From NCBI GenBank assembly GCA_963674745.2, contig CAXXDV010000003.1, positions 960,001 through 1,024,000 of the forward strand: DNA of 64,000 nt. The letters are read 5' to 3'. Shown in pieces: positions 1 through 64,000 of this stretch (position 1 is its first letter; every line of letters begins with the position of its first letter). The notes beneath the pieces were generated by a model. That model saw only the letters and a program-made list of their open reading frames with translations. It did not search any database and was not told the origin of the DNA. The stretch comes from Desulfosudaceae bacterium (lineage in GTDB: Bacteria; Desulfobacterota; Desulfobacteria; Desulfobacterales; Desulfosudaceae). Made by a program: the position numbers and the translations under genes.

Positions 1-2
1 AT

Positions 3-1193
3 CAAAATAACAAAAGTACCCAGACAGAATTTCTGGAAATTTCTTAAAAGACCGTTGCCGTTATTACCGCCAAGCGCGTACTTATACAGAAAAAGGCAAA
101 ATGCCGTTACTAGAAAATACAGCATGGGGCTGTAGGCGTTTTCAGCACCGCCCACTTTAACCCGTAAAAGCACCGAAACGGGAAACATGAATACAGAAAC
201 CAAAAGGAAAATACACCAGGGGTTTTCATTAATTAATGTTTTTCTATTCAATTGGACACCAGCTTTGCGGCAGACGATTAACAGGTAAACCAGACAAAGC
301 GTGAGGAATGAGAAAAAAAACCAGGACTGAGCCAAAACATCTTTTGTCACACCCAATAATGCCAGAAGGCGATTGTCTTTAATCCACGGCGTGTGGGCGG
401 GAATCAAAAAGGTGTTAAAAAAAAAGGCCCGGGCATCGGATACCCACAAGGTTAAACCTCCAAGTAATGCCATAAACACAAAGAAATAAAGCAAGTACTG
501 ACAAGCCTCCTTTCTTCCTTCAGAGAGGCAAATATAAACAAACAAGGCTACCACCAGGGGAATGCTTGTCTGTTTGGATCCGATCGAGAGGGCTGTAAAA
601 AGGGCTGACAATTCATAAGTTAACCCTTTGGCATGTTTTTGCTTCTTTGCGTAAAGGAAGAGACAGGCCATCCCGGCGAATCCCAGGGTCGGCGCATCAG
701 CGTGGATCGTAAACGCCGAATAGGTCAAACTCTCCATGTTTGTGGTAAACAAACAAAACAAAACAAAAAAACCAAGAGTCAGAAGAAACCGTCGCGGGTG
801 ATTATTAGTTTTTAATAATAATGTCATTAACACCGGCAATAAATATAGAAAAACACTGATGGCGGACGCACCCATCAGGCAAAGATTGATCGAAGGGAGC
901 AACAATGCGGGCAAATAGACAAAAGGGGTTACCGGTCCGTACATTTGTGACAGTATTGGACCGGTTTTATAGGGATAAAGGTCGTCACCCAAAAGAATTG
1001 AATAGCTCCAGGAAAGTCTGACGCCGTTCCAACACCCCTCGGAGATATAATATCCGATTCCCCCCTTGTGGGGGACCTTATGCCGATCTAGAGGCGCACT
1101 CATTATTTCCTGAATGATCAGGATGGCGGAAAAAATCAATGCCACTAAAATTAAATACCGGATGTATGAAACAGACTTCGTGTAAGCATTCAA
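3..1193 (-). CDS. Multi-pass membrane protein, possibly GT-C/ArnT-like glycosyltransferase; partial, runs off the left edge
   Basis: Not in the ORF track. Manual minus-strand translation from TTG at 1193 gives an open hydrophobic frame (...MYGPVTPFVYLP...HADAPTLGF...SKQTSIP...KVGGAENAY...). Confidence 0.65.
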   Translation of the reverse strand, partial: MNAYTKSVSYIRYLILVALIFSAILIIQEIMSAPLDRHKVPHKGGIGYYISEGCWNGVRLSWSYSILLGDDLYPYKTGPILSQMYGPVTPFVYLPALLLPSINLCLMGASAISVFLYLLPVLMTLLLKTNNHPRRFLLTLGFFVLFCLFTTNMESLTYSAFTIHADAPTLGFAGMACLFLYAKKQKHAKGLTYELSALFTALSIGSKQTSIPLVVALFVYICLSEGRKEACQYLLYFFVFMALLGGLTLWVSDARAFFFNTFLIPAHTPWIKDNRLLALLGVTKDVLAQSWFFFSFLTLCLVYLLIVCRKAGVQLNRKTLINENPWCIFLLVSVFMFPVSVLLRVKVGGAENAYSPMLYFLVTAFCLFLYKYALGGNNGNGLLRNFQKFCLGTFVIL

Positions 1194-1252
1194 TTCAATT
1201 GACTCGTTATTTTAGGCGTTTTTTTGATTTGTGACATGGCAGAACAAAGGGC

Positions 1253-1909
1253 TTGATAACTCCGTGCGGATTGTCTTCAGAAGCAATACACACACCTCTC
1301 CGGCATCAGACGGTCGATCAAGGCCTCCAAAAGCATGGGGCACGCTCTTTTTTTTCTATAGCAAGACCGTCCTTGAGTGTCAATATGTCACTGGCCACCA
1401 TATGCATTTTGAAGGGCTTTTCAAAAAAGGGCGTCAAGGCCGAAGCAATCCTCAACCAGGCGGAAAAACTCAAATACACCTGCCCGTTTTACTGGACGGT
1501 ATATCAAACAACTGCGTTGGGTTTAAGGTTTGATAGAGCCAGATATGAAAATATATATTCTAAGGCAATTGCCGCCGAACCATGCAACTATATATACTTT
1601 TTTCAAAAAGCAAAATACCTGCTCAACAGATGGTTTGGTGAAGATGGAGAGTGGGAAAGATTTGCTTTGACTGTTGCCGATAGCACAGGTGGAGAGAAAG
1701 GAGACATTCTCTATGCACGAATTGTATGGTATATCATGACCTATTTTGATTTACGTGATCATAATACACGTATTAATTGGGATCGAGTGCAAAGAGGCTT
1801 TGATCTCATTCATAACATAAAACAGCCGGAACCAAATCAAGAGCATAAAGATACTGGCATTGTTTACAGTCTAATTAATTTCAAAGATGTAAAATACCAG
1901 GCAATTTAA
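1253..1909 (+). pseudogene. C-terminal fragment of a DUF4034-like/TPR protein
   Basis: YLLNRWFGEDGEWERFA resembles the L-x-P-R-W-x-G motif of DUF4034 proteins; the N-terminus and start look non-native. Confidence 0.4.
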
Positions 1910-2703
1910 CACAGCATGTTGCTAATAAAGGGAATACTGATACATTGTCGCCGATTAATGGTTGACTTGCCTTTTTTAAAGTTAGCATTGGCGGCCGAGC
2001 CTGGGTCATCTATCAATCCAAAGACGGTTGGAACCGTGAACTCACCGCTTGCGAGGGCCGCAGGATCTTGTCGGCAGAGAAGTGAACGGGAATTCGTTGT
2101 TGACGAATGGCAATCTGAGTGTGCACTTAGATGTACATCTCATAATGGAGAAAAAGCATGAAAGAACTCAGCTGAAAAACAGGGCAAAGCCCTGTTGTCT
2201 TCGTATCAGATATTCACTTTGGAGCCAATCGAGAAGAAGACGTGGCTTCATTTGTTAAGGATGCCTTAAACCCGGATATCAATCCGGACAGGCAGGTGAT
2301 CATCGTAGGCGATATTACCCGGAATGCCACGGAAGACGAATTTAAGACCTCAGAAACGTTTATCCTGCAATTACTTGACGGAGATCTGAAACTTGTTTTT
2401 TCCCTGCAGTTTGCTCCAGGGTCGAATCATTATGTTTGAGCGAAATATTCGGGTTAGCGTTTTGATCTTTATTGATAATCAGAAATAATCTGTCTTGCAT
2501 GTGCAGCCAGGTGGCTGGTGCCAAACACGACTCGTGAAATATCCGGGGCCGGGGAGCCAGGTCACCTTGCCAACAGCCTGTCCCTTTGCTATCATTCTAA
2601 ATTAAAAACTGATTTCAACCTTGATTTTCTTAAAAAATATGTTAAAACAAAAAAAGATAGTATCTTTTTTGGGGGCGTCCAACACTAATACTGAAGGGGT
2701 TGC

Positions 2704-5340
2704 ATGAAGAAAATTCTCTCCGTAAGTGTAGATACGCTTATACTTAACAAAATCTCCAGCCTGCTTCGAAAACACGAACACGCCAGTAATTATGATATCC
2801 TTACGGCGGAAAGCCTTCAGGAAGCTGATACCACACTCAAAAAGACAAAAATCGATATTGTTATTATCGACTTGTTCGCCCCCTCCACGAGCGACCTTGA
2901 ATTACTCAAAACGATCACGAAAAATAACGCTCGTATTCCTTTTATCGTTATGACCTTCTTTGAATCCGGTGAGATTGAGTCCACCATCAGGTCCATTCGC
3001 GAAATTCGATACTTTGAAAAGCCGGTCGATTTTACGGCCCTGACAGACAAAGTGGTGCAGGAAATGGCAGGTGGCGTCGGCGGCGTCTTTCATGGCATCA
3101 GCCTGGCTTCTTTTCTCCAGATGTCGGAAATCGAAGGCGCCTCCTGTACGCTGAAGGTAAAAGCAGGGGGACAGGAAGACGGTCGACTCTATTTGCAAAA
3201 CGGCACCCTGGTAGCGGCGGCGGCCGGGGCCGTCAGCGGAGAAGAAGCTGTATACGAAATACTCGGCTGGAACAGGCCGACGATCGAGATTGATTATCCC
3301 GACCTGAACATTTCCAGGGAAATTGATCAGCCGCTGATGCACCTCCTGATGGAAATGACGAGACGACAAGATGCAAAAGTCGGTAAGGTCGTACACCAAT
3401 CCGGTAAGATCAGTTACAGACCGGTGCAGGACGGAGATACGGCAGATACCCGGGAAGACACCGAAAAAATGCAGGCTGTCATCGAAAAACAGAAAGCCGC
3501 TGCCGAGAAAAAAAAGGCTGCTGCTCAAAAAAAGCAGGCTGACATCCAAAAACAGAAAGCCGCTGCCGAGAAAAAGAAGGCTGCTGCTGAAAAAAATCAG
3601 GCTGACATCCAAAAACAGAAGGCCGCTGCTGAAAAAGAAAAAGTCGCCCTCGAAAAACAGAAAGCCGCTGCCGAGAAAAAGAAGGCTGCTGCTGAAAAAA
3701 ATCAGGCTGACATCCAAAAACAGAAAGCCGCTGCCGAGAAAAAGAAGGCCGCTGCCCCCCGGGAGGCGCAGGAAAGCCCGCCCGCTGAGCCGGCTGAAAA
3801 AACCAGGGCCGAATCGGATAAAGCCCCGGCTGCCGATGAACCTCGGGCCACCGGGACCATCATTCCGTGGTGGAAAAGCAAAAAGTTTCGCTATAGCATC
3901 ATTGCGGGAATATCGGGTTTCGTCTGTCTGGGGCTTCTTGCCTTTTTCTTTTCGAGCTCTGGCGAACAATCCCCCGGTGAAGATGCCGTCAAACCGTTGA
4001 AGACCGTCGAGGCGGTACGGGGCAAGCTTCCCGTCGCGAATGCCGGCAATACGGATCGATCCCCCGGTAAAGATGCCGTCAAACCCTTGACTTCAGGGAC
4101 CGCCGAGACGGCACGGGTCAAGCTTCCCGTCGATAATACCGTCACTGCGGGACGTTTCTATGTAAACACAAATTATAAAGACGCTACCATTACGCTTCCT
4201 GACATCAAACAAGAATACAGCCCCGGCATGCGGCTGGCACCGGGTAAATATAAAGTAATCGCAACGGCACCAAACCACGCGCCAATAGAAAAAACCGCTA
4301 TTGTCTCAGCAGGAACTGACAACAAAGTCGACATAGCGTTTCCCCCTGATCTGGGTACCCTCTATGTTACTACCAAACCATCCGGTGCCGTTATCAAAAT
4401 AATGAATTATGATAAGGAATTTCAACAGGGGATAGAACTACCGGCAGGTAAGTACCAGATTGACGCTGAATCAGGCTTTGCCAGGGCAAGTGAATGGGTC
4501 ACCGTTTCAGCTAATGAGAAAAACAGCGTATCCTTATCGTTAACCCAGGCTGAAGTCTTTACAAACTCCCTGGGTATGAACTTCAAATGGATCGGTCCCG
4601 GAAGTTTTACGATTGGCAGCCCGACAACTGAAACCGGGCGTGCCATGGACGAATATCAGCACAAGGTTACCATAAGCAAGGGGTTCTACATTCAAACCAC
4701 AGAGGTAACCCAGAAACAGTGGGCCAGGCTGATGGGCAACAATCCATCTTATTTTACAGGTTGCGGCGATAACTGCCCTGTGGAAAATATTTCCTGGCTG
4801 GGTGCCCAGGAATTCATAAAAAAATTAAAAGCAAAATATAACATGAATTACGATATGCCCACGGAAGCGGAGTGGGAATATGCCTGCCGCGCCGGAAGCA
4901 AAACAGCCATATATACCGGCCCCCTGAGCATCTTGAGTCTTAATACCGGCGTGGAATTGGAGCCTATTGCCTGGTATGGCGGAAATAGCTGTGCGGATTA
5001 CTCCGGGGCCGATGACTGCTCCGACCGAAAAGGTGCGAAGATCAAATGCCAGCGCTGCGGAACACAACCTGTTGGAACGAAAAAACCCAATGCCTGGGGT
5101 TTATATGATATGCTGGGCAATGTCTGGGAATGGTGTTCAGACTGGTATAACAATTTTCCCGGCGGTTATAATACAGGCCCTGTTACAGATCCCAGGGGAC
5201 CGTCCGTAGGCACACACCGCATAATCAGGGGGGGGGGCTGGTTTAGCGGGGCTGCACAATGCCGGTCAGCATTCCATGACAGGAGTGCGCCCACCGCTAC
5301 GAGTAAGGGCGTGGGGCTTCGGGTAATTATACGCGACTAA
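2704..5340 (+). CDS. Multidomain membrane protein: receiver + DUF4388 + Lys/Ala-rich coiled coil + TM + PEGA-like repeats + FGE-sulfatase (SUMF1-like) domain
   Basis: N-terminal REC (IVIIDL...FEKPVD); GISLASFLQM..CTLKV (DUF4388); TM YSIIAGISGFVCLGLLAFFF; C-terminal PTEAEWEYACRAG, PNAWGLYDMLGNVWEW, RGGGW. Confidence 0.85.
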   Translation: MKKILSVSVDTLILNKISSLLRKHEHASNYDILTAESLQEADTTLKKTKIDIVIIDLFAPSTSDLELLKTITKNNARIPFIVMTFFESGEIESTIRSIREIRYFEKPVDFTALTDKVVQEMAGGVGGVFHGISLASFLQMSEIEGASCTLKVKAGGQEDGRLYLQNGTLVAAAAGAVSGEEAVYEILGWNRPTIEIDYPDLNISREIDQPLMHLLMEMTRRQDAKVGKVVHQSGKISYRPVQDGDTADTREDTEKMQAVIEKQKAAAEKKKAAAQKKQADIQKQKAAAEKKKAAAEKNQADIQKQKAAAEKEKVALEKQKAAAEKKKAAAEKNQADIQKQKAAAEKKKAAAPREAQESPPAEPAEKTRAESDKAPAADEPRATGTIIPWWKSKKFRYSIIAGISGFVCLGLLAFFFSSSGEQSPGEDAVKPLKTVEAVRGKLPVANAGNTDRSPGKDAVKPLTSGTAETARVKLPVDNTVTAGRFYVNTNYKDATITLPDIKQEYSPGMRLAPGKYKVIATAPNHAPIEKTAIVSAGTDNKVDIAFPPDLGTLYVTTKPSGAVIKIMNYDKEFQQGIELPAGKYQIDAESGFARASEWVTVSANEKNSVSLSLTQAEVFTNSLGMNFKWIGPGSFTIGSPTTETGRAMDEYQHKVTISKGFYIQTTEVTQKQWARLMGNNPSYFTGCGDNCPVENISWLGAQEFIKKLKAKYNMNYDMPTEAEWEYACRAGSKTAIYTGPLSILSLNTGVELEPIAWYGGNSCADYSGADDCSDRKGAKIKCQRCGTQPVGTKKPNAWGLYDMLGNVWEWCSDWYNNFPGGYNTGPVTDPRGPSVGTHRIIRGGGWFSGAAQCRSAFHDRSAPTATSKGVGLRVIIRD
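3484..3755 (+). repeat. Intragenic tandem repeat (KQKAAAEKKKAAAEKNQADIQ-type 21-aa/63-bp units with 7-aa periodicity)
   Basis: Near-identical aaacagaaagccgctgccgagaaaaagaaggctgctgct units seen directly. Confidence 0.9.
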
Positions 5341-5341
5341 A

Positions 5342-7135
5342 CTAATACATGTAAGGATCTCCTGGATATGCCCTGAAACTGTATTTCATGGGTCCGGACA
5401 TCTTTTTGGTAGACATGAAAGAAAGTATGCCTCCCAGGGCATTCATGCTTTTCATCTTCGGAATTACTGTCTCTCCCTCGAGCACCGCTTTTCCTGAGCA
5501 AAAATCAGCAACAGGACCTTTAAAAAATAGTTTCATCTCAACCGGGGTCGAGGTCCGTGCTTTTCCCCACCATTTTTTCACATGAAAATGGCTCTTTACG
5601 GTACCATTTATCGTAAAGGTTCCTATGCTGTTTAAAAATAAAGAACCTGTAAACGGCTCAAGCTGTTCCATCCTGAAACCTACTTTCATGGGAAGAAAGC
5701 CGACGCGTACTTTAACCTTGAATGGCGGCATATCAATACTGCCGTTTTCAAGTCTCTTGGAAGACAAATTTGCTCCGATAGACATTGTGGTTGTGTCCGG
5801 CAGTTTGACTTCCTGTTTCAAATTTTCAATCTCAACCATCCCGTCAACGTGCCAGTCTTTCATCTTGATCACAAAATCATCTTCCGGATTCTGTGCGTCA
5901 GATACAGGACGAACTCCGGTGCTGCACAATGTCGTCTCATCCAGAGGCGCGCCGTCAAATCTGTCTTTCATCCAGGCTATTGCGTATGGTGCCACCTGGA
6001 ACAGCGGGACCATATGCTCGGCCGTCGGAAACACCTGGAAAGAAACATCCATACCCATTTCGCAATAAGTCTCTTTTAAATCCAGGGCAGGATCCAGAGG
6101 AGAAAACGGATCGGCTGTCCCGTGATACAAATAAACAGGCGCGTTAATCGGGCTTTTGCCGAGCTTCATGCTCTCGACAATCGCGGACACCTCGGGGAAC
6201 ATTGTAATTAAATCATCTATATTAAGTTGATCATTTGTTAGGTCTTTGATTTTGATATGCATATATATTTTCAGCCCATCCCACACACACACATCCCTTG
6301 CGCCTTCAAAGGCTGCAAACCCCCCCTCATTTACAAGATCATACAACGGCACTTCATTGGGATACTGGTAATACAGCCCGGCTAAAAATGAAAATAAACA
6401 GACGGCTCCCGGTCCGCCGTCCATGACTCTTCCCACCTCTATGAGATCACAGGGAATACCGCCCGCGATAACACCAACCAGATTCAAATCAGGCATATAA
6501 GATGGTTGAAGCTGGCCCGCCCACGCTGCGGTCTGCGCGCCCACGTCGTATCCCCAGGTAACGACTTTGTCGCTAAAGCTGAACGGGGAGTACGGAATCT
6601 GCCTTGAAGCCTTAACGATATCCAATACGGCATAACCCTGGTTATAACCGTTACAGTATGATGGATACGCACCAGTGGTATATCCGGGATAATCACTTAT
6701 TACCACGGCGTAACCTGCTTTCAGAATGGCTATAATATTGTCGTTTTCCCAGTAGTTACCTGACCTGAGCTGAAAAGAAGGAGCGCATTTCTGACCAAGC
6801 CCTTGAGTGGAGGGGCAATAAATAACCACGTTCCCATGATCCCAGGCCACAGGCGCTATGACGGTACCTGTCACGGCGTTTGCCCTGCCAAGTGCATCAG
6901 AAGACCGATACATTATCTGCCATGAATCAAACGGGGGGGCTTCAGGAATCACGACCTTTGCTTTTATGGATCTGATAAGGTCACCATGAACGCCTGCCGG
7001 CAGTGGAGACGGCTCTGTGTAAAAAGACTTTACAGAGAAGCCCTTTTGGGATTCAGCAATGGCCGGAGCGGCGAACAGCAATGCCGATATTATTATCAAT
7101 AACAGGACCGCCGGAGACCTACTGATTCTTATCAT
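5342..7135 (-). CDS. Secreted LIP-family (secretory lipase) alpha/beta hydrolase, paralogue 1, with atypical GYDVG nucleophile elbow
   Basis: Signal peptide; QIMYRS..G...AVTGTV, QGLGQKCAPS, YHGTAD, EH motifs; 597 aa like its two paralogues. Confidence 0.85.
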   Translation of the reverse strand: MIRISRSPAVLLLIIISALLFAAPAIAESQKGFSVKSFYTEPSPLPAGVHGDLIRSIKAKVVIPEAPPFDSWQIMYRSSDALGRANAVTGTVIAPVAWDHGNVVIYCPSTQGLGQKCAPSFQLRSGNYWENDNIIAILKAGYAVVISDYPGYTTGAYPSYCNGYNQGYAVLDIVKASRQIPYSPFSFSDKVVTWGYDVGAQTAAWAGQLQPSYMPDLNLVGVIAGGIPCDLIEVGRVMDGGPGAVCLFSFLAGLYYQYPNEVPLYDLVNEGGFAAFEGARDVCVWDGLKIYMHIKIKDLTNDQLNIDDLITMFPEVSAIVESMKLGKSPINAPVYLYHGTADPFSPLDPALDLKETYCEMGMDVSFQVFPTAEHMVPLFQVAPYAIAWMKDRFDGAPLDETTLCSTGVRPVSDAQNPEDDFVIKMKDWHVDGMVEIENLKQEVKLPDTTTMSIGANLSSKRLENGSIDMPPFKVKVRVGFLPMKVGFRMEQLEPFTGSLFLNSIGTFTINGTVKSHFHVKKWWGKARTSTPVEMKLFFKGPVADFCSGKAVLEGETVIPKMKSMNALGGILSFMSTKKMSGPMKYSFRAYPGDPYMY

Positions 7136-7179
7136 TTTATTCCCCCCTTATGCTGAATTGCTATTAACAACAGTCCGGA

Positions 7180-8973
7180 TTAGTACATATAAGGCTCTGT
7201 TGGATATGCCCTGAAGCGGTATTTCATGGGCCCGGACATCATTCTAGTGGACATGAAAGAAAGAATGCCTCCCAGAAAATTCATGCTTTTCATCTTCGGA
7301 ATTACGGCCTCGCCCTCAATCACCACGTTTCCTGAGCAAAAATCAGCAACAGAACCTTCATAAAACAGTTTAATCTCAACCGGGGTCGAGGTACGTGCTT
7401 TTCCCCAGAATTTTTTCACATGAAGATGGCTCTTAGCGACACCATTTATCGTCATGATTCCGTCGCTGCTTAAGTATATAGAACCCCTAATCGGCCCAAC
7501 CTGTTCCATCCTGGTGCTTACTTTCAGTGGAAGAAAGCCGACACGTGTTTTAACCTTAAATGGAGGCACATCAATAGTGCCGTTTTCAAGTCTCTTTGAA
7601 GACATATTTGCGCCAACAGACATTGTGGTTGTTTCCGGCAGTTTGATTTCCTGCTTCATCTTTACAATCTCAACCATCCCGTCAACGTGCCAGTTTTCCA
7701 TTTTAATCACAAAATCATCATCCGGATTCTGTGCGTCAGATAACGGACGGGGTCGGGTGCTGCACAATGTCGCCTCATCCAAAGGCGCGCCGTCAAATCT
7801 GTCTTTCATCCAGGCTATCGCGTATGGGGTTACCTGAAACACCGGGATAATATGCTCGGCCGTGGGAAACACCTGGAAACAAACATCCATACCCATTTCA
7901 CAATAAGCCTCTTTTAGAGCCAGGGACTGCTCCATCGGAACAAACGCATCAGCTGATCCGTGATACAAATAAACAGGCGCGTTAATCGGGCTTTTACCGA
8001 GCTTCATGCTCTCGGAAATTGCGGCCACCTTGGGGAACTTTTTAATTAAATCTTCTATCGTAAGGTGATCCCTTGTTAAATCTTTGGTTCCGACACCCAT
8101 ATATATTTTCACCCCATCCCATATACATATATCCATTGCGCCTTCAAAGGCCGCACGCCCCCCCTTAGTTACAAGATCCAGCAACGGAACTTCATTGGGA
8201 TACTGGTAATACAGCCCGGCTAAATATGCCAGCAGATAAACGGCGCCCGGTCCGCCGTCCTGGAGTATTTGCGCATTTATGAGATCAGCGGGAACACCGC
8301 CCGCTATAACACCAACCAAATTCAAATCAGGCATATAAGACGGCTGAAGCTGGCCCGCCCACGGTGCGGCCTGCCCGCCCTGGGAGTATCCCCAGATAAC
8401 GACTTTGTCGCTATAGCTGAATGGGGAGTAAGGAATCTGTCTTGACGCCTTAACGATATCCAGTGCGGCATAACCCTCGTTATAACCGTTAAGGAATGAT
8501 GGATACATACCGTTGGTATATCCGGGATAATCGGTTATTAACACGGCGTAACCCGCATTAAGAAGGGATATAATATTTTCGTTTTCCCAGTAGTTACCTG
8601 CCCTGAGCTGAAAAGAAGGAGCGCATTTCTGAGAAAGCCCTTGAGCGACGGCGCAATAGATAACCACGTTCCCATGATCCCAGGCCTCAGGCACTATGAC
8701 GGAACCTGTCACGGCGTTTGGCCTGCCAAGATAATCAGAAGACCGATACATTACCTGCCATGAATCATACGGGGGGGCTCCAGGAATCACGACCTTTGCT
8801 TTTATGGATCTGATAAGGTCACCATGAACGCCTGCCGGTAGTGGAGACGGCTCTGTGTAAAAAGACTTCACAGAGAAGCCCTTTTGGGATTCAGCAATGG
8901 CCGGAGCGGTGAACAGCAATGCCGATATCATTATTAGTAACAGGACCGCCGGAGACCTACTGATTTTTACCAT
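7180..8973 (-). CDS. Secreted LIP-family lipase, paralogue 2
   Basis: Signal peptide; GYSQG nucleophile motif, YHGSAD, AEH. Confidence 0.88.
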   Translation of the reverse strand: MVKISRSPAVLLLIMISALLFTAPAIAESQKGFSVKSFYTEPSPLPAGVHGDLIRSIKAKVVIPGAPPYDSWQVMYRSSDYLGRPNAVTGSVIVPEAWDHGNVVIYCAVAQGLSQKCAPSFQLRAGNYWENENIISLLNAGYAVLITDYPGYTNGMYPSFLNGYNEGYAALDIVKASRQIPYSPFSYSDKVVIWGYSQGGQAAPWAGQLQPSYMPDLNLVGVIAGGVPADLINAQILQDGGPGAVYLLAYLAGLYYQYPNEVPLLDLVTKGGRAAFEGAMDICIWDGVKIYMGVGTKDLTRDHLTIEDLIKKFPKVAAISESMKLGKSPINAPVYLYHGSADAFVPMEQSLALKEAYCEMGMDVCFQVFPTAEHIIPVFQVTPYAIAWMKDRFDGAPLDEATLCSTRPRPLSDAQNPDDDFVIKMENWHVDGMVEIVKMKQEIKLPETTTMSVGANMSSKRLENGTIDVPPFKVKTRVGFLPLKVSTRMEQVGPIRGSIYLSSDGIMTINGVAKSHLHVKKFWGKARTSTPVEIKLFYEGSVADFCSGNVVIEGEAVIPKMKSMNFLGGILSFMSTRMMSGPMKYRFRAYPTEPYMY

Positions 8974-8996
8974 TTTGTTCCCCCCTTATGCTGAAT

Positions 8997-9010
8997 TGTT
9001 ATTAATAACA
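8997..9010. promoter_or_regulatory. Palindromic putative operator upstream of lipase genes
   Basis: TGTTATTAATAACA is a perfect palindrome; variants at 19747-19760 and 7159-7172 lie at the equivalent position. Confidence 0.5.
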
Positions 9011-9151
9011 GTAACGATGATTTTTGTTCAGGAATTTGTCTGTCTTTTGCACCACAACTTATGATAATTTTTAGTGTAACAGTTTGAAAAAAATAATACA
9101 AATGATGTTAATAATCTTTTTCTTAAACTTTATTTTTGTATATGAAAATCT

Positions 9152-9281
9152 TTTTTCTGCCCCACCTGAATCGACCTGACATAACCGTCCCAATAGCCCA
9201 TCAACATGTAGCGCCCAGAATAAGATTGACACACAAGGCCGTACATGCTATAGATAAAGACCATAAAAGCAAGTTCTTATC
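9152..9281 (+). mobile_element. Orphan IS91-family terminal (ori-end-like) remnant with outward sigma-70 promoter
   Basis: Alignable with 55177-55308; identical GACCATAAAAGCAAGTTCTTATC; TTGACA-N17-TATAGA at 9226-9254. Confidence 0.75.
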
Positions 9282-9333
9282 TTTTATTTTTGAAAATTTC
9301 ACTCTGGTAGATTAACCTGGAAGGTGATCCCCA

Positions 9334-9774
9334 ATGAGCCCCGACAACAGTGAACAACGGAAATACAAGAGGCTTTACTTCCCAACGGATGAAATGATTC
9401 GAGCCGTTTTTTCATTTTCAGATGACAAGCAACTGATTTTTGACTCAAAGGTATTGAACCTGAGTGAATTAGGGCTTGGGTTGGTGGTGCGCAAAAGCGA
9501 TACCAACGCGGCCGACGACCTTAAGGCTGGAGACATTTTGCACCTCAAGGAGATTGTCGGGAATCCTGATCTGAAATTTGTTCGCGAAATTAAATCTGAA
9601 ATCCGGTGGGTCGCGAATGCTCAATGGATGGACAATATCGGGTTTGGATGCGAATTTATCGACATTCCTGCTGAACTGAGAGGAAAAATAAATTCCTTTA
9701 TAAACGTCGCCGAAGAAACAATGGATAACTTATTTGTTCCACTCGATGAACTGGGCCCCTCGAAAATGGACTGA
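9334..9774 (+). CDS. PilZ domain protein
   Basis: RKYKR and NLSELG c-di-GMP-binding motifs; C-terminal GCEF. Confidence 0.85.
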   Translation: MSPDNSEQRKYKRLYFPTDEMIRAVFSFSDDKQLIFDSKVLNLSELGLGLVVRKSDTNAADDLKAGDILHLKEIVGNPDLKFVREIKSEIRWVANAQWMDNIGFGCEFIDIPAELRGKINSFINVAEETMDNLFVPLDELGPSKMD

Positions 9775-10354
9775 AGTTTCCGGGGGCCTGTTTTTTTTGA
9801 CCAATCCGGATCGGCCCCCGATTTCTGAGACAACAGCCTGCCTTTATCCTGCTTGATTGATCTTTACTTTTGATAATAAACATCCCATGCCGGTTCCAGC
9901 TCTTCTCCGTGCGCGGATACGCATTGAAAATAATGGCTGGCTGCCTGATTTCTCGGCTTATATACCCCGGAGACCGCCCGGTGGTCCGGGTTGATAGCTG
10001 ACGTTGTTGCCGCATACCTGGCGTCAGTCGGTAAGATCGGCAGAGACTACAGATGCAAACAAAACAGACGTGCAAGTTTGATTGAACATCGGCTACCCTC
10101 CTTGGTATGTAGTTTAAAAGCACGGGCACTGTATTGCGATTCAGCATCGAAAATCAAGGAAAAGACAGAAAATACATCTTCCTGTTTAAAAACAAAGGCT
10201 CTGAAGGTAAGTCAGGGCTTTTGCTTTGCAGATTAAGCATATACCATCACATAAATAAATCTGTTTAATCATATCTATATGTTGTAAAGAAGCCGTGTTA
10301 TAATCACCCATACTCAGTATTGATGAGTTAATAGATACTTGGGAGGACTATCAA

Positions 10355-11305
10355 ATGCAGGATAGCCCTATCGTTAAAACAGAAGGATTAACAAAGCGGT
10401 TTGGCAAGGCTTCCAGACAAATACTGGCTGTTGATGATTTGAGTATAGAGGTACGGCGGGGTAATATTTTCGGTTTTCTGGGGCCCAATGGCTCAGGCAA
10501 GACAACAACCATCGGTTTGCTACTGGGTTTGATCCGGCCGACATCGGGCGCTATAGCGCTTTTCGGACGGGACGTCAGTCGGGATTTGCCCTCGCTGCTG
10601 CGGCGAACCAGTGCTGTGCTTGAAAACGCTTCTTTTTATCCCTACCTCTCCGGGCGTAATAATATAGAAATTTTTGCCAGAATGACCGGCGGCGTGCCGG
10701 ATCGTCGTGTAGACGAGGTGCTTGAAACGGTCGGTTTAAAGAAAAGGGCCGGGCGCAAGGCCGGGACATACTCGCTGGGAATGCGGCAGCGGCTGGCTAT
10801 TGCCGTCGCCCTGCTCAACGACCCGGAGCTTATCATTCTGGATGAGCCGACCAACGGGCTGGATCCTTCCGGCATCATTGAAATCAGGGACTTAATAAGT
10901 GAGTTGGGGCAGCAGGGTAAGACGATATTCCTTTCCAGTCACCTGCTGCATGAAGTGGAGCAGGTCTGCAATCATGTCGCCATCCTGAATAAGGGCAGGG
11001 TTATCGCCCGGGGACCGGTGGATGAGCTGTTGCATCGTGGCAGGAAGCTCCGGATGCGTGTTTCGGATGTTAATGCGGCCGTTACACTGCTGAAGGATGC
11101 AGCGTGGATAAAGACCATAGAAACGGGGGCGGAGGGGGGCGTCGTCTTCATGGAGGTTGATGAAGAAAGATTCCCTGATGTCAACGAGATGCTTGTAAAA
11201 GGGGGGATCCGCGTCTTTGAGATGAAAACGTCCGAAGGATCTCTGGAGGACTTCTTCCTGGAAACGATTGCAGAAGAAAAGGCAGCGGGGGCGGGCAATG
11301 TTTAG
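10355..11305 (+). CDS. ABC transporter ATP-binding protein (ABC-2/BcrA-like)
   Basis: GPNGSGKT, YSLGMRQ, LDEPTNGLD, SSH. Confidence 0.95.
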   Translation: MQDSPIVKTEGLTKRFGKASRQILAVDDLSIEVRRGNIFGFLGPNGSGKTTTIGLLLGLIRPTSGAIALFGRDVSRDLPSLLRRTSAVLENASFYPYLSGRNNIEIFARMTGGVPDRRVDEVLETVGLKKRAGRKAGTYSLGMRQRLAIAVALLNDPELIILDEPTNGLDPSGIIEIRDLISELGQQGKTIFLSSHLLHEVEQVCNHVAILNKGRVIARGPVDELLHRGRKLRMRVSDVNAAVTLLKDAAWIKTIETGAEGGVVFMEVDEERFPDVNEMLVKGGIRVFEMKTSEGSLEDFFLETIAEEKAAGAGNV

Positions 11306-12086
11306 AATGATCGGCATTGAGATGTTCAAGCTCAAGAAGAGACGGATGCCCTATGTTATGCTGTTGCTGCTGCTGGCAATCATTGTTATTCCATTACTGG
11401 AAAGGTATTTGAGCGGGGAAACACCGGCAGAGACCCTGGTGTTGCAGGATGCGATGACCAGCACCTTTACCGCAGTGCCTGGCCTGGGCATCATTCTGGT
11501 GGCTATACTGGCGGCTTCGATGACCGGTGCAGAATACGGATGGGGAACACTGCAGCAGACACTGGCAAGGGGTACGAGCCGTAATCAATACCTGACGGCC
11601 AAACTGCTGGCGATCGCCATCGTTGTCTTTGGCGGCGTACTGACAGCCGTACTGGTCGGCATGCTTGCCAATATAATCACCGGCACTTTAATAGAGGGCG
11701 TTATTGACTGGAATGGCTTCACCGGCTATTTCTTCGCTTCGCTGGGGCGTACATTGCTGATGCTGGCGGTTTATACGTCTATGGCCGTTTTTTTTGCCGT
11801 GCTTATGCGATCTTATGCAACCGGGATGGCGGTAACGGTTGCCTGGTATATCGGCGAGTCAATCACCATAAGCCATCTTTCCATCGCCAACAGCTGGTGG
11901 CCGGAGGCCGCCAGATATTTTATTGGTTATAATATCAATAATCTGATGACCATGAACGCGGCTGATCTGTTCATTGAAACAGCGCCGTGGTGGCAGTCCT
12001 GCGCCATCCTGCTGGCGTATATGATCGTTATAATAACCGCTACCTATTACCTGTTCCGCCGCCAGGATTTAACCGCGCAGGAATAA
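11298..12086 (+). CDS. ABC-2 transporter permease
   Basis: About 6 TM segments; EYGWGT motif; C-terminal FRRQD; start overlaps the ATPase end. Confidence 0.9.
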   Translation: MFRMIGIEMFKLKKRRMPYVMLLLLLAIIVIPLLERYLSGETPAETLVLQDAMTSTFTAVPGLGIILVAILAASMTGAEYGWGTLQQTLARGTSRNQYLTAKLLAIAIVVFGGVLTAVLVGMLANIITGTLIEGVIDWNGFTGYFFASLGRTLLMLAVYTSMAVFFAVLMRSYATGMAVTVAWYIGESITISHLSIANSWWPEAARYFIGYNINNLMTMNAADLFIETAPWWQSCAILLAYMIVIITATYYLFRRQDLTAQE

Positions 12087-12267
12087 TTTTTCTGGGGTAT
12101 CGAAAAGGCGTCGCTTTAGCGCTGGGGCCTTATTCTTGTCTGGTGGAGACGGGGGAGGGCATGGCATTCGTCTTTTGCGGAACAAAACCGAAACAATCTA
12201 TCGCAAATATATTTTTACGTTCACCAAAATATTATATCCCGCTAAAGCATCCAAAGAACAATCCGGG

Positions 12268-13524
12268 CTAGTGACCTTGCCGTAAAAGCGCTTCAAGCAT
12301 TTTGTCCGCCCGGTTTTTTATGGTTTCATGAAGTAATGTGGCCACCGATTCGTTGTATTCTCTAGTCTGTGCCTGAACCTCGCCGAGCTTGTTCAGAACA
12401 CGACGGCAGCTTTCCGCCATTCGTTCCCGTATCACCGGCCAACCCAGTCCGGTCTTTTTGGCCATCTTCTTCCAGTCACCAATCGTGAAGGCATTGACTG
12501 AGTCGCAGCCGCCGATCTTCATCGCGAGATTCCTGGAAAGGTTAGGCCAGGCAAGTGTGCAGACAAGATCATAATAGGGAGACAACCGTCGTTCGCCACC
12601 GGCATACAATAATGCGAAGTTCTTGCCATGCGCATCGGCATTGCCGATTAATACATTGAAAATCAGTCCGTTGATGAAGTCGGGGATATCAAGAACAGGC
12701 GCAGTGGACCAGTCCCGAAGCAGAGAAATGCACTCGCCGAGCGTCGGGCCTCCCTCTGCCTGGTACTTTCGCTCCGGCGGAAATCCCAGTGCCTGGCAGA
12801 AGTCCTCCTGGTGGAGTCGGGTCGTATGGCCGGCTTCATCGGTTGTCCGGTCATATCGTTGAACCAGAAGGCACTGTTTTCTTCCGATCAAACGATATTC
12901 GGTATCGGGTGCGTTCAAGCCGACTGCCTGAGCCAGCGTCATGCAGAAAAGTTCGTTGACGGCCAGTCCGGCAAAGCGATCCGGTTCCGGTTTCAGTATG
13001 TGGGTGCTGGGCGTATCACCAAGAGGCAGACAGATACCGTTCTGATGAACGATAACCGGCAGCTTGTCCTGGGCTCCGGCGAGTGAGAGGCGCAGTCCCT
13101 CCACACCGGCCATTAAGGGCCGATCAGGCAATTCGGCGATGAGCTTTTGCAACTCCGGTTCGGTCAGTTCGCGGTGTCGGGCGTTCTTCGGATCCGTCGG
13201 GGAAATGCCTTCGGGAAGCAGACTGACAGCGCCGGCGCACTCTCCGCCTATTCGCTCCAGCATGGCAAAGTCATTGGTGCGGCTGATTCCAAGGATCTCG
13301 GCTATCTTTTCTCGCGGGCCCTCTTCAGGCAGTATGCCGGCAAAGAAAGGCCTGGCCTTTTTTCCCGGGAACACCTCGCTTTGGAGTGGCAGTGAACGGG
13401 AGAGGGGTATGGCATTCGGCTTTTCAAGCCATGCCTGATCATAGGTGAATTGCAGCAAGCCGCTATCATCTTGTTGGAGGCTTCCGACCCTCTCGTTGTT
13501 CAGATAAACGATCAGGTTATTCAT
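12268..13524 (-). CDS. hipA: HipA-family kinase toxin
   Basis: SLAGAQDK, HILKP, HQEDFCQALG, GNADAHGKN, SPYYD; likely ATG at 13524 overlaps the hipB stop (ATGA). Confidence 0.95.
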   Translation of the reverse strand: MNNLIVYLNNERVGSLQQDDSGLLQFTYDQAWLEKPNAIPLSRSLPLQSEVFPGKKARPFFAGILPEEGPREKIAEILGISRTNDFAMLERIGGECAGAVSLLPEGISPTDPKNARHRELTEPELQKLIAELPDRPLMAGVEGLRLSLAGAQDKLPVIVHQNGICLPLGDTPSTHILKPEPDRFAGLAVNELFCMTLAQAVGLNAPDTEYRLIGRKQCLLVQRYDRTTDEAGHTTRLHQEDFCQALGFPPERKYQAEGGPTLGECISLLRDWSTAPVLDIPDFINGLIFNVLIGNADAHGKNFALLYAGGERRLSPYYDLVCTLAWPNLSRNLAMKIGGCDSVNAFTIGDWKKMAKKTGLGWPVIRERMAESCRRVLNKLGEVQAQTREYNESVATLLHETIKNRADKMLEALLRQGH

Positions 13525-13742
13525 AGCGTTTTGCCTTGGCCGGTAATCTGGAGTTTGAGGCCCAGCGCCTGGAGAACCTGCAGGATTTTTCCGATTTGGC
13601 AAGTCGGCTTGCCGTTTTCAAGATCACTAATGAAGCGCAGACCCGTCCCGCAGGTCAACGCCAGGTCCTTCTGGGTGACTTTCAATTCTCTGCGCCTGGC
13701 ACGAATAGCAGCGCCAAGCTGTTCTGGATTTATAATATTCAT
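13521..13742 (-). CDS. hipB: HipB-like Xre HTH antitoxin
   Basis: TQKDLALTCGTGLRFISDLENGKPT; translationally coupled to hipA. Confidence 0.9.
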   Translation of the reverse strand: MNIINPEQLGAAIRARRRELKVTQKDLALTCGTGLRFISDLENGKPTCQIGKILQVLQALGLKLQITGQGKTL

Positions 13743-13743
13743 G

Positions 13744-13858
13744 TTACCGATCGGGAATATATCGCCCTGTGAAGTGGTTGTCAAGGAAAATATTACCGAA
13801 CGGTAATATAGTTTATTGCATAAACTCTTTTGATTATAAAAATTACCGATCGGGAATA
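13744..13858. promoter_or_regulatory. Three palindromic HipB-type operators
   Basis: TTACCGATCGGGAA (13744), TATTACCGAACGGTAATA (13791), TTACCGATCGGGAA (13843), about 50 bp apart. Confidence 0.8.
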
Positions 13859-13881
13859 TTTAAGGTTTGTCCTGCCTGTCT

Positions 13882-13979
13882 CATGCAGGCACTTTTATAT
13901 GGACGGCAACCCTGTTCCCATAGGTGTTAAGCAGAGGATGCTGGGGCATGAAAACCGGAAGATCCTCAAGATTTCTTTG
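13882..13979 (+). pseudogene. Tyrosine integrase C-terminal (box II) remnant
   Basis: HAGTF/MDGNPVPIGVKQRMLGHENRK resembles integrase RH..AS.M....V....IQ..LGH; frameshifted and without the catalytic Tyr. Confidence 0.55.
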
Positions 13980-14075
13980 AAAGCAGGTTCCAACGTCTAT
14001 TTTCATTTAGCTGAAACGTCCCCCTGATTAAAGATACCACCATATTGCAATAAAGAGAGCTCCTGTTATCGCTCC

Positions 14076-14822
14076 TTAATGGATTCGATAAAGGTTCTTG
14101 AAAAACGATTTTAATATCCTGGTGGCCGGATCCAGTTGAAGATAAAAGCCTGCAACCCCCTTGTTGTTTTTACGATAGACTTTTGCCTCTTCTTCTGACC
14201 AGAAGAAAACACAAGCGGGTCAGTATTGATTCCTGATACCTTTTGCAAAAACCTTTATATCCTTGATTGGTAAAAATATTAAAGGGTTGCTTGTTTTATC
14301 GGTCACCTGAAAACGCATTGAATCATCTATTTTAATTTTTATGGGTTTTTGAGAATTGGCACAAGCCGATTCCACGGTCACCTGGACTTTATCTTCCATT
14401 AAATGCCCTCGCACGAAGGGCGCTCCAAAGGAGTCTGCCGCTCAAGGCGCCCAGACCTGCTCTCCGGTAGCATAGGTAACTTTGAATTTTGTTTCTTCAA
14501 CAGTAACCGGATAAGCCCAGGTAACATGTCCTGCCTGATTCCTTACGATCCACATCTGCATTTTTCCGATTTTCGCCAATATCTTATTTACCCTGTCTAT
14601 TGGCATGGATAGTTTTTGGGATATATGTTCCGGGGAAACAGGCTGCCTGAGACGGGTAAGTTCAAGAATCAGAAAATCCCTGACCTTGTAATGGCCTCTG
14701 GAATAGATTAATGGAAAGACAAACTTCATGATCAGGCCCTCAACCACACCGTTAAAAACGCAAAGCCAAAAAGGTATGGGGATCATTAATCCGCCGACAC
14801 CGAATAGTGTTTTTGTTTTCAT
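14076..14822 (-). CDS. MerB-like (organomercurial lyase fold) protein with two predicted selenocysteines, 248 aa
   Basis: Track ORFs 14442-14822 and 14220-14414 share a frame; in-frame TGA at 14442-14444 (WAP-U-AAD) and 14220-14222 (NQY-U-PACVFFWSEE); frame ends at TAA 14076; a hairpin follows each TGA. Confidence 0.82.
14186..14222 (-). promoter_or_regulatory. Candidate bacterial SECIS after the second UGA
   Basis: UGA-12 nt-UUCUUCU[GGUC]AGAAGAA perfect stem-loop. Confidence 0.7.
14405..14444 (-). promoter_or_regulatory. Candidate bacterial SECIS after the first UGA
   Basis: UGA-20 nt-GCCCU(U)C[GUGC]GAGGGC hairpin with a bulged U and a G at the loop start. Confidence 0.5.
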
Positions 14823-15113
14823 TAAAGGATCCTCCTTTTTGATGCAATTTTTATCCCGATTTTTCGTAATGGCAGGTGGCTACCTTTTAAAGCCATCATC
14901 CTTCCCAAGCTTAAGTTATAGGCCTGACCTTACACTTTTTCATTACCTCGTATAATCCACCCCAAAAAAAGCAAAATTTATACCATCATGTAAACTAAGT
15001 TTTTACAAAAAGTTATGTTAAAAAAAGCTGAAAGTGTTTATATGCTGACACATTTGTGTTAATATATAAACAAATTTTAGGGATAATCAAAAACAGTCAG
15101 GATCAAACAGGCT

Positions 15114-16433
15114 ATGATAACCAGACGCTTGGGCCCTATGGAAAAATCGCTCTGGCTGATAGACAGGGTCTGCCGCATCAACTTTGTCATGCACGCCGGC
15201 ATCCGCGGACCGCTGTCTCCCGAATCATTGCGCGCGGCTCTGGATTCTGTCCAGCAACGCCACCCCCTGCTTCGTGTGCGTATTGTGAGAAAAGGCTGGT
15301 CCGGACTTTGTTATGAAAGCAGCCATGTGCCGAGAATCCCCCTGCGGGTTGTGGACGGCCTGGAAGCATCCTGGGTGGCCGAGGCCGAATATGAGTGCAA
15401 TACTCTTTTCCCCACCGAACAGGGGCCGCTGGTGCGCTGCGTGCTTGTCCGGCATGAAGAAGAACGATCCACCCTGCTGGTTTCTTTTCATCACTCGATT
15501 GGTGACGGAATGTCCGGGGTGTATCTGATCCGGGATCTGCTTGACGCGGCCTCCGGAACCATCAGGGGAAAACATGACCGCCTGCCCGATCTTGATCTCA
15601 AAGAGCCAATGGAAGCGTACCTGCCCCCTGAGATGAAAGCCTGGCACGGCTGGTGGCGTTCCGGCCTTGTTCTTTGCCGGCTCATCGGTTCCCTGTTTCA
15701 AGGTGTCCCGGCAAGACCGAAACGGGATAGATGGGCTTTTCCGACAAAGAGAAACGCTTATATTGTTTCACACCAGTTGCCTCTAACAGTTGTTGAGCCC
15801 CTGCTCACAAGAGCACGAAAAGAAGGGACAACGGTTCACGGTGCCCTGACGGCAGCCTGCCTTTTTGCGATCAATAACGATCTTAATACCAGAAAAGACC
15901 GCCTGTTCATGCCATCAGCCGATACCAACATACGCAAGTATTTATCCCCTCCGGTTCACGACGATGTAGGACAGTTTGCCTCGGCCTGCACCTGTTTTTG
16001 CCGGGTGGGGGAAAGCAGGGACTTCTGGCAGGTTGCCCGGGATGTCGGGACTGCTCTCAGGGAAAGAATCCACCAGGGCGAACCCCTGGAATTCTCCATG
16101 TTGCTGGAAAAAGCAGACGTTCTGTTTCGCCTGTTTGGCACGGGAACGCCGGCCAGCCTGCTCCAGGCGTTTATGTATGAGCTGCTCGCTTCCGGTGCTA
16201 CAGACTTGAGCAACCTCGGCCTGGTTGACATGCCAGCGGATTATGACGGCCTTGCGGTCGAGACCATCGGTTTTGCCTCATCTTTATCGACCATGAGTTC
16301 CATGGCCTGCTTTGCGGCAACCATAAAAAACCGCCTGGCCTGGAACTTTGTCGGCATGGCGCCTGTTTATGATAAACGCCATACTGAAAAGATTGCCCGA
16401 AACGCCGTTGAAATATTAAAAACAAAGATATAA
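15114..16433 (+). CDS. Stand-alone condensation-domain/PapA5-like CoA-dependent acyltransferase
   Basis: RHPLLR, HHSIGDG (HHxxxDG), TVHGAL, LSNLG. Confidence 0.85.
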   Translation: MITRRLGPMEKSLWLIDRVCRINFVMHAGIRGPLSPESLRAALDSVQQRHPLLRVRIVRKGWSGLCYESSHVPRIPLRVVDGLEASWVAEAEYECNTLFPTEQGPLVRCVLVRHEEERSTLLVSFHHSIGDGMSGVYLIRDLLDAASGTIRGKHDRLPDLDLKEPMEAYLPPEMKAWHGWWRSGLVLCRLIGSLFQGVPARPKRDRWAFPTKRNAYIVSHQLPLTVVEPLLTRARKEGTTVHGALTAACLFAINNDLNTRKDRLFMPSADTNIRKYLSPPVHDDVGQFASACTCFCRVGESRDFWQVARDVGTALRERIHQGEPLEFSMLLEKADVLFRLFGTGTPASLLQAFMYELLASGATDLSNLGLVDMPADYDGLAVETIGFASSLSTMSSMACFAATIKNRLAWNFVGMAPVYDKRHTEKIARNAVEILKTKI

Positions 16434-16566
16434 ATCGCCTATCAATTAAGGGGATGGCTAGGCTATCTTATTTGCAAATGATAAAAAATCTTTTTGGGCG
16501 GGTTAAAAACAGGTATAATATAAAAATGTTTATCTGTTATTCGCCAGACCCTGTTGCATAGATATT

Positions 16567-17643
16567 ATGATAAGCCTCATACCCAAAAACGATGCCAGAC
16601 AGGCACTGCGCATGCGACGTGCCTTTTTGGCGCTTACCGGATATATCTTTGTATTTATCTCCACTCTGATCTGTTATTTTGCCGGCGTTACAGGCCGCAT
16701 TTCGCTTACCGGTATTCTTCTGTTTTACCTGGCGCTTCTGATTTTCAACACCGGTATTCTTGTCTCGATTTATTCCGGCCTGAACTTAAAAAGCAAAGAC
16801 CCCAGCCTGACGGTGCTGCAGTTGTTTATCGCTATCTGCTGGGCCACGCTGATGACTTATTTTATTAATGATACTTTTCGCGGCAGCATGACCGCAATCT
16901 ATATATCAATGTTCATGTACGGTATATTCCGCCTGAAATTTCGAGATTTTCTTGTCCTCGTATTTGCAGCAGTGGTTTTATATGTGTTGGCCATGATCCT
17001 GCTGCATCATAATTATCCTGAGGCAGTGGACATCCCGACCGAAATTGTTCGAACCGTCATTTTGTTTATCGTTTTGCTGTGGGTTTCATATATCTCAGAC
17101 TACGTTTCCTCTTTAAGGCGGAAGATACAGCGGCTTGCGTCCAGAGACCCGCTGACGAACGTTTATAACCGCCGCGAAATTTTTGAAATCGTCAAACGGG
17201 AAAAATCTTTCTCTGACCGTTCGGGACTTCCTTTTACCCTCTGTATTCTTGATCTTGACAATTTCAAGCAAGTCAATGACACATACGGACATCAGGCAGG
17301 TGACAGCGTCTTAAAATTATTTACCCGGACGATTAAAGAGAATATCCGCGCCGAGGATTATCTGGGAAGATACGGGGGAGAGGAATTTTTTGTCTTGTTT
17401 GTGAGTATTGACTGCAATGATTGTAACCCCGTCTGTGTCGAGCGGCTGCTGTCAGCGACAAGACAACTGTCTTTCCCGGACATTGACCGCAACCTGCAGA
17501 TAACCATATCCATCGGTGCTGCTTCCTATATCCCTGACGGTGGCTCAGTTGAGGACCTGATTGCAAGGGCGGATGAAGCGCTTTACCGGGCCAAGACAAA
17601 CGGCAAAGACAGAGCCGAATTTAATAAAGCCGGTGGAAAATAA
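16567..17643 (+). CDS. Membrane-bound diguanylate cyclase
   Basis: About 6 N-terminal TM segments; DPLT, DLDNFK..ND.YGH, RYGGEEF; RAED I-site. Confidence 0.95.
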   Translation: MISLIPKNDARQALRMRRAFLALTGYIFVFISTLICYFAGVTGRISLTGILLFYLALLIFNTGILVSIYSGLNLKSKDPSLTVLQLFIAICWATLMTYFINDTFRGSMTAIYISMFMYGIFRLKFRDFLVLVFAAVVLYVLAMILLHHNYPEAVDIPTEIVRTVILFIVLLWVSYISDYVSSLRRKIQRLASRDPLTNVYNRREIFEIVKREKSFSDRSGLPFTLCILDLDNFKQVNDTYGHQAGDSVLKLFTRTIKENIRAEDYLGRYGGEEFFVLFVSIDCNDCNPVCVERLLSATRQLSFPDIDRNLQITISIGAASYIPDGGSVEDLIARADEALYRAKTNGKDRAEFNKAGGK

Positions 17644-17769
17644 TTATCATCGGCGATTACTCTATCTTTGACCGGCGGTTATCCTACCCGTTGCCGGTAT
17701 CACGAATATTGAAAATGGCCATTGCCAAGTATTTTAATATTTACGTGTTGTGAAGTAATTTTACCCGGT

Positions 17770-17888
17770 TCAATGGCGTGCCCTGTATTCTTCGAGTGCT
17801 TTTTGAATTTCGTCGAGCATGTCTTTTGAAAAGCCTTTCCGTTCATTTTTTGTTGAACTGCTTTGCTTGCCTTTTCGATAGTTTTTGA
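17770..17888 (-). pseudogene. 3' remnant of a TRAP DctP-like gene
   Basis: KTIEKASKAVQQKMNGKAF/KDMLDEIQKALEEYRARH* (one frameshift) matches the C-terminus of 41362-42756. Confidence 0.8.
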
Positions 17889-17929
17889 ACTGTCCGGGTA
17901 CAAGCAGGGCCGATGTCATTATTAATACA

Positions 17930-19723
17930 TCAGTAAATATAAGGCTCTCTTGGATAAGCCCTGAAACTGTATTTCATGGGACCGGACATCATTCTGGTAG
18001 ACAGGAAAGAAACGATGCCTCCCAGCGCATTCATGCGCTTCATCTTCGGAATGACTGTCTCGCCCTCAAGCACCATTTTCCCTGAAGCGAAATCAGCAAC
18101 AGGACCGTTAAAAAACAGTTTCATCTCAACCGGGGTCGAGGTACGTGCTTTTCCCCACCATTTTTGTACATGAAAATGGCTCTTTATGACACCATCTATG
18201 GTAATGTTTCCCATGCTGTCTAAGCGTAAAGAACCCGTAAACGGCTCAAGCTGTTCCATCGTAAAGCCAACTTTCATTGGAAGAAAGCCGACACGTACTT
18301 TAACCTTGAATGGCGGCATATCAATACTGCCGTTTTCAAGTCTCAAAGAAGACACATTTGCGCCACAAGTCATTGTGGTTGTGTCCGGCAGTTTGACTTC
18401 CTGTTTCAAGTTCTCAATCTCAACCATCCCGTCAACGTGCCAGTTTTCCATTTTAATCACAAAATCATCTTCCGGCTTCTGTGCGTCAGATACAGGACGA
18501 TCTTTGGTGTTGCACAATGTCGTCTCATCCAAAGGCGCGCCGTCAAACCTGTCTTTCATCCAGGCTAACGCGTATGGTGCTACCTGAAACAACGGGATAA
18601 GATGCTCGGCCGTCGGAAACACCTGGAAAGAGACATTCATACCCATTTCACAATAATCCTCTTTTAGATCCAGGGCCTGATCCATAGGGATAAACGGATC
18701 AGCTGATCCGTGATACAAATAAACAGGTGCATTAATCGGGCTTTTGCCGAGCTTCATGCCTTCGACAATCCTGTACACTTTGGGGAACCCTGTAATTAAA
18801 TCGTCTATCGTAAGTCGATCCTTTGTGAGATCTTTGGTTTTGATATGCTTATATATTTTTAACCCGTCCCACAAACACACATCCATTGCGCCTTCAAGGG
18901 CCGCACGCCCCCCATCATTTACAAGATCAAACAACGGCACTTCATTGGGATACTGGTAATACAGTCCAACGTAATATGAGAATAAATAACAGGCCCCAGG
19001 TCCGCCGTCGAGTACTCTGGCCACATCTATGAGATCAGCGCTAACAGAGCCCGCTATGACACCAACCAAATTCAAATCAGGCATATAAGACGGCTGAAGC
19101 TGGCCCACCCACGGTGCGGTCTGTCCGCCCTGGGAGTATCCCCAGACAACGACTTTGTCGCTATAGCTGAATGGGGCGTAAGGAATCTGTCTTGAAGCCT
19201 TAACAATATCCAGTGCGGCATAACCCTGGTTATAACCGTTACAGTATGATGGATACCCGCCAGTGGTATATCCGGGATTATCGCTTATCAACACGGCGTA
19301 ACCCGCTTTAAGAATGGCTGTAATATTGTCGTTTTCCCAGTATTCACCTGCCCTGAGCTGAAAAGAAGGCGCGCATTTCTGAGCAAGCCCCTGAGTGGCG
19401 GCACAATAAATAACCACGTTCCCATGATCCCAGGCATCAGGCACGATGACGGTACCGGTCACGGCGTTCCCCCTGCCAACAGCAGTAGTAGACCGATACA
19501 TTATCTGCCATGAATCAAACGGGGGTGCTTCAGGAATCACGATCTTTACTTTTATGGATTTGATAAGATCACCATGAACCCCTGCCGGCAGGGGAGACGG
19601 CTCTGTGTATAAAGACTTCACAGATAAGCCTTTTTGGGATTCAGCAATGGCTGGAGCGGCGAGCAGCAATGCCGATATCATTATTAATAACAGGACCGCC
19701 GGAGATCTATTGATTTTTACCAT
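17930..19723 (-). CDS. Secreted LIP-family lipase, paralogue 3
   Basis: Signal peptide, GYSQG, YHGSAD, AEH; 597 aa. Confidence 0.88.
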   Translation of the reverse strand: MVKINRSPAVLLLIMISALLLAAPAIAESQKGLSVKSLYTEPSPLPAGVHGDLIKSIKVKIVIPEAPPFDSWQIMYRSTTAVGRGNAVTGTVIVPDAWDHGNVVIYCAATQGLAQKCAPSFQLRAGEYWENDNITAILKAGYAVLISDNPGYTTGGYPSYCNGYNQGYAALDIVKASRQIPYAPFSYSDKVVVWGYSQGGQTAPWVGQLQPSYMPDLNLVGVIAGSVSADLIDVARVLDGGPGACYLFSYYVGLYYQYPNEVPLFDLVNDGGRAALEGAMDVCLWDGLKIYKHIKTKDLTKDRLTIDDLITGFPKVYRIVEGMKLGKSPINAPVYLYHGSADPFIPMDQALDLKEDYCEMGMNVSFQVFPTAEHLIPLFQVAPYALAWMKDRFDGAPLDETTLCNTKDRPVSDAQKPEDDFVIKMENWHVDGMVEIENLKQEVKLPDTTTMTCGANVSSLRLENGSIDMPPFKVKVRVGFLPMKVGFTMEQLEPFTGSLRLDSMGNITIDGVIKSHFHVQKWWGKARTSTPVEMKLFFNGPVADFASGKMVLEGETVIPKMKRMNALGGIVSFLSTRMMSGPMKYSFRAYPREPYIY

Positions 19724-19874
19724 TTTGTTCCCCCCTTATGCTGAATTGTTATCAATAACAGTAATGATAATTTTTCCAGTGTAACCGTTTGAAAAAAGAC
19801 AATAATGTTAATCCATCACCGCTCAGGCGCAAGGGCCGCTGAGGGCTGTCAGCTTCTGAACCGCAAAACCGGGA

Positions 19875-20999
19875 TTACCTGCTGATCATTTCGCGAAAAG
19901 CCTGCAATCGGGTGGCCAGCTGGGCGGAACTGTTCGTGCCGTAATCTTTTTCCAGGTCCAGCACCGGAACACGGTTATCCGCCGAAAGAGACTCCTTTAG
20001 CATTTTGGTAAACCCGGCATAAGGGTCACAGAACTTTACCCGGGCCATAATAAGGCCCTGTATATTCATTTTATCAAGCACACCTGTCAGCAGTTCATAA
20101 TTTCTCTTAAAATCATTCATAACGGACGGGCATGAAATCATTTGGAAGTATCTTTCCGCAACAGCCGAAAGTGGATCGTCGGCATTTTCGTCAATCTCTC
20201 CATGGTAATGCCTGGCGCCAAAACAGATGTTGTCTGCCGCCACAAAAAACCCCTGGCCTTCGATGAATGAAACAAAATCCGGCGAATCACAGGCACCGCC
20301 CAATATCATGACGCGGGGCCGTTGTTCCAGGCCGCTGTCTGCTGCTGACAATTCACCAATCAGGCTTTCCAGATAAACATTGAACGTTTCTTTGCGAGCA
20401 GCCATGCCGGCCCGCACAATCCGCATATATTCCGCACCGCTGATAAGCGGCGGGTCGCTTTTGCGAAATTCGTTCAGGTTAGCCATGAGCGTCCGGGTTT
20501 TGTTGTATATCTTTATTGAGTCCCAAATGTCCGAATCTCTGATCAAAATTGAATATTGATCATGCAGATACTGAATCAGTTTCTTCATGCTGTTGATAAA
20601 CAGGTCCCGCCCGCCGGGAGTATTGGAGTGGTGCATCTCAAAATAATACAAGGGGATCTCCGATTTGTGGTACAGCAGGTCCGCAAGATTCAAATGGTGG
20701 TCACAGGCATTGGCCGCAATTACACCGTCGAAAAAGCCTGTTTGGTCTGTCAGCAGAATTTCCGCCGCAGCCTTGATATACGAACAGGTCATTTTATGGA
20801 GCTCGGCATCCGCGCAGGCCGTATCCGCAACCAAATTGGCGGTTATGCGCAAAGGCAGAATACCGGCGCTGTGGATGATTTCCTCCGGTATACCGGAACA
20901 GGTCAGGCCGACCACCGGTTTGCCACCTTTTTTCCATTGGCGGCTCCTGTCATTGTCCATTTTTTCCGAAAGTTCATTAAATACGGCAAGTGTATTCAT
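19875..20999 (-). CDS. 2-hydroxyacyl-CoA dehydratase family subunit (HgdB/FldC/BcrC-like)
   Basis: PEEIIHSAGILP, CSY, NACD, KFCDP, TRLQAFREM. Confidence 0.9.
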   Translation of the reverse strand: MNTLAVFNELSEKMDNDRSRQWKKGGKPVVGLTCSGIPEEIIHSAGILPLRITANLVADTACADAELHKMTCSYIKAAAEILLTDQTGFFDGVIAANACDHHLNLADLLYHKSEIPLYYFEMHHSNTPGGRDLFINSMKKLIQYLHDQYSILIRDSDIWDSIKIYNKTRTLMANLNEFRKSDPPLISGAEYMRIVRAGMAARKETFNVYLESLIGELSAADSGLEQRPRVMILGGACDSPDFVSFIEGQGFFVAADNICFGARHYHGEIDENADDPLSAVAERYFQMISCPSVMNDFKRNYELLTGVLDKMNIQGLIMARVKFCDPYAGFTKMLKESLSADNRVPVLDLEKDYGTNSSAQLATRLQAFREMISR

Positions 21000-21232
21000 C
21001 TTTTCTTCCTGCTTTGTTGCTGTTATGAAAAAAGCTTCAATATGTCCTTTTATATGGATTTCGCCTCGTTAAATCTGCCGAATCTGACTTTTTAATCCTG
21101 TCTCAAGTTCTGGAAATTTTCTTTACGGGCCAACCGGTGATAGGGCATTGATTTTTCGGGCTAAGACAACGCCTCTCTGACGCTTTGAGCCAGGGATTTA
21201 ATCGAAAATGGTTTGGCCAGAAAAACAACCTC

Positions 21233-22945
21233 CTATTTGACCAGGTCATCATTGGCGATGACATTGGATGTATAGCCTGACATGTACATACACCGGATGC
21301 CGGGAATCATTGTTTTTACCTGATGAGCCAGGTTCTGCCCGTTCATGCCGGGCATGATAACGTCCGTCAACAACAGGTCAATCCGGTCCTGTCCGGATTT
21401 TACCAGTTCAAGGGGTTTTTCCGGCGCATCTGCGGCCATAACGGTATATCCAAGTTGTTCCAGCACTGTTTTACCGAACTTCAGAATCGCCGGCTCATCA
21501 TCCACCATTAATATGGTCTCTGCGCCTCTGGACAAAAATTCCGGCTCATCGATTATCTCTTCCGGATTGATAGCCTGGGTTTCAATGGCCGGGAAAAAAA
21601 TCTTGAAGGTCGTTCCCCGGTCCGGTTCGCTGTAAACCTTGATCAGGCCATTGTTTTGCTTAAGGATACCGTAAATCGTGGCCAGTCCCAGCCCCGTTCC
21701 CGTTTCATTTTTTGTCGAAAAAAACGGGGCAAAAATTTGATTCCGGACTTTTTTGTCCATACCGCACCCATTGTCGCTGACGACCAGCATGACATAGGGT
21801 CCCGAAACGGCCTCTTCCTCGCCGATGCCGAAGCTTGCATCAAGATTTATGGCTTCGGTCTCGATTGTAATGTTTCCGGTTTCACTTATGGCGTCTCTGG
21901 CATTGACCACCAGGTTGGTCAGAATCTGATCCATTTGAGAAGGGTCAATCATAATCGGGCTGGCAATCTTTCCGGGCAGCCATTTTAAATAGATATTTTC
22001 CCGGACGAGTCGATTCAGTATGGGTATCATTTCTGAAATGGCCTGATTGATATCGACCATTTCCGGGATAACGGCCTGTCTTCTTGCAAATGTCAGTAAT
22101 TGTCGTATGAGCGCCGCTGAACGATTTACGGTATGGCGTACCGCTTGCATTTGTTCCCGGCCGTTGTCATCCAGCTCCTGTTGCATCATGATCAATTCGA
22201 TATTGCCAGCAACCACTGACAGCATGTTGTTAAAATCATGGGCGATGCCCCCGGCCAGCTGGCCGAGGGCTTCCATTTTCTGGGCCTGGTAAAGCTGGGC
22301 TTCAAGCTTTATTTTATTCTCCTCGGTTTTTTCCCGTTCCCTGATTTCCGCCTTGGCCCGTTTTATGGCGGTGTCATTTATGCTGAAAACGCCGGCCGCA
22401 ACAAAGCAGGCGGCAAAAACGGCCAGGGAACTGTCACATATAAAATCGAAAAGTTCATAATCTGAGATTAATAATACCGGCCGGAAAAAATAGAGAAACA
22501 CCAGCAGGTAGCCGATGTTCAAAGTGCCATACAAAAAAATGACGGATTTGCGTTGATTGATGATCAGGGGAAGCAACCCGATAAGACATATGATATAAAT
22601 AAATGAATCCAGACGCGCTACCGGCCCGCCGGGATCAATAATAAGTACACTCCAGTTCACCAGCATAATGATAATGACCAGCAGGTGTGCAGAAAGGAAA
22701 AAATGGCCCCGGACCAGGAAGAGAAAAAGGTTTAAAACACATACGAGTCCTCCGACCAGGAGAATGATATTCCCTTTAAAGACATATCCCAGGGAAAAAT
22801 ACTGAGCGAACGAAATGGCTACAGTCAACAAAAAGATGGTGGTTATAACAACCAGGTTTAATACCAGGAAATAACGGGCCTTCAGCTGGAGGTCAAGGTC
22901 TGATTGTGAGTAAGCAGACAGAAGCCGGTCAATTTTATTTTTCAA
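21233..22945 (-). CDS. Membrane hybrid histidine kinase with a receiver domain truncated by a premature TAG
   Basis: AHDFNN, NARDA, GTGLGL, TDVIMP; the frame continues after the TAG as EVVFLAKPF... to a second stop at 21161. Confidence 0.9.
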
Positions 22946-22980
22946 AGCATGATCCTGATTTGCGTATCCATTTTATGGCC

Positions 22981-23039
22981 TTTTCCCATTGACGAATTTT
23001 ATCTTTGTCCATCTTCTCTGAAAGTTCATTAAACAGGCC
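22981..23039 (-). repeat. Degenerate duplicate of the 5' end of the dehydratase gene 19875-20999
   Basis: FNELSEKMDKDKIRQWEK vs FNELSEKMDNDRSRQWKK; DNA aligns with 20931-20987. Confidence 0.8.
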
Positions 23040-23060
23040 AGAATTCTTTATCTTCGCATC

Positions 23061-24332
23061 CTACTGCATTACTGTTGTGAAAAACGTTTCAACCTGTTCC
23101 CGCACTGACTCCCTGGGCGTGATTCTGTCATCATTGTAATCCAGCTCAAGCAGCAACAGCGGGGCATCATGTTTTTTGCATAAATACCGGGCAACCCCTT
23201 CCTTGCCGCAGATATTGCTGCAGCCCACATGCTGGGTCATGATGATGCAGTCACATTTGAAGTGCCGATATAAATCATGCATATAGTCCAGCATGTCCCT
23301 GGCGCCGAGCCTTAAAAGCGACATGGACAGGTCAAGTCCCTGCCAGGCATAACCTTCCATCATGGTATCCATATCAGTGGTGTCGATGGGCATGATTTTC
23401 GGCCCCATAATGGTATAGGCCACAACCGTTGCCCCGAATTTCTTTTCCATCCATGAAAACAGATCCGGGTCGTGGGCAGGCGGAATATGCGCCCAGAGAA
23501 CACGATGCTTTTCCTCGTATTTCGGCGGGGCATCTTCATCAATGATGCGTTTGATATCGGCCAGCATCTTTTCAAAAAAAACCGTCAGCCGGGGATTTCC
23601 GGCCTGGGTCATATACCCGACATGGGGGACCCGCCTGATGGCCGACCGCTGCGGCGCCGGCATCAGGGTATAGGCATCATGGATTTCCGTCATCAGTTCA
23701 AAGGCCCGGTTGGATTCCTCGACCACCTCGCGGAAGCGGTCGATATCAAACCGTTTCCCGGTGATGTCCTCCAAAAAAGGGATCAGGGTCGTTTTGATTT
23801 GATTGCCGAACCATTGCGCGGCGTCCTTTCCGTCCGCGTTGGTGCTCTCGATATAACACATCCTGTTTTTAAAAATTTTTTCGAGGATCGGATAAGCGGT
23901 CCGGGTGCCGTCGCATGGCATGGTAGTGGTTATATAATGGGCCTCGGCCGGGTACTCCCCGGAAAGCGCCGCGCCCACAAAAAACCGGTCTGTAGAGCAG
24001 AGGTCCGGCGGCAGGCCCGCTTCCTCGGCCAGCGCCAGGAACGCGTGTACAACGCTGATATTGGAACCGGAAAAGATAACGGGCTGGGCTTCCATACATA
24101 AGGGGGCGCAATCAAAGGCATACAGCAGTTGCGGAACAAGGGCGTTTTCAAACAAAACCAACGGTTTGTCCTTACTGTCCCAGGCAGCCAGAAGTTCCTC
24201 AAAAGGGCTGCCAAGGCATTCAATCACTTCCCCGAGAAACGCTTTTGGCCCGCCCTTTGCCTTAAAAATTTGCGCGCCCGGTTTGAATATGAATTCCAGA
24301 AGTTCTCTTGTGTGTTTAAATGCCTCTGACAT
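23061..24332 (-). CDS. 2-hydroxyacyl-CoA dehydratase family subunit (HgdA/FldB/BcrB-like)
   Basis: GLPPDLCS, PCD, ITGKRFD, HVGC, LELDYND, VETFF. Confidence 0.9.
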   Translation of the reverse strand: MSEAFKHTRELLEFIFKPGAQIFKAKGGPKAFLGEVIECLGSPFEELLAAWDSKDKPLVLFENALVPQLLYAFDCAPLCMEAQPVIFSGSNISVVHAFLALAEEAGLPPDLCSTDRFFVGAALSGEYPAEAHYITTTMPCDGTRTAYPILEKIFKNRMCYIESTNADGKDAAQWFGNQIKTTLIPFLEDITGKRFDIDRFREVVEESNRAFELMTEIHDAYTLMPAPQRSAIRRVPHVGYMTQAGNPRLTVFFEKMLADIKRIIDEDAPPKYEEKHRVLWAHIPPAHDPDLFSWMEKKFGATVVAYTIMGPKIMPIDTTDMDTMMEGYAWQGLDLSMSLLRLGARDMLDYMHDLYRHFKCDCIIMTQHVGCSNICGKEGVARYLCKKHDAPLLLLELDYNDDRITPRESVREQVETFFTTVMQ

Positions 24333-24376
24333 TGTTTTTTGCTCCTGTGGATAAATGCTGAAACAATCGCTGCGGT

Positions 24377-25501
24377 TTACCCGGCCAGCAGTTGCCTGAC
24401 GAAATTCAGTTTCTTCATGGGGCCGATTCCGAGAAAGGCATTCACCTGGCCGATATCCCGAAAGCGTTTTTCCTGGCCGAAATCCTTCATATAACCCACG
24501 CCGCCGAGAGCCTGGATACCGTCAGGTGCCAGGTCGGCGGCTGTATCCTGAACATGAATTGACACCGCTTGAGCACTGACCTCCCACCCTTTATCACCGT
24601 TTTTAACCGCCCGACAGGCCTGAGAAACCAGCAGGTCCGCCACCCGGCTTTTGACGGCCATGTCAGACAGGATCATCTGAAGCGCCGACCAGTCCTTTAT
24701 TTTACGGCCGCCCTGGACCCGCTCACTGCAATAGGCGAAGGCTTCCTTGACCGCCCCCTTCATAATGCCGGAAGACATGGCTGCTGCGGCAAGCTGCATA
24801 ACGTCAGCAGCTTTTTTAAAACAGGCCGCACCTTCACCCTCACTGCCGACCAGGGTACCGGGGGTTGATTCCATTTCCATGTCCACGGCCGGACAGCCAT
24901 GCAGACCATGGCTGACCACGGGTTCGCTCAGCGTAACACCGCCAGCTGAAGTGCTCACCAGAAAAAATGAATATCCCCGGCCGTCACCGAGCCTGGCGGG
25001 AATTAGTGCCTGATCGGCAATATTGCCGAGAACGAGATAGTCGGCCGTTCCTGAAAGACTGTATTTGCCCCTATTTTGAGAAGCGATCGGTAGTTGTCGC
25101 GTTTCACCGGGATTATTCAATGCCTGAAATGCGATCAGAAACGCTGCCGGTGTATCCGCCTCGCCGACAATTTGAATCAATCGCGCTTTTTCATCCGCGG
25201 CCAGGAATATCTGCTGGGCCAGGGTACTGGTAAACAGGATTCCTCCCAGGCTGCTGTCCTCCCGGCAGATATTGTCCAGAATGACACACAGCGCATCGAT
25301 CCCGTGGCCGGTACCACCGGCGTCTTCAGGCAGCATCAGGTGGAAAAAATCAAGTTCAAAGGCCTTGTCAAGCACATGCTGGAAAAAAGGCCCGAAGGGG
25401 TATTTATCGTTTTCCTCACGTTCCGGGGCCAGCATTTTACGGGCAAACTCGCGGCTTGCCTTGTCTAAAAGCTGCAATTCTTTTTGTTCCGAACCTGTCA
25501 T
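24377..25501 (-). CDS. Acyl-CoA dehydrogenase-like subunit lacking the usual C-terminal catalytic Glu
   Basis: RVQGGRKI, IQALGGVGYMKD..QEKRFRD; likely start MTGSEQ. Confidence 0.88.
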   Translation of the reverse strand: MTGSEQKELQLLDKASREFARKMLAPEREENDKYPFGPFFQHVLDKAFELDFFHLMLPEDAGGTGHGIDALCVILDNICREDSSLGGILFTSTLAQQIFLAADEKARLIQIVGEADTPAAFLIAFQALNNPGETRQLPIASQNRGKYSLSGTADYLVLGNIADQALIPARLGDGRGYSFFLVSTSAGGVTLSEPVVSHGLHGCPAVDMEMESTPGTLVGSEGEGAACFKKAADVMQLAAAAMSSGIMKGAVKEAFAYCSERVQGGRKIKDWSALQMILSDMAVKSRVADLLVSQACRAVKNGDKGWEVSAQAVSIHVQDTAADLAPDGIQALGGVGYMKDFGQEKRFRDIGQVNAFLGIGPMKKLNFVRQLLAG

Positions 25502-25535
25502 GATTTTTCTCCTTCGGGAAAAATTCGACATCAAT

Positions 25536-27164
25536 TTATAATGGGATAACGTTGGGCGCCTCCGGCGAGAAGGCTTCCTGCAGCACTCTGGAAAGCATTT
25601 TCTCCGATATTGTCTTGGGAATTTCATTTACTACCTGGATATAAGTGGGGATGGCGTTTCGCTCCAGCCCTTTCAGACAGGCCGTCCTTATTTCTTCCAG
25701 GTCCGGTTCCCGATCGCCAAAAGGGGTAACGGCCGCAACCAGGTCGCTTTCACCGGGCGCGCCGGACGCGGCAGGAACACCGTATACACAGACCTCCGAC
25801 ACGGTATCACACTCGCCGATCACCTTTTCCAACAAATCGGGCTGGATGAAATCACCCTGCCGTCTCAGGCCGCCGCCTTTACGAAAGTCAAAATAGAAAA
25901 ATCCTTCTTCATCCATGTGGCAGATATCACCGCTGCGCAGCCATCCCCCCCGGGTCTTCTCCTGTGATTCTTTCTCTTTGCCGTAATAACTGACCTCCGT
26001 TTTGTTCCCGCCCCCCATCCGGCTGATCAATTCTCCTTTTTCTCCAGGGGGCAGTTCATTGTCCGCTTCATCCACAATCTTCATTTCGATCAGCGTTCCG
26101 GGGGGTTTACCGAATGATCCCGCCGGCCCGAACCCGGGCGGATTATGGGCCAGTCCCCCTTCGACAGCGGCATACCACTCATGAATCCTGACCCCGAACC
26201 GTTTTTCAAAATGCTCCCAAATCGCCCGGGGCGTGCCGGCGCTGATGACCTTCCGAACGGGGTTGTCCAGGTCATTGACTTTCGGATGCTCGTTATAAAT
26301 CCCGGCCATCATGCCACCCAGCATGGAAAAAGTGGTGCAATTGTATTTTCTGCAAATATCCCATATCCTGCTTTTGGTGAAACGTTCGCTGATAACCGCG
26401 GGCAGGCCTTTTGCAAGGGCCGGAAAAAGCGTAACGGATTGGGCATTCCCATGTGTCATCGATAAACCCGTATAGGGGATATCGTCAGGCTGATACTGCC
26501 ACATGAAATCAGCCATCATGCCGTAAATGACAAACCGGTCCGCTTTCAGCACAACGCCCTTGGGGTCGCCGGTGGTTCCCGAGGTATGAATGATCTGGGC
26601 GGGACGGGTGGCGTCAAAACCCAGTAGTTTTTTAGGGAGTTTCGGACTGGCCTGATTCATGCGTTCCTTCAGATCCGGGAACTCATCCCGCACCGGAAGG
26701 TTGTGGTGATCCCGATAGACCACGCCCAGGACCGGCCGATCCTTGATATCGGTTTTGATTTCATCCAGGCTTTCCACAAACTGATCACCGACAATAATGC
26801 CTTTGGCATCCGTGTTGTTAATCTGAAAGGCCAGCTTTCGTCCTTTTGACCTCGGGTCTACAAGAACGGCAATGGCGCCGATGGACACGGCCGCAAACAA
26901 GGCGTAAACAAATTCCGGATGATTCTTGAGCAGTAGAATAAAGGTATCGCCTTCACCAATCCCTGCCTGGCGCAAAACATGGGTCAACCGGTTGGTGTTG
27001 TCAAAAAGGTCCTGATAGGTCACCGGCTCTTCACTTTCGTTTTCATTTACAAATCGCAGCGCGACTTTGTGCGGATCGCGAATTTTCAGGTTCAGTCCTT
27101 TAAAAATCGGCAGTTTATTGATCGGTTTCGTAAACATGAACAATTTCTCTGTCTCCTTACCCAA
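25536..27164 (-). CDS. AMP-dependent acyl-CoA ligase (CaiC-like)
   Basis: HTSGTTGDPKG, GWLRSGD, IPKT. Confidence 0.92.
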   Translation of the reverse strand: MGKETEKLFMFTKPINKLPIFKGLNLKIRDPHKVALRFVNENESEEPVTYQDLFDNTNRLTHVLRQAGIGEGDTFILLLKNHPEFVYALFAAVSIGAIAVLVDPRSKGRKLAFQINNTDAKGIIVGDQFVESLDEIKTDIKDRPVLGVVYRDHHNLPVRDEFPDLKERMNQASPKLPKKLLGFDATRPAQIIHTSGTTGDPKGVVLKADRFVIYGMMADFMWQYQPDDIPYTGLSMTHGNAQSVTLFPALAKGLPAVISERFTKSRIWDICRKYNCTTFSMLGGMMAGIYNEHPKVNDLDNPVRKVISAGTPRAIWEHFEKRFGVRIHEWYAAVEGGLAHNPPGFGPAGSFGKPPGTLIEMKIVDEADNELPPGEKGELISRMGGGNKTEVSYYGKEKESQEKTRGGWLRSGDICHMDEEGFFYFDFRKGGGLRRQGDFIQPDLLEKVIGECDTVSEVCVYGVPAASGAPGESDLVAAVTPFGDREPDLEEIRTACLKGLERNAIPTYIQVVNEIPKTISEKMLSRVLQEAFSPEAPNVIPL

Positions 27165-27278
27165 GCATTTTCAATTAGGTGTTGCCTGTTTTTCTCCGTT
27201 TATCGATTTACAAGGCCGTAACCGGTCATGAAAAATTGACGCCCCGGATTACCGATACCCGGTCCGTTTTTTGAAACC

Positions 27279-28805
27279 TCAGCAACTTTCGCCGCTTTCA
27301 ACCGGAAAGCATACCGTTTCCGGGAATGACCGTTTCAAAAACCACTTGAAAACTTCGAGCCGGTTGATCTGATTGGTGCCCTCATAAATCTGATACAGCT
27401 TGCTGTCCCGCATGAGTTTTTCCGCCCGCTGGTCGTGGCGGATCCCGGCTGCTCCCATAATTGCCAGGGCCATGCGGCAATTCTTCACCCCGGCGTCGGT
27501 GCCCACCACTTTGGCCACAGACCCCCACCCGTCGGTGCGGGCAATCTCGTCATCTGTTTGCATATCAAAATAGAGCTTGCGCACCGCCCAGGTAACGATG
27601 CCCAGCCTGGTGACCCGCGAACAGATCGGATCCAGCAGTTTCAAGGGTAAATATTTTAACAGGTAATAGACCGGCTTAAAGTTGAACAACTTTGTCAACG
27701 CGTGCATACCGACGGCGGCCGAGGTTTCACAATAAGCCAGGCGGCCGACGGCCACGTTATTATACATTTCCGCCAGCATGTGCTGACACCACTCGTGATT
27801 GATCAACAACCGGCCGTCGACTTCTGTTTTTGCGGCAAACTCAAGGACGGTTTCAAGGGCGCCCCTGGCCGCGCCGGTGCCGAATGCGGCCACGCCTGTC
27901 CGCGAGGCCGCCCAGACATAAGACAGAACCTGCTGCGCTGTCTGGCCGGGCGTTCGGGAAAGCTTTTCCATTTGCCCCTTGTCCAGGGCCACGTATTCAT
28001 CAGGTATGAAACAATCCGTAAAGACCAGTTCGCTGGCCACGCATGCCTTCTGGCCCATCTTCTTCTCTTTTTTCCCCAGGGAGAATCCGTCTGTCCCGGT
28101 TTTTACCACCAGCACCGCCATGTTCTCCGATGCCTTTTCAAGGTCGGTATAGGCATAAAGAATATGCCAGGCGGCCAGGTGGCCGCAGCTGATAAATATT
28201 TTCGAGCCGTTTATCTCATATCCTCCGTCGATTTTTCGGGCATGACAGGCAAGGGCGCCTGTATCCATGAACTCCGTCACCTGGCTGTCTGTACCCGCGT
28301 CCGGTTCTGTTATGGCAAACGAAATAAGTCGCGGCTCACCGGTTTTTTGCCCCTCAACCACATCCCGCGAAACCTGATCCATCAACCTGACGTTAAACGA
28401 CGTCATCAAGCCGGTATAACCCAGGTAGTGAACGCCGACCAGGTTGGCCAGCGAGGAGCAGGCCGAGTTCAGCTCCTCCAGCAAACAGCCGATGCAGGAG
28501 AAACTGAACCCCTGTCCACCGAACACTTTGGGAATAAACAGGGTATAAAACCCCCATTCATTGGCTTTTTTTACAAAATCCCAGGGCAGGTAATCCGGGT
28601 CGGCATGCATCTTAAGATCAAGTTCCAGAGCGTATGGCCGGGCCACTTCATCATTGAATTTGCGGGCCAGTGCCATAACGGTCTTCATCTCTTTAATAAT
28701 GCCCTTTGGCTGCCGGCCGGTGGCACGCAGGCCGCACATGATATCGTCAAACCGGGGGGCCTTATTCAGATAAATTTTTTTGTCTGCGCCTGAAAGCATA
28801 TGCAA
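27279..28805 (-). CDS. Acyl-CoA dehydrogenase
   Basis: FAITEPDAGTD, NGSKIFIS, KMGQKA, RDSKLYQIYEGTNQI. Confidence 0.93.
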   Translation of the reverse strand: MHMLSGADKKIYLNKAPRFDDIMCGLRATGRQPKGIIKEMKTVMALARKFNDEVARPYALELDLKMHADPDYLPWDFVKKANEWGFYTLFIPKVFGGQGFSFSCIGCLLEELNSACSSLANLVGVHYLGYTGLMTSFNVRLMDQVSRDVVEGQKTGEPRLISFAITEPDAGTDSQVTEFMDTGALACHARKIDGGYEINGSKIFISCGHLAAWHILYAYTDLEKASENMAVLVVKTGTDGFSLGKKEKKMGQKACVASELVFTDCFIPDEYVALDKGQMEKLSRTPGQTAQQVLSYVWAASRTGVAAFGTGAARGALETVLEFAAKTEVDGRLLINHEWCQHMLAEMYNNVAVGRLAYCETSAAVGMHALTKLFNFKPVYYLLKYLPLKLLDPICSRVTRLGIVTWAVRKLYFDMQTDDEIARTDGWGSVAKVVGTDAGVKNCRMALAIMGAAGIRHDQRAEKLMRDSKLYQIYEGTNQINRLEVFKWFLKRSFPETVCFPVESGESC

Positions 28806-28952
28806 TTATCTCTCTCCATAAAGGTTAAAAACTGACCACATAATCACTCCGACAATCCGGCATATCGGGCTACTGGAACAATCCTCCATAAGGCATGGAT
28901 GACCGGGCAGCAGGATGGTAAATTATTAAAAATGATTTCAAACTTTCGAGGC

Positions 28953-29540
28953 TTATTCCCATTGAACTGTTATGTGTTGGGTCAGTCCTTCTGAAACCAC
29001 CTCGAACCGGGCAGAACGCCCGCCCGCCTGTTCCACCAGTTCCTGCAGCATACCGCCGATTTGATAAGAGAAAGCAGCCACACTATCCAGATAGTTCCCG
29101 GTAAAGGAGTTGACCCTGTCCATGGCTTTTTCATCGACCGGGGCTGTTATTTTATACGTTATTCGGTTAACACCTGATTCTGTCATGACCGATTCCATGG
29201 TTTCGCCCTGGAAAAAATTCTGCCAGAACCGGGCAAAATTCTTGATACTGGCCACGGGATCGTTGGGAACCCGCACATTCTGGTAGACCGACAGCTGGTT
29301 TTGGAGGATAAACCGCCCGAAGGTGGCGGTCAGCTCCAGGTCACCGCATGCGATCCCCTGGAAGCAGGCCCAGGCCAGTTTCCGGAACACGCGGTATGAA
29401 TACCAGGCCGAGGTCATCACTTCATTGTTGACTATTTCCATTTCTTCAGCGTCGAGCCACTGAGTCCAGTCAATCTCCTTGTTGGCCCGGATCAAACGGG
29501 CATAATCTACCAACAGGCTGCCTTTTACTTTTACTGACAT
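28953..29540 (-). CDS. Hypothetical protein (DUF2378/V4R-like small-ligand-binding fold)
   Basis: RBS GGAGGAGG before MSVKVKG; VKG...WY...GR...W pattern. Confidence 0.6.
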   Translation of the reverse strand: MSVKVKGSLLVDYARLIRANKEIDWTQWLDAEEMEIVNNEVMTSAWYSYRVFRKLAWACFQGIACGDLELTATFGRFILQNQLSVYQNVRVPNDPVASIKNFARFWQNFFQGETMESVMTESGVNRITYKITAPVDEKAMDRVNSFTGNYLDSVAAFSYQIGGMLQELVEQAGGRSARFEVVSEGLTQHITVQWE

Positions 29541-29747
29541 CGACCTCCTCCCAAAAAAATGGTGAATAAAAAGACGCCTAACCGTCACCGGAGTATCGGA
29601 GGGCTTCAGCCCTCCACTTATATCTGGAAGGCTAAAGCCTTCTCCTGCATTATGCGTTCTGCGCCTAGCAGAACCGTCCAAATCAACTCGTCAAATTAAG
29701 GGTTAACCAAATTCAACCGATATCAAAAGACCGTTTATTTTCGGCCA

Positions 29748-31010
29748 TCAGAAATCCGCCTGGAGAATCGTTATCACCATGGCGGCCTCTTCGATGCCGA
29801 TATTGCCCCCTCCGTTTTCCGCCAGTGCGATCCGGGCCTTCTCCACCTGCCGGCCATTCGCCTCGCCCCTTAACTGCCAGACCAGTTCGGTGATCTGGGC
29901 CGCACCGGTGGCGCCGATGGGATGTCCCTTGGATTCGAGTCCGCCCGAAGGGTTAATCGGGAGTTTGCCGTCAATGGCGGAGTGGCCTTCCTCGGCAAAT
30001 ATCCCGCCTTCGCCCCGCGGGCAGAACCCCAGGGCTTCCGTGTTGGCGACTTCGCCAAAGGCCGTGGCATCATGAAACTCCGCCACGTCGATGTCTTCCG
30101 GCCCCACGCCGGCTGTTTCATAAGCGATTTTTCCCAGCCGTTCACCCAGATCCGGGTCGTCAAACCCGCGATCCATGCCGCCGCCCAGAACCGTAGCCAG
30201 GACCTTGACCGGTTTTGAAATGCCGAGTTTCCTGACATAGCCTTTTGAACACATGATCACCGCTGAAGCCCCGTCACCCACCGGCGAGCACATGGGCCGG
30301 GTCAGCGGATAGGCCACCGGCGGCGCTTCCAGCACTTCTTCCACCGTGAAGGGTTGCCGGTATTGGGCGTAGGGGTTGTGCACGCTGTTATTATGGTTTT
30401 TGGAACTGATTACGGCCAGCTGCCGCTGGGTAAGGCCGTATTTATCCATGTGCCGCCGTGCGCCCATGGCATATAACTCCATGAAGGCGCTGCCGCCTTT
30501 TGATGGGTTGGCCCTGGCGACCTTGCCCTGCGCTTCAGCGGCTTGGCGCTTTTGTTCAGCGTCCTGTCTCATGGCCTTAACCATAAGTTCAACCACTTCG
30601 ATGTCCGCCGAGCTTGAATACAGCTTCAATCGTTTTTCCCGGTCTTCCATGTACATTTTTTCCATTCCCAGGACCAGCGCCACATCGTGAAGGCCCAGGG
30701 CAATATCCATCCAGGCCACCTGAAAGGCCGTGGACGAAGAGCAGCAGGCGTTTTCCACATTGGTGACCGGAATGTTGCCGATTCCCATCGACCGGAGCAC
30801 CACCTGCCCCCGGATCGATTCCTGGCCGGTCACAAGCCCCTGATAGGCATTACCGACAACCGCCACCTGCAAATCCGATTTGGATATGCCGGCATGCTCG
30901 AGGGCCCGGTTAACAGCGTCTGAAGATAATTGTTTCATGGACTTATCCATGTATTTGCCAAACGGTGTCATGCCCACACCGATCACATACACATCACGCA
31001 TCACAAACAC
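29748..31010 (-). CDS. Thiolase family protein (SCP2/non-specific lipid-transfer type)
   Basis: GVGMTPFGK, VENACCS, HDAT, INPSGGLESKGHPIGATG, ENGGG. Confidence 0.93.
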   Translation of the reverse strand: MFVMRDVYVIGVGMTPFGKYMDKSMKQLSSDAVNRALEHAGISKSDLQVAVVGNAYQGLVTGQESIRGQVVLRSMGIGNIPVTNVENACCSSSTAFQVAWMDIALGLHDVALVLGMEKMYMEDREKRLKLYSSSADIEVVELMVKAMRQDAEQKRQAAEAQGKVARANPSKGGSAFMELYAMGARRHMDKYGLTQRQLAVISSKNHNNSVHNPYAQYRQPFTVEEVLEAPPVAYPLTRPMCSPVGDGASAVIMCSKGYVRKLGISKPVKVLATVLGGGMDRGFDDPDLGERLGKIAYETAGVGPEDIDVAEFHDATAFGEVANTEALGFCPRGEGGIFAEEGHSAIDGKLPINPSGGLESKGHPIGATGAAQITELVWQLRGEANGRQVEKARIALAENGGGNIGIEEAAMVITILQADF

Positions 31011-31068
31011 TCCTTTTTGCTTTGAAAATTATGATTCCTGAACCGACTGCTATCGTTCCGCTTTTCAA

Positions 31069-31084
31069 AGCAAGGTACATGCCA
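31069..31084 (-). promoter_or_regulatory. Sigma-54 (-24/-12) promoter of the thiolase operon
   Basis: Minus-strand TGGCATGTACCTTGCT; IHF-consensus TAAATTATTGATT at 31099-31111. Confidence 0.85.
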
Positions 31085-31202
31085 GTCTTTTCATTTTATA
31101 AATTATTGATTTTATAACATTTTAATTATTCAGCCAGACGCTCCGTTGATATATGAACTGCTTGATGTCAACATATGAACAATCCGGTTGACTTTCTGAC
31201 CG

Positions 31203-34004
31203 TTGCTGATAGAATTGATCCCTGCCATGACCAAACGGGACTATTCAGAAGACGCCGCGCGACTGGAAATGGATATGGCCTACAAGGCCCTTGCCAATTC
31301 CGACCGGGAAACCGCGCGCAACCATTTTCGCCATATCCTGGAGCGACTTACTGCCGCCCCTCACGCGGATAACCGCAAAAACACATTGCTGGTAACAGCA
31401 ACACTCGAGCTGTCCAACCTGAATTTCATTCTCGGCAAAGGATTCAAGGAAGCGGTGCCTTTTCTCAAGGCCAGCCTTGAAGCAGCAGAACAACTGGGGG
31501 ACCGCCGGTCACGGGCAATGATCAAGCTTCATCTGGCACGGTTGTATTACTTCTCGAATCAGCGGCAGAAAGCCATACCGGCCTTTGAAGAGGGCAGGGC
31601 CGAAGTCGAATTTCTGGGTGACGATGATATCATGGCCCAGGCATCTGAATTTATCGGCCTTTATTATCATATCCAGGGGCAGTTCCGACAGGCCCTGGAA
31701 TACTTTGAAATCGCGGTAGAAAAATTTGAGTCTACCAAGGGGATTTCGACCACCAACCCCCTGGCACCGATGTGGCTGGGATATTGCGCCGCCTACCTGG
31801 GGCAGTTTCACCGGTCGGTGGGCATGCTGGATTATTACCGCCGCGTCTCCGCGGAACGCGGCGATCTCGCCCTGGCCGCTACCACCCGGGCTGCACTGGG
31901 CATCGTGCTGCTTCAAATCGGAAGAACAGAGGAGGCCGCGACACATCTTTTTGATGTCATCAAATATGCCCAGAAAATCCAGAATGCCCTGGCTGTATAC
32001 TTTGCCCGCGGCGGCATTGCCTACTACTATTTCCTGCAGGGTGATATCAAGGCCTGCAAAAAATATCTCGACCTTACCCTCAAAGACGGCGAAAAAGCCG
32101 GTCTGGTCCGGCAATACACCTCGCCGGAATTTCTTGAAATGGGTTTTGCCCTGTACAAAGCCGGATTTTCCCTGTATTCCGACGGCGACCTGCAGAATGA
32201 AAGCATTCGTATCATGTCGGAAAACAATCTTCATCTGCGGGGCGTCATGCTGCGACTGGCGGCCGTCAGACGGTTTGAGTCCGGGGGGAATGCCGAAGAC
32301 CTTAAAAGAGACCTCCAACTCAGCGCAGACTGGCTGCAGACCGCGGGAACGCCGGTTCAGCTTGCCAGAACCCGCTTTGAGCTTATCCGCATTCATTTAA
32401 AAACCGGCGCCACCGAACAAGCGCGTCAGCTGGCGCAAAAGGCCTGGAGAGACCTGGCCGGATATGGCGAACAATTTTACCCGGATGATTTACGTCCCCT
32501 TCTGCCGCCGACCCAGGATCCGGCCGTTGACGAAACCACGGAGGAAGTGTTTTTCACCCGATTTATCAGTATCGTTCAGGATATAATGCCCGCGCCGGAT
32601 CCGGAAGCATTGCTGACCCGTCTTGTCAAATCCACAAACCGGTATTTCGGGGCGGAAAGAGGGGCGCTGTTCTGGTTTGACAATAAAAATCTTAAAAAGG
32701 CCCCGGTCCTGCGCGCCGCAAGTAACATTACGGATGAAGAGGTGTTTGCCGAGAGGTTCCGATCCAACCTGGCCCTGGTATTCGAAGCCTTCCGGAACAA
32801 CCGTCTGCAAATGATCCGTGGCGGGCAAACGAACCGGGGGGAATTTAAAAACAAGGCGGTTTTATGTCTTCCCTTTGAAATCGAAGGTGAAATCCGCGGG
32901 GTTCTTTATCACGACAATTCATACCTTTCCGATTGCTTCAATTTTCTCAGCGAAACCCAGCTGAGTCGCCTGATCCCGGCGCTCGGTAATTATATCGAAC
33001 ATGCCTGCGGGTTGAGCCGCGGAATCGAGGCCTTGACAGACCGGCCCCTGATTGCATCGGAACAGTCGACCAGGACGGAAATTGTGGGTAACAGCACCGG
33101 ACTGAACAACGTTTTAGCACAGATTGACAGGATTGCCGTTACCGACAGCACGGTTCTGGTTTTAGGGGAAACCGGGGTCGGCAAGGAGCTGATTGCCGGG
33201 CGCATACATGATAAAAGCCCGCGCAGTGACCGGCCCCTGGTTATCATCGACCCTACCAGTATTCCGGAAAACCTTGTGGAAAGCGAACTGTTCGGTCATG
33301 AAAAAGGCGCCTTTACCGGCGCTGACCGGCAGAAAAAGGGGCTCATGGAACTGGCCCACAAGGGTACCCTGTTCATTGACGAGATCGGGGAAATCCCGCT
33401 GTCCGCCCAGGTTAAACTGCTTCGGGCGATCCAGGAAAAAACCTTCATGCGGGTCGGCGGGACACAGACAATTTCCAGCGATTTCCGCCTGGTTGTGGCC
33501 ACCAACAGAGACCTTGTCGAGGAAGTGGCCGCCGGGCGGTTTCGGGAAGACCTGTATTACCGCTTGAATGTCATTCCGATTCTTATCCCGTCCTTAAGAG
33601 AAAGAAAAAAAGATATTCTCCATCTGGCCCGCTATTTTATAAAGCGATACGCTGTCCGCTACAACCGCCCTGAATTTGAACTTGATGAAGAGCAGCAGGG
33701 CGCTCTGCTTGCATATGCCTGGCCGGGGAATATCCGGGAACTCAAGAATATCATTGAAAGGGGCGTTTTGCTGTCAACCGACGACCGCCTGGGGCTTGAT
33801 CTGCCTTTGAGCCCGACCCCGCCGTCAACCACGGAGAATCCGTTCACGGACATGCCCACCCTGGATGAAGTTCAGGGACGCTATATCTCTCATGTGCTGA
33901 GGGAGACAAAAGGGAGAATCGGCGGACCGGACGGCGCGGCCGCCATCCTCGGCATCAACCGGACGACCCTTTACCACCGTATGAAAAAACTCGGCATCCG
34001 CTGA
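31203..34004 (+). CDS. Sigma-54-dependent activator with TPR-like and GAF-like input domains
   Basis: GETGVGKE, ESELFGHEKGAFTGA, FREDLYYRLNV, WPGNIREL, C-terminal Fis HTH; exact start uncertain. Confidence 0.93.
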   Translation: MLIELIPAMTKRDYSEDAARLEMDMAYKALANSDRETARNHFRHILERLTAAPHADNRKNTLLVTATLELSNLNFILGKGFKEAVPFLKASLEAAEQLGDRRSRAMIKLHLARLYYFSNQRQKAIPAFEEGRAEVEFLGDDDIMAQASEFIGLYYHIQGQFRQALEYFEIAVEKFESTKGISTTNPLAPMWLGYCAAYLGQFHRSVGMLDYYRRVSAERGDLALAATTRAALGIVLLQIGRTEEAATHLFDVIKYAQKIQNALAVYFARGGIAYYYFLQGDIKACKKYLDLTLKDGEKAGLVRQYTSPEFLEMGFALYKAGFSLYSDGDLQNESIRIMSENNLHLRGVMLRLAAVRRFESGGNAEDLKRDLQLSADWLQTAGTPVQLARTRFELIRIHLKTGATEQARQLAQKAWRDLAGYGEQFYPDDLRPLLPPTQDPAVDETTEEVFFTRFISIVQDIMPAPDPEALLTRLVKSTNRYFGAERGALFWFDNKNLKKAPVLRAASNITDEEVFAERFRSNLALVFEAFRNNRLQMIRGGQTNRGEFKNKAVLCLPFEIEGEIRGVLYHDNSYLSDCFNFLSETQLSRLIPALGNYIEHACGLSRGIEALTDRPLIASEQSTRTEIVGNSTGLNNVLAQIDRIAVTDSTVLVLGETGVGKELIAGRIHDKSPRSDRPLVIIDPTSIPENLVESELFGHEKGAFTGADRQKKGLMELAHKGTLFIDEIGEIPLSAQVKLLRAIQEKTFMRVGGTQTISSDFRLVVATNRDLVEEVAAGRFREDLYYRLNVIPILIPSLRERKKDILHLARYFIKRYAVRYNRPEFELDEEQQGALLAYAWPGNIRELKNIIERGVLLSTDDRLGLDLPLSPTPPSTTENPFTDMPTLDEVQGRYISHVLRETKGRIGGPDGAAAILGINRTTLYHRMKKLGIR
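33837..34004 (+). repeat. 168-bp direct repeat, copy 1 (3' end of the activator gene)
   Basis: Near-identical to 34715-34882. Confidence 0.95.
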
Positions 34005-34031
34005 CTTCCCGTCTTTTCAGATTACGGTGAA

Positions 34032-34481
34032 TTACGGCAGATTCTCAAGATCATTCAAATCTTTGAAGCGGCCGCTTGCTTTTTTGTTTATTCTGAGGTT
34101 TTCAAGATCGATGATTTTAATCTTCGTATCATCAATGCTGTCCTCAATGCGGGCCATATAGCAGGTTTGAAAATCTACGCCGGAAATTGTTGTCAGGAGT
34201 TCGATTCGTATGGGTGCGTTTCCCATTCGAAGGACCTTGTCTTTCTGGAGAAATAATGATTCTTTAATCTCCGGAAGATCAAAACCGAATTCCTTCAGCA
34301 CCACCACCAATTTCTTTGCGTTCTCCTGGCTTGATCCAATCCAGATATCCAGATCAGTCGTTGCGCGTGGATAACCATGATAGCCGACGGCATAACCGCC
34401 GATCAGCAGATAGTCAACCTTATGAGCGTTCAGCAACTTCAAAAAATCTTTGAAGTCTTGCGGTAGAGATGTTTTGTCCAT
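34032..34481 (-). CDS. Nucleotidyltransferase-family protein
   Basis: LIGGYAVGYHGYPRATTDLD; C-terminal K.ASGR.KD..D. Confidence 0.85.
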   Translation of the reverse strand: MDKTSLPQDFKDFLKLLNAHKVDYLLIGGYAVGYHGYPRATTDLDIWIGSSQENAKKLVVVLKEFGFDLPEIKESLFLQKDKVLRMGNAPIRIELLTTISGVDFQTCYMARIEDSIDDTKIKIIDLENLRINKKASGRFKDLNDLENLP

Positions 34482-34617
34482 AATTTATTCTGCGCATCAT
34501 TTCGATTGCGAAAAAACGATCCTGTGGCGACTGTTGCAGCCAGAAAGTGTGATCGTTTTGTTCATCTCTTAGATTATGAACGGTGAGAATGTTTTTATTG
34601 AGTCGTTCGTCAAGCAT
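34420..34617 (-). CDS. Small protein overlapping the nucleotidyltransferase gene (putative TA-like partner)
   Basis: FWLQQSPQDRFFAIEMMRRINYG...RLQRFFEV; two-gene arrangement. Confidence 0.65.
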   Translation of the reverse strand: MLDERLNKNILTVHNLRDEQNDHTFWLQQSPQDRFFAIEMMRRINYGQNISTARLQRFFEVAERS

Positions 34618-34705
34618 AGATTTTATCAATCCTTAGAAGTATAAGCGGATATTTAATAATAGCAGTTTCCCAGATAAAGTAACAAGAAAATTCTGAATAT
34701 AGAAT

Positions 34706-36682
34706 TCAGCGGACAATCCGTTCACGGACAGGCCCACCCTGGATAAAGCTCAGGGACGCTATATCGCCCATGTGCTGAGGGAGACTAAAGGGCGAATCGG
34801 CGGTCCGGACGGCGCGGTCGCCATCCTCGGCATCAACCGGACGACCCTTTACCACCGTATGAAAAAACTCGGCATCCGCTGATTTTCCTGCGCTCAAAAC
34901 AAACGGTTTAATGTAGTCACAAAACATGGCCCTGACCGCCGGGTTTTTTTCCCTGCTGTAGAGACGCTCAAAAACACCGACATAACCTGTTTTCTTATTG
35001 GAATAGGCCATGGAAGAGACGTGGTCCAGATGGGCGCTGACGCCAAGATGGATGCCGGTTCCGGAAAGCCAGTCGATGAACCGTTCCCTGATACTGATGC
35101 TGCCGTTTGCGGTCGGTTTGGCCCAGGCTTTTCTGCCCGAACAGAGTCCTGTCCGTAAGGCTGTTTTGGTGGAACAGACCCTTTTTAACATGTCGTACAT
35201 CATGAAAAAAGTGACCAGGGGACTGTTTTTTAATGCGTCCGGAATTTCCCGGTTTGACTCCATCAAATCCGATGTGGACAACGAACAGAAATAAGGGGTG
35301 GTTCCCTGCCTGCCGTACATGAATGTGCCTTTTTTTTGGGAGTCTGAAAAGTTTTTCGAGCCCGGCAGATCATTTAATACAGTAGCCTGTAGCGTAATCC
35401 CGTTTTCCAGGCAGAAGTCGGCCACTTCAACCCCGGAGTGATCATCCAGGGCGTTGAAGTAATCATGCGGCAAACCGGTGATAAAGGCCCCGTGGAGACT
35501 GATGCCCTGGTCCTGAATTTTTCTGATCTGCCGGGAATAGTATTCCGGCACGCTCAGGTGCTTTTTTTCAATGGCCCGAACAGCGTTCTTGCCGATCAAC
35601 CGGAGGTTTTCCAGGTTCAGCGATTCCATACCAATGAAAAAATGACAGCAGCCGGATCGCCTCATTTTTTTCATCAGTTTTGGTTCATCGGCGATATCGA
35701 TGGATATCTGGGTAAGGTAATTGATTTTCACCCGTCTTCTGATGAGTTCATCGAGAATCTCTTCCAACCTTTTTCTGCTGATAAGCATGTTATCCGGCAG
35801 AAACACGTAGAATCGATTTTTAAAGTTGACGCCTTCTTTCTGAAAATATTCGATTTCATCGACAAAATCCTTAGGTGAACGGGAGGTGAATTGACGCTGG
35901 TTTTTCGGCACAGCCGAAATAGAGCAGAAACTGCATGAATAAGGGCAGCCCAGGTAAGGCGCGGCCACCCGGGCCCTGGAAATACGGCTGATATATCTTC
36001 CGATGACCGGCAGTTTTTTGAGGAAAGGCGGTTCGACTTCCGGAAGCGGATGAATGTTGTCATTTCCCCATACATTATCTTCAAGCGTAACGGTCCCGGC
36101 ATATTCGGGTTTTAAACAGCGTTGCTTCAGGTCAGCAATTACTTCCCGGATGACATTTGAATCCCCGGGCCCCCGAACCTGGCTGATAAGTTCAGGATGA
36201 GGTACGTGTGGTTTGACAAACCGTTCAATGTCGTCAGGAACCGAGGAGACATGAATGCCGCCGATAATCACCGGGATCTCCCCAAAATTCAGGGCGACAG
36301 TTACCAACACTGCAACGGGAAAATTGGCGCTGATGGCGGTAATAAAAACAGCCCGGGGCTTGTTCCCCTGTTTTTTGATAATATCACGGATTTTCCGCCG
36401 CCGGCCGTCAGCGATGAATATGGCAATATCCTTTTGAATCGCGGCCACCTGATTGGCGATATAATAGGTGGCGTAATTTTCAAAGCCGAAAAACTCGTTT
36501 AAGCCATGCCTGAATTTTGACCTATCAAAATTCAAAAACTCAATATAATTTTCTTTGTTCAGTTCTGTGGCTTTGCGGTTAGTCAGATATGCGAGAACAT
36601 CCGGAAGCGAGGCCGTTTGATTGCCGACCATTCCCATCAGGTCATAAGTGACCGGATTATACATGATATAGTAATCTTGCAT
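34706..36682 (-). CDS. B12-binding-domain/radical SAM protein; last ~59 codons derive from the antisense of the repeat
   Basis: [17 protein letters not shown] (CxxxCxxC), FIGMES, GAFITG. Confidence 0.88.
34715..34882 (+). repeat. 168-bp direct repeat, copy 2
   Basis: Near-identical to 33837-34004 with a few substitutions. Confidence 0.95.
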
Positions 36683-36841
36683 TTTTTTTAAACAGCAAAG
36701 CCTGTCGGCCGGCCGCCCCCCTTGTTTTTTGTTAATACAAAGACCTCTTCCCCGAAAGGGCAGGGGCCGTCGTATCTTTAATTGACGGCCCCGGCAGGCG
36801 TCAAACGCTCAAAACAACTAACGCCCCAATTGCATGAAATC

Positions 36842-38296
36842 TTATTGCGGTTCGATACGAACTATCCCGCTCAAAGTGCCCTGCCAGTAGACGTCGTTTA
36901 TACCGATATTACCGGCCATCTGAAGGGTGTCCGAAAAAAGCCCGGAACCGATTTTGGTCTGCTTCATCACCGCGCCGGTATCAGAGTCAATGACGGTAAA
37001 ATAGTAATCATCCGATGTACTGCGTTCCACCGTGTAAATATACTCGTCTGCCGTTGACAATTTCGGCACCGCGGCCGAGCGTACGTTGTTTTCCCAGACA
37101 ATAGTGCCTGAAGCGCATGATGAATCACCGGCACAGTCATTAATATCCACCCGGACCATGCCGCCCACGAAATCGGCGCTTTCCGGAATCGAGTCTTCGG
37201 CACCTTCGGGCAGCTGCGGGTAGGGATACCCATAGGTGGAAGCGACGATAACGGTATTGCCGACGCCAATGGCTGAATTTTCGGTTCCGGAATTCACTCC
37301 TGCCGTAAAGATCGGCTGCTTGCAGACCAGGCGACCGTCGTCAGAATCAAGAACAATAAGGGAAATTTGGCCGTCGGCGTTATCCGTCAGCATGACATAG
37401 TCCGTGCCGGTATACGGTCCAAAAAAGGTCGGGGTAGCGCCGCTGCCGTGGCTCAACTGCCCGGGCTTGCGGGCTGAACCGGCGTCATACGCGTACCGCC
37501 AGGCAACATAGGGCTGGTTGTCATAATCCTGCCATAACAGGTAAATGGCCTTGCTGGTGACAACGGCCGCCCGGCCGTCAACAGTCGTAGAAAAGGAATT
37601 GTCGATCCGCTCGTCATCTCCCAGTTTCAGCCATGAAATGTTCTGCCCGACCGGGGCGTTGGGATCGTATATCCCGACCACAGATTTCTGGGTGGCAAAC
37701 CAGATGGTATCGTCGGCACCGGCGCTGATACTCACCACCGCGTCACAATCGCTGCTGCCGCAATGACCGGTCACGGCGGACAGAAGCGATACGCTTTCTG
37801 CAACGGACAGCTCCCACCAGGTGGAAAACCAGAAACTTTTTTCTTCGGCTTTAACGCGGATTAAATTCTGGCCGCCGTCAACCATAACCAGCCGGTCCTG
37901 GGTATCAAGGCAGGCGTATACACCGCCCAGCAGGCTGCCGGCCTCCAGCGACAGCCGGGCCTTTTCCTTGCCGTTGCGCTGTTTAAGCAGGCGGACGACC
38001 GGATTTCTTCCTAGCATGCTGGTACTTAAAACAAAAGGTTTGCCATCTGACCGTATCAGCATGGTCGGACAGGCGGCCCAGAGCAACCGGGTGACGACAT
38101 CAACATTGGCCACACCCGGCCCGGGAAGCGGCGATGTGTCGGACGAGGCGACATCCCCGTGCATGCTGGATGCGCCGTCCAGTCCTACATAGGGGAAGGT
38201 CGGCGCAACCGTTCCGGTTACGGCCAAGACCGTTTGTGCACTGATAAGCATAATCAGCATAACTACTGTGAACGAAATAATATTTAACTTTTTCAT
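36842..38296 (-). CDS. Secreted hypothetical protein, probable beta-propeller
   Basis: Signal peptide; SMHGD, NSFS, KPGQLSHGSGATPT, TENS motifs. Confidence 0.75.
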   Translation of the reverse strand: MKKLNIISFTVVMLIMLISAQTVLAVTGTVAPTFPYVGLDGASSMHGDVASSDTSPLPGPGVANVDVVTRLLWAACPTMLIRSDGKPFVLSTSMLGRNPVVRLLKQRNGKEKARLSLEAGSLLGGVYACLDTQDRLVMVDGGQNLIRVKAEEKSFWFSTWWELSVAESVSLLSAVTGHCGSSDCDAVVSISAGADDTIWFATQKSVVGIYDPNAPVGQNISWLKLGDDERIDNSFSTTVDGRAAVVTSKAIYLLWQDYDNQPYVAWRYAYDAGSARKPGQLSHGSGATPTFFGPYTGTDYVMLTDNADGQISLIVLDSDDGRLVCKQPIFTAGVNSGTENSAIGVGNTVIVASTYGYPYPQLPEGAEDSIPESADFVGGMVRVDINDCAGDSSCASGTIVWENNVRSAAVPKLSTADEYIYTVERSTSDDYYFTVIDSDTGAVMKQTKIGSGLFSDTLQMAGNIGINDVYWQGTLSGIVRIEPQ

Positions 38297-38366
38297 GCTG
38301 CCCCCCTTTAATCGCTCTTTATCGAATATGACCTTTTTCCTGGTTATTGCTTACCGCCTGATAAAT

Positions 38367-38687
38367 TCATCCCTCGTTGATATATCGCACACCACACCCA
38401 AATCGACGATCATCTCCTTCCTCTATCTGTCTGCACCAACAGACTTCCGCGGGACGATAGTCCCAGGTGTTTAGACCAACCCGATCAGGGGCCGAGGTCT
38501 TTTTTAATTTAATCATAATGTAGTCCCCTGCCTTTAATGGATCGGAATCTTCAAAATACGCCCCCCCCCCTTTACTGTAATTCATCATCAATGTGGAAGA
38601 TAAGATCATCGGCTCATCTCTTAATATCACCACCGGGACTTCACATTTGAATCGAGGGTGCGCCCGATGCTCTTTTTGCTTATTCAT
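38367..38687 (-). CDS. PilZ domain protein
   Basis: RAHPR, NYSKGG, AEVCW, GCGVRY. Confidence 0.8.
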   Translation of the reverse strand: MNKQKEHRAHPRFKCEVPVVILRDEPMILSSTLMMNYSKGGGAYFEDSDPLKAGDYIMIKLKKTSAPDRVGLNTWDYRPAEVCWCRQIEEGDDRRFGCGVRYINEG

Positions 38688-39084
38688 TCAGATATACCCG
38701 TTGTGTTTTTTTAAGAAAGCCGAGCTATTAATATTTTTTCCAATTATCGGCGGATATCTCTATGTGTTTTTTCCTGTTATATTCATCTGATCTCAAAGTC
38801 CAAACAATAACGAAGACTTTTTTCCTTGTCGCCGAAAAGATGTGCTTGCTTTCGAAATATTATTGTTATTCTCAAAGCAAATTCAGTGCCACAGAATTAT
38901 TATTATAACAATTTGATTTTATTTACTTAAAAAATAAACAGAATGGTCTGTGTTGATATGTTGACAATTTGCTGTTCATTATTAAACACTAGGAGAGCAA
39001 AAAGCGATAACCAGCCCCAAACAATACTAATCGTTGGTTGAGATAATTCCGTTTTCATCCTACCCGCCATGCAGGGGCATGAAA

Positions 39085-39257
39085 ACCGGAAGAAAAGCAA
39101 ATTGACACAGGCGCAGTTGGCCAAGCGGTTGAACTCCAGCCAGTCCAGGGTCGCAAAAATGGATACCGGCGATCCCAGTGTTTCTGTTGATCTTTTGGTA
39201 AAATCCCTGCTGGCTCTGGGAGGCGACAAAAATAGCATCGCAAAAGCCATTATCTGA
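39085..39257 (+). pseudogene. 3' remnant of the HTH antitoxin (third copy of the TA unit)
   Basis: Near-identical to 45181-45353 and 46714-46886; 5' part and toxin are missing. Confidence 0.9.
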
Positions 39258-39428
39258 GATTCATTAGCGTACTTTCCTATCAGGTTCGGATTGTATTTCT
39301 CCCAAAGGGAATCCGCAGCTTGTTCATGCGCTTTCTGAGCGTGTTAGTCTGACTTCATCCCGTATTCCGTTGCCAGGACACTCTAATTCTGAACTGTTTC
39401 ATGGCTGTCCCTGGATTTTGCAATTGAA

Positions 39429-41285
39429 CTATTCAAATTTAAACCAATCTATATTACATACGTGATTAGAGTCATCATTAATGAATTCTAATTGAATATT
39501 ATTCATTCCTGCAACAGGATTAATGTCTGTTGTTAATTGATTATAGTCAGTCCAGGTTCCTGTTGATGGCAAATAAATAAAACCGATAATTTCTTCATCT
39601 GTTGTTTTAATGATTATAAAACTGTTGTTCTGCGGCGTTGCATAATTTATTTTGACTTTTGTCGCGCCATTACCAAAATTTACGTTTGCATACACTGAAG
39701 AACTACTATGATTAACCCATCCCAATACACTCCCGGAAACAACAAGGCTGTCATAATCATCACACGCTTCGGCCTGAATAGGAGAGAATGCATCTTTTTC
39801 AGGCAGAGGTGTCAGATCAAATGTTATCCAGTCAATATTTAACAGGTATGAGTCGCCACCTGTAAACACGAAGTCGACATCATGTACTCCGGCGATGAAA
39901 GGGATATCAACTTCCTTGTTAATCCAGTTATGCCACCCGCCGGTATTACCGATTGAGGTTTCCCCTTTATAAATATTATCGATATAAATTTTTACAGTGC
40001 CGCCATGATAATCAGAAGCCAATCTCATATTAACTATGTTGGCGCCACGGCCAAAGTCAATTTTGTTGAATTTAATAAAGTCGTTGTTGTTGATGTAGGC
40101 TACATGTGATCCGCCTGAGCTATATAATCCGCTTTCCAAAAGAATTCCTCGTTGAGCAATATAATCTTCTGCTTCGATTATTGAGGATGCCTCCGTAATG
40201 GATAAAGGGATATTTAATATATCGTAAAGAGCCGCTTCGCCATGGTTTTGATGATAATAAAAATCATTGGACAACTCCTTTATGTAATTGTTTTTTACGA
40301 CACTGGAAAGGTTTGGATTTTTATCGTCGATAGTCGAGTCCAGCCAATCAAAATAGGTCGCTTCATTCCAGACACGCTGCCATTCCCACGAAATATAATT
40401 GAACGCCTTAACACTTTTTCGGCTTCTGATCAGCGAGAAAAACGGATCAAAAAATATATTCCAATCCAGGTCATGGTTTACGCCAACTTTTCTAGGTGTT
40501 ATTTCAGCTAAGATGACCGGCTTATAAAGAATCTCTTCCGCATATCTGAAAAATTCATTTGTATAAGGGTTGTTAAACCGATATGCTTCAAAAATATCAA
40601 TACTCAACCAATCAGGCGGATTGATTTCCGGATACCATCTATTAAAATCTTCCCTGAATTCCCCGGCAAAATTACGGGATAAAAAACATAATACAGTCGC
40701 ATACATTGGATTATCAAGCATGCCGTTATTGTCCATTGCAGTTGTAAATCTATTCCAGAAAAACTTGTATTCAGATTCGTTATATCCCTTGGAATAACCG
40801 GTGTTAATTTCGTATTCAATACGAAAGAGGATGGGAATGTTCAGTGATTTTGCTTTTTTGCAAAAATCATCAAATTGCTGCATATTCGGAATTAATGGCG
40901 CATCATTCCACATTACTGAAATCAGCAGAACAGCGGACGCTTCTTTGAATGCATTAACATTGATATTTACATATTCTTCATCCCATCCGGAGTAAGAGAC
41001 TGTGTTTGTATAACCGCCATCAATGTAGGGCATAATAGAAACGTATATATTATCCAGAACTGCTTTCGCAGAATTCTTCTGCAGTTGATAATCCTCCATA
41101 TTCTTCAAAACAATTTGGAAATTATCATAAGAAGTCGGCACAACCTGCTGCCCCAGTCCATGCAGAACGCCTGTTTCAGGCTCAAGGGCAGCGCCGTAAT
41201 ATGCTCTTTGTGTATAAGGGCTTAAAGAATAAGCATTTGAGGCAGAGATAATTAATAAAAAAATGATAAAAAACAGCCTTTTCAT
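39429..41285 (-). CDS. Secreted GH26-like glycoside hydrolase with two CBM6-like modules
   Basis: Signal peptide; RIEYEIN and ILAE candidate catalytic Glu motifs; IEAE...TGGW..W...NIDW pattern twice; visibly AT-rich. Confidence 0.75.
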   Translation of the reverse strand: MKRLFFIIFLLIISASNAYSLSPYTQRAYYGAALEPETGVLHGLGQQVVPTSYDNFQIVLKNMEDYQLQKNSAKAVLDNIYVSIMPYIDGGYTNTVSYSGWDEEYVNINVNAFKEASAVLLISVMWNDAPLIPNMQQFDDFCKKAKSLNIPILFRIEYEINTGYSKGYNESEYKFFWNRFTTAMDNNGMLDNPMYATVLCFLSRNFAGEFREDFNRWYPEINPPDWLSIDIFEAYRFNNPYTNEFFRYAEEILYKPVILAEITPRKVGVNHDLDWNIFFDPFFSLIRSRKSVKAFNYISWEWQRVWNEATYFDWLDSTIDDKNPNLSSVVKNNYIKELSNDFYYHQNHGEAALYDILNIPLSITEASSIIEAEDYIAQRGILLESGLYSSGGSHVAYINNNDFIKFNKIDFGRGANIVNMRLASDYHGGTVKIYIDNIYKGETSIGNTGGWHNWINKEVDIPFIAGVHDVDFVFTGGDSYLLNIDWITFDLTPLPEKDAFSPIQAEACDDYDSLVVSGSVLGWVNHSSSSVYANVNFGNGATKVKINYATPQNNSFIIIKTTDEEIIGFIYLPSTGTWTDYNQLTTDINPVAGMNNIQLEFINDDSNHVCNIDWFKFE

Positions 41286-41361
41286 CGTTCCCCCCTTTTA
41301 AATGATATTTGACTCTATTTCCCAGAGTAGTTGAACGAAGCCGCTGACAACAGGGTTTCGA

Positions 41362-42756
41362 TTAATGAACTGCCCTGTATTCCTCAAGCGCTTTTTGTAT
41401 GTCATTGATAAAATCTTTCGGAAAAAGCTTTCCCGCCACTTTCTGCTGAACGGTTTTACTGGCCTTTTCAATCGCCTGTTGATCTTCGGGTGAAAAGGTT
41501 AACGCCTTCATGCCGCATTTGGTTTCAAATGCTTTCAGGCATTTTTCTTCGTAGTTTCTGATCTGTCGCTTCCATTCCGACTCAAGGGAAGACCATTCAA
41601 AGGCCCATACTTCCATAAAATTCCGGAAAAAAATTTCGGATCCATCGAGATGTTGTCGAATTTTATCTTTCATATAGCTACCGACAATAATGGCCCCTGG
41701 AGTGTAGATTACGGGCTGCTTAAAGTAATAGTTTAAATATGGATAAGCCTGCATGCCCAGCACCCAGGACGGCGGAGCCATCATTATATTGTCCCGGATG
41801 TTATTGAGCGTGGCAACAAGGTCCGGCACGTCAACAGAATCCGGGCTGATCCCCAGTTCCGTGTAAAATGTTTTTTCAAACTCACCGAACCAGCTGAGCA
41901 CGTTCTCTCTTCGCATATCATCCAGCCCGGTTATTTTGTTTCCTGAAAATATATTTAAAAACCCGGTGTCAATAAGTGCCAGCAGGGTATAACCTCGCTT
42001 TTCAAAACTTTCGTCCAGTCTTTTTCTAAATTTTTCAGATATATAATCGACCTCATCATAATTTCGGAACAAACCGGGCAACATCAGCACCGACGATTCC
42101 GGGCAGGCTTCCAGCATACCCAGTGCGGTGCAGCCGCAATCGTCCAGTTCGCCGTTTTCCATTTTCTGAAGAACCTCTCTGTCATCGCCCATGACACCGC
42201 CGCCGTAAAGTTTTGTCTGGAGTCTTCCGCGGGCCAGCCTCTGTTCAAGTTCAGGAAAACCGATGGTTTCAGCAACCGTTAGCCAGGGGGTACCCGGTGG
42301 AGCCAGTGAACCGCATTTAAACACGATCGGGCCTTCTGTTTTAAAGGACGAAGACAGCGACCGCCACATCACCGTTTCAAATTCTTCCCAGTTCATATAA
42401 GGGGTAAACAGGGCGTTAACCCGCTCCGGAAGCAGTTTTAAAAAATACCGGGATGTTTCCCGGCGATCCATAATAGGGAGAAGCGCTTTTTCTATCATTT
42501 TGGCAAGTTCGGACTTCTCCACTTCACCATTCGCCAACATGGTTTTTAGGATCTGTTGGCGTTGTTTCATGGCCGCGCTGAATTCCCGACCGGTCCATAA
42601 AGCCTCCAGGTTGTCCTTTAATATGTCCTCAAACTCAGCCCGGGTAGCTGCTGCTGCCGGGTCCACAAGCGGCTGTCCGGCGATAAACAGCAATATGAGT
42701 CCGCAGAACACTACTCGAGAACGGAAATTTTCAAAAAGGGTAAAAGAAAAGATCAT
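41362..42756 (-). CDS. TRAP transporter substrate-binding protein (DctP-like) with N-terminal extension
   Basis: GSLAPPGTPW, YGGGVMGDD, LPGLFRNYDEVD-type segment. Confidence 0.85.
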   Translation of the reverse strand: MIFSFTLFENFRSRVVFCGLILLFIAGQPLVDPAAAATRAEFEDILKDNLEALWTGREFSAAMKQRQQILKTMLANGEVEKSELAKMIEKALLPIMDRRETSRYFLKLLPERVNALFTPYMNWEEFETVMWRSLSSSFKTEGPIVFKCGSLAPPGTPWLTVAETIGFPELEQRLARGRLQTKLYGGGVMGDDREVLQKMENGELDDCGCTALGMLEACPESSVLMLPGLFRNYDEVDYISEKFRKRLDESFEKRGYTLLALIDTGFLNIFSGNKITGLDDMRRENVLSWFGEFEKTFYTELGISPDSVDVPDLVATLNNIRDNIMMAPPSWVLGMQAYPYLNYYFKQPVIYTPGAIIVGSYMKDKIRQHLDGSEIFFRNFMEVWAFEWSSLESEWKRQIRNYEEKCLKAFETKCGMKALTFSPEDQQAIEKASKTVQQKVAGKLFPKDFINDIQKALEEYRAVH

Positions 42757-42822
42757 TACTACACTCCCATGGGTCGTTTAGTGTCCACAAAAAGACTATG
42801 CAACTTAATATATTGGATTCCC

Positions 42823-43326
42823 TTAATCGTTATGCTCATCAAAGGTCTCGTCCCTTGTCTGAATCACCCTTTTATAGTTGCTGTACATGCTTTTTTTTTC
42901 ATGTGAGCCGGAAGGCAGACCCGGCAATCCCCGGAAAGAGAACTTTTCATTATCTGCTTCCTGCCAGGTAATCAAGGAGCAGTTTCTAATGTTCAGTTTT
43001 TCCAGCAGGTGGATGGTGCTGGTTTTCGTTTGCAACGGCACAGCCAGATACCAATAGTCGAATGCTTTTGAATAACCGAGCCACTGACATTGCGCCTGAT
43101 TCTCGGTAATTGAATCAGTTGATTCAAAAGCAATTCCCCAAGCCTTTACAGGAGTCGAGTTGTCGGTCACAAATAAATCAATAGTCAAGCCCTCCCTCTC
43201 GCTATCCTCCTGATGGTCGTGGTATAAACTACAGGACATTCCAAAATCATAATAGATGCCGGCTGCGGCAAAAACGGTTGCATCATGACTGTACTTTTGA
43301 ACAGAAAGTTGATTGTCACTCATCAT
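42823..43326 (-). CDS. Hypothetical protein
   Basis: 167-aa ORF directly downstream of the TetR gene. Confidence 0.55.
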   Translation of the reverse strand: MMSDNQLSVQKYSHDATVFAAAGIYYDFGMSCSLYHDHQEDSEREGLTIDLFVTDNSTPVKAWGIAFESTDSITENQAQCQWLGYSKAFDYWYLAVPLQTKTSTIHLLEKLNIRNCSLITWQEADNEKFSFRGLPGLPSGSHEKKSMYSNYKRVIQTRDETFDEHND

Positions 43327-43341
43327 TGGTTATTTAATTCC

Positions 43342-43992
43342 TTACTCTTTCTTCTCAATAAAGGACATGATCAACAGAAAAAAGAGATCGGCTACCCTGG
43401 TGACGTTTTCTTTCCGGGAATAGCCCACTTCATCCAGCAGTCCGTTATTGTAAAGACTGACAATACCGTGAAGCTGGCTCCATAACGATATTTGTAAAAT
43501 GCCGATATCTTGCGGAAGATTATATCCGGCCGCCTTAAATTCCATAACGCATTGACTCATTAGTTCCAGGCTTCGAAGAGTAGACTCACGTTCTCCGGCA
43601 GCTATCTTTTCCAGGACGGTTCCCACGTAGTAAGTGTATTTGGGTGCGGCCGAATCGAACATGACCTCGTAGTAATGGGGGGTGTAAAGGCCAAACTCCA
43701 CGTACGCCCGGATCATATTCCAGGCTTTTGTCTTGAGGTCTGAAACGGACCCGTAGGCGGCCGATATTTTTTCGTAAAGGATGTCACCAGCACGCTTGCG
43801 GATGGCAATATTGATCTCGTCTTTATTGGCAAAATAGTAATACAGGCTTGGCGCGGCCATGTTCATACGGGCCCCGATTTTTCGCAGGGAAAGATTCTGA
43901 AAGCCATCTTCTTTGACGACCTGTGCTGCAACGTCAATTATTTTGTTTTTAAATTCGTTTATTTCCTGATCATTCCGTGGCGTCTTGGGCAT
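43342..43992 (-). CDS. TetR/AcrR family regulator (WHG-like C-terminus)
   Basis: GFQNLSLRKIG...SLYYYFANKD; WSQLHG. Confidence 0.92.
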   Translation of the reverse strand: MPKTPRNDQEINEFKNKIIDVAAQVVKEDGFQNLSLRKIGARMNMAAPSLYYYFANKDEINIAIRKRAGDILYEKISAAYGSVSDLKTKAWNMIRAYVEFGLYTPHYYEVMFDSAAPKYTYYVGTVLEKIAAGERESTLRSLELMSQCVMEFKAAGYNLPQDIGILQISLWSQLHGIVSLYNNGLLDEVGYSRKENVTRVADLFFLLIMSFIEKKE

Positions 43993-44020
43993 TTCCCCTT
44001 TCCTTTTCCTTGATTTTAAT

Positions 44021-44049
44021 CTAACACATGTTCGTCTAACAGCTGTTAG
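44021..44049. promoter_or_regulatory. Tandem palindromic TetR operators
   Basis: CTAACACATGTTCG and perfect CTAACAGCTGTTAG just upstream of the TetR start. Confidence 0.7.
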
Positions 44050-44485
44050 GTATATGAGTCGTTGATTTATGTCAAGTAAATAATGAAGAAACGAAACGGA
44101 TTCAATTCATGGATGAAATCATGGGGAGTCGGGAATCCAGTATAAAAACCTCTTCTTTCGTTATTGCGACCCGAACCTGCCGATTCCCGGGTTATCTATT
44201 TAATTACTTTCTGGAAGGTTGAGGCTATCCGTCGCATTGCCTGTGGGTTTCAACCAGGAAGCCGGAATGACCAAGCACAGGCATTTTCTCCCTGGGTTGT
44301 AGGGGAGAACTTTTTCATGCCTTACCCCTTGTGATAATCGACGATCTCAACTTTTAATAAGAGCCATGCGGAACGTTTCGGTTTTACGAAAGAATAGGGT
44401 TGTAATATTGATTAATTACGGTGTAATATCGTTAGGGTTGTTTGAGGGGCGCAGTCTTATAAGTATTTGAAATTATTTAAAAAAA

Positions 44486-44516
44486 TGGCGGAAGTGCATG
44501 GGAATCGAACCCACCC
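44486..44516 (-). repeat. 31-bp duplicate of the selC 3' end (att core)
   Basis: TGGCGGAAGTGCATGGGAATCGAACCCACCC is identical to 55585-55615. Confidence 0.95.
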
Positions 44517-44656
44517 TTAAGTTTTTAACTATTTGATAATAAATCAAAATTTTTATAACCTGCTTTTTTTGCGGAACGTTTGCGGAACGAATTTTCAATA
44601 GCACAATCGATTTGAAATTATGCAATAGACTTTTTTTAAAAAAGAACAAGAATCAG

Positions 44657-44692
44657 TTGACAATATGTCAGATCTGACATAATATAATATTC
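44657..44692 (+). promoter_or_regulatory. TA promoter with an 18-bp palindromic operator
   Basis: TTGACA-N17-TAATAT enclosing TATGTCAGATCTGACATA; the same sequence recurs at 46190-46225. Confidence 0.8.
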
Positions 44693-45052
44693 ATGAGTCC
44701 AAGCGATAAACCACTCGTGTGGCTGCAAGGCGAAATTACAAGTCCGCCTTTTTCTTCAAATGCCCGAATTGAAGCGGGGTATTTATTACGGCAACTCCAG
44801 AAAGGCATAAAACTGTCTTTGCCTCAGTCGCGGCCAATGCCGTCAATTGGGGCTCGTTGCCATGAACTGAGGATAAACGATGAAGCAAGAACCTGGCGAA
44901 TCGTTTATCAGGTGCATAAGGATGCCATTTTGATCCTGGAGATTTTTGAGAAAAAGACAGGCAAAACTCCGAAATCAGTAATTGATGTCTGCAAACAAAG
45001 AATCAAATTCTATGAGGCAGACGTTAAGGAATGGGAAAAGAACAATGGATAA
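44693..45052 (+). CDS. RelE/ParE-superfamily (Gp49-like) toxin
   Basis: SRPMPSIGARCHELRI..WRIVY..FEKKTGKTP. Confidence 0.9.
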   Translation: MSPSDKPLVWLQGEITSPPFSSNARIEAGYLLRQLQKGIKLSLPQSRPMPSIGARCHELRINDEARTWRIVYQVHKDAILILEIFEKKTGKTPKSVIDVCKQRIKFYEADVKEWEKNNG

Positions 45053-45353
45053 GAAAAAAAAGAAAGCCATAGAGTCTAAGGGCTATAAGGTCGGCTCCGT
45101 GGATGAGCTTCTTGGCCTGAACGCTGATGAAATGGAATACATCGAATTAAAACTGTCCCTCAGCCAGGCTTTAACAAAGCACCGGAAGAAAAGCAAATTG
45201 ACACAGGCGCAGTTGGCCAAGCGGTTGAAATCCAGCCAGTCCAGGGTCGCAAAAATGGAAAACGGCGATCCCAGTGTTTCTGTTGATCTTCTGATAAAAT
45301 CCCTGCTGGCCTTGGGAGCCGACAAAAATAGCATCGCAAAAGCCATTATCTGA
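45045..45353 (+). CDS. Xre HTH antitoxin
   Basis: LTQAQLAKRLKSSQSRVAKME; downstream of the toxin (higBA-like order). Confidence 0.9.
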   Translation: MDKKKKKAIESKGYKVGSVDELLGLNADEMEYIELKLSLSQALTKHRKKSKLTQAQLAKRLKSSQSRVAKMENGDPSVSVDLLIKSLLALGADKNSIAKAII

Positions 45354-45523
45354 CTTGTCCTGAACAAACAAACTCCATTTCAAAGCACGGATCAAACTCA
45401 GGAGCGTGATTCATAGACGTCGTTTCAACTGTTTAGCTGTATTTCTAATCGATAATTTTGTTCCTGGATACATTTTTGAGGCATCAAAATTATCGTAAAC
45501 GTCACTCCAATACGGTGTTCCCA

Positions 45524-45898
45524 TCAACTCGAACACAGATTCACAACTCTTTTTCCAATATGCTTGGCCTCTTCAATTGCATTTAATGAAAATGATGCGC
45601 CAGGGCCTTGGAGCACATCCCCTTTGGCCAGCCCGTAACCAATGCTTCCCCCTGCTACTTTCATGTCATGAATTGAAAAAAAACTCTGCAAAAAGCTGAG
45701 GGCCTGCCAGCCACCGACCCTTCTTGTGGCGACAATGGCAGCAGCGACTTTCCCCTTCAGCTTCCGGGAAAACAAATATGAATACGTTCTGTCAATAACC
45801 GCTTTTGCCTGGGCACTGACATTAACAAAATATACCGGAGTTCCAAATATTATTCCGTCTACTTTTTCCATACAGTCAAATATTTGATGCATATCAGT
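45524..45898 (-). pseudogene. 5'-truncated iron-sulfur flavoprotein/NADPH-dependent FMN reductase family gene
   Basis: DGIIFGTPVYF.NVSAQAKAVIDR; the N-terminal region is cut off at the start of unit B. Confidence 0.8.
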
Positions 45899-46019
45899 AA
45901 TGCGGAACGTTTCGGTTTTACGAAAGAATAGGGTTGTAATATTGATTAATTACGGTGTAATATCGTTAGGGTTGTTTGAGGGGCGCAGTCTTATAAGTAT
46001 TTGAAATTATTATAAGAAA

Positions 46020-46050
46020 TGGCGGAAGTGCATGGGAATCGAACCCACCC
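46020..46050 (-). repeat. 31-bp duplicate of the selC 3' end (att core)
   Basis: Identical to 55585-55615. Confidence 0.95.
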
Positions 46051-46225
46051 TTCAATTTTTAACTATCTGGTATTAAATAGGATTTTTGATAATCCGCCTT
46101 TTTTGCGGAACTTTTGCGGAACGAATCCTCAATAGCACAATCGATTTGAAATTATGCAATAGACTTTTTTAAAAAAGAATAAGAACCAGTTGACAATATG
46201 TCAGATCTGACATAATATAATATTC

Positions 46226-46585
46226 ATGAGTCCAAACGATAAACCACTGGTGTGGCTGCAAGGTGAAATTACAAGTCCGCCTTTTTCCTCAAATGCCCGA
46301 ATTGAAGCGGGGTATCTACTACGTCAACTCCAGAAAGGCATGAAACTGTCTTTGCCTCAATCGCGGCCAATGCCGTCAATTGGGACTCGTTGTCATGAGC
46401 TGAGGATAAACGATGAAGCAAAAACCTGGCGAATTGTTTATCAGGTGCATAAGGATGCCATTTTGATCCTGGAGATTTTTGAAAAAAAGACAGGCAAAAC
46501 TCCGAAATCAGTAGTTGATGTCTGCAAACAAAGAATCAAATTCTATGAGGCAGACGTTAAGGAATGGGAAAAGAACAATGGATAA
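46226..46585 (+). CDS. RelE/ParE-superfamily (Gp49-like) toxin, copy 2
   Basis: Differs from copy 1 by a few residues. Confidence 0.9.
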   Translation: MSPNDKPLVWLQGEITSPPFSSNARIEAGYLLRQLQKGMKLSLPQSRPMPSIGTRCHELRINDEAKTWRIVYQVHKDAILILEIFEKKTGKTPKSVVDVCKQRIKFYEADVKEWEKNNG

Positions 46586-46886
46586 GAAAAAAAAGAAAGC
46601 CATAGAGTCTAAAGGCTACAGAGTCGGCTCCGTGGATGAGTTTCTTGGCCTGAGTGCTGATGAAATGGAGTACATCGAATTAAAACTGTCCCTCAGTCAG
46701 GCTTTAACAAAGCACCGCAAGAAAAGCAAATTAACACAAGCGCAGTTGGCCAAGCGTTTAAAGTCCAGCCAGTCCAGGGTCGCAAAAATGGAAAACGGTG
46801 ATCCCAGTGTTTCTGTTGATCTTCTGATAAAATCACTGCTGGCTCTGGGAGCCGACAAAAATAGCATCGCAAAAGCCATTATCTGA
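46578..46886 (+). CDS. Xre HTH antitoxin, copy 2
   Basis: Differs from copy 1 by a few residues. Confidence 0.9.
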   Translation: MDKKKKKAIESKGYRVGSVDEFLGLSADEMEYIELKLSLSQALTKHRKKSKLTQAQLAKRLKSSQSRVAKMENGDPSVSVDLLIKSLLALGADKNSIAKAII

Positions 46887-47119
46887 GATTAATTAGCGTT
46901 GTTTCCTGTTCGGTTTGGTCTATATTTCGCCCAAAGGGAATCCCAAGCTTTAATTCTTTGGCTTTCCGTTCCACAAAACAATTGATCATGGCCGGTATAT
47001 CCTCTGCGGAACGTTTGCGGAACGAATTCGAAATAATTTATCGCAAATATATTCTTTTTTGACTTCATAAATTTTCCCCATGAATTTTCTTGTTTTTCGA
47101 TCCTGAAGCGCAATACATT

Positions 47120-49780
47120 TTATTCATCATCATTTTCGCCACAATTCACTCCCGATTGTAAACTTGTCAAAAAACAACCACCGCCACTGCCACTGCCGGT
47201 GTTGCCGCCATCCGTGGAATTGTTGTCCTGTCCGTTTGTCCCACTTATCACGGACCCGGTAACGCGCATGGCGATGGAATAGAGGCCGGAACGGGTGGTG
47301 ATAAAAAGGGTGCTGTTGTCCGCCCCCCCAAAACAGGCATTGGTCACCTGGCCGGGTGCGCTGATGGTTTCAATCCAATCCCCCTTGTCATTAAACACCA
47401 GCACGCCGTTCTCGCACAGATAAACATTATTCTCATTGTCAATGGTCATGCCGTCAGCGCCGATATAGGCGAAAACCTGCTTGTCCGCGAGGCTTCCGTC
47501 ATTGTTAATGGTATAATGGTATGTTACTCCGGCGCCATGGTCCGTTACATAAAGAATCGTTCCGTCTGCAGTGCCGACAATACCGTTCGGACGGATCATG
47601 TCATCAATGACGCGAACAACCGATCCGCGGTCGGGAGTGATATAATACACGTGCTGGCCGTCCTGTTGCAAAGTTGAGGAGAAATAGAGTGGATCCGTGA
47701 AATAAACACCGCCGTCCGGGCTTATCCAGAGGTCATTTGGCTCATTAAACGGAACATTATTATAGGTACCGGCGATGATGGTTGTGTTGCCGGCATCATC
47801 AATGGAAGCCAGGCATCCGCCAGTCCCCTGGCAGGCCAGAAGATTGCCGCTTGTGTCAAAATACAGGCCGTTGGTTCCCATGGAATTTGTCAAAAATGTC
47901 GACAACACTCCTTCCACGGACCATTTATAAATAAGATTCGAGGAAATATCTGAAAAAAAGATATTACCCCCGTCATCTGCAGCCGGTCCTTCGGCAAACG
48001 AGAAATTCTCTGCCAAAGAGGTCACCGTCCCCCCGGGAGCCACAACGCTTCCGGTATCATCCGTTTTAAAAAGAAAATCCGTGTTTTCAATGACCGGCAT
48101 ATCGATTTTTGAGGCGTACAGCCAGGCGCCGGAACAGTCATACACACTGGGATTTTCCTGATAATCCGGAAAGTTTTCATAATACCCCGTGCGGAGTGCC
48201 ATCAGGGTTTCTGCCTGGGTGCCGGACAGGCTGTTGCCCACCGCCGCAAAGTTGGTGGCATAGTGGTACATCATGGCACCTTCATATGCCCCGTACTGCC
48301 GAACCAGGGCAATAACATCGTCTTTGGAAACAGGCGTACCATTCATGAAAAGCCGCAGCTTTTCAGCTGTTTTCTGCCTTTGTAAGACAATGTTGTTCAA
48401 GTCTGTTCTCTGGATATCCACCAGGCCGGTTATCAGGCTCGCTTGAGTTTCATCGAGTGCGTCAAGAAATGCCTGTCCCATGTCCGCGGTAAGGTTGGTG
48501 TCAATGGTCACGGCTTCCCTTGCTATTAAGGGCGGGATGTCTTTCATGTAAAAAGAGCCAAAGTAGGTCCCGTGGCGTTCCGGACAGAAATAGGTGTCTC
48601 CTTCAACAGATCCCAGGTACCAGGCAAACAGCTGTGTGGCATAAGTGCTGACCAGCACCCGGCCGTCACTCACGGTAAGGCCGGACAGATCGACAGGATC
48701 TGCCGCCGGCCACTCTTCATTGGCAATGGTCCCGCCTTCACCCGCCTGTTCGAACAGGTTATTAAATTCGTCCAGCAAATCAGAAAGGGCTGTTTTCTGG
48801 GCATCGGTCAATCCCACCACAATGCCGCCGAGCACATTAGCCCTGGAGTAACTGATGTCCGCATCAATTTCATACAAATCTGCCGTGAATTCTTTTAACG
48901 CATCTTTATCCAGGCCTGTTGTTCCTTCCGGCAGGTCATTTTCCAGAAGACGGATGAACGCCTCGATCATGACAAATCGTTTATATCCGTATGCATCTAC
49001 CTGCCATGCCTGAGTATTGGCCAGGTCCACCAGGGCCTGAACCTGGGCATCGGTTAGAATCGACAGGACGCTGTCTGAAATTCTGCCGGCAAATTCCGTG
49101 TTATGGCCGAATCCGTTGGGTGTGATGTCCCGTAAATACTGGAATCCGAAAAAGTCGGATACTTTGCCGGGCGGAAAAAAGGTATTGGAGCAAAAATCGC
49201 TGGTCAGAAATGCCAGCGCGGAAAATGCAATTGTTTTCATCTGGGCTTCATCCCCGATGGCCTGGGTAATGGAGATCCCAGCTTCGGTTGTATCCGTTGG
49301 ATTGTTTGCATCCGGGGGGTCAGTATCTCCTGTATTTTCCGAATTTGCAAAATATGCATTGCAGGCATCGCGGCAATATTTTCGGTCACCGCAGGCAAGG
49401 TTTGACGATTCATCGCAATAGGTTTTGCAGTCTGCCTCGTTGTCAAGTCCGATCATCGTTATATAATCATAATCAGGCCCCAGAACGGAAGGGGCTTCTA
49501 CGGTGATCAAATCGGTATTATTGTCAAACCCTTCTCCTGTTTGTGTTTTAGCAATGCAGGCATCCCGGCAAGCTTGGCGTTCTTCGGCGTTTTTCAAGCA
49601 GTCACAACAATCTTTGCATTCAGGTTCAGACCCAGTATGATTCAGGCAGGTATCAGTCGTATTCTCTGATGCCATTGCGATGGATATGTGACAAAATATT
49701 CCGGAACAAATTCCAAGAACCATGAGTAAACAGATACACCAATGAAACCTTCTCATATAAAGTTCGTATTTTGGGGTCAT
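47120..49780 (-). CDS. Secreted multidomain protein: Cys-rich N-terminus, LTxxQ-repeat helical region, SMP-30/gluconolactonase propeller, GGGCF C-terminal tag
   Basis: AEGP, PNDL..DGGVYFTDP, PNGI, ADGMTID, TNACFGG; C-terminal SGSGGGCFLTSL. Confidence 0.85.
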   Translation of the reverse strand: MTPKYELYMRRFHWCICLLMVLGICSGIFCHISIAMASENTTDTCLNHTGSEPECKDCCDCLKNAEERQACRDACIAKTQTGEGFDNNTDLITVEAPSVLGPDYDYITMIGLDNEADCKTYCDESSNLACGDRKYCRDACNAYFANSENTGDTDPPDANNPTDTTEAGISITQAIGDEAQMKTIAFSALAFLTSDFCSNTFFPPGKVSDFFGFQYLRDITPNGFGHNTEFAGRISDSVLSILTDAQVQALVDLANTQAWQVDAYGYKRFVMIEAFIRLLENDLPEGTTGLDKDALKEFTADLYEIDADISYSRANVLGGIVVGLTDAQKTALSDLLDEFNNLFEQAGEGGTIANEEWPAADPVDLSGLTVSDGRVLVSTYATQLFAWYLGSVEGDTYFCPERHGTYFGSFYMKDIPPLIAREAVTIDTNLTADMGQAFLDALDETQASLITGLVDIQRTDLNNIVLQRQKTAEKLRLFMNGTPVSKDDVIALVRQYGAYEGAMMYHYATNFAAVGNSLSGTQAETLMALRTGYYENFPDYQENPSVYDCSGAWLYASKIDMPVIENTDFLFKTDDTGSVVAPGGTVTSLAENFSFAEGPAADDGGNIFFSDISSNLIYKWSVEGVLSTFLTNSMGTNGLYFDTSGNLLACQGTGGCLASIDDAGNTTIIAGTYNNVPFNEPNDLWISPDGGVYFTDPLYFSSTLQQDGQHVYYITPDRGSVVRVIDDMIRPNGIVGTADGTILYVTDHGAGVTYHYTINNDGSLADKQVFAYIGADGMTIDNENNVYLCENGVLVFNDKGDWIETISAPGQVTNACFGGADNSTLFITTRSGLYSIAMRVTGSVISGTNGQDNNSTDGGNTGSGSGGGCFLTSLQSGVNCGENDDE

Positions 49781-49835
49781 TTCACTTTCTCCTTATAACA
49801 ATTTGATGATGTGTATTATTTACTCGAATCTGATT

Positions 49836-50189
49836 TTATTTTTGATCCGGCGGCGGGTCAAGGCAGCTTATCTTTCTCGGATCAAAACCCGTAGCTTTAA
49901 TGGCTTCCTGCTGCGCCGCCCCCCGCCGGATTCCGGCTTCCCTGAAGGCGTTATTTATTGCTTTGGCATCGGCTGCGGTTAGAGAATCTGGATTATACTT
50001 AGACAGTATGTCCGCAACTTTTGATTTCAATTCATCCGTCAGGGTCTGCCCTGATTTTTTAGCCGAATTATTATAATTCCCGGTTCCAATTTCTGAGGTG
50101 TTTAACTCCTGGGCAAAAGATACATTGCAAAGATGGATGGTCAATATTGCACAGCCCCATGTTAATACGTTTTTAAAATTCTGTTTCAT
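49836..50189 (-). CDS. Small secreted hypothetical protein
   Basis: GGAGG RBS, signal peptide ending SFA. Confidence 0.7.
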   Translation of the reverse strand: MKQNFKNVLTWGCAILTIHLCNVSFAQELNTSEIGTGNYNNSAKKSGQTLTDELKSKVADILSKYNPDSLTAADAKAINNAFREAGIRRGAAQQEAIKATGFDPRKISCLDPPPDQK

Positions 50190-50249
50190 TTTGGCCCTCC
50201 TTATTCTTTTGGTTTTAAAAGGTGACTTTGGTTACCCAATGTTGATTAG

Positions 50250-50439
50250 AGTATAAAAATGAATTATGAACTGAAGATGAATTGACAAAAAAATTTTTAT
50301 TTTAATTTTTTAGCCTCAAAACATTAAACTGAGCAAATGTGTTATTTTAGATTTCGAGCATTCGCTTTAATGACCAAAAATGAACTTCATATTAATGAAA
50401 TGCGTTTTTCATTTTCGGTTCATTTTTGTTGTATATGAT
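50250..50439. promoter_or_regulatory. Two divergent promoters with OmpR-type TTCAT-N6-TTCAT boxes
   Basis: Minus: box 50266-50281, N10, TATACT. Plus: box 50408-50423, N10, TATGAT. Confidence 0.7.
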
Positions 50440-50514
50440 AAGGACGGGAAAATGATGGGAATAATTATTCAGGTGTTATTGTTTTAAATTCATTATCCTG
50501 AAAGGTGGAACGTC

Positions 50515-51186
50515 ATGCGAATTCTAATAGTCGATGATGACCAAAAACTATGTGATGTGTTGAAACGCGGTCTGGAAGAAGAAGCATACGCCGTTGATTG
50601 TGTATTTAACGGTGACGACGGGGAATATTACGCTGAAAACACCCCTTATGATCTTATTATATTAGATGTTATGATGCCGAAAAAAAATGGGACTGATGTT
50701 TGTAAATATCTTCGCCAGAAAAAAATAAACACATGCATCCTCATGCTTACGGCAAAAGATGCCGTGGAGGATCGTGTCAAAGGGCTCAATAGCGGGGCGG
50801 ATGATTATTTGATAAAACCCTTTTCATTTGATGAATTACTGGCAAGGGTGAGAGCTCTTTTAAGGCGTGATGGCGTTTCAAAATCATCTGAGTTAAAGGC
50901 TGATGACCTGTCACTTAATACTACAACGCGCGAAGTGAGGTGGAAAGAACAACTTATTAATCTGACAACTAAGGAATATTCAATTCTTGAATACCTGATG
51001 AGCAATCCCAATGCTGTTATAACTCGGACAATGATTGAAGAACATGCATGGGATTATGAGTTGGATAGCATATCAAATTTGGTCGATGTTTACATTCGAC
51101 GGATAAGACAGAAAATTGATCCGGAACAAGGTAAAAAAATCATTCAAACCATCCGTGGGGCCGGTTACCGGATAAACGTCTTATGA
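50515..51186 (+). CDS. OmpR/CusR-family response regulator
   Basis: LDVMMP, LTAKD, GADDYLIKPF, VDVYIRRIR, TIRGAGY. Confidence 0.95.
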   Translation: MRILIVDDDQKLCDVLKRGLEEEAYAVDCVFNGDDGEYYAENTPYDLIILDVMMPKKNGTDVCKYLRQKKINTCILMLTAKDAVEDRVKGLNSGADDYLIKPFSFDELLARVRALLRRDGVSKSSELKADDLSLNTTTREVRWKEQLINLTTKEYSILEYLMSNPNAVITRTMIEEHAWDYELDSISNLVDVYIRRIRQKIDPEQGKKIIQTIRGAGYRINVL

Positions 51187-52715
51187 AATTCCTTCACAGT
51201 ATTACCTTCCGCGTCACACTCTGGTACCTGGCGATACTTGGTGTAATGATGGTGCTACTTGGAATCGGTGTTTATGTGACCCTTTCCAACAGGTTGTATC
51301 ATCATCTTGATGTATCCCTTAAAGAGAGAGCCGAGCACCTTTCCGAGTTCCGCGATGTTCTGTCCATCATTGCCGGAGGAATGTTTGAAGACCAAGCGGG
51401 GGAGTATATTACTTTTTACTATTACGAGGGTAACCGGTTAAAGCATATCGCTCCTAAAGATAATGTATTCCCGATGACAAGAGAAGTGATCGACCGTGTA
51501 TTATCAGGAGAAACGCTGTTTGAAAATGTTGATATACCTCAAAAAGGATTGTTTCGGGTTCTCATTTCCTCATTCACGCCAGATAATCCTGTAGTCAGAC
51601 CAGATCAATTCAGGAGAGAAAGACAACAGCCTAATTATGAACGAAGGAGAGATGGAGGATTTAAATCTCCCCCTCGTCGTGATGACAGACCCAATAGACC
51701 ACCTCCCCCTGACTATAAAGAAAGATATGATCCCAGAATGAAGGTTACATCAGCGGCTCTTGTTATTGCACGCCCCACTAAGGATATAGAAAGTGTTCTC
51801 AGACAACTTTTTCATATTCTGGTAATCGCCATCCCTTTGACACTGCTGTTGGCCGGTGGAGGCGGAATTTTTTTGGCACATCGGGCATTAACCCCGGTGA
51901 AAAGGATCTCAGACACAGCGCGTCAAATTGAAGAAAGCGATTTGAGTCGTCGCATTGATGTGCGCACAAAGGACGAACTGGGCTTTCTTGCCGAAACTCT
52001 CAACCAGATGATCGAAAGACTGGAAAATGCATTCAAACGACAGAAAGAATTCACCAGCGATGCATCACATGAACTTCGTGGTCCCCTTGCCGTGATCCAG
52101 GCAGAAGCTTCATTGTCTCTCCGCAAAGCGCGGGAACCACAGGAATATAAAAAAACGCTTAAAGTGATTTCCGGTGAAGCTGAACGTATGGCTTTTTTAA
52201 CCAATCAGCTTCTTGAACTTGCCCGGATGGATGCCGATAAGGAGCCTGATGTATCTGAATCAATAAACTTGAAAGAATTTCTTCAGAACATCTGTTCCGA
52301 TATAACAATTTTATGTCAAGAAAAGAACCTGGAATTACAGACACATCTTTTAAGTCAAGTTCAGATTAAAGGGGATCGAAAAAGTTTACAAAGAATGTTT
52401 TTTAACATTTTGAATAATGCAATTAAGTATACGAAAGAAGGCGGGACAATTCGTCTTGCTTTGGAAGAAAAAGACCACATGGCCGAGGTCTCTATTTCAG
52501 ACACGGGAATTGGTATACAAAAGGAAAGTTTGCCATATATTTTTGAGAGATTTTATCGTGTTGATAAAGCAAGATCCCGCAGTGAAGGAGGAAGCGGTTT
52601 GGGTCTCTCCATATGCAAACAGATCATTGATGTTCACAAGGGACGAATCGATGTTAACAGCCAAATGGGTAAAGGGAGCACCTTCACCATTAAATTGCCT
52701 ATTATAACAAATTAG
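51183..52715 (+). CDS. Sensor histidine kinase (HAMP; CusS/BaeS-like)
   Basis: 2 TM segments, ASHELRGPL, NAIKYT, FERFYRVD, GSGLGL. Confidence 0.95.
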   Translation: MKFLHSITFRVTLWYLAILGVMMVLLGIGVYVTLSNRLYHHLDVSLKERAEHLSEFRDVLSIIAGGMFEDQAGEYITFYYYEGNRLKHIAPKDNVFPMTREVIDRVLSGETLFENVDIPQKGLFRVLISSFTPDNPVVRPDQFRRERQQPNYERRRDGGFKSPPRRDDRPNRPPPPDYKERYDPRMKVTSAALVIARPTKDIESVLRQLFHILVIAIPLTLLLAGGGGIFLAHRALTPVKRISDTARQIEESDLSRRIDVRTKDELGFLAETLNQMIERLENAFKRQKEFTSDASHELRGPLAVIQAEASLSLRKAREPQEYKKTLKVISGEAERMAFLTNQLLELARMDADKEPDVSESINLKEFLQNICSDITILCQEKNLELQTHLLSQVQIKGDRKSLQRMFFNILNNAIKYTKEGGTIRLALEEKDHMAEVSISDTGIGIQKESLPYIFERFYRVDKARSRSEGGSGLGLSICKQIIDVHKGRIDVNSQMGKGSTFTIKLPIITN

Positions 52716-52917
52716 ATCAGCTATTCCAGATTATGTCTATTTCGACATTGGGCTTTTTCTGAGGATGAGGATTGACGAATTCAATATGCTGAATTAGGGG
52801 TTATGGATAAATCTTCAACGTTTCTTGACGGCTTTTTAGACGGCTTTTAACGCCCGTAAACGGCTTTTGGTGGTCGAAAAAGCCAATAAAATCAAGTAGA
52901 ATACGCTTTGGAACGCT

Positions 52918-52962
52918 CTGTCACGCCGGAGGTCGCGAGTTCGAGTCTCGTCACTCCCGCCA
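52918..52962 (+). repeat. 3' half of tRNA-Asp(GTC), att core rather than a complete tRNA
   Basis: CTGTCACGCCGGAGGTCGCGAGTTCGAGTCTCGTCACTCCCGCCA; 5' half absent; GACGGC repeats on both flanks. Confidence 0.85.
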
Positions 52963-53351
52963 TTATACAAATCAAATCCAGTTGGTTATAAACTGCCTGG
53001 ATTTTTTGTTTTTACAGGTTATGGTCCAAGCGGCTTATTAGACGGCTTTTTTGACGGCTCAAGCACAGTTTTTTCTCTCGCTTTATGTATGGCTTTTCTT
53101 ACAATAACAATCGGATATACAGGAGACGGTATCCGGTTAACATAGCCGGCGGTCGCCCTCCCCTTTCTTTGAAAGTACCTGTAAATCGAAATTATCAATC
53201 ATGAGCGAATAGCGATCTTTGGGTCGTGACGCCTTTTTTTGTGGGATAACGTACAATATTTTTCGCACATTTTTTAATGAAGAAGTAGCCCTCGATCTGG
53301 TAAGGGTTGGGTAGACCAAGACTCAACCACAAAACAGAAGGAGAGCTACGA

Positions 53352-53985
53352 ATGCAGGATACCAAAAGGTGTGCGGGAAGCAAGGGTTTAAAATCAGGGC
53401 AAATAATCAAGATCGAGCAGGGGCAGTTAAAGAAGCACTTGGACAAGGTGGTCAGAGGGACGGTGGAGGAGACGTTGAACGCCTTGCTGGATGCTGAGGC
53501 GGATCAACTGTGTAAGGCCAGGCGATATGAACACACCAAAGCCCGCAGAGATACCCGGGCAGGATTTTATACCCGTAAGCTGGAGACAAAGGCCGGAGAG
53601 GTTGAGCTCAAGGTGCCCAAGTTGAGGACGCTGCCGTTTGAGACCGCCATTATCGAGCGTTACCGGAGACGGGAGAGTTCGGTAGAAGAAGCGCTGATAG
53701 AGATGTATCTGGCCGGCATATCGGTCAGGCGGGTGGAAGACATTACCGAGTCCTTGTGGGGAACAAGAGTCAGTCCTTCAACGGTAAGCAACCTGAACAA
53801 GAAAGTATACGGTCGTATCCGGAAGTGGCTCGAAGAACCGATCACCGGTGATTATGTATATGTTTTTTTGGACGGGATCTGGCTGAAGCGGTCCTGGGCC
53901 GGGGAAGTAAAGAACGTCAGCGTTCTGGTAGCGATAGGAGTTGACCGGTTCGGTTATCGCCAGGTATTGGGTGTTAAAGAAGGCG
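53352..53985 (+). mobile_element. IS256-family transposase, 3'-truncated
   Basis: RAGFYTRKLETKAGEVELKVPKLR, EMYLAGISVRRV, VFLDGIWLK. Confidence 0.9.
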
Positions 53986-55308
53986 GCATTTCTGTCCCTC
54001 CTGCCACCAGAAGCGGGTGGTGGAATTCGGCGAGTGGCTGTGCACGGATGTGCTCAAATCCGTTCCCCATCGGCAATGGGTATTCTCCATCCCCAAACGG
54101 CTGCGGCCCTGGTTTTCTCATGACAGAAAACTGCTGGCCGGGCTGTCACGGTGTGCCTGGAAGGTTTTCTGCCAATATCTGAAGCACTCTGTTCCGCATG
54201 ACGATGCCGTGCCCGGCGGCGTGGTGGCGGTGCAGACCTTTGGGGACTTCCAGAACTTTAACCCGCATCTGCACATTATCGCCACGGACGGCTGCTTTTA
54301 CGGGCAGGGGCAGTTCCAGGTGGGGAGCCAGCCGGTTGCTGATGACCTGACGCCGCTGTTCCGGCAGGAGGTGTTCAAGCTGCTCAAATCTTACGGCCTG
54401 TCGGAACGGGTCATAGAAAACATGATGGGCTGGCATCACAGCGGGTTTAATGTTTACTGCGGTCCGGCCATCTGGCCGGGCGACAACACCGGCGTCGAGA
54501 ACCTGGCCCGGTATATTATTCGGGCGGCTTTTTCTCAGGAGCGGATGCAATACATCCCGGCCTCAAGCGCATCCGACGGCCGGGCCAAAGTCATTTATCA
54601 GTCTAAAAACGGCCGCGAGCGCAAAGTGTTTCCGGCCCTGGACTGGCTGGCCCAAATGACCACGCACATCCCCAACCGCAGGGAACATATGGTCCGTTAT
54701 TATGGATACTACAGCAACAAGAGCCGGGGCCAGCGGAAAAAAGCGGACCAGGATGACGACATTGCCAACATCATCGAGACGGACCTGCCCAATAAGGCCT
54801 TCAGAAAATCCTGGGCGCGGCTGATACAGAAGATATATGAAGTTGATCCGCTGTTATGCCCCAAGTGCCAGGGGGAAATGAAGATCATCAGTTTTATAGA
54901 GGAGCAGGCCGTCATCAAGCAGATACTTCAGCACCTTGGTTTATGGGAGACCCGCAACAACGACCCGCCGACACCGCAACTGAATGTTGTCCGGGAACTG
55001 ACCTATCATCCTGCGCCTGACCAGGCACAGGATGATGACGGATACTGGCCACAGGTTCCCGATTATGGCTACTGGGCGGATTGATTATTTTAGAAATTCG
55101 GTCCCGGCGGCACAATAGAGCTGCCTCAAAAATCCCGCTTTTTCTGAAGTTTTTGTTGTCCTGACGGCTTTTGGGCTTTTTCTGCCTCACCTTGAAACGA
55201 CCTGCCAAATCCGCCCCAAACCGCACGTCAACATGTGGTGCCCTCAAAATCATTGACACACAAACCCGGCCCTGCTATAGTTTACGACCATAAAAGCAAG
55301 TTCTTATC
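53981..55308 (+). mobile_element. IS91-family (Y2 rolling-circle) transposase, 5'-truncated (frame ends at 55084), with its downstream terminus
   Basis: RRHFCPSCHQKR, HRQWVFSIPKRLR, NPHLHII (HUH), ARYIIR, VRYYGYYSN. Confidence 0.9.
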
Positions 55309-55584
55309 CATTTATCTGACCGACTTAAAGATACGCACCCGGCCAAGGCCGCGGCAAAAAGACAAACAATAATAATTCTCATGATTCCTCCCATGTTTTG
55401 AGTTTTTTAATAACCTCCGACCGGCCGGGTGCGGGCTGAATCCCCGGTCCCGACCGGCCGGGTGCCCCGGATGATTTTTTAATTTTAACTTTTTGGGAAA
55501 TCCTGTTATATAAATACGGAGAAGATGCGGAGAAGGAAAGAAGCAGATAAAAAAAAAATAAATACCTGAAAAATCAATAAAAAC

Positions 55585-55682
55585 TGGCGGAAGTGCATGG
55601 GAATCGAACCCACCCGGGACGGTGTTAGCGCCCCACACCGGATTTGAAGTCCGGGAGCATCACCAGAACGCTGCGCACTTCC
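55585..55682 (-). tRNA. selC: tRNA-Sec (anticodon UCA)
   Basis: GGAAG 5' end, CCGGA-CTTCAAA-TCCGG anticodon arm, long variable arm, extended acceptor stem, encoded CCA; 98 nt. Confidence 0.97.
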
Positions 55683-55759
55683 ATGACCTGTTTTGTGCAT
55701 AAAGTAAACAGGAATGTGATATCTGTCAATGTATTTGTCTTTTTAAAAGGAAGGTTTTC

Positions 55760-56896
55760 ATGACGGTAAACACAAAGCGTCTGGCGGATACGTTCGACGC
55801 GCTGGTCAGAATTGACAGTGAATCAAGGGACGAGCGTGCGGTCTGTGAATTCATTTCCGGATTGTTTTCAAAGCTGGGCGCCCAGATCATAACCGATCAT
55901 TCACAGGCGCAAACCGGCAGCAACACCGGTAACCTGCTGGCACGGTTTGAGGGAAATCAGGGTCTGGAGCCCCTGCTGATCGGTGCGCACATGGATACGG
56001 TTACGCCGGGGCGGGGGATTATTCCGGTTTTCAAAGACGGGCTGTTCTCCAGCGAAGGTGATACCATTCTGGGCTCTGACGACAAGAGCGCCATTGCCAT
56101 CATGTATGAGGCCATGTGTGTGCTGCAAGAGGCCGGCGTTGATTTCTGCCCCCTGGAACTGGTTTTTACCGTGTGTGAAGAAATCGGTTTGATCGGTGCT
56201 AAACATTTTGATTTTTCCCTGTTGCGGGCCAAGAGCGGTTATATGCTGGATGCCTCAAACACGGCCGGTATCGTGACCCGGGCGCCGGCCGCCAATCGAC
56301 TGGAATTTGTGATTCACGGTAAAGATGCCCATGCCGGTGCCCATCCGGAAGACGGTGTCAATGCGATCTCAGTAGCCGCAAAAGCCATTGCCTGCCTTGA
56401 GCCCGGCCGGGTTGATGAAGAAACCACATTCAACATCGGCTTGATCCAGGGCGGTCAGGCGACTAACATTGTGCCGGCCCTGGTCACGGTCCGGGGAGAG
56501 GCCAGGAGTCAGCGGGATGACAAACTGGACGAGGTGACCGATCAGGTGGTAACGGTTTTTCGCGAAACGGTGGCCCGGGCGGCTGAACAGTCGAGGCATG
56601 AGGGATTCCCGTACCTCGAGGTTTCAGTCGTCAATGATTTTAAGAGTTTTTATATCCCGTCCGATCACCGGGTGGTCACAACCGCCGCCAGTGCCGCCCG
56701 TGTTCTGGGTTTCGATATGGTGGAAACCGTATCCGGCGGCGGGTCTGACGCCAATATATTCTTTCAGCACGGTATTACGGCCGGTGTACTGGGAACCGGT
56801 ATGAGGGATATTCATTCCGTACGCGAGAACGTTGCCCTTGATGACATGGCCCGGGCTACTGATCTGTTGATTGAAATCGTAAAAGCCTCTTCCTGA
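55760..56896 (+). CDS. M20 family peptidase T-like metallohydrolase
   Basis: AHMDTV, ILGSDDK, EEIG, GGGSDAN, IHS. Confidence 0.92.
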   Translation: MTVNTKRLADTFDALVRIDSESRDERAVCEFISGLFSKLGAQIITDHSQAQTGSNTGNLLARFEGNQGLEPLLIGAHMDTVTPGRGIIPVFKDGLFSSEGDTILGSDDKSAIAIMYEAMCVLQEAGVDFCPLELVFTVCEEIGLIGAKHFDFSLLRAKSGYMLDASNTAGIVTRAPAANRLEFVIHGKDAHAGAHPEDGVNAISVAAKAIACLEPGRVDEETTFNIGLIQGGQATNIVPALVTVRGEARSQRDDKLDEVTDQVVTVFRETVARAAEQSRHEGFPYLEVSVVNDFKSFYIPSDHRVVTTAASAARVLGFDMVETVSGGGSDANIFFQHGITAGVLGTGMRDIHSVRENVALDDMARATDLLIEIVKASS

Positions 56897-56976
56897 TGTC
56901 AGTACCACAGAGGTGGCGCGGCCGGGTTGGCCGGGCGGCGTTCCTCTACAACACCCATCAATACGTACCGCGTCCC

Positions 56977-57035
56977 GTAGGGGCACCCCCCTGTGGGTGC
57001 CCTCCATCAGGGCAGGCACAGGGGCCTGCCCCTAC
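56977..57035. repeat. Inverted pair of GTAG-type REP elements
   Basis: GTAGGGGCACCCCCCTGTGGGTGCCC ... GGGCAGGCACAGGGGCCTGCCCCTAC between convergent genes. Confidence 0.75.
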
Positions 57036-57125
57036 TACAATGTTTACCAGCGTCCTTCCGCGTCTCATAGGGGGTACCCCCCAGTTGGTGCCCGTTCATT
57101 TCTTCCCAATGGAGAAAGATCCGGA

Positions 57126-57743
57126 TCAGTGGGCCGAATAGCTCTGCGGAAAGCTCTGGGGAACGCCTTCGAAGGGCGTCCGCTTTTTGGATTTGAGTGT
57201 TTTCGGGTCCCTTAACGTTTTCAAAATATCAATGCTTTCCTTCATACCCTTAAGATGACGGGCCATGCCAATGGCCAGGCCGGTGATGTTTGCCATGGCC
57301 TGGACAAAGTTGACATCTTCCAGCGTAAACTCCCATGGCTCGGCGGTATAGACCCGCAGGGCACCGATGACCCGGCCGCCGGTAACAATAGGAACGGAAA
57401 GGATCGAGGCGATACCCTCTTTTTCGGCTGCTTCCGGATACTGAATGCGGGGATCATCGCTGACATCATAAATCGCGACCGGACCGTCTTCCAGAGATGC
57501 GGCAATAGACTGCAAGGCGCTTAACGGTCCTTTGTTGATATATTCATCACTGAGGCCAAAGGAAGCTGCCACTTCCAGGGCATTGGTACTGCGATTAACG
57601 AGAAACAGGGTGCACCCTTTAACATCCAGGGCTGTCTTAATGCTTTCCACAGCCATTAACACGACCTCTTCAGGATCACGAGAATGAGAAATGGCGTTGG
57701 TAATTTTCAGTAATGTTTCATAATTGAGCATTTGTTTTTTCAT
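57126..57743 (-). CDS. GAF domain protein
   Basis: ASFGLSDEYINKG, DPRIQY, EGIASILSVP, IGALRVYT. Confidence 0.9.
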   Translation of the reverse strand: MKKQMLNYETLLKITNAISHSRDPEEVVLMAVESIKTALDVKGCTLFLVNRSTNALEVAASFGLSDEYINKGPLSALQSIAASLEDGPVAIYDVSDDPRIQYPEAAEKEGIASILSVPIVTGGRVIGALRVYTAEPWEFTLEDVNFVQAMANITGLAIGMARHLKGMKESIDILKTLRDPKTLKSKKRTPFEGVPQSFPQSYSAH

Positions 57744-58213
57744 GTGCCCCCCTTATGGAATAATGACAAAAATTAATATTCCCACCATCTTTTTCGATGA
57801 TCCGGCTTCCATCAGATGGCCAACACGGGTGATGGAAGCCGCAAGTGGCATAGCTTGAGCCGCATTTTTCCTCCTCTTAGACAGAGAGGCGTCTAAACGT
57901 AATTAACAGTGCTCGGGGGTGAGGCGGCTTTGTCGGATAGAACGCAGCTTAGGAAGATTTTCTGGTTGAGTGTCAGACCCCCCGGATCGTTTAACTTTAA
58001 TAATAGACCTGACTGACTGAAAAGGCAAATAAAAAACAGTAAGTCGAGCCTCCCAGGCACAAAAAATTACGACGCAATATCAGGCTATTTCAGCATTGTC
58101 GAGACACTGGGCAAAATCGACCGATTCTGCTTGATTATTCCGTTTGCATATAATAAATTTTTTAGTTTGAATATAACCGCGTGTGCGGGTCACCATAAGG
58201 AGGTAAGGACATT

Positions 58214-58774
58214 ATGAAAGATTACAAAATAAAGGATCTGATGGTTTCTCTTTCGGAGTACGCCACGGTATCCGAAGACGCGACGTTGTATGAGGCGGTG
58301 GTCGCTCTGGAAAATGCTCAGCAGAGTTTCAAGCAGGACCGATACCCGCATCGGGCTGTTCTCGTTTATGACAAAAATAAAAAAATTGTGGGGAAATTGG
58401 GGCTGCTTGATGTGCTCAAAGCCCTTGAACCAAAGTATTTTGAAATGCAGAACCGTCAGGGCATGACCGGGCTGGGTTTCAGCAAAAAGTTTATGAAATC
58501 CATGTTGGAAAATTTCCGGTTGCTTGACGGGGCCATGGAAAACATCTGCAGAAAAGCCGGGGAAACCAAAGTCAGCAAGATTATGGTCCAACCCACGGAA
58601 GGCGAATATGTTGATGTCGATGCTTCATTAAACGAAGCCATTCACCTGCTGGTTTTGGGACAGCATCAGTCCCTGCTGGTGACCGATAAGAACGGAGACA
58701 TTATCGGTGTTCTGAGGTTGACGGATATTTTCACCGACATTTGCCAGACAATGCATACATGTGGACTTTCATAA
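58214..58774 (+). CDS. CBS domain protein
   Basis: Tandem CBS motifs (HRAVLVYD..IVGKL; LLVTD..IIGVLRLTD). Confidence 0.88.
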   Translation: MKDYKIKDLMVSLSEYATVSEDATLYEAVVALENAQQSFKQDRYPHRAVLVYDKNKKIVGKLGLLDVLKALEPKYFEMQNRQGMTGLGFSKKFMKSMLENFRLLDGAMENICRKAGETKVSKIMVQPTEGEYVDVDASLNEAIHLLVLGQHQSLLVTDKNGDIIGVLRLTDIFTDICQTMHTCGLS

Positions 58775-58818
58775 TTGCTATTTCCCCCCTTTTTGTAAGC
58801 TTAAGGAGGCTTTGATTC

Positions 58819-60294
58819 ATGGGTAACGCGCAGTCATCTGAAAAAAACTGGACAAAAATTATCGCCCTGTTCGGCGGGATTTTTTTATTCGCACTTGTTT
58901 ATTATTCACCGCCCTGGTTCGATGCCGTGGATCCGGAAGGAAAACACTTCGTCTTGTCCCAGGAGGGCAAAGGCGCCCTGGCGGTATTCTTGCTGGCCAG
59001 TACCTGGTGGGTCTTTGAGGTGGTTCCCATCGGTATTACCAGCCTGATGATCGGCATCCTGCAGGTGTTGTTTCTCATCCGTCCGGCCAATGAAGCATTC
59101 AAGGACTTTATGGACCCCTCGGTGCTGTTCATTTTCGGCTCCATCGTTATCGGCCTGGTATTTACCAAAACCGGGCTGACCCGGCGACTGGCCTATAAAA
59201 TGCTGATAATTGTGGGTGAACGTACCAGCATGATTTACCTGGGCTGTTTCGTTGTTACGGCCGCCCTGGCCCATATCATGGCCCATACGGCCGTGGCCGC
59301 CACCATTTATCCGCTGCTGATGGCTATTTATGCGCTGTACGGCGAAGGCGACAAACAGACCAAGTTCGGCAAAGGCCTGTTTATAGGCATGGCCTATGTG
59401 GCCGGGGCCGGCAGTATCGTAACCCTGCTGGGCGCGGCCAGGGGCGCGGTTGCCATCGGGTTTTTCAAAGATGTCGTGGGTAAGGACATCGGGTTTTTCG
59501 AGCTCACCTACTATATGCTCCCTATCGGCTGGTTGATGACATTCCTGCTGTGGGGGTATTTCATGATTGTCTGTAAACCCGAAAAAAAGACCATCCCGGG
59601 CCTGCGCGAAAAAGCACGGGAGCTGAACAAGGAACTGGGCGGGATTACCCGCCAGGAAATTATAGCCGCCGTTATCGTAGGGGCATGTGTCCTTTCCCTG
59701 GGTGTGATCGCCGTGTTGAAGTCGACGGTCCCCGGTTTTCATCCCCCCCATAAAACCGCCGTTATCCTGCTGTCCACGGTTCTGTTTTTCTTGGCCGGCA
59801 TTTTGACCATCGAAGATCTGGAAGAAGTGCCCTGGAACATTATTCTGTTGTTTGCCGGCGCCATGAGTATCGGCTTCTGTCTGTGGCAGACCGGTGCCGC
59901 TGAATGGCTGGCCATCAACTGGCTGGTTATGTTTGAAAAGGCCCATTGGTTTGTGTTCGTTCTGGGTATTGCTTTTTTTGTCATGATCATGACCAACTTC
60001 ATTATGAACGTGGCCGCCATTGCCATTTCCCTGCCGGTGGCCCTGGTTATCGCGCCTTACCTGGGGGTGGCCGGAGAAGTTATTCTGTTCGCTTCACTGG
60101 TGACCGCCGGTATGCCTTTTCTGCTGCTGGTGGGTGCCGCTCCGAATGCCATCGCCTATGACTCCAAACAGTTTACCACCGGCGAATTCTTCCTTTACGG
60201 TCTGCCCGCCAGTGTTCTGCTGATGGCGGTGGTCGGTTTTTCAGTATATGTGCTGTGGCCTCTGATGGGCATGCCGATTACAATCGGTAATTAA
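58819..60294 (+). CDS. SLC13/DASS family anion permease
   Basis: Many TM segments; EVVPIGITS, GAAPNAIAY. Confidence 0.9.
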   Translation: MGNAQSSEKNWTKIIALFGGIFLFALVYYSPPWFDAVDPEGKHFVLSQEGKGALAVFLLASTWWVFEVVPIGITSLMIGILQVLFLIRPANEAFKDFMDPSVLFIFGSIVIGLVFTKTGLTRRLAYKMLIIVGERTSMIYLGCFVVTAALAHIMAHTAVAATIYPLLMAIYALYGEGDKQTKFGKGLFIGMAYVAGAGSIVTLLGAARGAVAIGFFKDVVGKDIGFFELTYYMLPIGWLMTFLLWGYFMIVCKPEKKTIPGLREKARELNKELGGITRQEIIAAVIVGACVLSLGVIAVLKSTVPGFHPPHKTAVILLSTVLFFLAGILTIEDLEEVPWNIILLFAGAMSIGFCLWQTGAAEWLAINWLVMFEKAHWFVFVLGIAFFVMIMTNFIMNVAAIAISLPVALVIAPYLGVAGEVILFASLVTAGMPFLLLVGAAPNAIAYDSKQFTTGEFFLYGLPASVLLMAVVGFSVYVLWPLMGMPITIGN

Positions 60295-60379
60295 CTGGAT
60301 TTACTATAAATCTGTTTTGCGGAAACAGGCTGCCGGGGATTACCGCCGGCCTGTTTCCGGTTTTTGGGCAGATAACCTC

Positions 60380-61852
60380 ATGAAACAGGTCAGCCTTTCC
60401 ACACGTATTTTTTTTAATGTCTCCCTGTTGCTGGTGGTCACGGTCTGTATGGGGGTTACCACTATCTGGTTTGCCAGCCGGTTCAACGGTATGCTGCACC
60501 AGATATCCCAGGAAGCCATTGTGCTGGTTCAGGCCTCCCGTGAAATGAACACCCAATTGGCCAATCAGAAAGGGTTTGTCACCTATTATTTTCTTGACGG
60601 TGATCAAAAATGGCTAAAAGAGCTGGATACCCATCGAAAACAGTTCAGCGAATGGCTGGATAAAACTTATGAAATAACCCATGGCCCCGCCCAGGCGTCT
60701 TTACGTGAACAGATCAAGAGACAGTACAATGATTATATACTGGCTAAAGACAAAGTCATTGATCTGTACCAGTCCGGAAAAAAAGAAGAAGGTGAAGCCC
60801 TGCACTGGAAGGTCCGCGATCAATATTTTCAGCTTTACGAACTGTGCCGCAAGTATTTGAGCCTGAACGAATTACAGATCCGCAAGGCCCGTGACAAGAG
60901 CCGTCAGAATTTCCGCCAGATCACTTCTGTCACCATAACCCTGATTGTGTCCCAGTTTATTCTTACTGCCTTGCTGTTGTTTAATCTGATCAGCCATATC
61001 ATTATCCCCATTCAGCGTCTCTCACGTGAAACGGTGACAGACAAATCGGTTCCTGAACCGGGCAATGAGGTGAACCGTTTGAGAGATAGTGTCCATGAGT
61101 TGCTTGATGAACGGGACCGCACCAGAAGTGAACTCGAGCAAAGCAAGGAAATGCTCATGAACTCGGAAAAAATGGCCTTGGTCGGCCGACTGGCACCGGT
61201 CGTGGCGCACAGCATCCGAAATCCCATGACATCCATCAACATGCGTCTGTTTTCTCTCCAGCGCAATCTGGACATGACCGAGAATCAAAAAGAAGATTTT
61301 GAGGTGGTGTTTGAGGAAATGAATCGGCTGGACAATATCGTTCAGAATTTTTTGGAGTTTTCCAAACCCCATAAACTGAAAAAACAGCGGATCAGTATCT
61401 CGAAAATCATCTCCACCACCATGGATCTGCTGTCCTATCGCCTGGATCTGTATAATATCACCATTACCCGCCAACAGGAGGTGGAAAATCTCGAGCTTGA
61501 AGCTGATCCCGGCCTGTTGAAGGAGGTGTTTGTCAACCTCATCGTCAATGCCTGTGAAGCCATGGAAGACGGCGGGGAAATTATTGTGGTGGAAAAAGAA
61601 GCCGTGGCGGATAACATCGGCCAGGCCATCATGATTGAAGTCATTGATAATGGTCCGGGCATGTCTCCGGAAATGCAGGACCGGGCCTTTAAACCGTTTG
61701 AAACGACCAAGCCGGACGGTACCGGGCTGGGCCTGTTTATTGTATTAAAAATTATCGAAGAACACGGCGGGATATTGAATCTCCGTTCCCGGGAAGGTCA
61801 GGGCACTACCTTTACGATTATCCTGCCGGCTTATGAAAAGGTTTCCGCATGA
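60380..61852 (+). CDS. Sensor histidine kinase (four-helix periplasmic domain)
   Basis: AHSIRNP, NACEAM, DNGPG, GTGLGL; likely start MKQVSL. Confidence 0.92.
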   Translation: MKQVSLSTRIFFNVSLLLVVTVCMGVTTIWFASRFNGMLHQISQEAIVLVQASREMNTQLANQKGFVTYYFLDGDQKWLKELDTHRKQFSEWLDKTYEITHGPAQASLREQIKRQYNDYILAKDKVIDLYQSGKKEEGEALHWKVRDQYFQLYELCRKYLSLNELQIRKARDKSRQNFRQITSVTITLIVSQFILTALLLFNLISHIIIPIQRLSRETVTDKSVPEPGNEVNRLRDSVHELLDERDRTRSELEQSKEMLMNSEKMALVGRLAPVVAHSIRNPMTSINMRLFSLQRNLDMTENQKEDFEVVFEEMNRLDNIVQNFLEFSKPHKLKKQRISISKIISTTMDLLSYRLDLYNITITRQQEVENLELEADPGLLKEVFVNLIVNACEAMEDGGEIIVVEKEAVADNIGQAIMIEVIDNGPGMSPEMQDRAFKPFETTKPDGTGLGLFIVLKIIEEHGGILNLRSREGQGTTFTIILPAYEKVSA

Positions 61853-63288
61853 GTACCATTTTAATTGTTGATGATGACGATCAGCTCCGACAAAGTTTTT
61901 TTAAACTGCTGAAGGAGGAAGGCTATGATGTCAGAACCGCGGCCAGCGGTGAAGCCGGAATTGAAGAGGTCTCACGGGAGGTCCCGGACCTGGTCGTGCT
62001 GGATATCAAAATGCCGGGAATGAGCGGTTTAGAAGCGTTCAGCCAAATCCGGGAAATTGACGCTACGCTGCCGGTTATCATCATGACCGCCTATGGGACA
62101 ACGGATACGGCTATTGAAGCGACCAAACTGGGCGCTTTTGATTATATTTTAAAACCATTTGACATTCCTTTTGTTTTAAAACTCATTCAGCAGGCACTTG
62201 AAGCCGGACGGCTGATGCGAAATCGGGTGGAAATGAACGGAACCCCGGAAAGCGCCCCCCGGGATGTGCTAATTGGGCGCAATCCGGTCATGCAGGAGGT
62301 TTATAAGTCTATCGGCCGTGTGGCATCGACCGATGCCACAGTTCTTATCCAGGGAGAATCCGGCACCGGCAAGGAACTGGTGTCCAGGGCCATCTATCAG
62401 TACAGTAACCGCTCAGACAAGCCGTTTCTGGTGATCAACTGCGTGGCCCTGCCGGAAACGCTGCTGGAGAGCGAGCTGTTCGGCTATGAAAGGGGGGCCT
62501 TTACGGGCGCCAACAGCCGGCGTATCGGAAAAATCGAGCAGGCTCACGGTGGAACAATTTTTCTAGATGAAATCGGTGATATGCCGCTTTCCATTCAGGC
62601 CAAGATTCTGCGTCTGCTTCAGGAAAAAAACATTGAGCGGCTTGGCGGCGGAAAACCCATTGCGGTTGATGTCCGCATTCTGGCCGCCACCAATCGCAAC
62701 CTGGAAAAGGCCATTGCCGAGGGTGCTTTTCGCGATGATTTATACTATCGGCTTAAAGTCGTGACCATCACGCTTCCGCCCTTAAAAGACCGCAAAAGTG
62801 ACATTCCACTGTTATGTGATTATTTCATGGCCAATTTTTCCCGTGAAATGGGGATTGAAAATCCGGGTATTACAGAACCCGCCCGGAAAATCATTGCCGA
62901 ACGCGCCTGGCCGGGAAATGTCCGGGAACTGGGCAATACCTTGAAAAAAGCGCTGATCTTCAGCAACGGTTATCCCATCCGGCCGGAAGATGTGTCCTAT
63001 GCCATTTCAGATACCGGCGATCAGCCGTCGGACACGGAGATTGAATCAATTGAACGCCTGAGCCGGCAATGGGTGGCCGGCATATTAAACTCAAGCAAAT
63101 ATGATGACAAGTTTAATTTCCTGATGGACACGTTTACCCGGATCGTGATCGGTGAAGCATTGCGAATAACCAATGGGAATCGCAGTCAGGCCTCTAAGAT
63201 ACTGGGTTTGGCCCGGCCGACCCTGTTGTCCAAGATTGAAAAGTTAAACCTGACCACGACCACGACCGTTCGGCATGAAGAGGAATGA
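61849..63288 (+). CDS. NtrC-family sigma-54 response regulator
   Basis: REC domain, GESGTGKE, GAFTGA, Fis HTH. Confidence 0.95.
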   Translation: MSTILIVDDDDQLRQSFFKLLKEEGYDVRTAASGEAGIEEVSREVPDLVVLDIKMPGMSGLEAFSQIREIDATLPVIIMTAYGTTDTAIEATKLGAFDYILKPFDIPFVLKLIQQALEAGRLMRNRVEMNGTPESAPRDVLIGRNPVMQEVYKSIGRVASTDATVLIQGESGTGKELVSRAIYQYSNRSDKPFLVINCVALPETLLESELFGYERGAFTGANSRRIGKIEQAHGGTIFLDEIGDMPLSIQAKILRLLQEKNIERLGGGKPIAVDVRILAATNRNLEKAIAEGAFRDDLYYRLKVVTITLPPLKDRKSDIPLLCDYFMANFSREMGIENPGITEPARKIIAERAWPGNVRELGNTLKKALIFSNGYPIRPEDVSYAISDTGDQPSDTEIESIERLSRQWVAGILNSSKYDDKFNFLMDTFTRIVIGEALRITNGNRSQASKILGLARPTLLSKIEKLNLTTTTTVRHEEE

Positions 63289-63348
63289 TTTAGCGAAAAT
63301 TGTTTATTCGCGCCTTAATCCTTTTGGGAAAAAGGCTTAAATGGCTCT

Positions 63349-63384
63349 CCTTGACCCCTTGACCCCTCGAATCCTTGAACCCTT
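63349..63384. repeat. Short 8-bp-period degenerate repeat
   Basis: CCTTGACC CCTTGACC CCTCGAAT CCTTGAAC. Confidence 0.55.
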
Positions 63385-63389
63385 CAGTT

Positions 63390-63884
63390 TTAAACAGCCG
63401 TTGCGCCATGATCAATTTCGCTCAAGCGTCTTAAAATCTCCCTTGGAGAAGTAGACTGCGAAAGTTTGAGCAGCTGGTTCATTCTTTTTTCTTCAATCTG
63501 GTTTTTGTTCATCACCTTTTTTTTGTATGCCTCCTGAAGAATTCCCATCAGTTCATCCAGCTTACACGGTTTTTGCAGGTAAGCGTAGGCCCCGCTCTGC
63601 ATGGTGCCGACCGCGGAATCAATGGTGCCATGACCCGTGAGAATAACGATTTCCATCCATTGATGTTTTTCCTTCAATGCCTTCAGTGTTTCTTCTCCGT
63701 CTAATCCCGGCATTTTCAGGTCAACCAGGGCAATATCAATATTCATTTTATCGGCTGCTTCCAGCGCTTTTTCACCGCGGTTCACGGCAACGACGTTAAA
63801 ATCTCTGACCTCAAGTTGCTTTTTCATGGACGCCAGAAACTGTTCCTCATCATCTACAAACAGCAAGTTGATCTTATGCTCCAT
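63390..63884 (-). CDS. Single-domain response regulator with C-terminal extension
   Basis: VDDE, DLKMP, LTGHG, KP. Confidence 0.9.
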   Translation of the reverse strand: MEHKINLLFVDDEEQFLASMKKQLEVRDFNVVAVNRGEKALEAADKMNIDIALVDLKMPGLDGEETLKALKEKHQWMEIVILTGHGTIDSAVGTMQSGAYAYLQKPCKLDELMGILQEAYKKKVMNKNQIEEKRMNQLLKLSQSTSPREILRRLSEIDHGATAV

Positions 63885-63956
63885 GCCGCTTTCTCCTTAA
63901 TTATGTCAATTACGCCCAACCAGGGCCGTTAAATACGGTTTTTCAATTTAAAAAGT

Positions 63957-63972
63957 AGCAAATGCTGTGCCA
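63957..63972 (-). promoter_or_regulatory. Sigma-54 promoter
   Basis: Minus-strand TGGCACAGCATTTGCT. Confidence 0.85.
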
Positions 63973-64000
63973 ATTTCGTATTTAGCCGTATCTTGCCCGC

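Follow-up and report, generated by a model that had tools for sequence, protein, structure and literature searches.

Predicted selenocysteine at both catalytic positions of a widespread family of MerB-like proteins encoded outside mer operons

When a gene caller breaks a reading frame at in-frame TGA codons, are the pieces unrelated short ORFs, the remains of a decayed gene, or parts of one gene in which TGA is read as selenocysteine (Sec)? The question is raised by a locus on the minus strand of a 64,000-nucleotide stretch of DNA from a Desulfosudaceae bacterium (GenBank assembly GCA_963674745.2, contig CAXXDV010000003.1, positions 960,001 to 1,024,000), the whole of which was analyzed and is referred to here as the window. 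A preliminary description of the window, made from its letters and a list of its ORFs, proposed that two short ORFs and an uncalled tail form a single frame that encodes a relative of MerB outside any mer operon. MerB (organomercurial or alkylmercury lyase, EC 4.99.1.2; plasmid R831b; PDB 3F0O, 3F0P, and 3F2F, with 5C17 for MerB2) is, to our knowledge, the sole enzyme known to cleave the Hg-C bond. Its residues Cys96, Asp99, and Cys159 are essential for catalysis (PMC10114901), and what the locus might do depends on which residues stand at these positions, on whether its TGA codons are recoded, and on how far both features persist among homologues.

Results

A single frame with two in-frame TGA codons

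Translated with TGA as Sec (U), the minus-strand frame runs for 248 residues to a TAA stop and is otherwise unbroken (Table 1), with interruptions at codons 127 and 201 and contexts exactly as they had been given in the preliminary description. Just two codons, U127 and U201, differ from a reading under genetic code table 11, and there are no further stops or frameshifts. The first is found in the context GEQVWAP-U-AAD (in a longer reading, GEQVWAP-U-AADSFGAPFVRG) and the second in RNQY-U-PACVFFWSEEEA (in a longer reading, GIRNQY-U-PACVFFWSEEEAK). Under table 11 the frame is split into an ORF of 126 amino acids (14442-14822), another at 14220-14414, and a tail. Homologues align from residue 1 of the protein, and the gene, which is monocistronic in the window, has its own Shine-Dalgarno site.

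Table 1. Features of the locus and the tRNA-Sec gene (positions in the window)
Feature	Position	Strand	Remarks
Double-selenocysteine MerB-like CDS (predicted), complete	14076..14822	-	248 aa; TAA at 14076-14078
Shine-Dalgarno AGGAGG	14831..14836	-	8 nt upstream of the ATG at 14822; read from sequence
UGA codon 127, predicted Sec at the MerB Cys96 position; UxxD with Asp130	14442..14444	-	TGA in 106/106 homologues; profile alignment
Cys154 codon, MerB Cys117 equivalent	14361..14363	-	Invariant, 106/106; profile alignment
UGA codon 201, predicted Sec at the MerB Cys159 position	14220..14222	-	TGA in 106/106 homologues; profile alignment
SECIS-like hairpin 1	14405..14421	-	6-bp stem GCCCUU/GAGGGC, one U.G pair here, loop CGUGC
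SECIS-like hairpin 2	14183..14214	-	9-bp upper stem here, GGUC loop, 4-bp lower stem
tRNA-Sec, anticodon TCA	55585..55682	-	ARAGORN; same window, 41 kb from the MerB-like gene

Domain, predicted fold, and residue equivalence

The Pfam MerB domain (PF03243) matches residues 107-241 of the protein at 59.6 bits (cut-off, 27) and spans both TGA codons, and when the genome was searched in six frames with the same model, the locus was again above the cut-off, with two TGA codons inside the match. Scores against curated NCBIfam models are 51.2 for SaoL (NF040728; cut-off, 140) and, for the two MerB models (NF009710/NF033555), 48.4 (cut-off, 193) and 41.9 (cut-off, 200). All 29 of the 29 aligned family members likewise gave only weak matches to NF009710/NF033555 (best E 7.2e-19), and NCBIfam release 20 (June 2026) holds no model that captures the double-Sec family. 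An AlphaFold model built with 29 homologues as input has a pLDDT of 91.7 and a pTM of 0.88; its top 11 Foldseek matches in the PDB are all MerB (E down to 3.6e-12), and sequence identity to the MerB structures is 15-21%. Single-sequence searches (phmmer against PDB sequences and a word-index search at near lengths) returned no match, and a profile was needed to align the protein with MerB. By domain and by predicted fold, the protein is a member of the MerB superfamily.

Alignment of the family profile to the MerB chains of the PDB places U127 at Cys96, D130 at Asp99, C154 at Cys117, and U201 at Cys159, with equivalences counted along the alignment to 3f2g, which carries C160S and in which one block ends at residue 118. 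Both TGA codons therefore align with active-site cysteines of MerB, and the Asp of the UxxD motif with Asp99, which is the replacement that the preliminary description had predicted. A second Cys three residues past C154 (CxxC) is present in 85% of the double-Sec family and absent from the window copy; one may speculate that it aids metal hand-off in those members that have it. The genome also holds a second MerB-family paralogue, with Cys at both positions and Glu replacing the Asp, which sits between an enoyl-CoA hydratase gene and a PFL-like gene.

Conservation of both TGA codons among homologues

Six-frame searches with stops read through detected a homologue in 3/60 genomes of relatives, each match with two TGA codons, and a match in 28 of the 400 genomes sampled from the phylum. 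Among the 25 strong phylum matches (E below 1e-35), 24 contain two TGA codons and one contains three, while the three weak ones are probably other MerB relatives. In an alignment of 30 rows at 30-39% identity, TGA occupies site 1 (codon 127) in 30/30 rows and site 2 (codon 201) in 29/30, the sole exception being the frameshifted second copy in one genome, and the protein segments that follow each TGA rank among the best-conserved parts. A scan of one genome per species across 185,579 species gave 501 pattern matches, 458 of them encoding a relative, and TGA stands at both columns in all of the best 80 of these 458. With duplicates removed, the number of distinct homologues with TGA at both sites is 106/106, and Asp130 is kept in 105 of these sequences. 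The species scan used two peptide patterns, and the set could favor SECIS-bearing members because one pattern, FF[WR]SEE, overlaps the second hairpin described below; the searches of the relatives' and phylum genomes and the HMM search of the protein library are free of this bias. Judged from the alignments, TGA columns shared by all 106 homologues are far beyond chance. Nothing that the preliminary description had named as counting against its reading turned up here, since TGA is kept at both columns and the downstream segments are strongly conserved.

The protein library held 1.84 billion proteins, and residues at the two columns were counted in the best 150 cluster representatives. Gene calls end just before site 1 in 99 of these. 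Eight have Cys at site 1, and each of them ends just before site 2; six, all divergent relatives, have Cys at site 2 together with Ser or Gly at site 1. UGA thus aligns with Cys in some homologues and is kept as UGA in others, which is the pattern looked for in a selenoprotein gene. Trp at both columns was seen in 32 database proteins (31/120 in one set and 1/150 representatives). The names attached to family proteins, among those inspected, are "hypothetical protein" or variants of "alkylmercury lyase." The eight representatives in which the Cys96 position is held by Cys, not Sec, belong to a single-Sec sister group of the same clade, which the same profile detects with E values between 1e-42 and 1e-65 and which shares CxxD and the flanking motifs with the double-Sec family; we infer the TGA at its site 2 solely from where these proteins end.

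The machinery required for Sec insertion is present in the genome (99.96% complete), where selB, selA, and selD score above curated cut-offs at 369.8, 607.9, and 368.6 bits, respectively. The tRNA-Sec reported earlier for the window was placed there by ARAGORN as well. One in-frame TGA is found in the genome's selD.

Conserved stem-loops downstream from each TGA

A bacterial SECIS is a stem-loop just 3' of the UGA with a G in its apical loop, and a structure of this kind follows each of the two codons (loops CGUGC and GGUC). Hairpin 1 extends from +24 to +40 after the first UGA, with its loop starting 26 nt after the UGA, and its consensus, GCCCUU-CGUGC-(G/A)AGGGC, has 97.6% of cells paired in 28 distinct sequences; the window copy has a U.G pair because the codon there is CGA, not CAA. 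Alone, hairpin 1 of the window copy has an energy of -9.3 kcal/mol and lies 1.4 kcal/mol above the minimum-energy fold, which for the segment after the first TGA is itself unexceptional (z = -0.51). Hairpin 2 has a conserved core of 7 bp (UUCUUCY-GGUC-RGAAGAA, with UUCUUCU/AGAAGAA in the window copy), and its GGUC loop starts 19 nt after the second UGA; in the window copy it reaches -14.3 kcal/mol (z = -2.09), and 5/200 shuffles fold as well. The minimum-energy fold holds the full hairpin 1 in 73/106 sequences and the full hairpin 2 in 72/106. The earlier claim of a hairpin after each TGA thus stands as made for the second, including its stem, loop, and spacing, and stands for the first as a conserved element whose fold energy is unexceptional here.

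A further signal is provided by synonymous codon choice, for which we compared, at every conserved column of the 106 sequences, the entropy of the codons used there with that of all codons for the same amino acid taken together. The ratio of the two is 0.9-1.0 at invariant residues elsewhere in the protein (WAYPVT, P184, G225, and C153). It is only 0-0.36 at PFVQG, +8 to +12 codons after the first TGA, where the codons CCC TTC GTG CAA GGG each occur in 95-106 of 106 sequences, and 0-0.46 at FFWSEE, +5 to +10 codons after the second TGA, where the codons are fixed as TTC TTC TGG TCA GAA GAA. These low-entropy stretches are the two arms of each hairpin, and the nucleotide sequence of the two motifs appears to be held constant by a second role as recoding signals.

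The loop-closing pair of hairpin 2, which is the sole variable pair of that stem, is U-A in 91 of the 106 sequences, C-G in 12, U.G in 2, and mismatched in 1, so that 105/106 can pair. In 12 sequences a change from Trp to Arg (TGG->CGG) is accompanied by a synonymous change in Ser (TCA->TCG). On a tree calculated with those columns excluded, the state switches at least four times and 4/4 independent pairs agree (sign test, p 0.125, four events being too few for significance). Most stem pairs are invariant and so neither support nor oppose pairing, and the covariation comes from one pair and approximately four events. An Rfam scan of positions 13900-15000 reported no SECIS or other family and one chance CRISPR-DR match (E 8.3). 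Stem-loops frozen across phyla in this manner would have the appearance expected of bacterial SECIS elements read by SelB.

Genomic context

Downstream from the MerB-like gene on the same strand are a gene of the hipB-like HTH type and hipA, for which there is a separate strong promoter-like site; upstream and divergent are genes for a PapA5-like acyltransferase and a GGDEF cyclase, and farther out in the window there are three 597-aa LIP-family lipase paralogues. None of the window's neighbor genes, including those for the lipase and the acyltransferase, recurs next to homologues. At 20 loci from the phylum (+-6 kb), the only repeated neighbor is a MarR-family gene directly upstream (6/20), and at 80 cross-phylum loci (+-3 kb), no neighbor cluster exceeds 6/80, the largest being a MerR-family regulator. 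A conserved operon was rejected on these counts, with no cluster above 6/20 or 6/80 loci. Hg-type MerR proteins are marked by a Cys triad. The MerR-family neighbors of homologues have a single Cys and no such triad, and a mercury link by way of these regulators was also rejected.

The genome-wide search gave no match for MerT, no MerA above the cut-off of 454.45 (the best match, some 250 kb from the MerB-like gene, scores 413.3), and no Hg-type MerR above the cut-off (best, 73.9 against 150.85). Because the gene stands alone, with no MerT and no MerA or Hg-type MerR above cut-off, it does not belong to a mercury-resistance system of the classical kind. The SaoC model had no match in the genome and matched no control genome either, and the ABC genes of the window are DrrA-like/ABC-2, with no Sao model among the best 25 of 183 matching families. 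The locus is not a mercury-resistance operon, and it is not an SAO locus either. Both observations made in the preliminary description, the lack of mer genes and the lipid-related neighbors, are accurate, the former also, at the curated cut-offs, for the whole genome; the use of these neighbors as a clue to the substrate is not upheld, as they are not conserved beside homologues and are therefore uninformative in this respect. Elsewhere in the window, an HGD-D gene (19875-20999) has its best match to the double-cubane model NF040772, at 192.7 against a cut-off of 350.

Distribution and co-occurrence with HgcA

At least 11 named phyla are represented among the 106 sequences, 38 of which lack a phylum label. 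Chloroflexota contribute 44 and Thermodesulfobacteriota 11, followed by Myxococcota and Acidobacteriota with three each, and by Nitrospirota, Bacteroidota, Gemmatimonadota, Spirochaetota, Ca. Rokuibacteriota, Ca. Binatota, and Ca. Hydrogenedentota with one each. The main groups are thus Chloroflexota/Anaerolineae and Thermodesulfobacteriota, the hosts are mostly anaerobic bacteria, and nearly all records are metagenome-assembled genomes. Within the window's phylum, the HgcA cap-helix motif occurs in 13/25 carrier genomes and 95/375 non-carriers (odds ratio 3.2, Fisher p 0.0085, ignoring relatedness). By family, the motif is absent in 5/5 carriers of one (f66) and present in 5/6 of another (f85), and it is absent from the source genome. 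The enrichment is a lead only, because carriers cluster by family and the source genome is without the motif.

Discussion

What the locus encodes and how the product might work

We consider it very probable that the gene gives rise, by SelB/SECIS recoding, to a full-length MerB-like protein with two Sec residues that carries out carbon-metal protonolysis of the MerB type. The product would be a cytoplasmic protein of 248 residues with a complete MerB fold, and SelB would deliver Sec-tRNA at both UGA codons, each by means of its own stem-loop within the coding sequence. With the accepted MerB mechanism as the model for binding and protonation (PMC10114901), the two selenolates would coordinate the metal atom of an organometallic substrate and loosen its bond to carbon, Asp130 would protonate the leaving carbon, and the hydrocarbon would be released with the metal left between two Se atoms. 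We infer this catalytic function from the predicted fold and the residues only. Selenolates carry no proton at neutral pH, and as ligands they are softer than thiolates; they should favor attack on the metal yet make release of the product harder. A bis-selenolate site should bind Hg(II) very tightly, which, with no MerA above cut-off in the genome, counts against the proposed turnover. The prevailing idea is that MerB transfers Hg(II) straight to MerA, and a MerB that lacks MerA as a partner is regarded as a problem (PMC8261052); no partner of this kind is evident for the double-Sec protein.

Other readings of the locus have to be weighed against this one. It could be a pseudogene, or its pieces could be two or three short ORFs with no relation to each other, the TGA codons being ordinary stops or decay mutations. 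Standard ORF calling does split the frame, and most database entries are fragments of ~125 aa; against this, the TGA codons fall in identical columns in 106/106 homologues at about 30-40% identity, the segments after them are strongly conserved, the Pfam domain and the predicted fold both run through the three pieces, and there is no other stop or frameshift. A decayed gene has next to no probability on this evidence, and as far as the alignments can tell, the gene is an intact selenoprotein gene. No more credible in our view is an alternative genetic code in which TGA is decoded as Trp or Gly and not as Sec, which would account for the 32 database proteins with W at both columns. These proteins come from short metagenome contigs and are most likely gene calls made with a TGA=Trp table. 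Further, the two columns align with catalytic Cys, which is present in relatives, a conserved hairpin follows each TGA, and the genome has a complete set of Sec genes and a selD with an in-frame TGA.

Some alternatives accept the Sec residues and differ in what the protein is for. Expression may be gated by selenium, with the 126-residue N-terminal product being usual and the full enzyme made when selenium is plentiful. UGA codons in series are expected to reduce the efficiency of Sec decoding, and the two here should lower read-through, but the N-terminal piece alone is without any catalytic residue; gating is very unlikely to be the explanation, and it complements rather than replaces the synthesis of a double-Sec lyase. 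The scaffold might also have been turned to another use, as a high-affinity soft-metal- or selenium-binding protein (a chaperone, a sequestration protein, or a sensor) with no lyase activity. Such a role is suggested by the winged-helix-like N-terminal part, which resembles metal-sensing repressors; however, the N-terminal part of MerB is arranged in the same way, matches to repressors do not rise above the aligner's background, and Asp130, the counterpart of the MerB proton donor, is kept in 105/106 sequences, which argues for catalysis. We regard a non-lyase role as unlikely, and prefer the double-Sec enzyme with MerB-type chemistry.

Relation to MerB and SaoL

MerB and the double-Sec protein have their fold in common, and the catalytic Asp of MerB is present in the latter (D130), whereas both catalytic Cys are replaced by predicted Sec. 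Further differences from MerB are the lack of an equivalent of Cys160, an extra N-terminal segment of about 20-40 residues, the lack of a mer operon, and scores far under the curated MerB cut-offs. The closer comparison is with SaoL, a MerB-like "selenocysteine-assisted organometallic lyase" (NF040728; Haft & Gwadz, bioRxiv 10.1101/2022.07.06.499078). In the preprint text available, SaoL is described as a protein whose one Sec, part of a CU dipeptide, falls at the position of Cys159 and in which the Cys at that of Cys96 is preserved; it marks a conserved SAO locus of nine genes, most carriers being Firmicutes (bioRxiv 10.1101/2022.07.06.499078). According to the same text, SaoL resembles the double-Sec family in several ways: it is a selenoprotein of anaerobes, it has the MerB fold, its Sec falls at the Cys159 position, and its database entries are truncated; it, too, is thought to be unrelated to mercury resistance (bioRxiv 10.1101/2022.07.06.499078). 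In contrast to SaoL, the double-Sec family has predicted Sec at both sites, with a site-2 motif (F/Y)-U-(R/K/P) and no preceding Cys (Y-U-P in the window copy, mostly F/Y-U-R/K in the family), and is without a conserved neighborhood, whereas SaoL is reported from the SAO locus. The double-Sec family departs from SaoL in each defining feature examined and falls under the curated MerB cut-offs. The preliminary description was therefore right that MerB-like selenoproteins are already in print, as SaoL, but the double-Sec design is not simply that reported class, because SaoL has no Sec other than the one in its CU motif.

Prior descriptions and significance

Earlier descriptions of a double-Sec family were sought in the selenoprotein literature. 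In the accessible text of the selenoproteome reviews of 2022 and 2026, SaoL alone (CU motif, one Sec) appears under PF03243; no mention of MerB or SaoL was found in the accessible main text of the BSepDB paper, and neither the GOS 2008 paper nor its supplements include an entry for MerB. Supplement file 4 of Peng et al. 2016 does list an "Organic mercuric lyase MerB2" selenoprotein in 17 organisms, with the number and position of Sec not given. The double-Sec family appears not to have been described in the literature searched, coverage of which is incomplete, and an earlier description is possible. According to the text available of the 2026 review, the vast majority of the 119 prokaryotic selenoprotein families have a single Sec. 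Against this background, the family is a rare case of a bacterial enzyme in which two Sec residues make up one predicted active site.

The degradation of methylmercury by anaerobes without a mer system is acknowledged as an open question in the accessible text of one source (PMC10114901), as is, in that of another, the handling of the Hg(II) product by organisms with MerB only (PMC8261052). The family provides a concrete and testable candidate, with at least 458 matching stretches in one-per-species genomes, members in at least 11 named phyla, MerB catalytic geometry with predicted Se in place of both sulfurs, and no mer partners nearby. Because it is systematically mis-annotated (the first UGA is where 99 of the 150 top representatives end), it has been missed by surveys of mer genes and of selenoproteomes. 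It is possible, if somewhat doubtful at present, that the family is a widespread, mer-independent, Se-dependent carbon-metal lyase of anoxic habitats and a candidate demethylase of methylmercury, or of methylated As, Sn, or Pb, in anaerobes without a mer operon. If so, no mer-gene survey would be able to see the lyase, given that gene callers cut it off at codon 127, and its bis-selenolate active site would be an organometallic catalytic center of a kind not yet described in enzymes. The enrichment of the HgcA motif among carriers in the phylum, uncorrected for relatedness, is a weak hint in this direction. Apart from its chemistry, the family offers in PFVQG and FFWSEE a clean example of peptide motifs with freezing at the nucleotide level.

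Variation among the double-selenocysteine homologues

Beyond the two TGA codons shared by the family, one homologue (loci L019 and L115, on the same contig) carries a third in-frame TGA in its N-terminal segment, at a position occupied by Met, Ile or Leu in its relatives. Another genome (locus L047) holds an additional copy of the gene that is degenerate and frameshifted. A CxxC motif (C-A-H-C; profile columns 153 and 156) falls on the Cys117 equivalent in 85% of the 106 sequences, whereas in the aligned chain of canonical MerB only the first Cys of the pair is present; the window copy reads C-A-N-S at its own residues 154–157. The window copy also departs from the family consensus over residues 1–40 (window 14703–14822), where it is far more hydrophobic (IPIPFWLCVFNGVVEGLIMKFVFPLIY) than the amphipathic and charged consensus (VPPxLWEKQIEK), and this N-terminal stretch has the lowest confidence in the structural model (pLDDT 71–74). 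The hydrophobic N-terminus may represent a membrane-associating variant.

Among the matches listed, 32 public gene predictions of the family have Trp at both selenocysteine columns, and all but two of those listed within P0152–P0189 lie on contigs shorter than 3 kb. These entries probably reflect the choice by gene callers of a translation table in which TGA encodes Trp, likely made because a longer open reading frame results.

Related genes and selenocysteine machinery in the source genome

The source genome encodes a second MerB-family paralogue, which has Cys in both catalytic positions and Glu at the Asp99 position. Its gene is flanked on one side by that for an enoyl-CoA hydratase and on the other by a PFL-like gene of the glycyl-radical type. 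Like the selenoprotein, this paralogue scores under every curated cut-off for MerB and for SaoL, the described single-selenocysteine MerB-like selenoprotein. One in-frame TGA lies within selD, and its product is therefore a selenoprotein SelD. A second SelB-like gene scores slightly below the selB cut-off of 242.25 bits.

Features of the window and the source genome (G000; C1 and C3 are its contigs, L001 a locus; other positions are window coordinates)
Feature	Position	Strand	Score or note
Second MerB-family paralogue, 314 aa	G000:C1:1352242-1352601 (L001:1288-2232)	-	Pfam 99.5 bits
selD	G000:C1:326061-326981	-	one in-frame TGA
Second SelB-like gene	G000:C3:1795409-1797292	-	239.9 bits
Secretory lipase (LIP, PF03583), 597 aa	5342-7135	-	domain match
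Secretory lipase (LIP, PF03583), 597 aa	7180-8973	-	domain match
hipA-type kinase toxin gene	12268-13602	-	
HTH gene (hipB-like), precedes hipA-type gene	13521-13784	-	
Sigma-70-like promoter of HTH/hipA pair	13784-13756		matches 11/12
Secretory lipase (LIP, PF03583), 597 aa	17930-19723	-	domain match
HGD-D family gene, first	19875-20999	-	
HGD-D family gene, second	23061-24332	-	

Neighboring genes in the window

For the first of the two HGD-D family genes, the best NCBIfam model is that of the double-cubane-cluster reductase (NF040772), although the score of 192.7 bits falls short of the 350-bit cut-off; this reductase family is one that Haft & Gwadz (bioRxiv 10.1101/2022.07.06.499078) tie to selenium and to SAO loci. 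The hipB-like and hipA-type genes lie immediately downstream from the selenoprotein gene. The three LIP-domain paralogues are of equal length, two of them arranged in tandem and the third 9 kb away.
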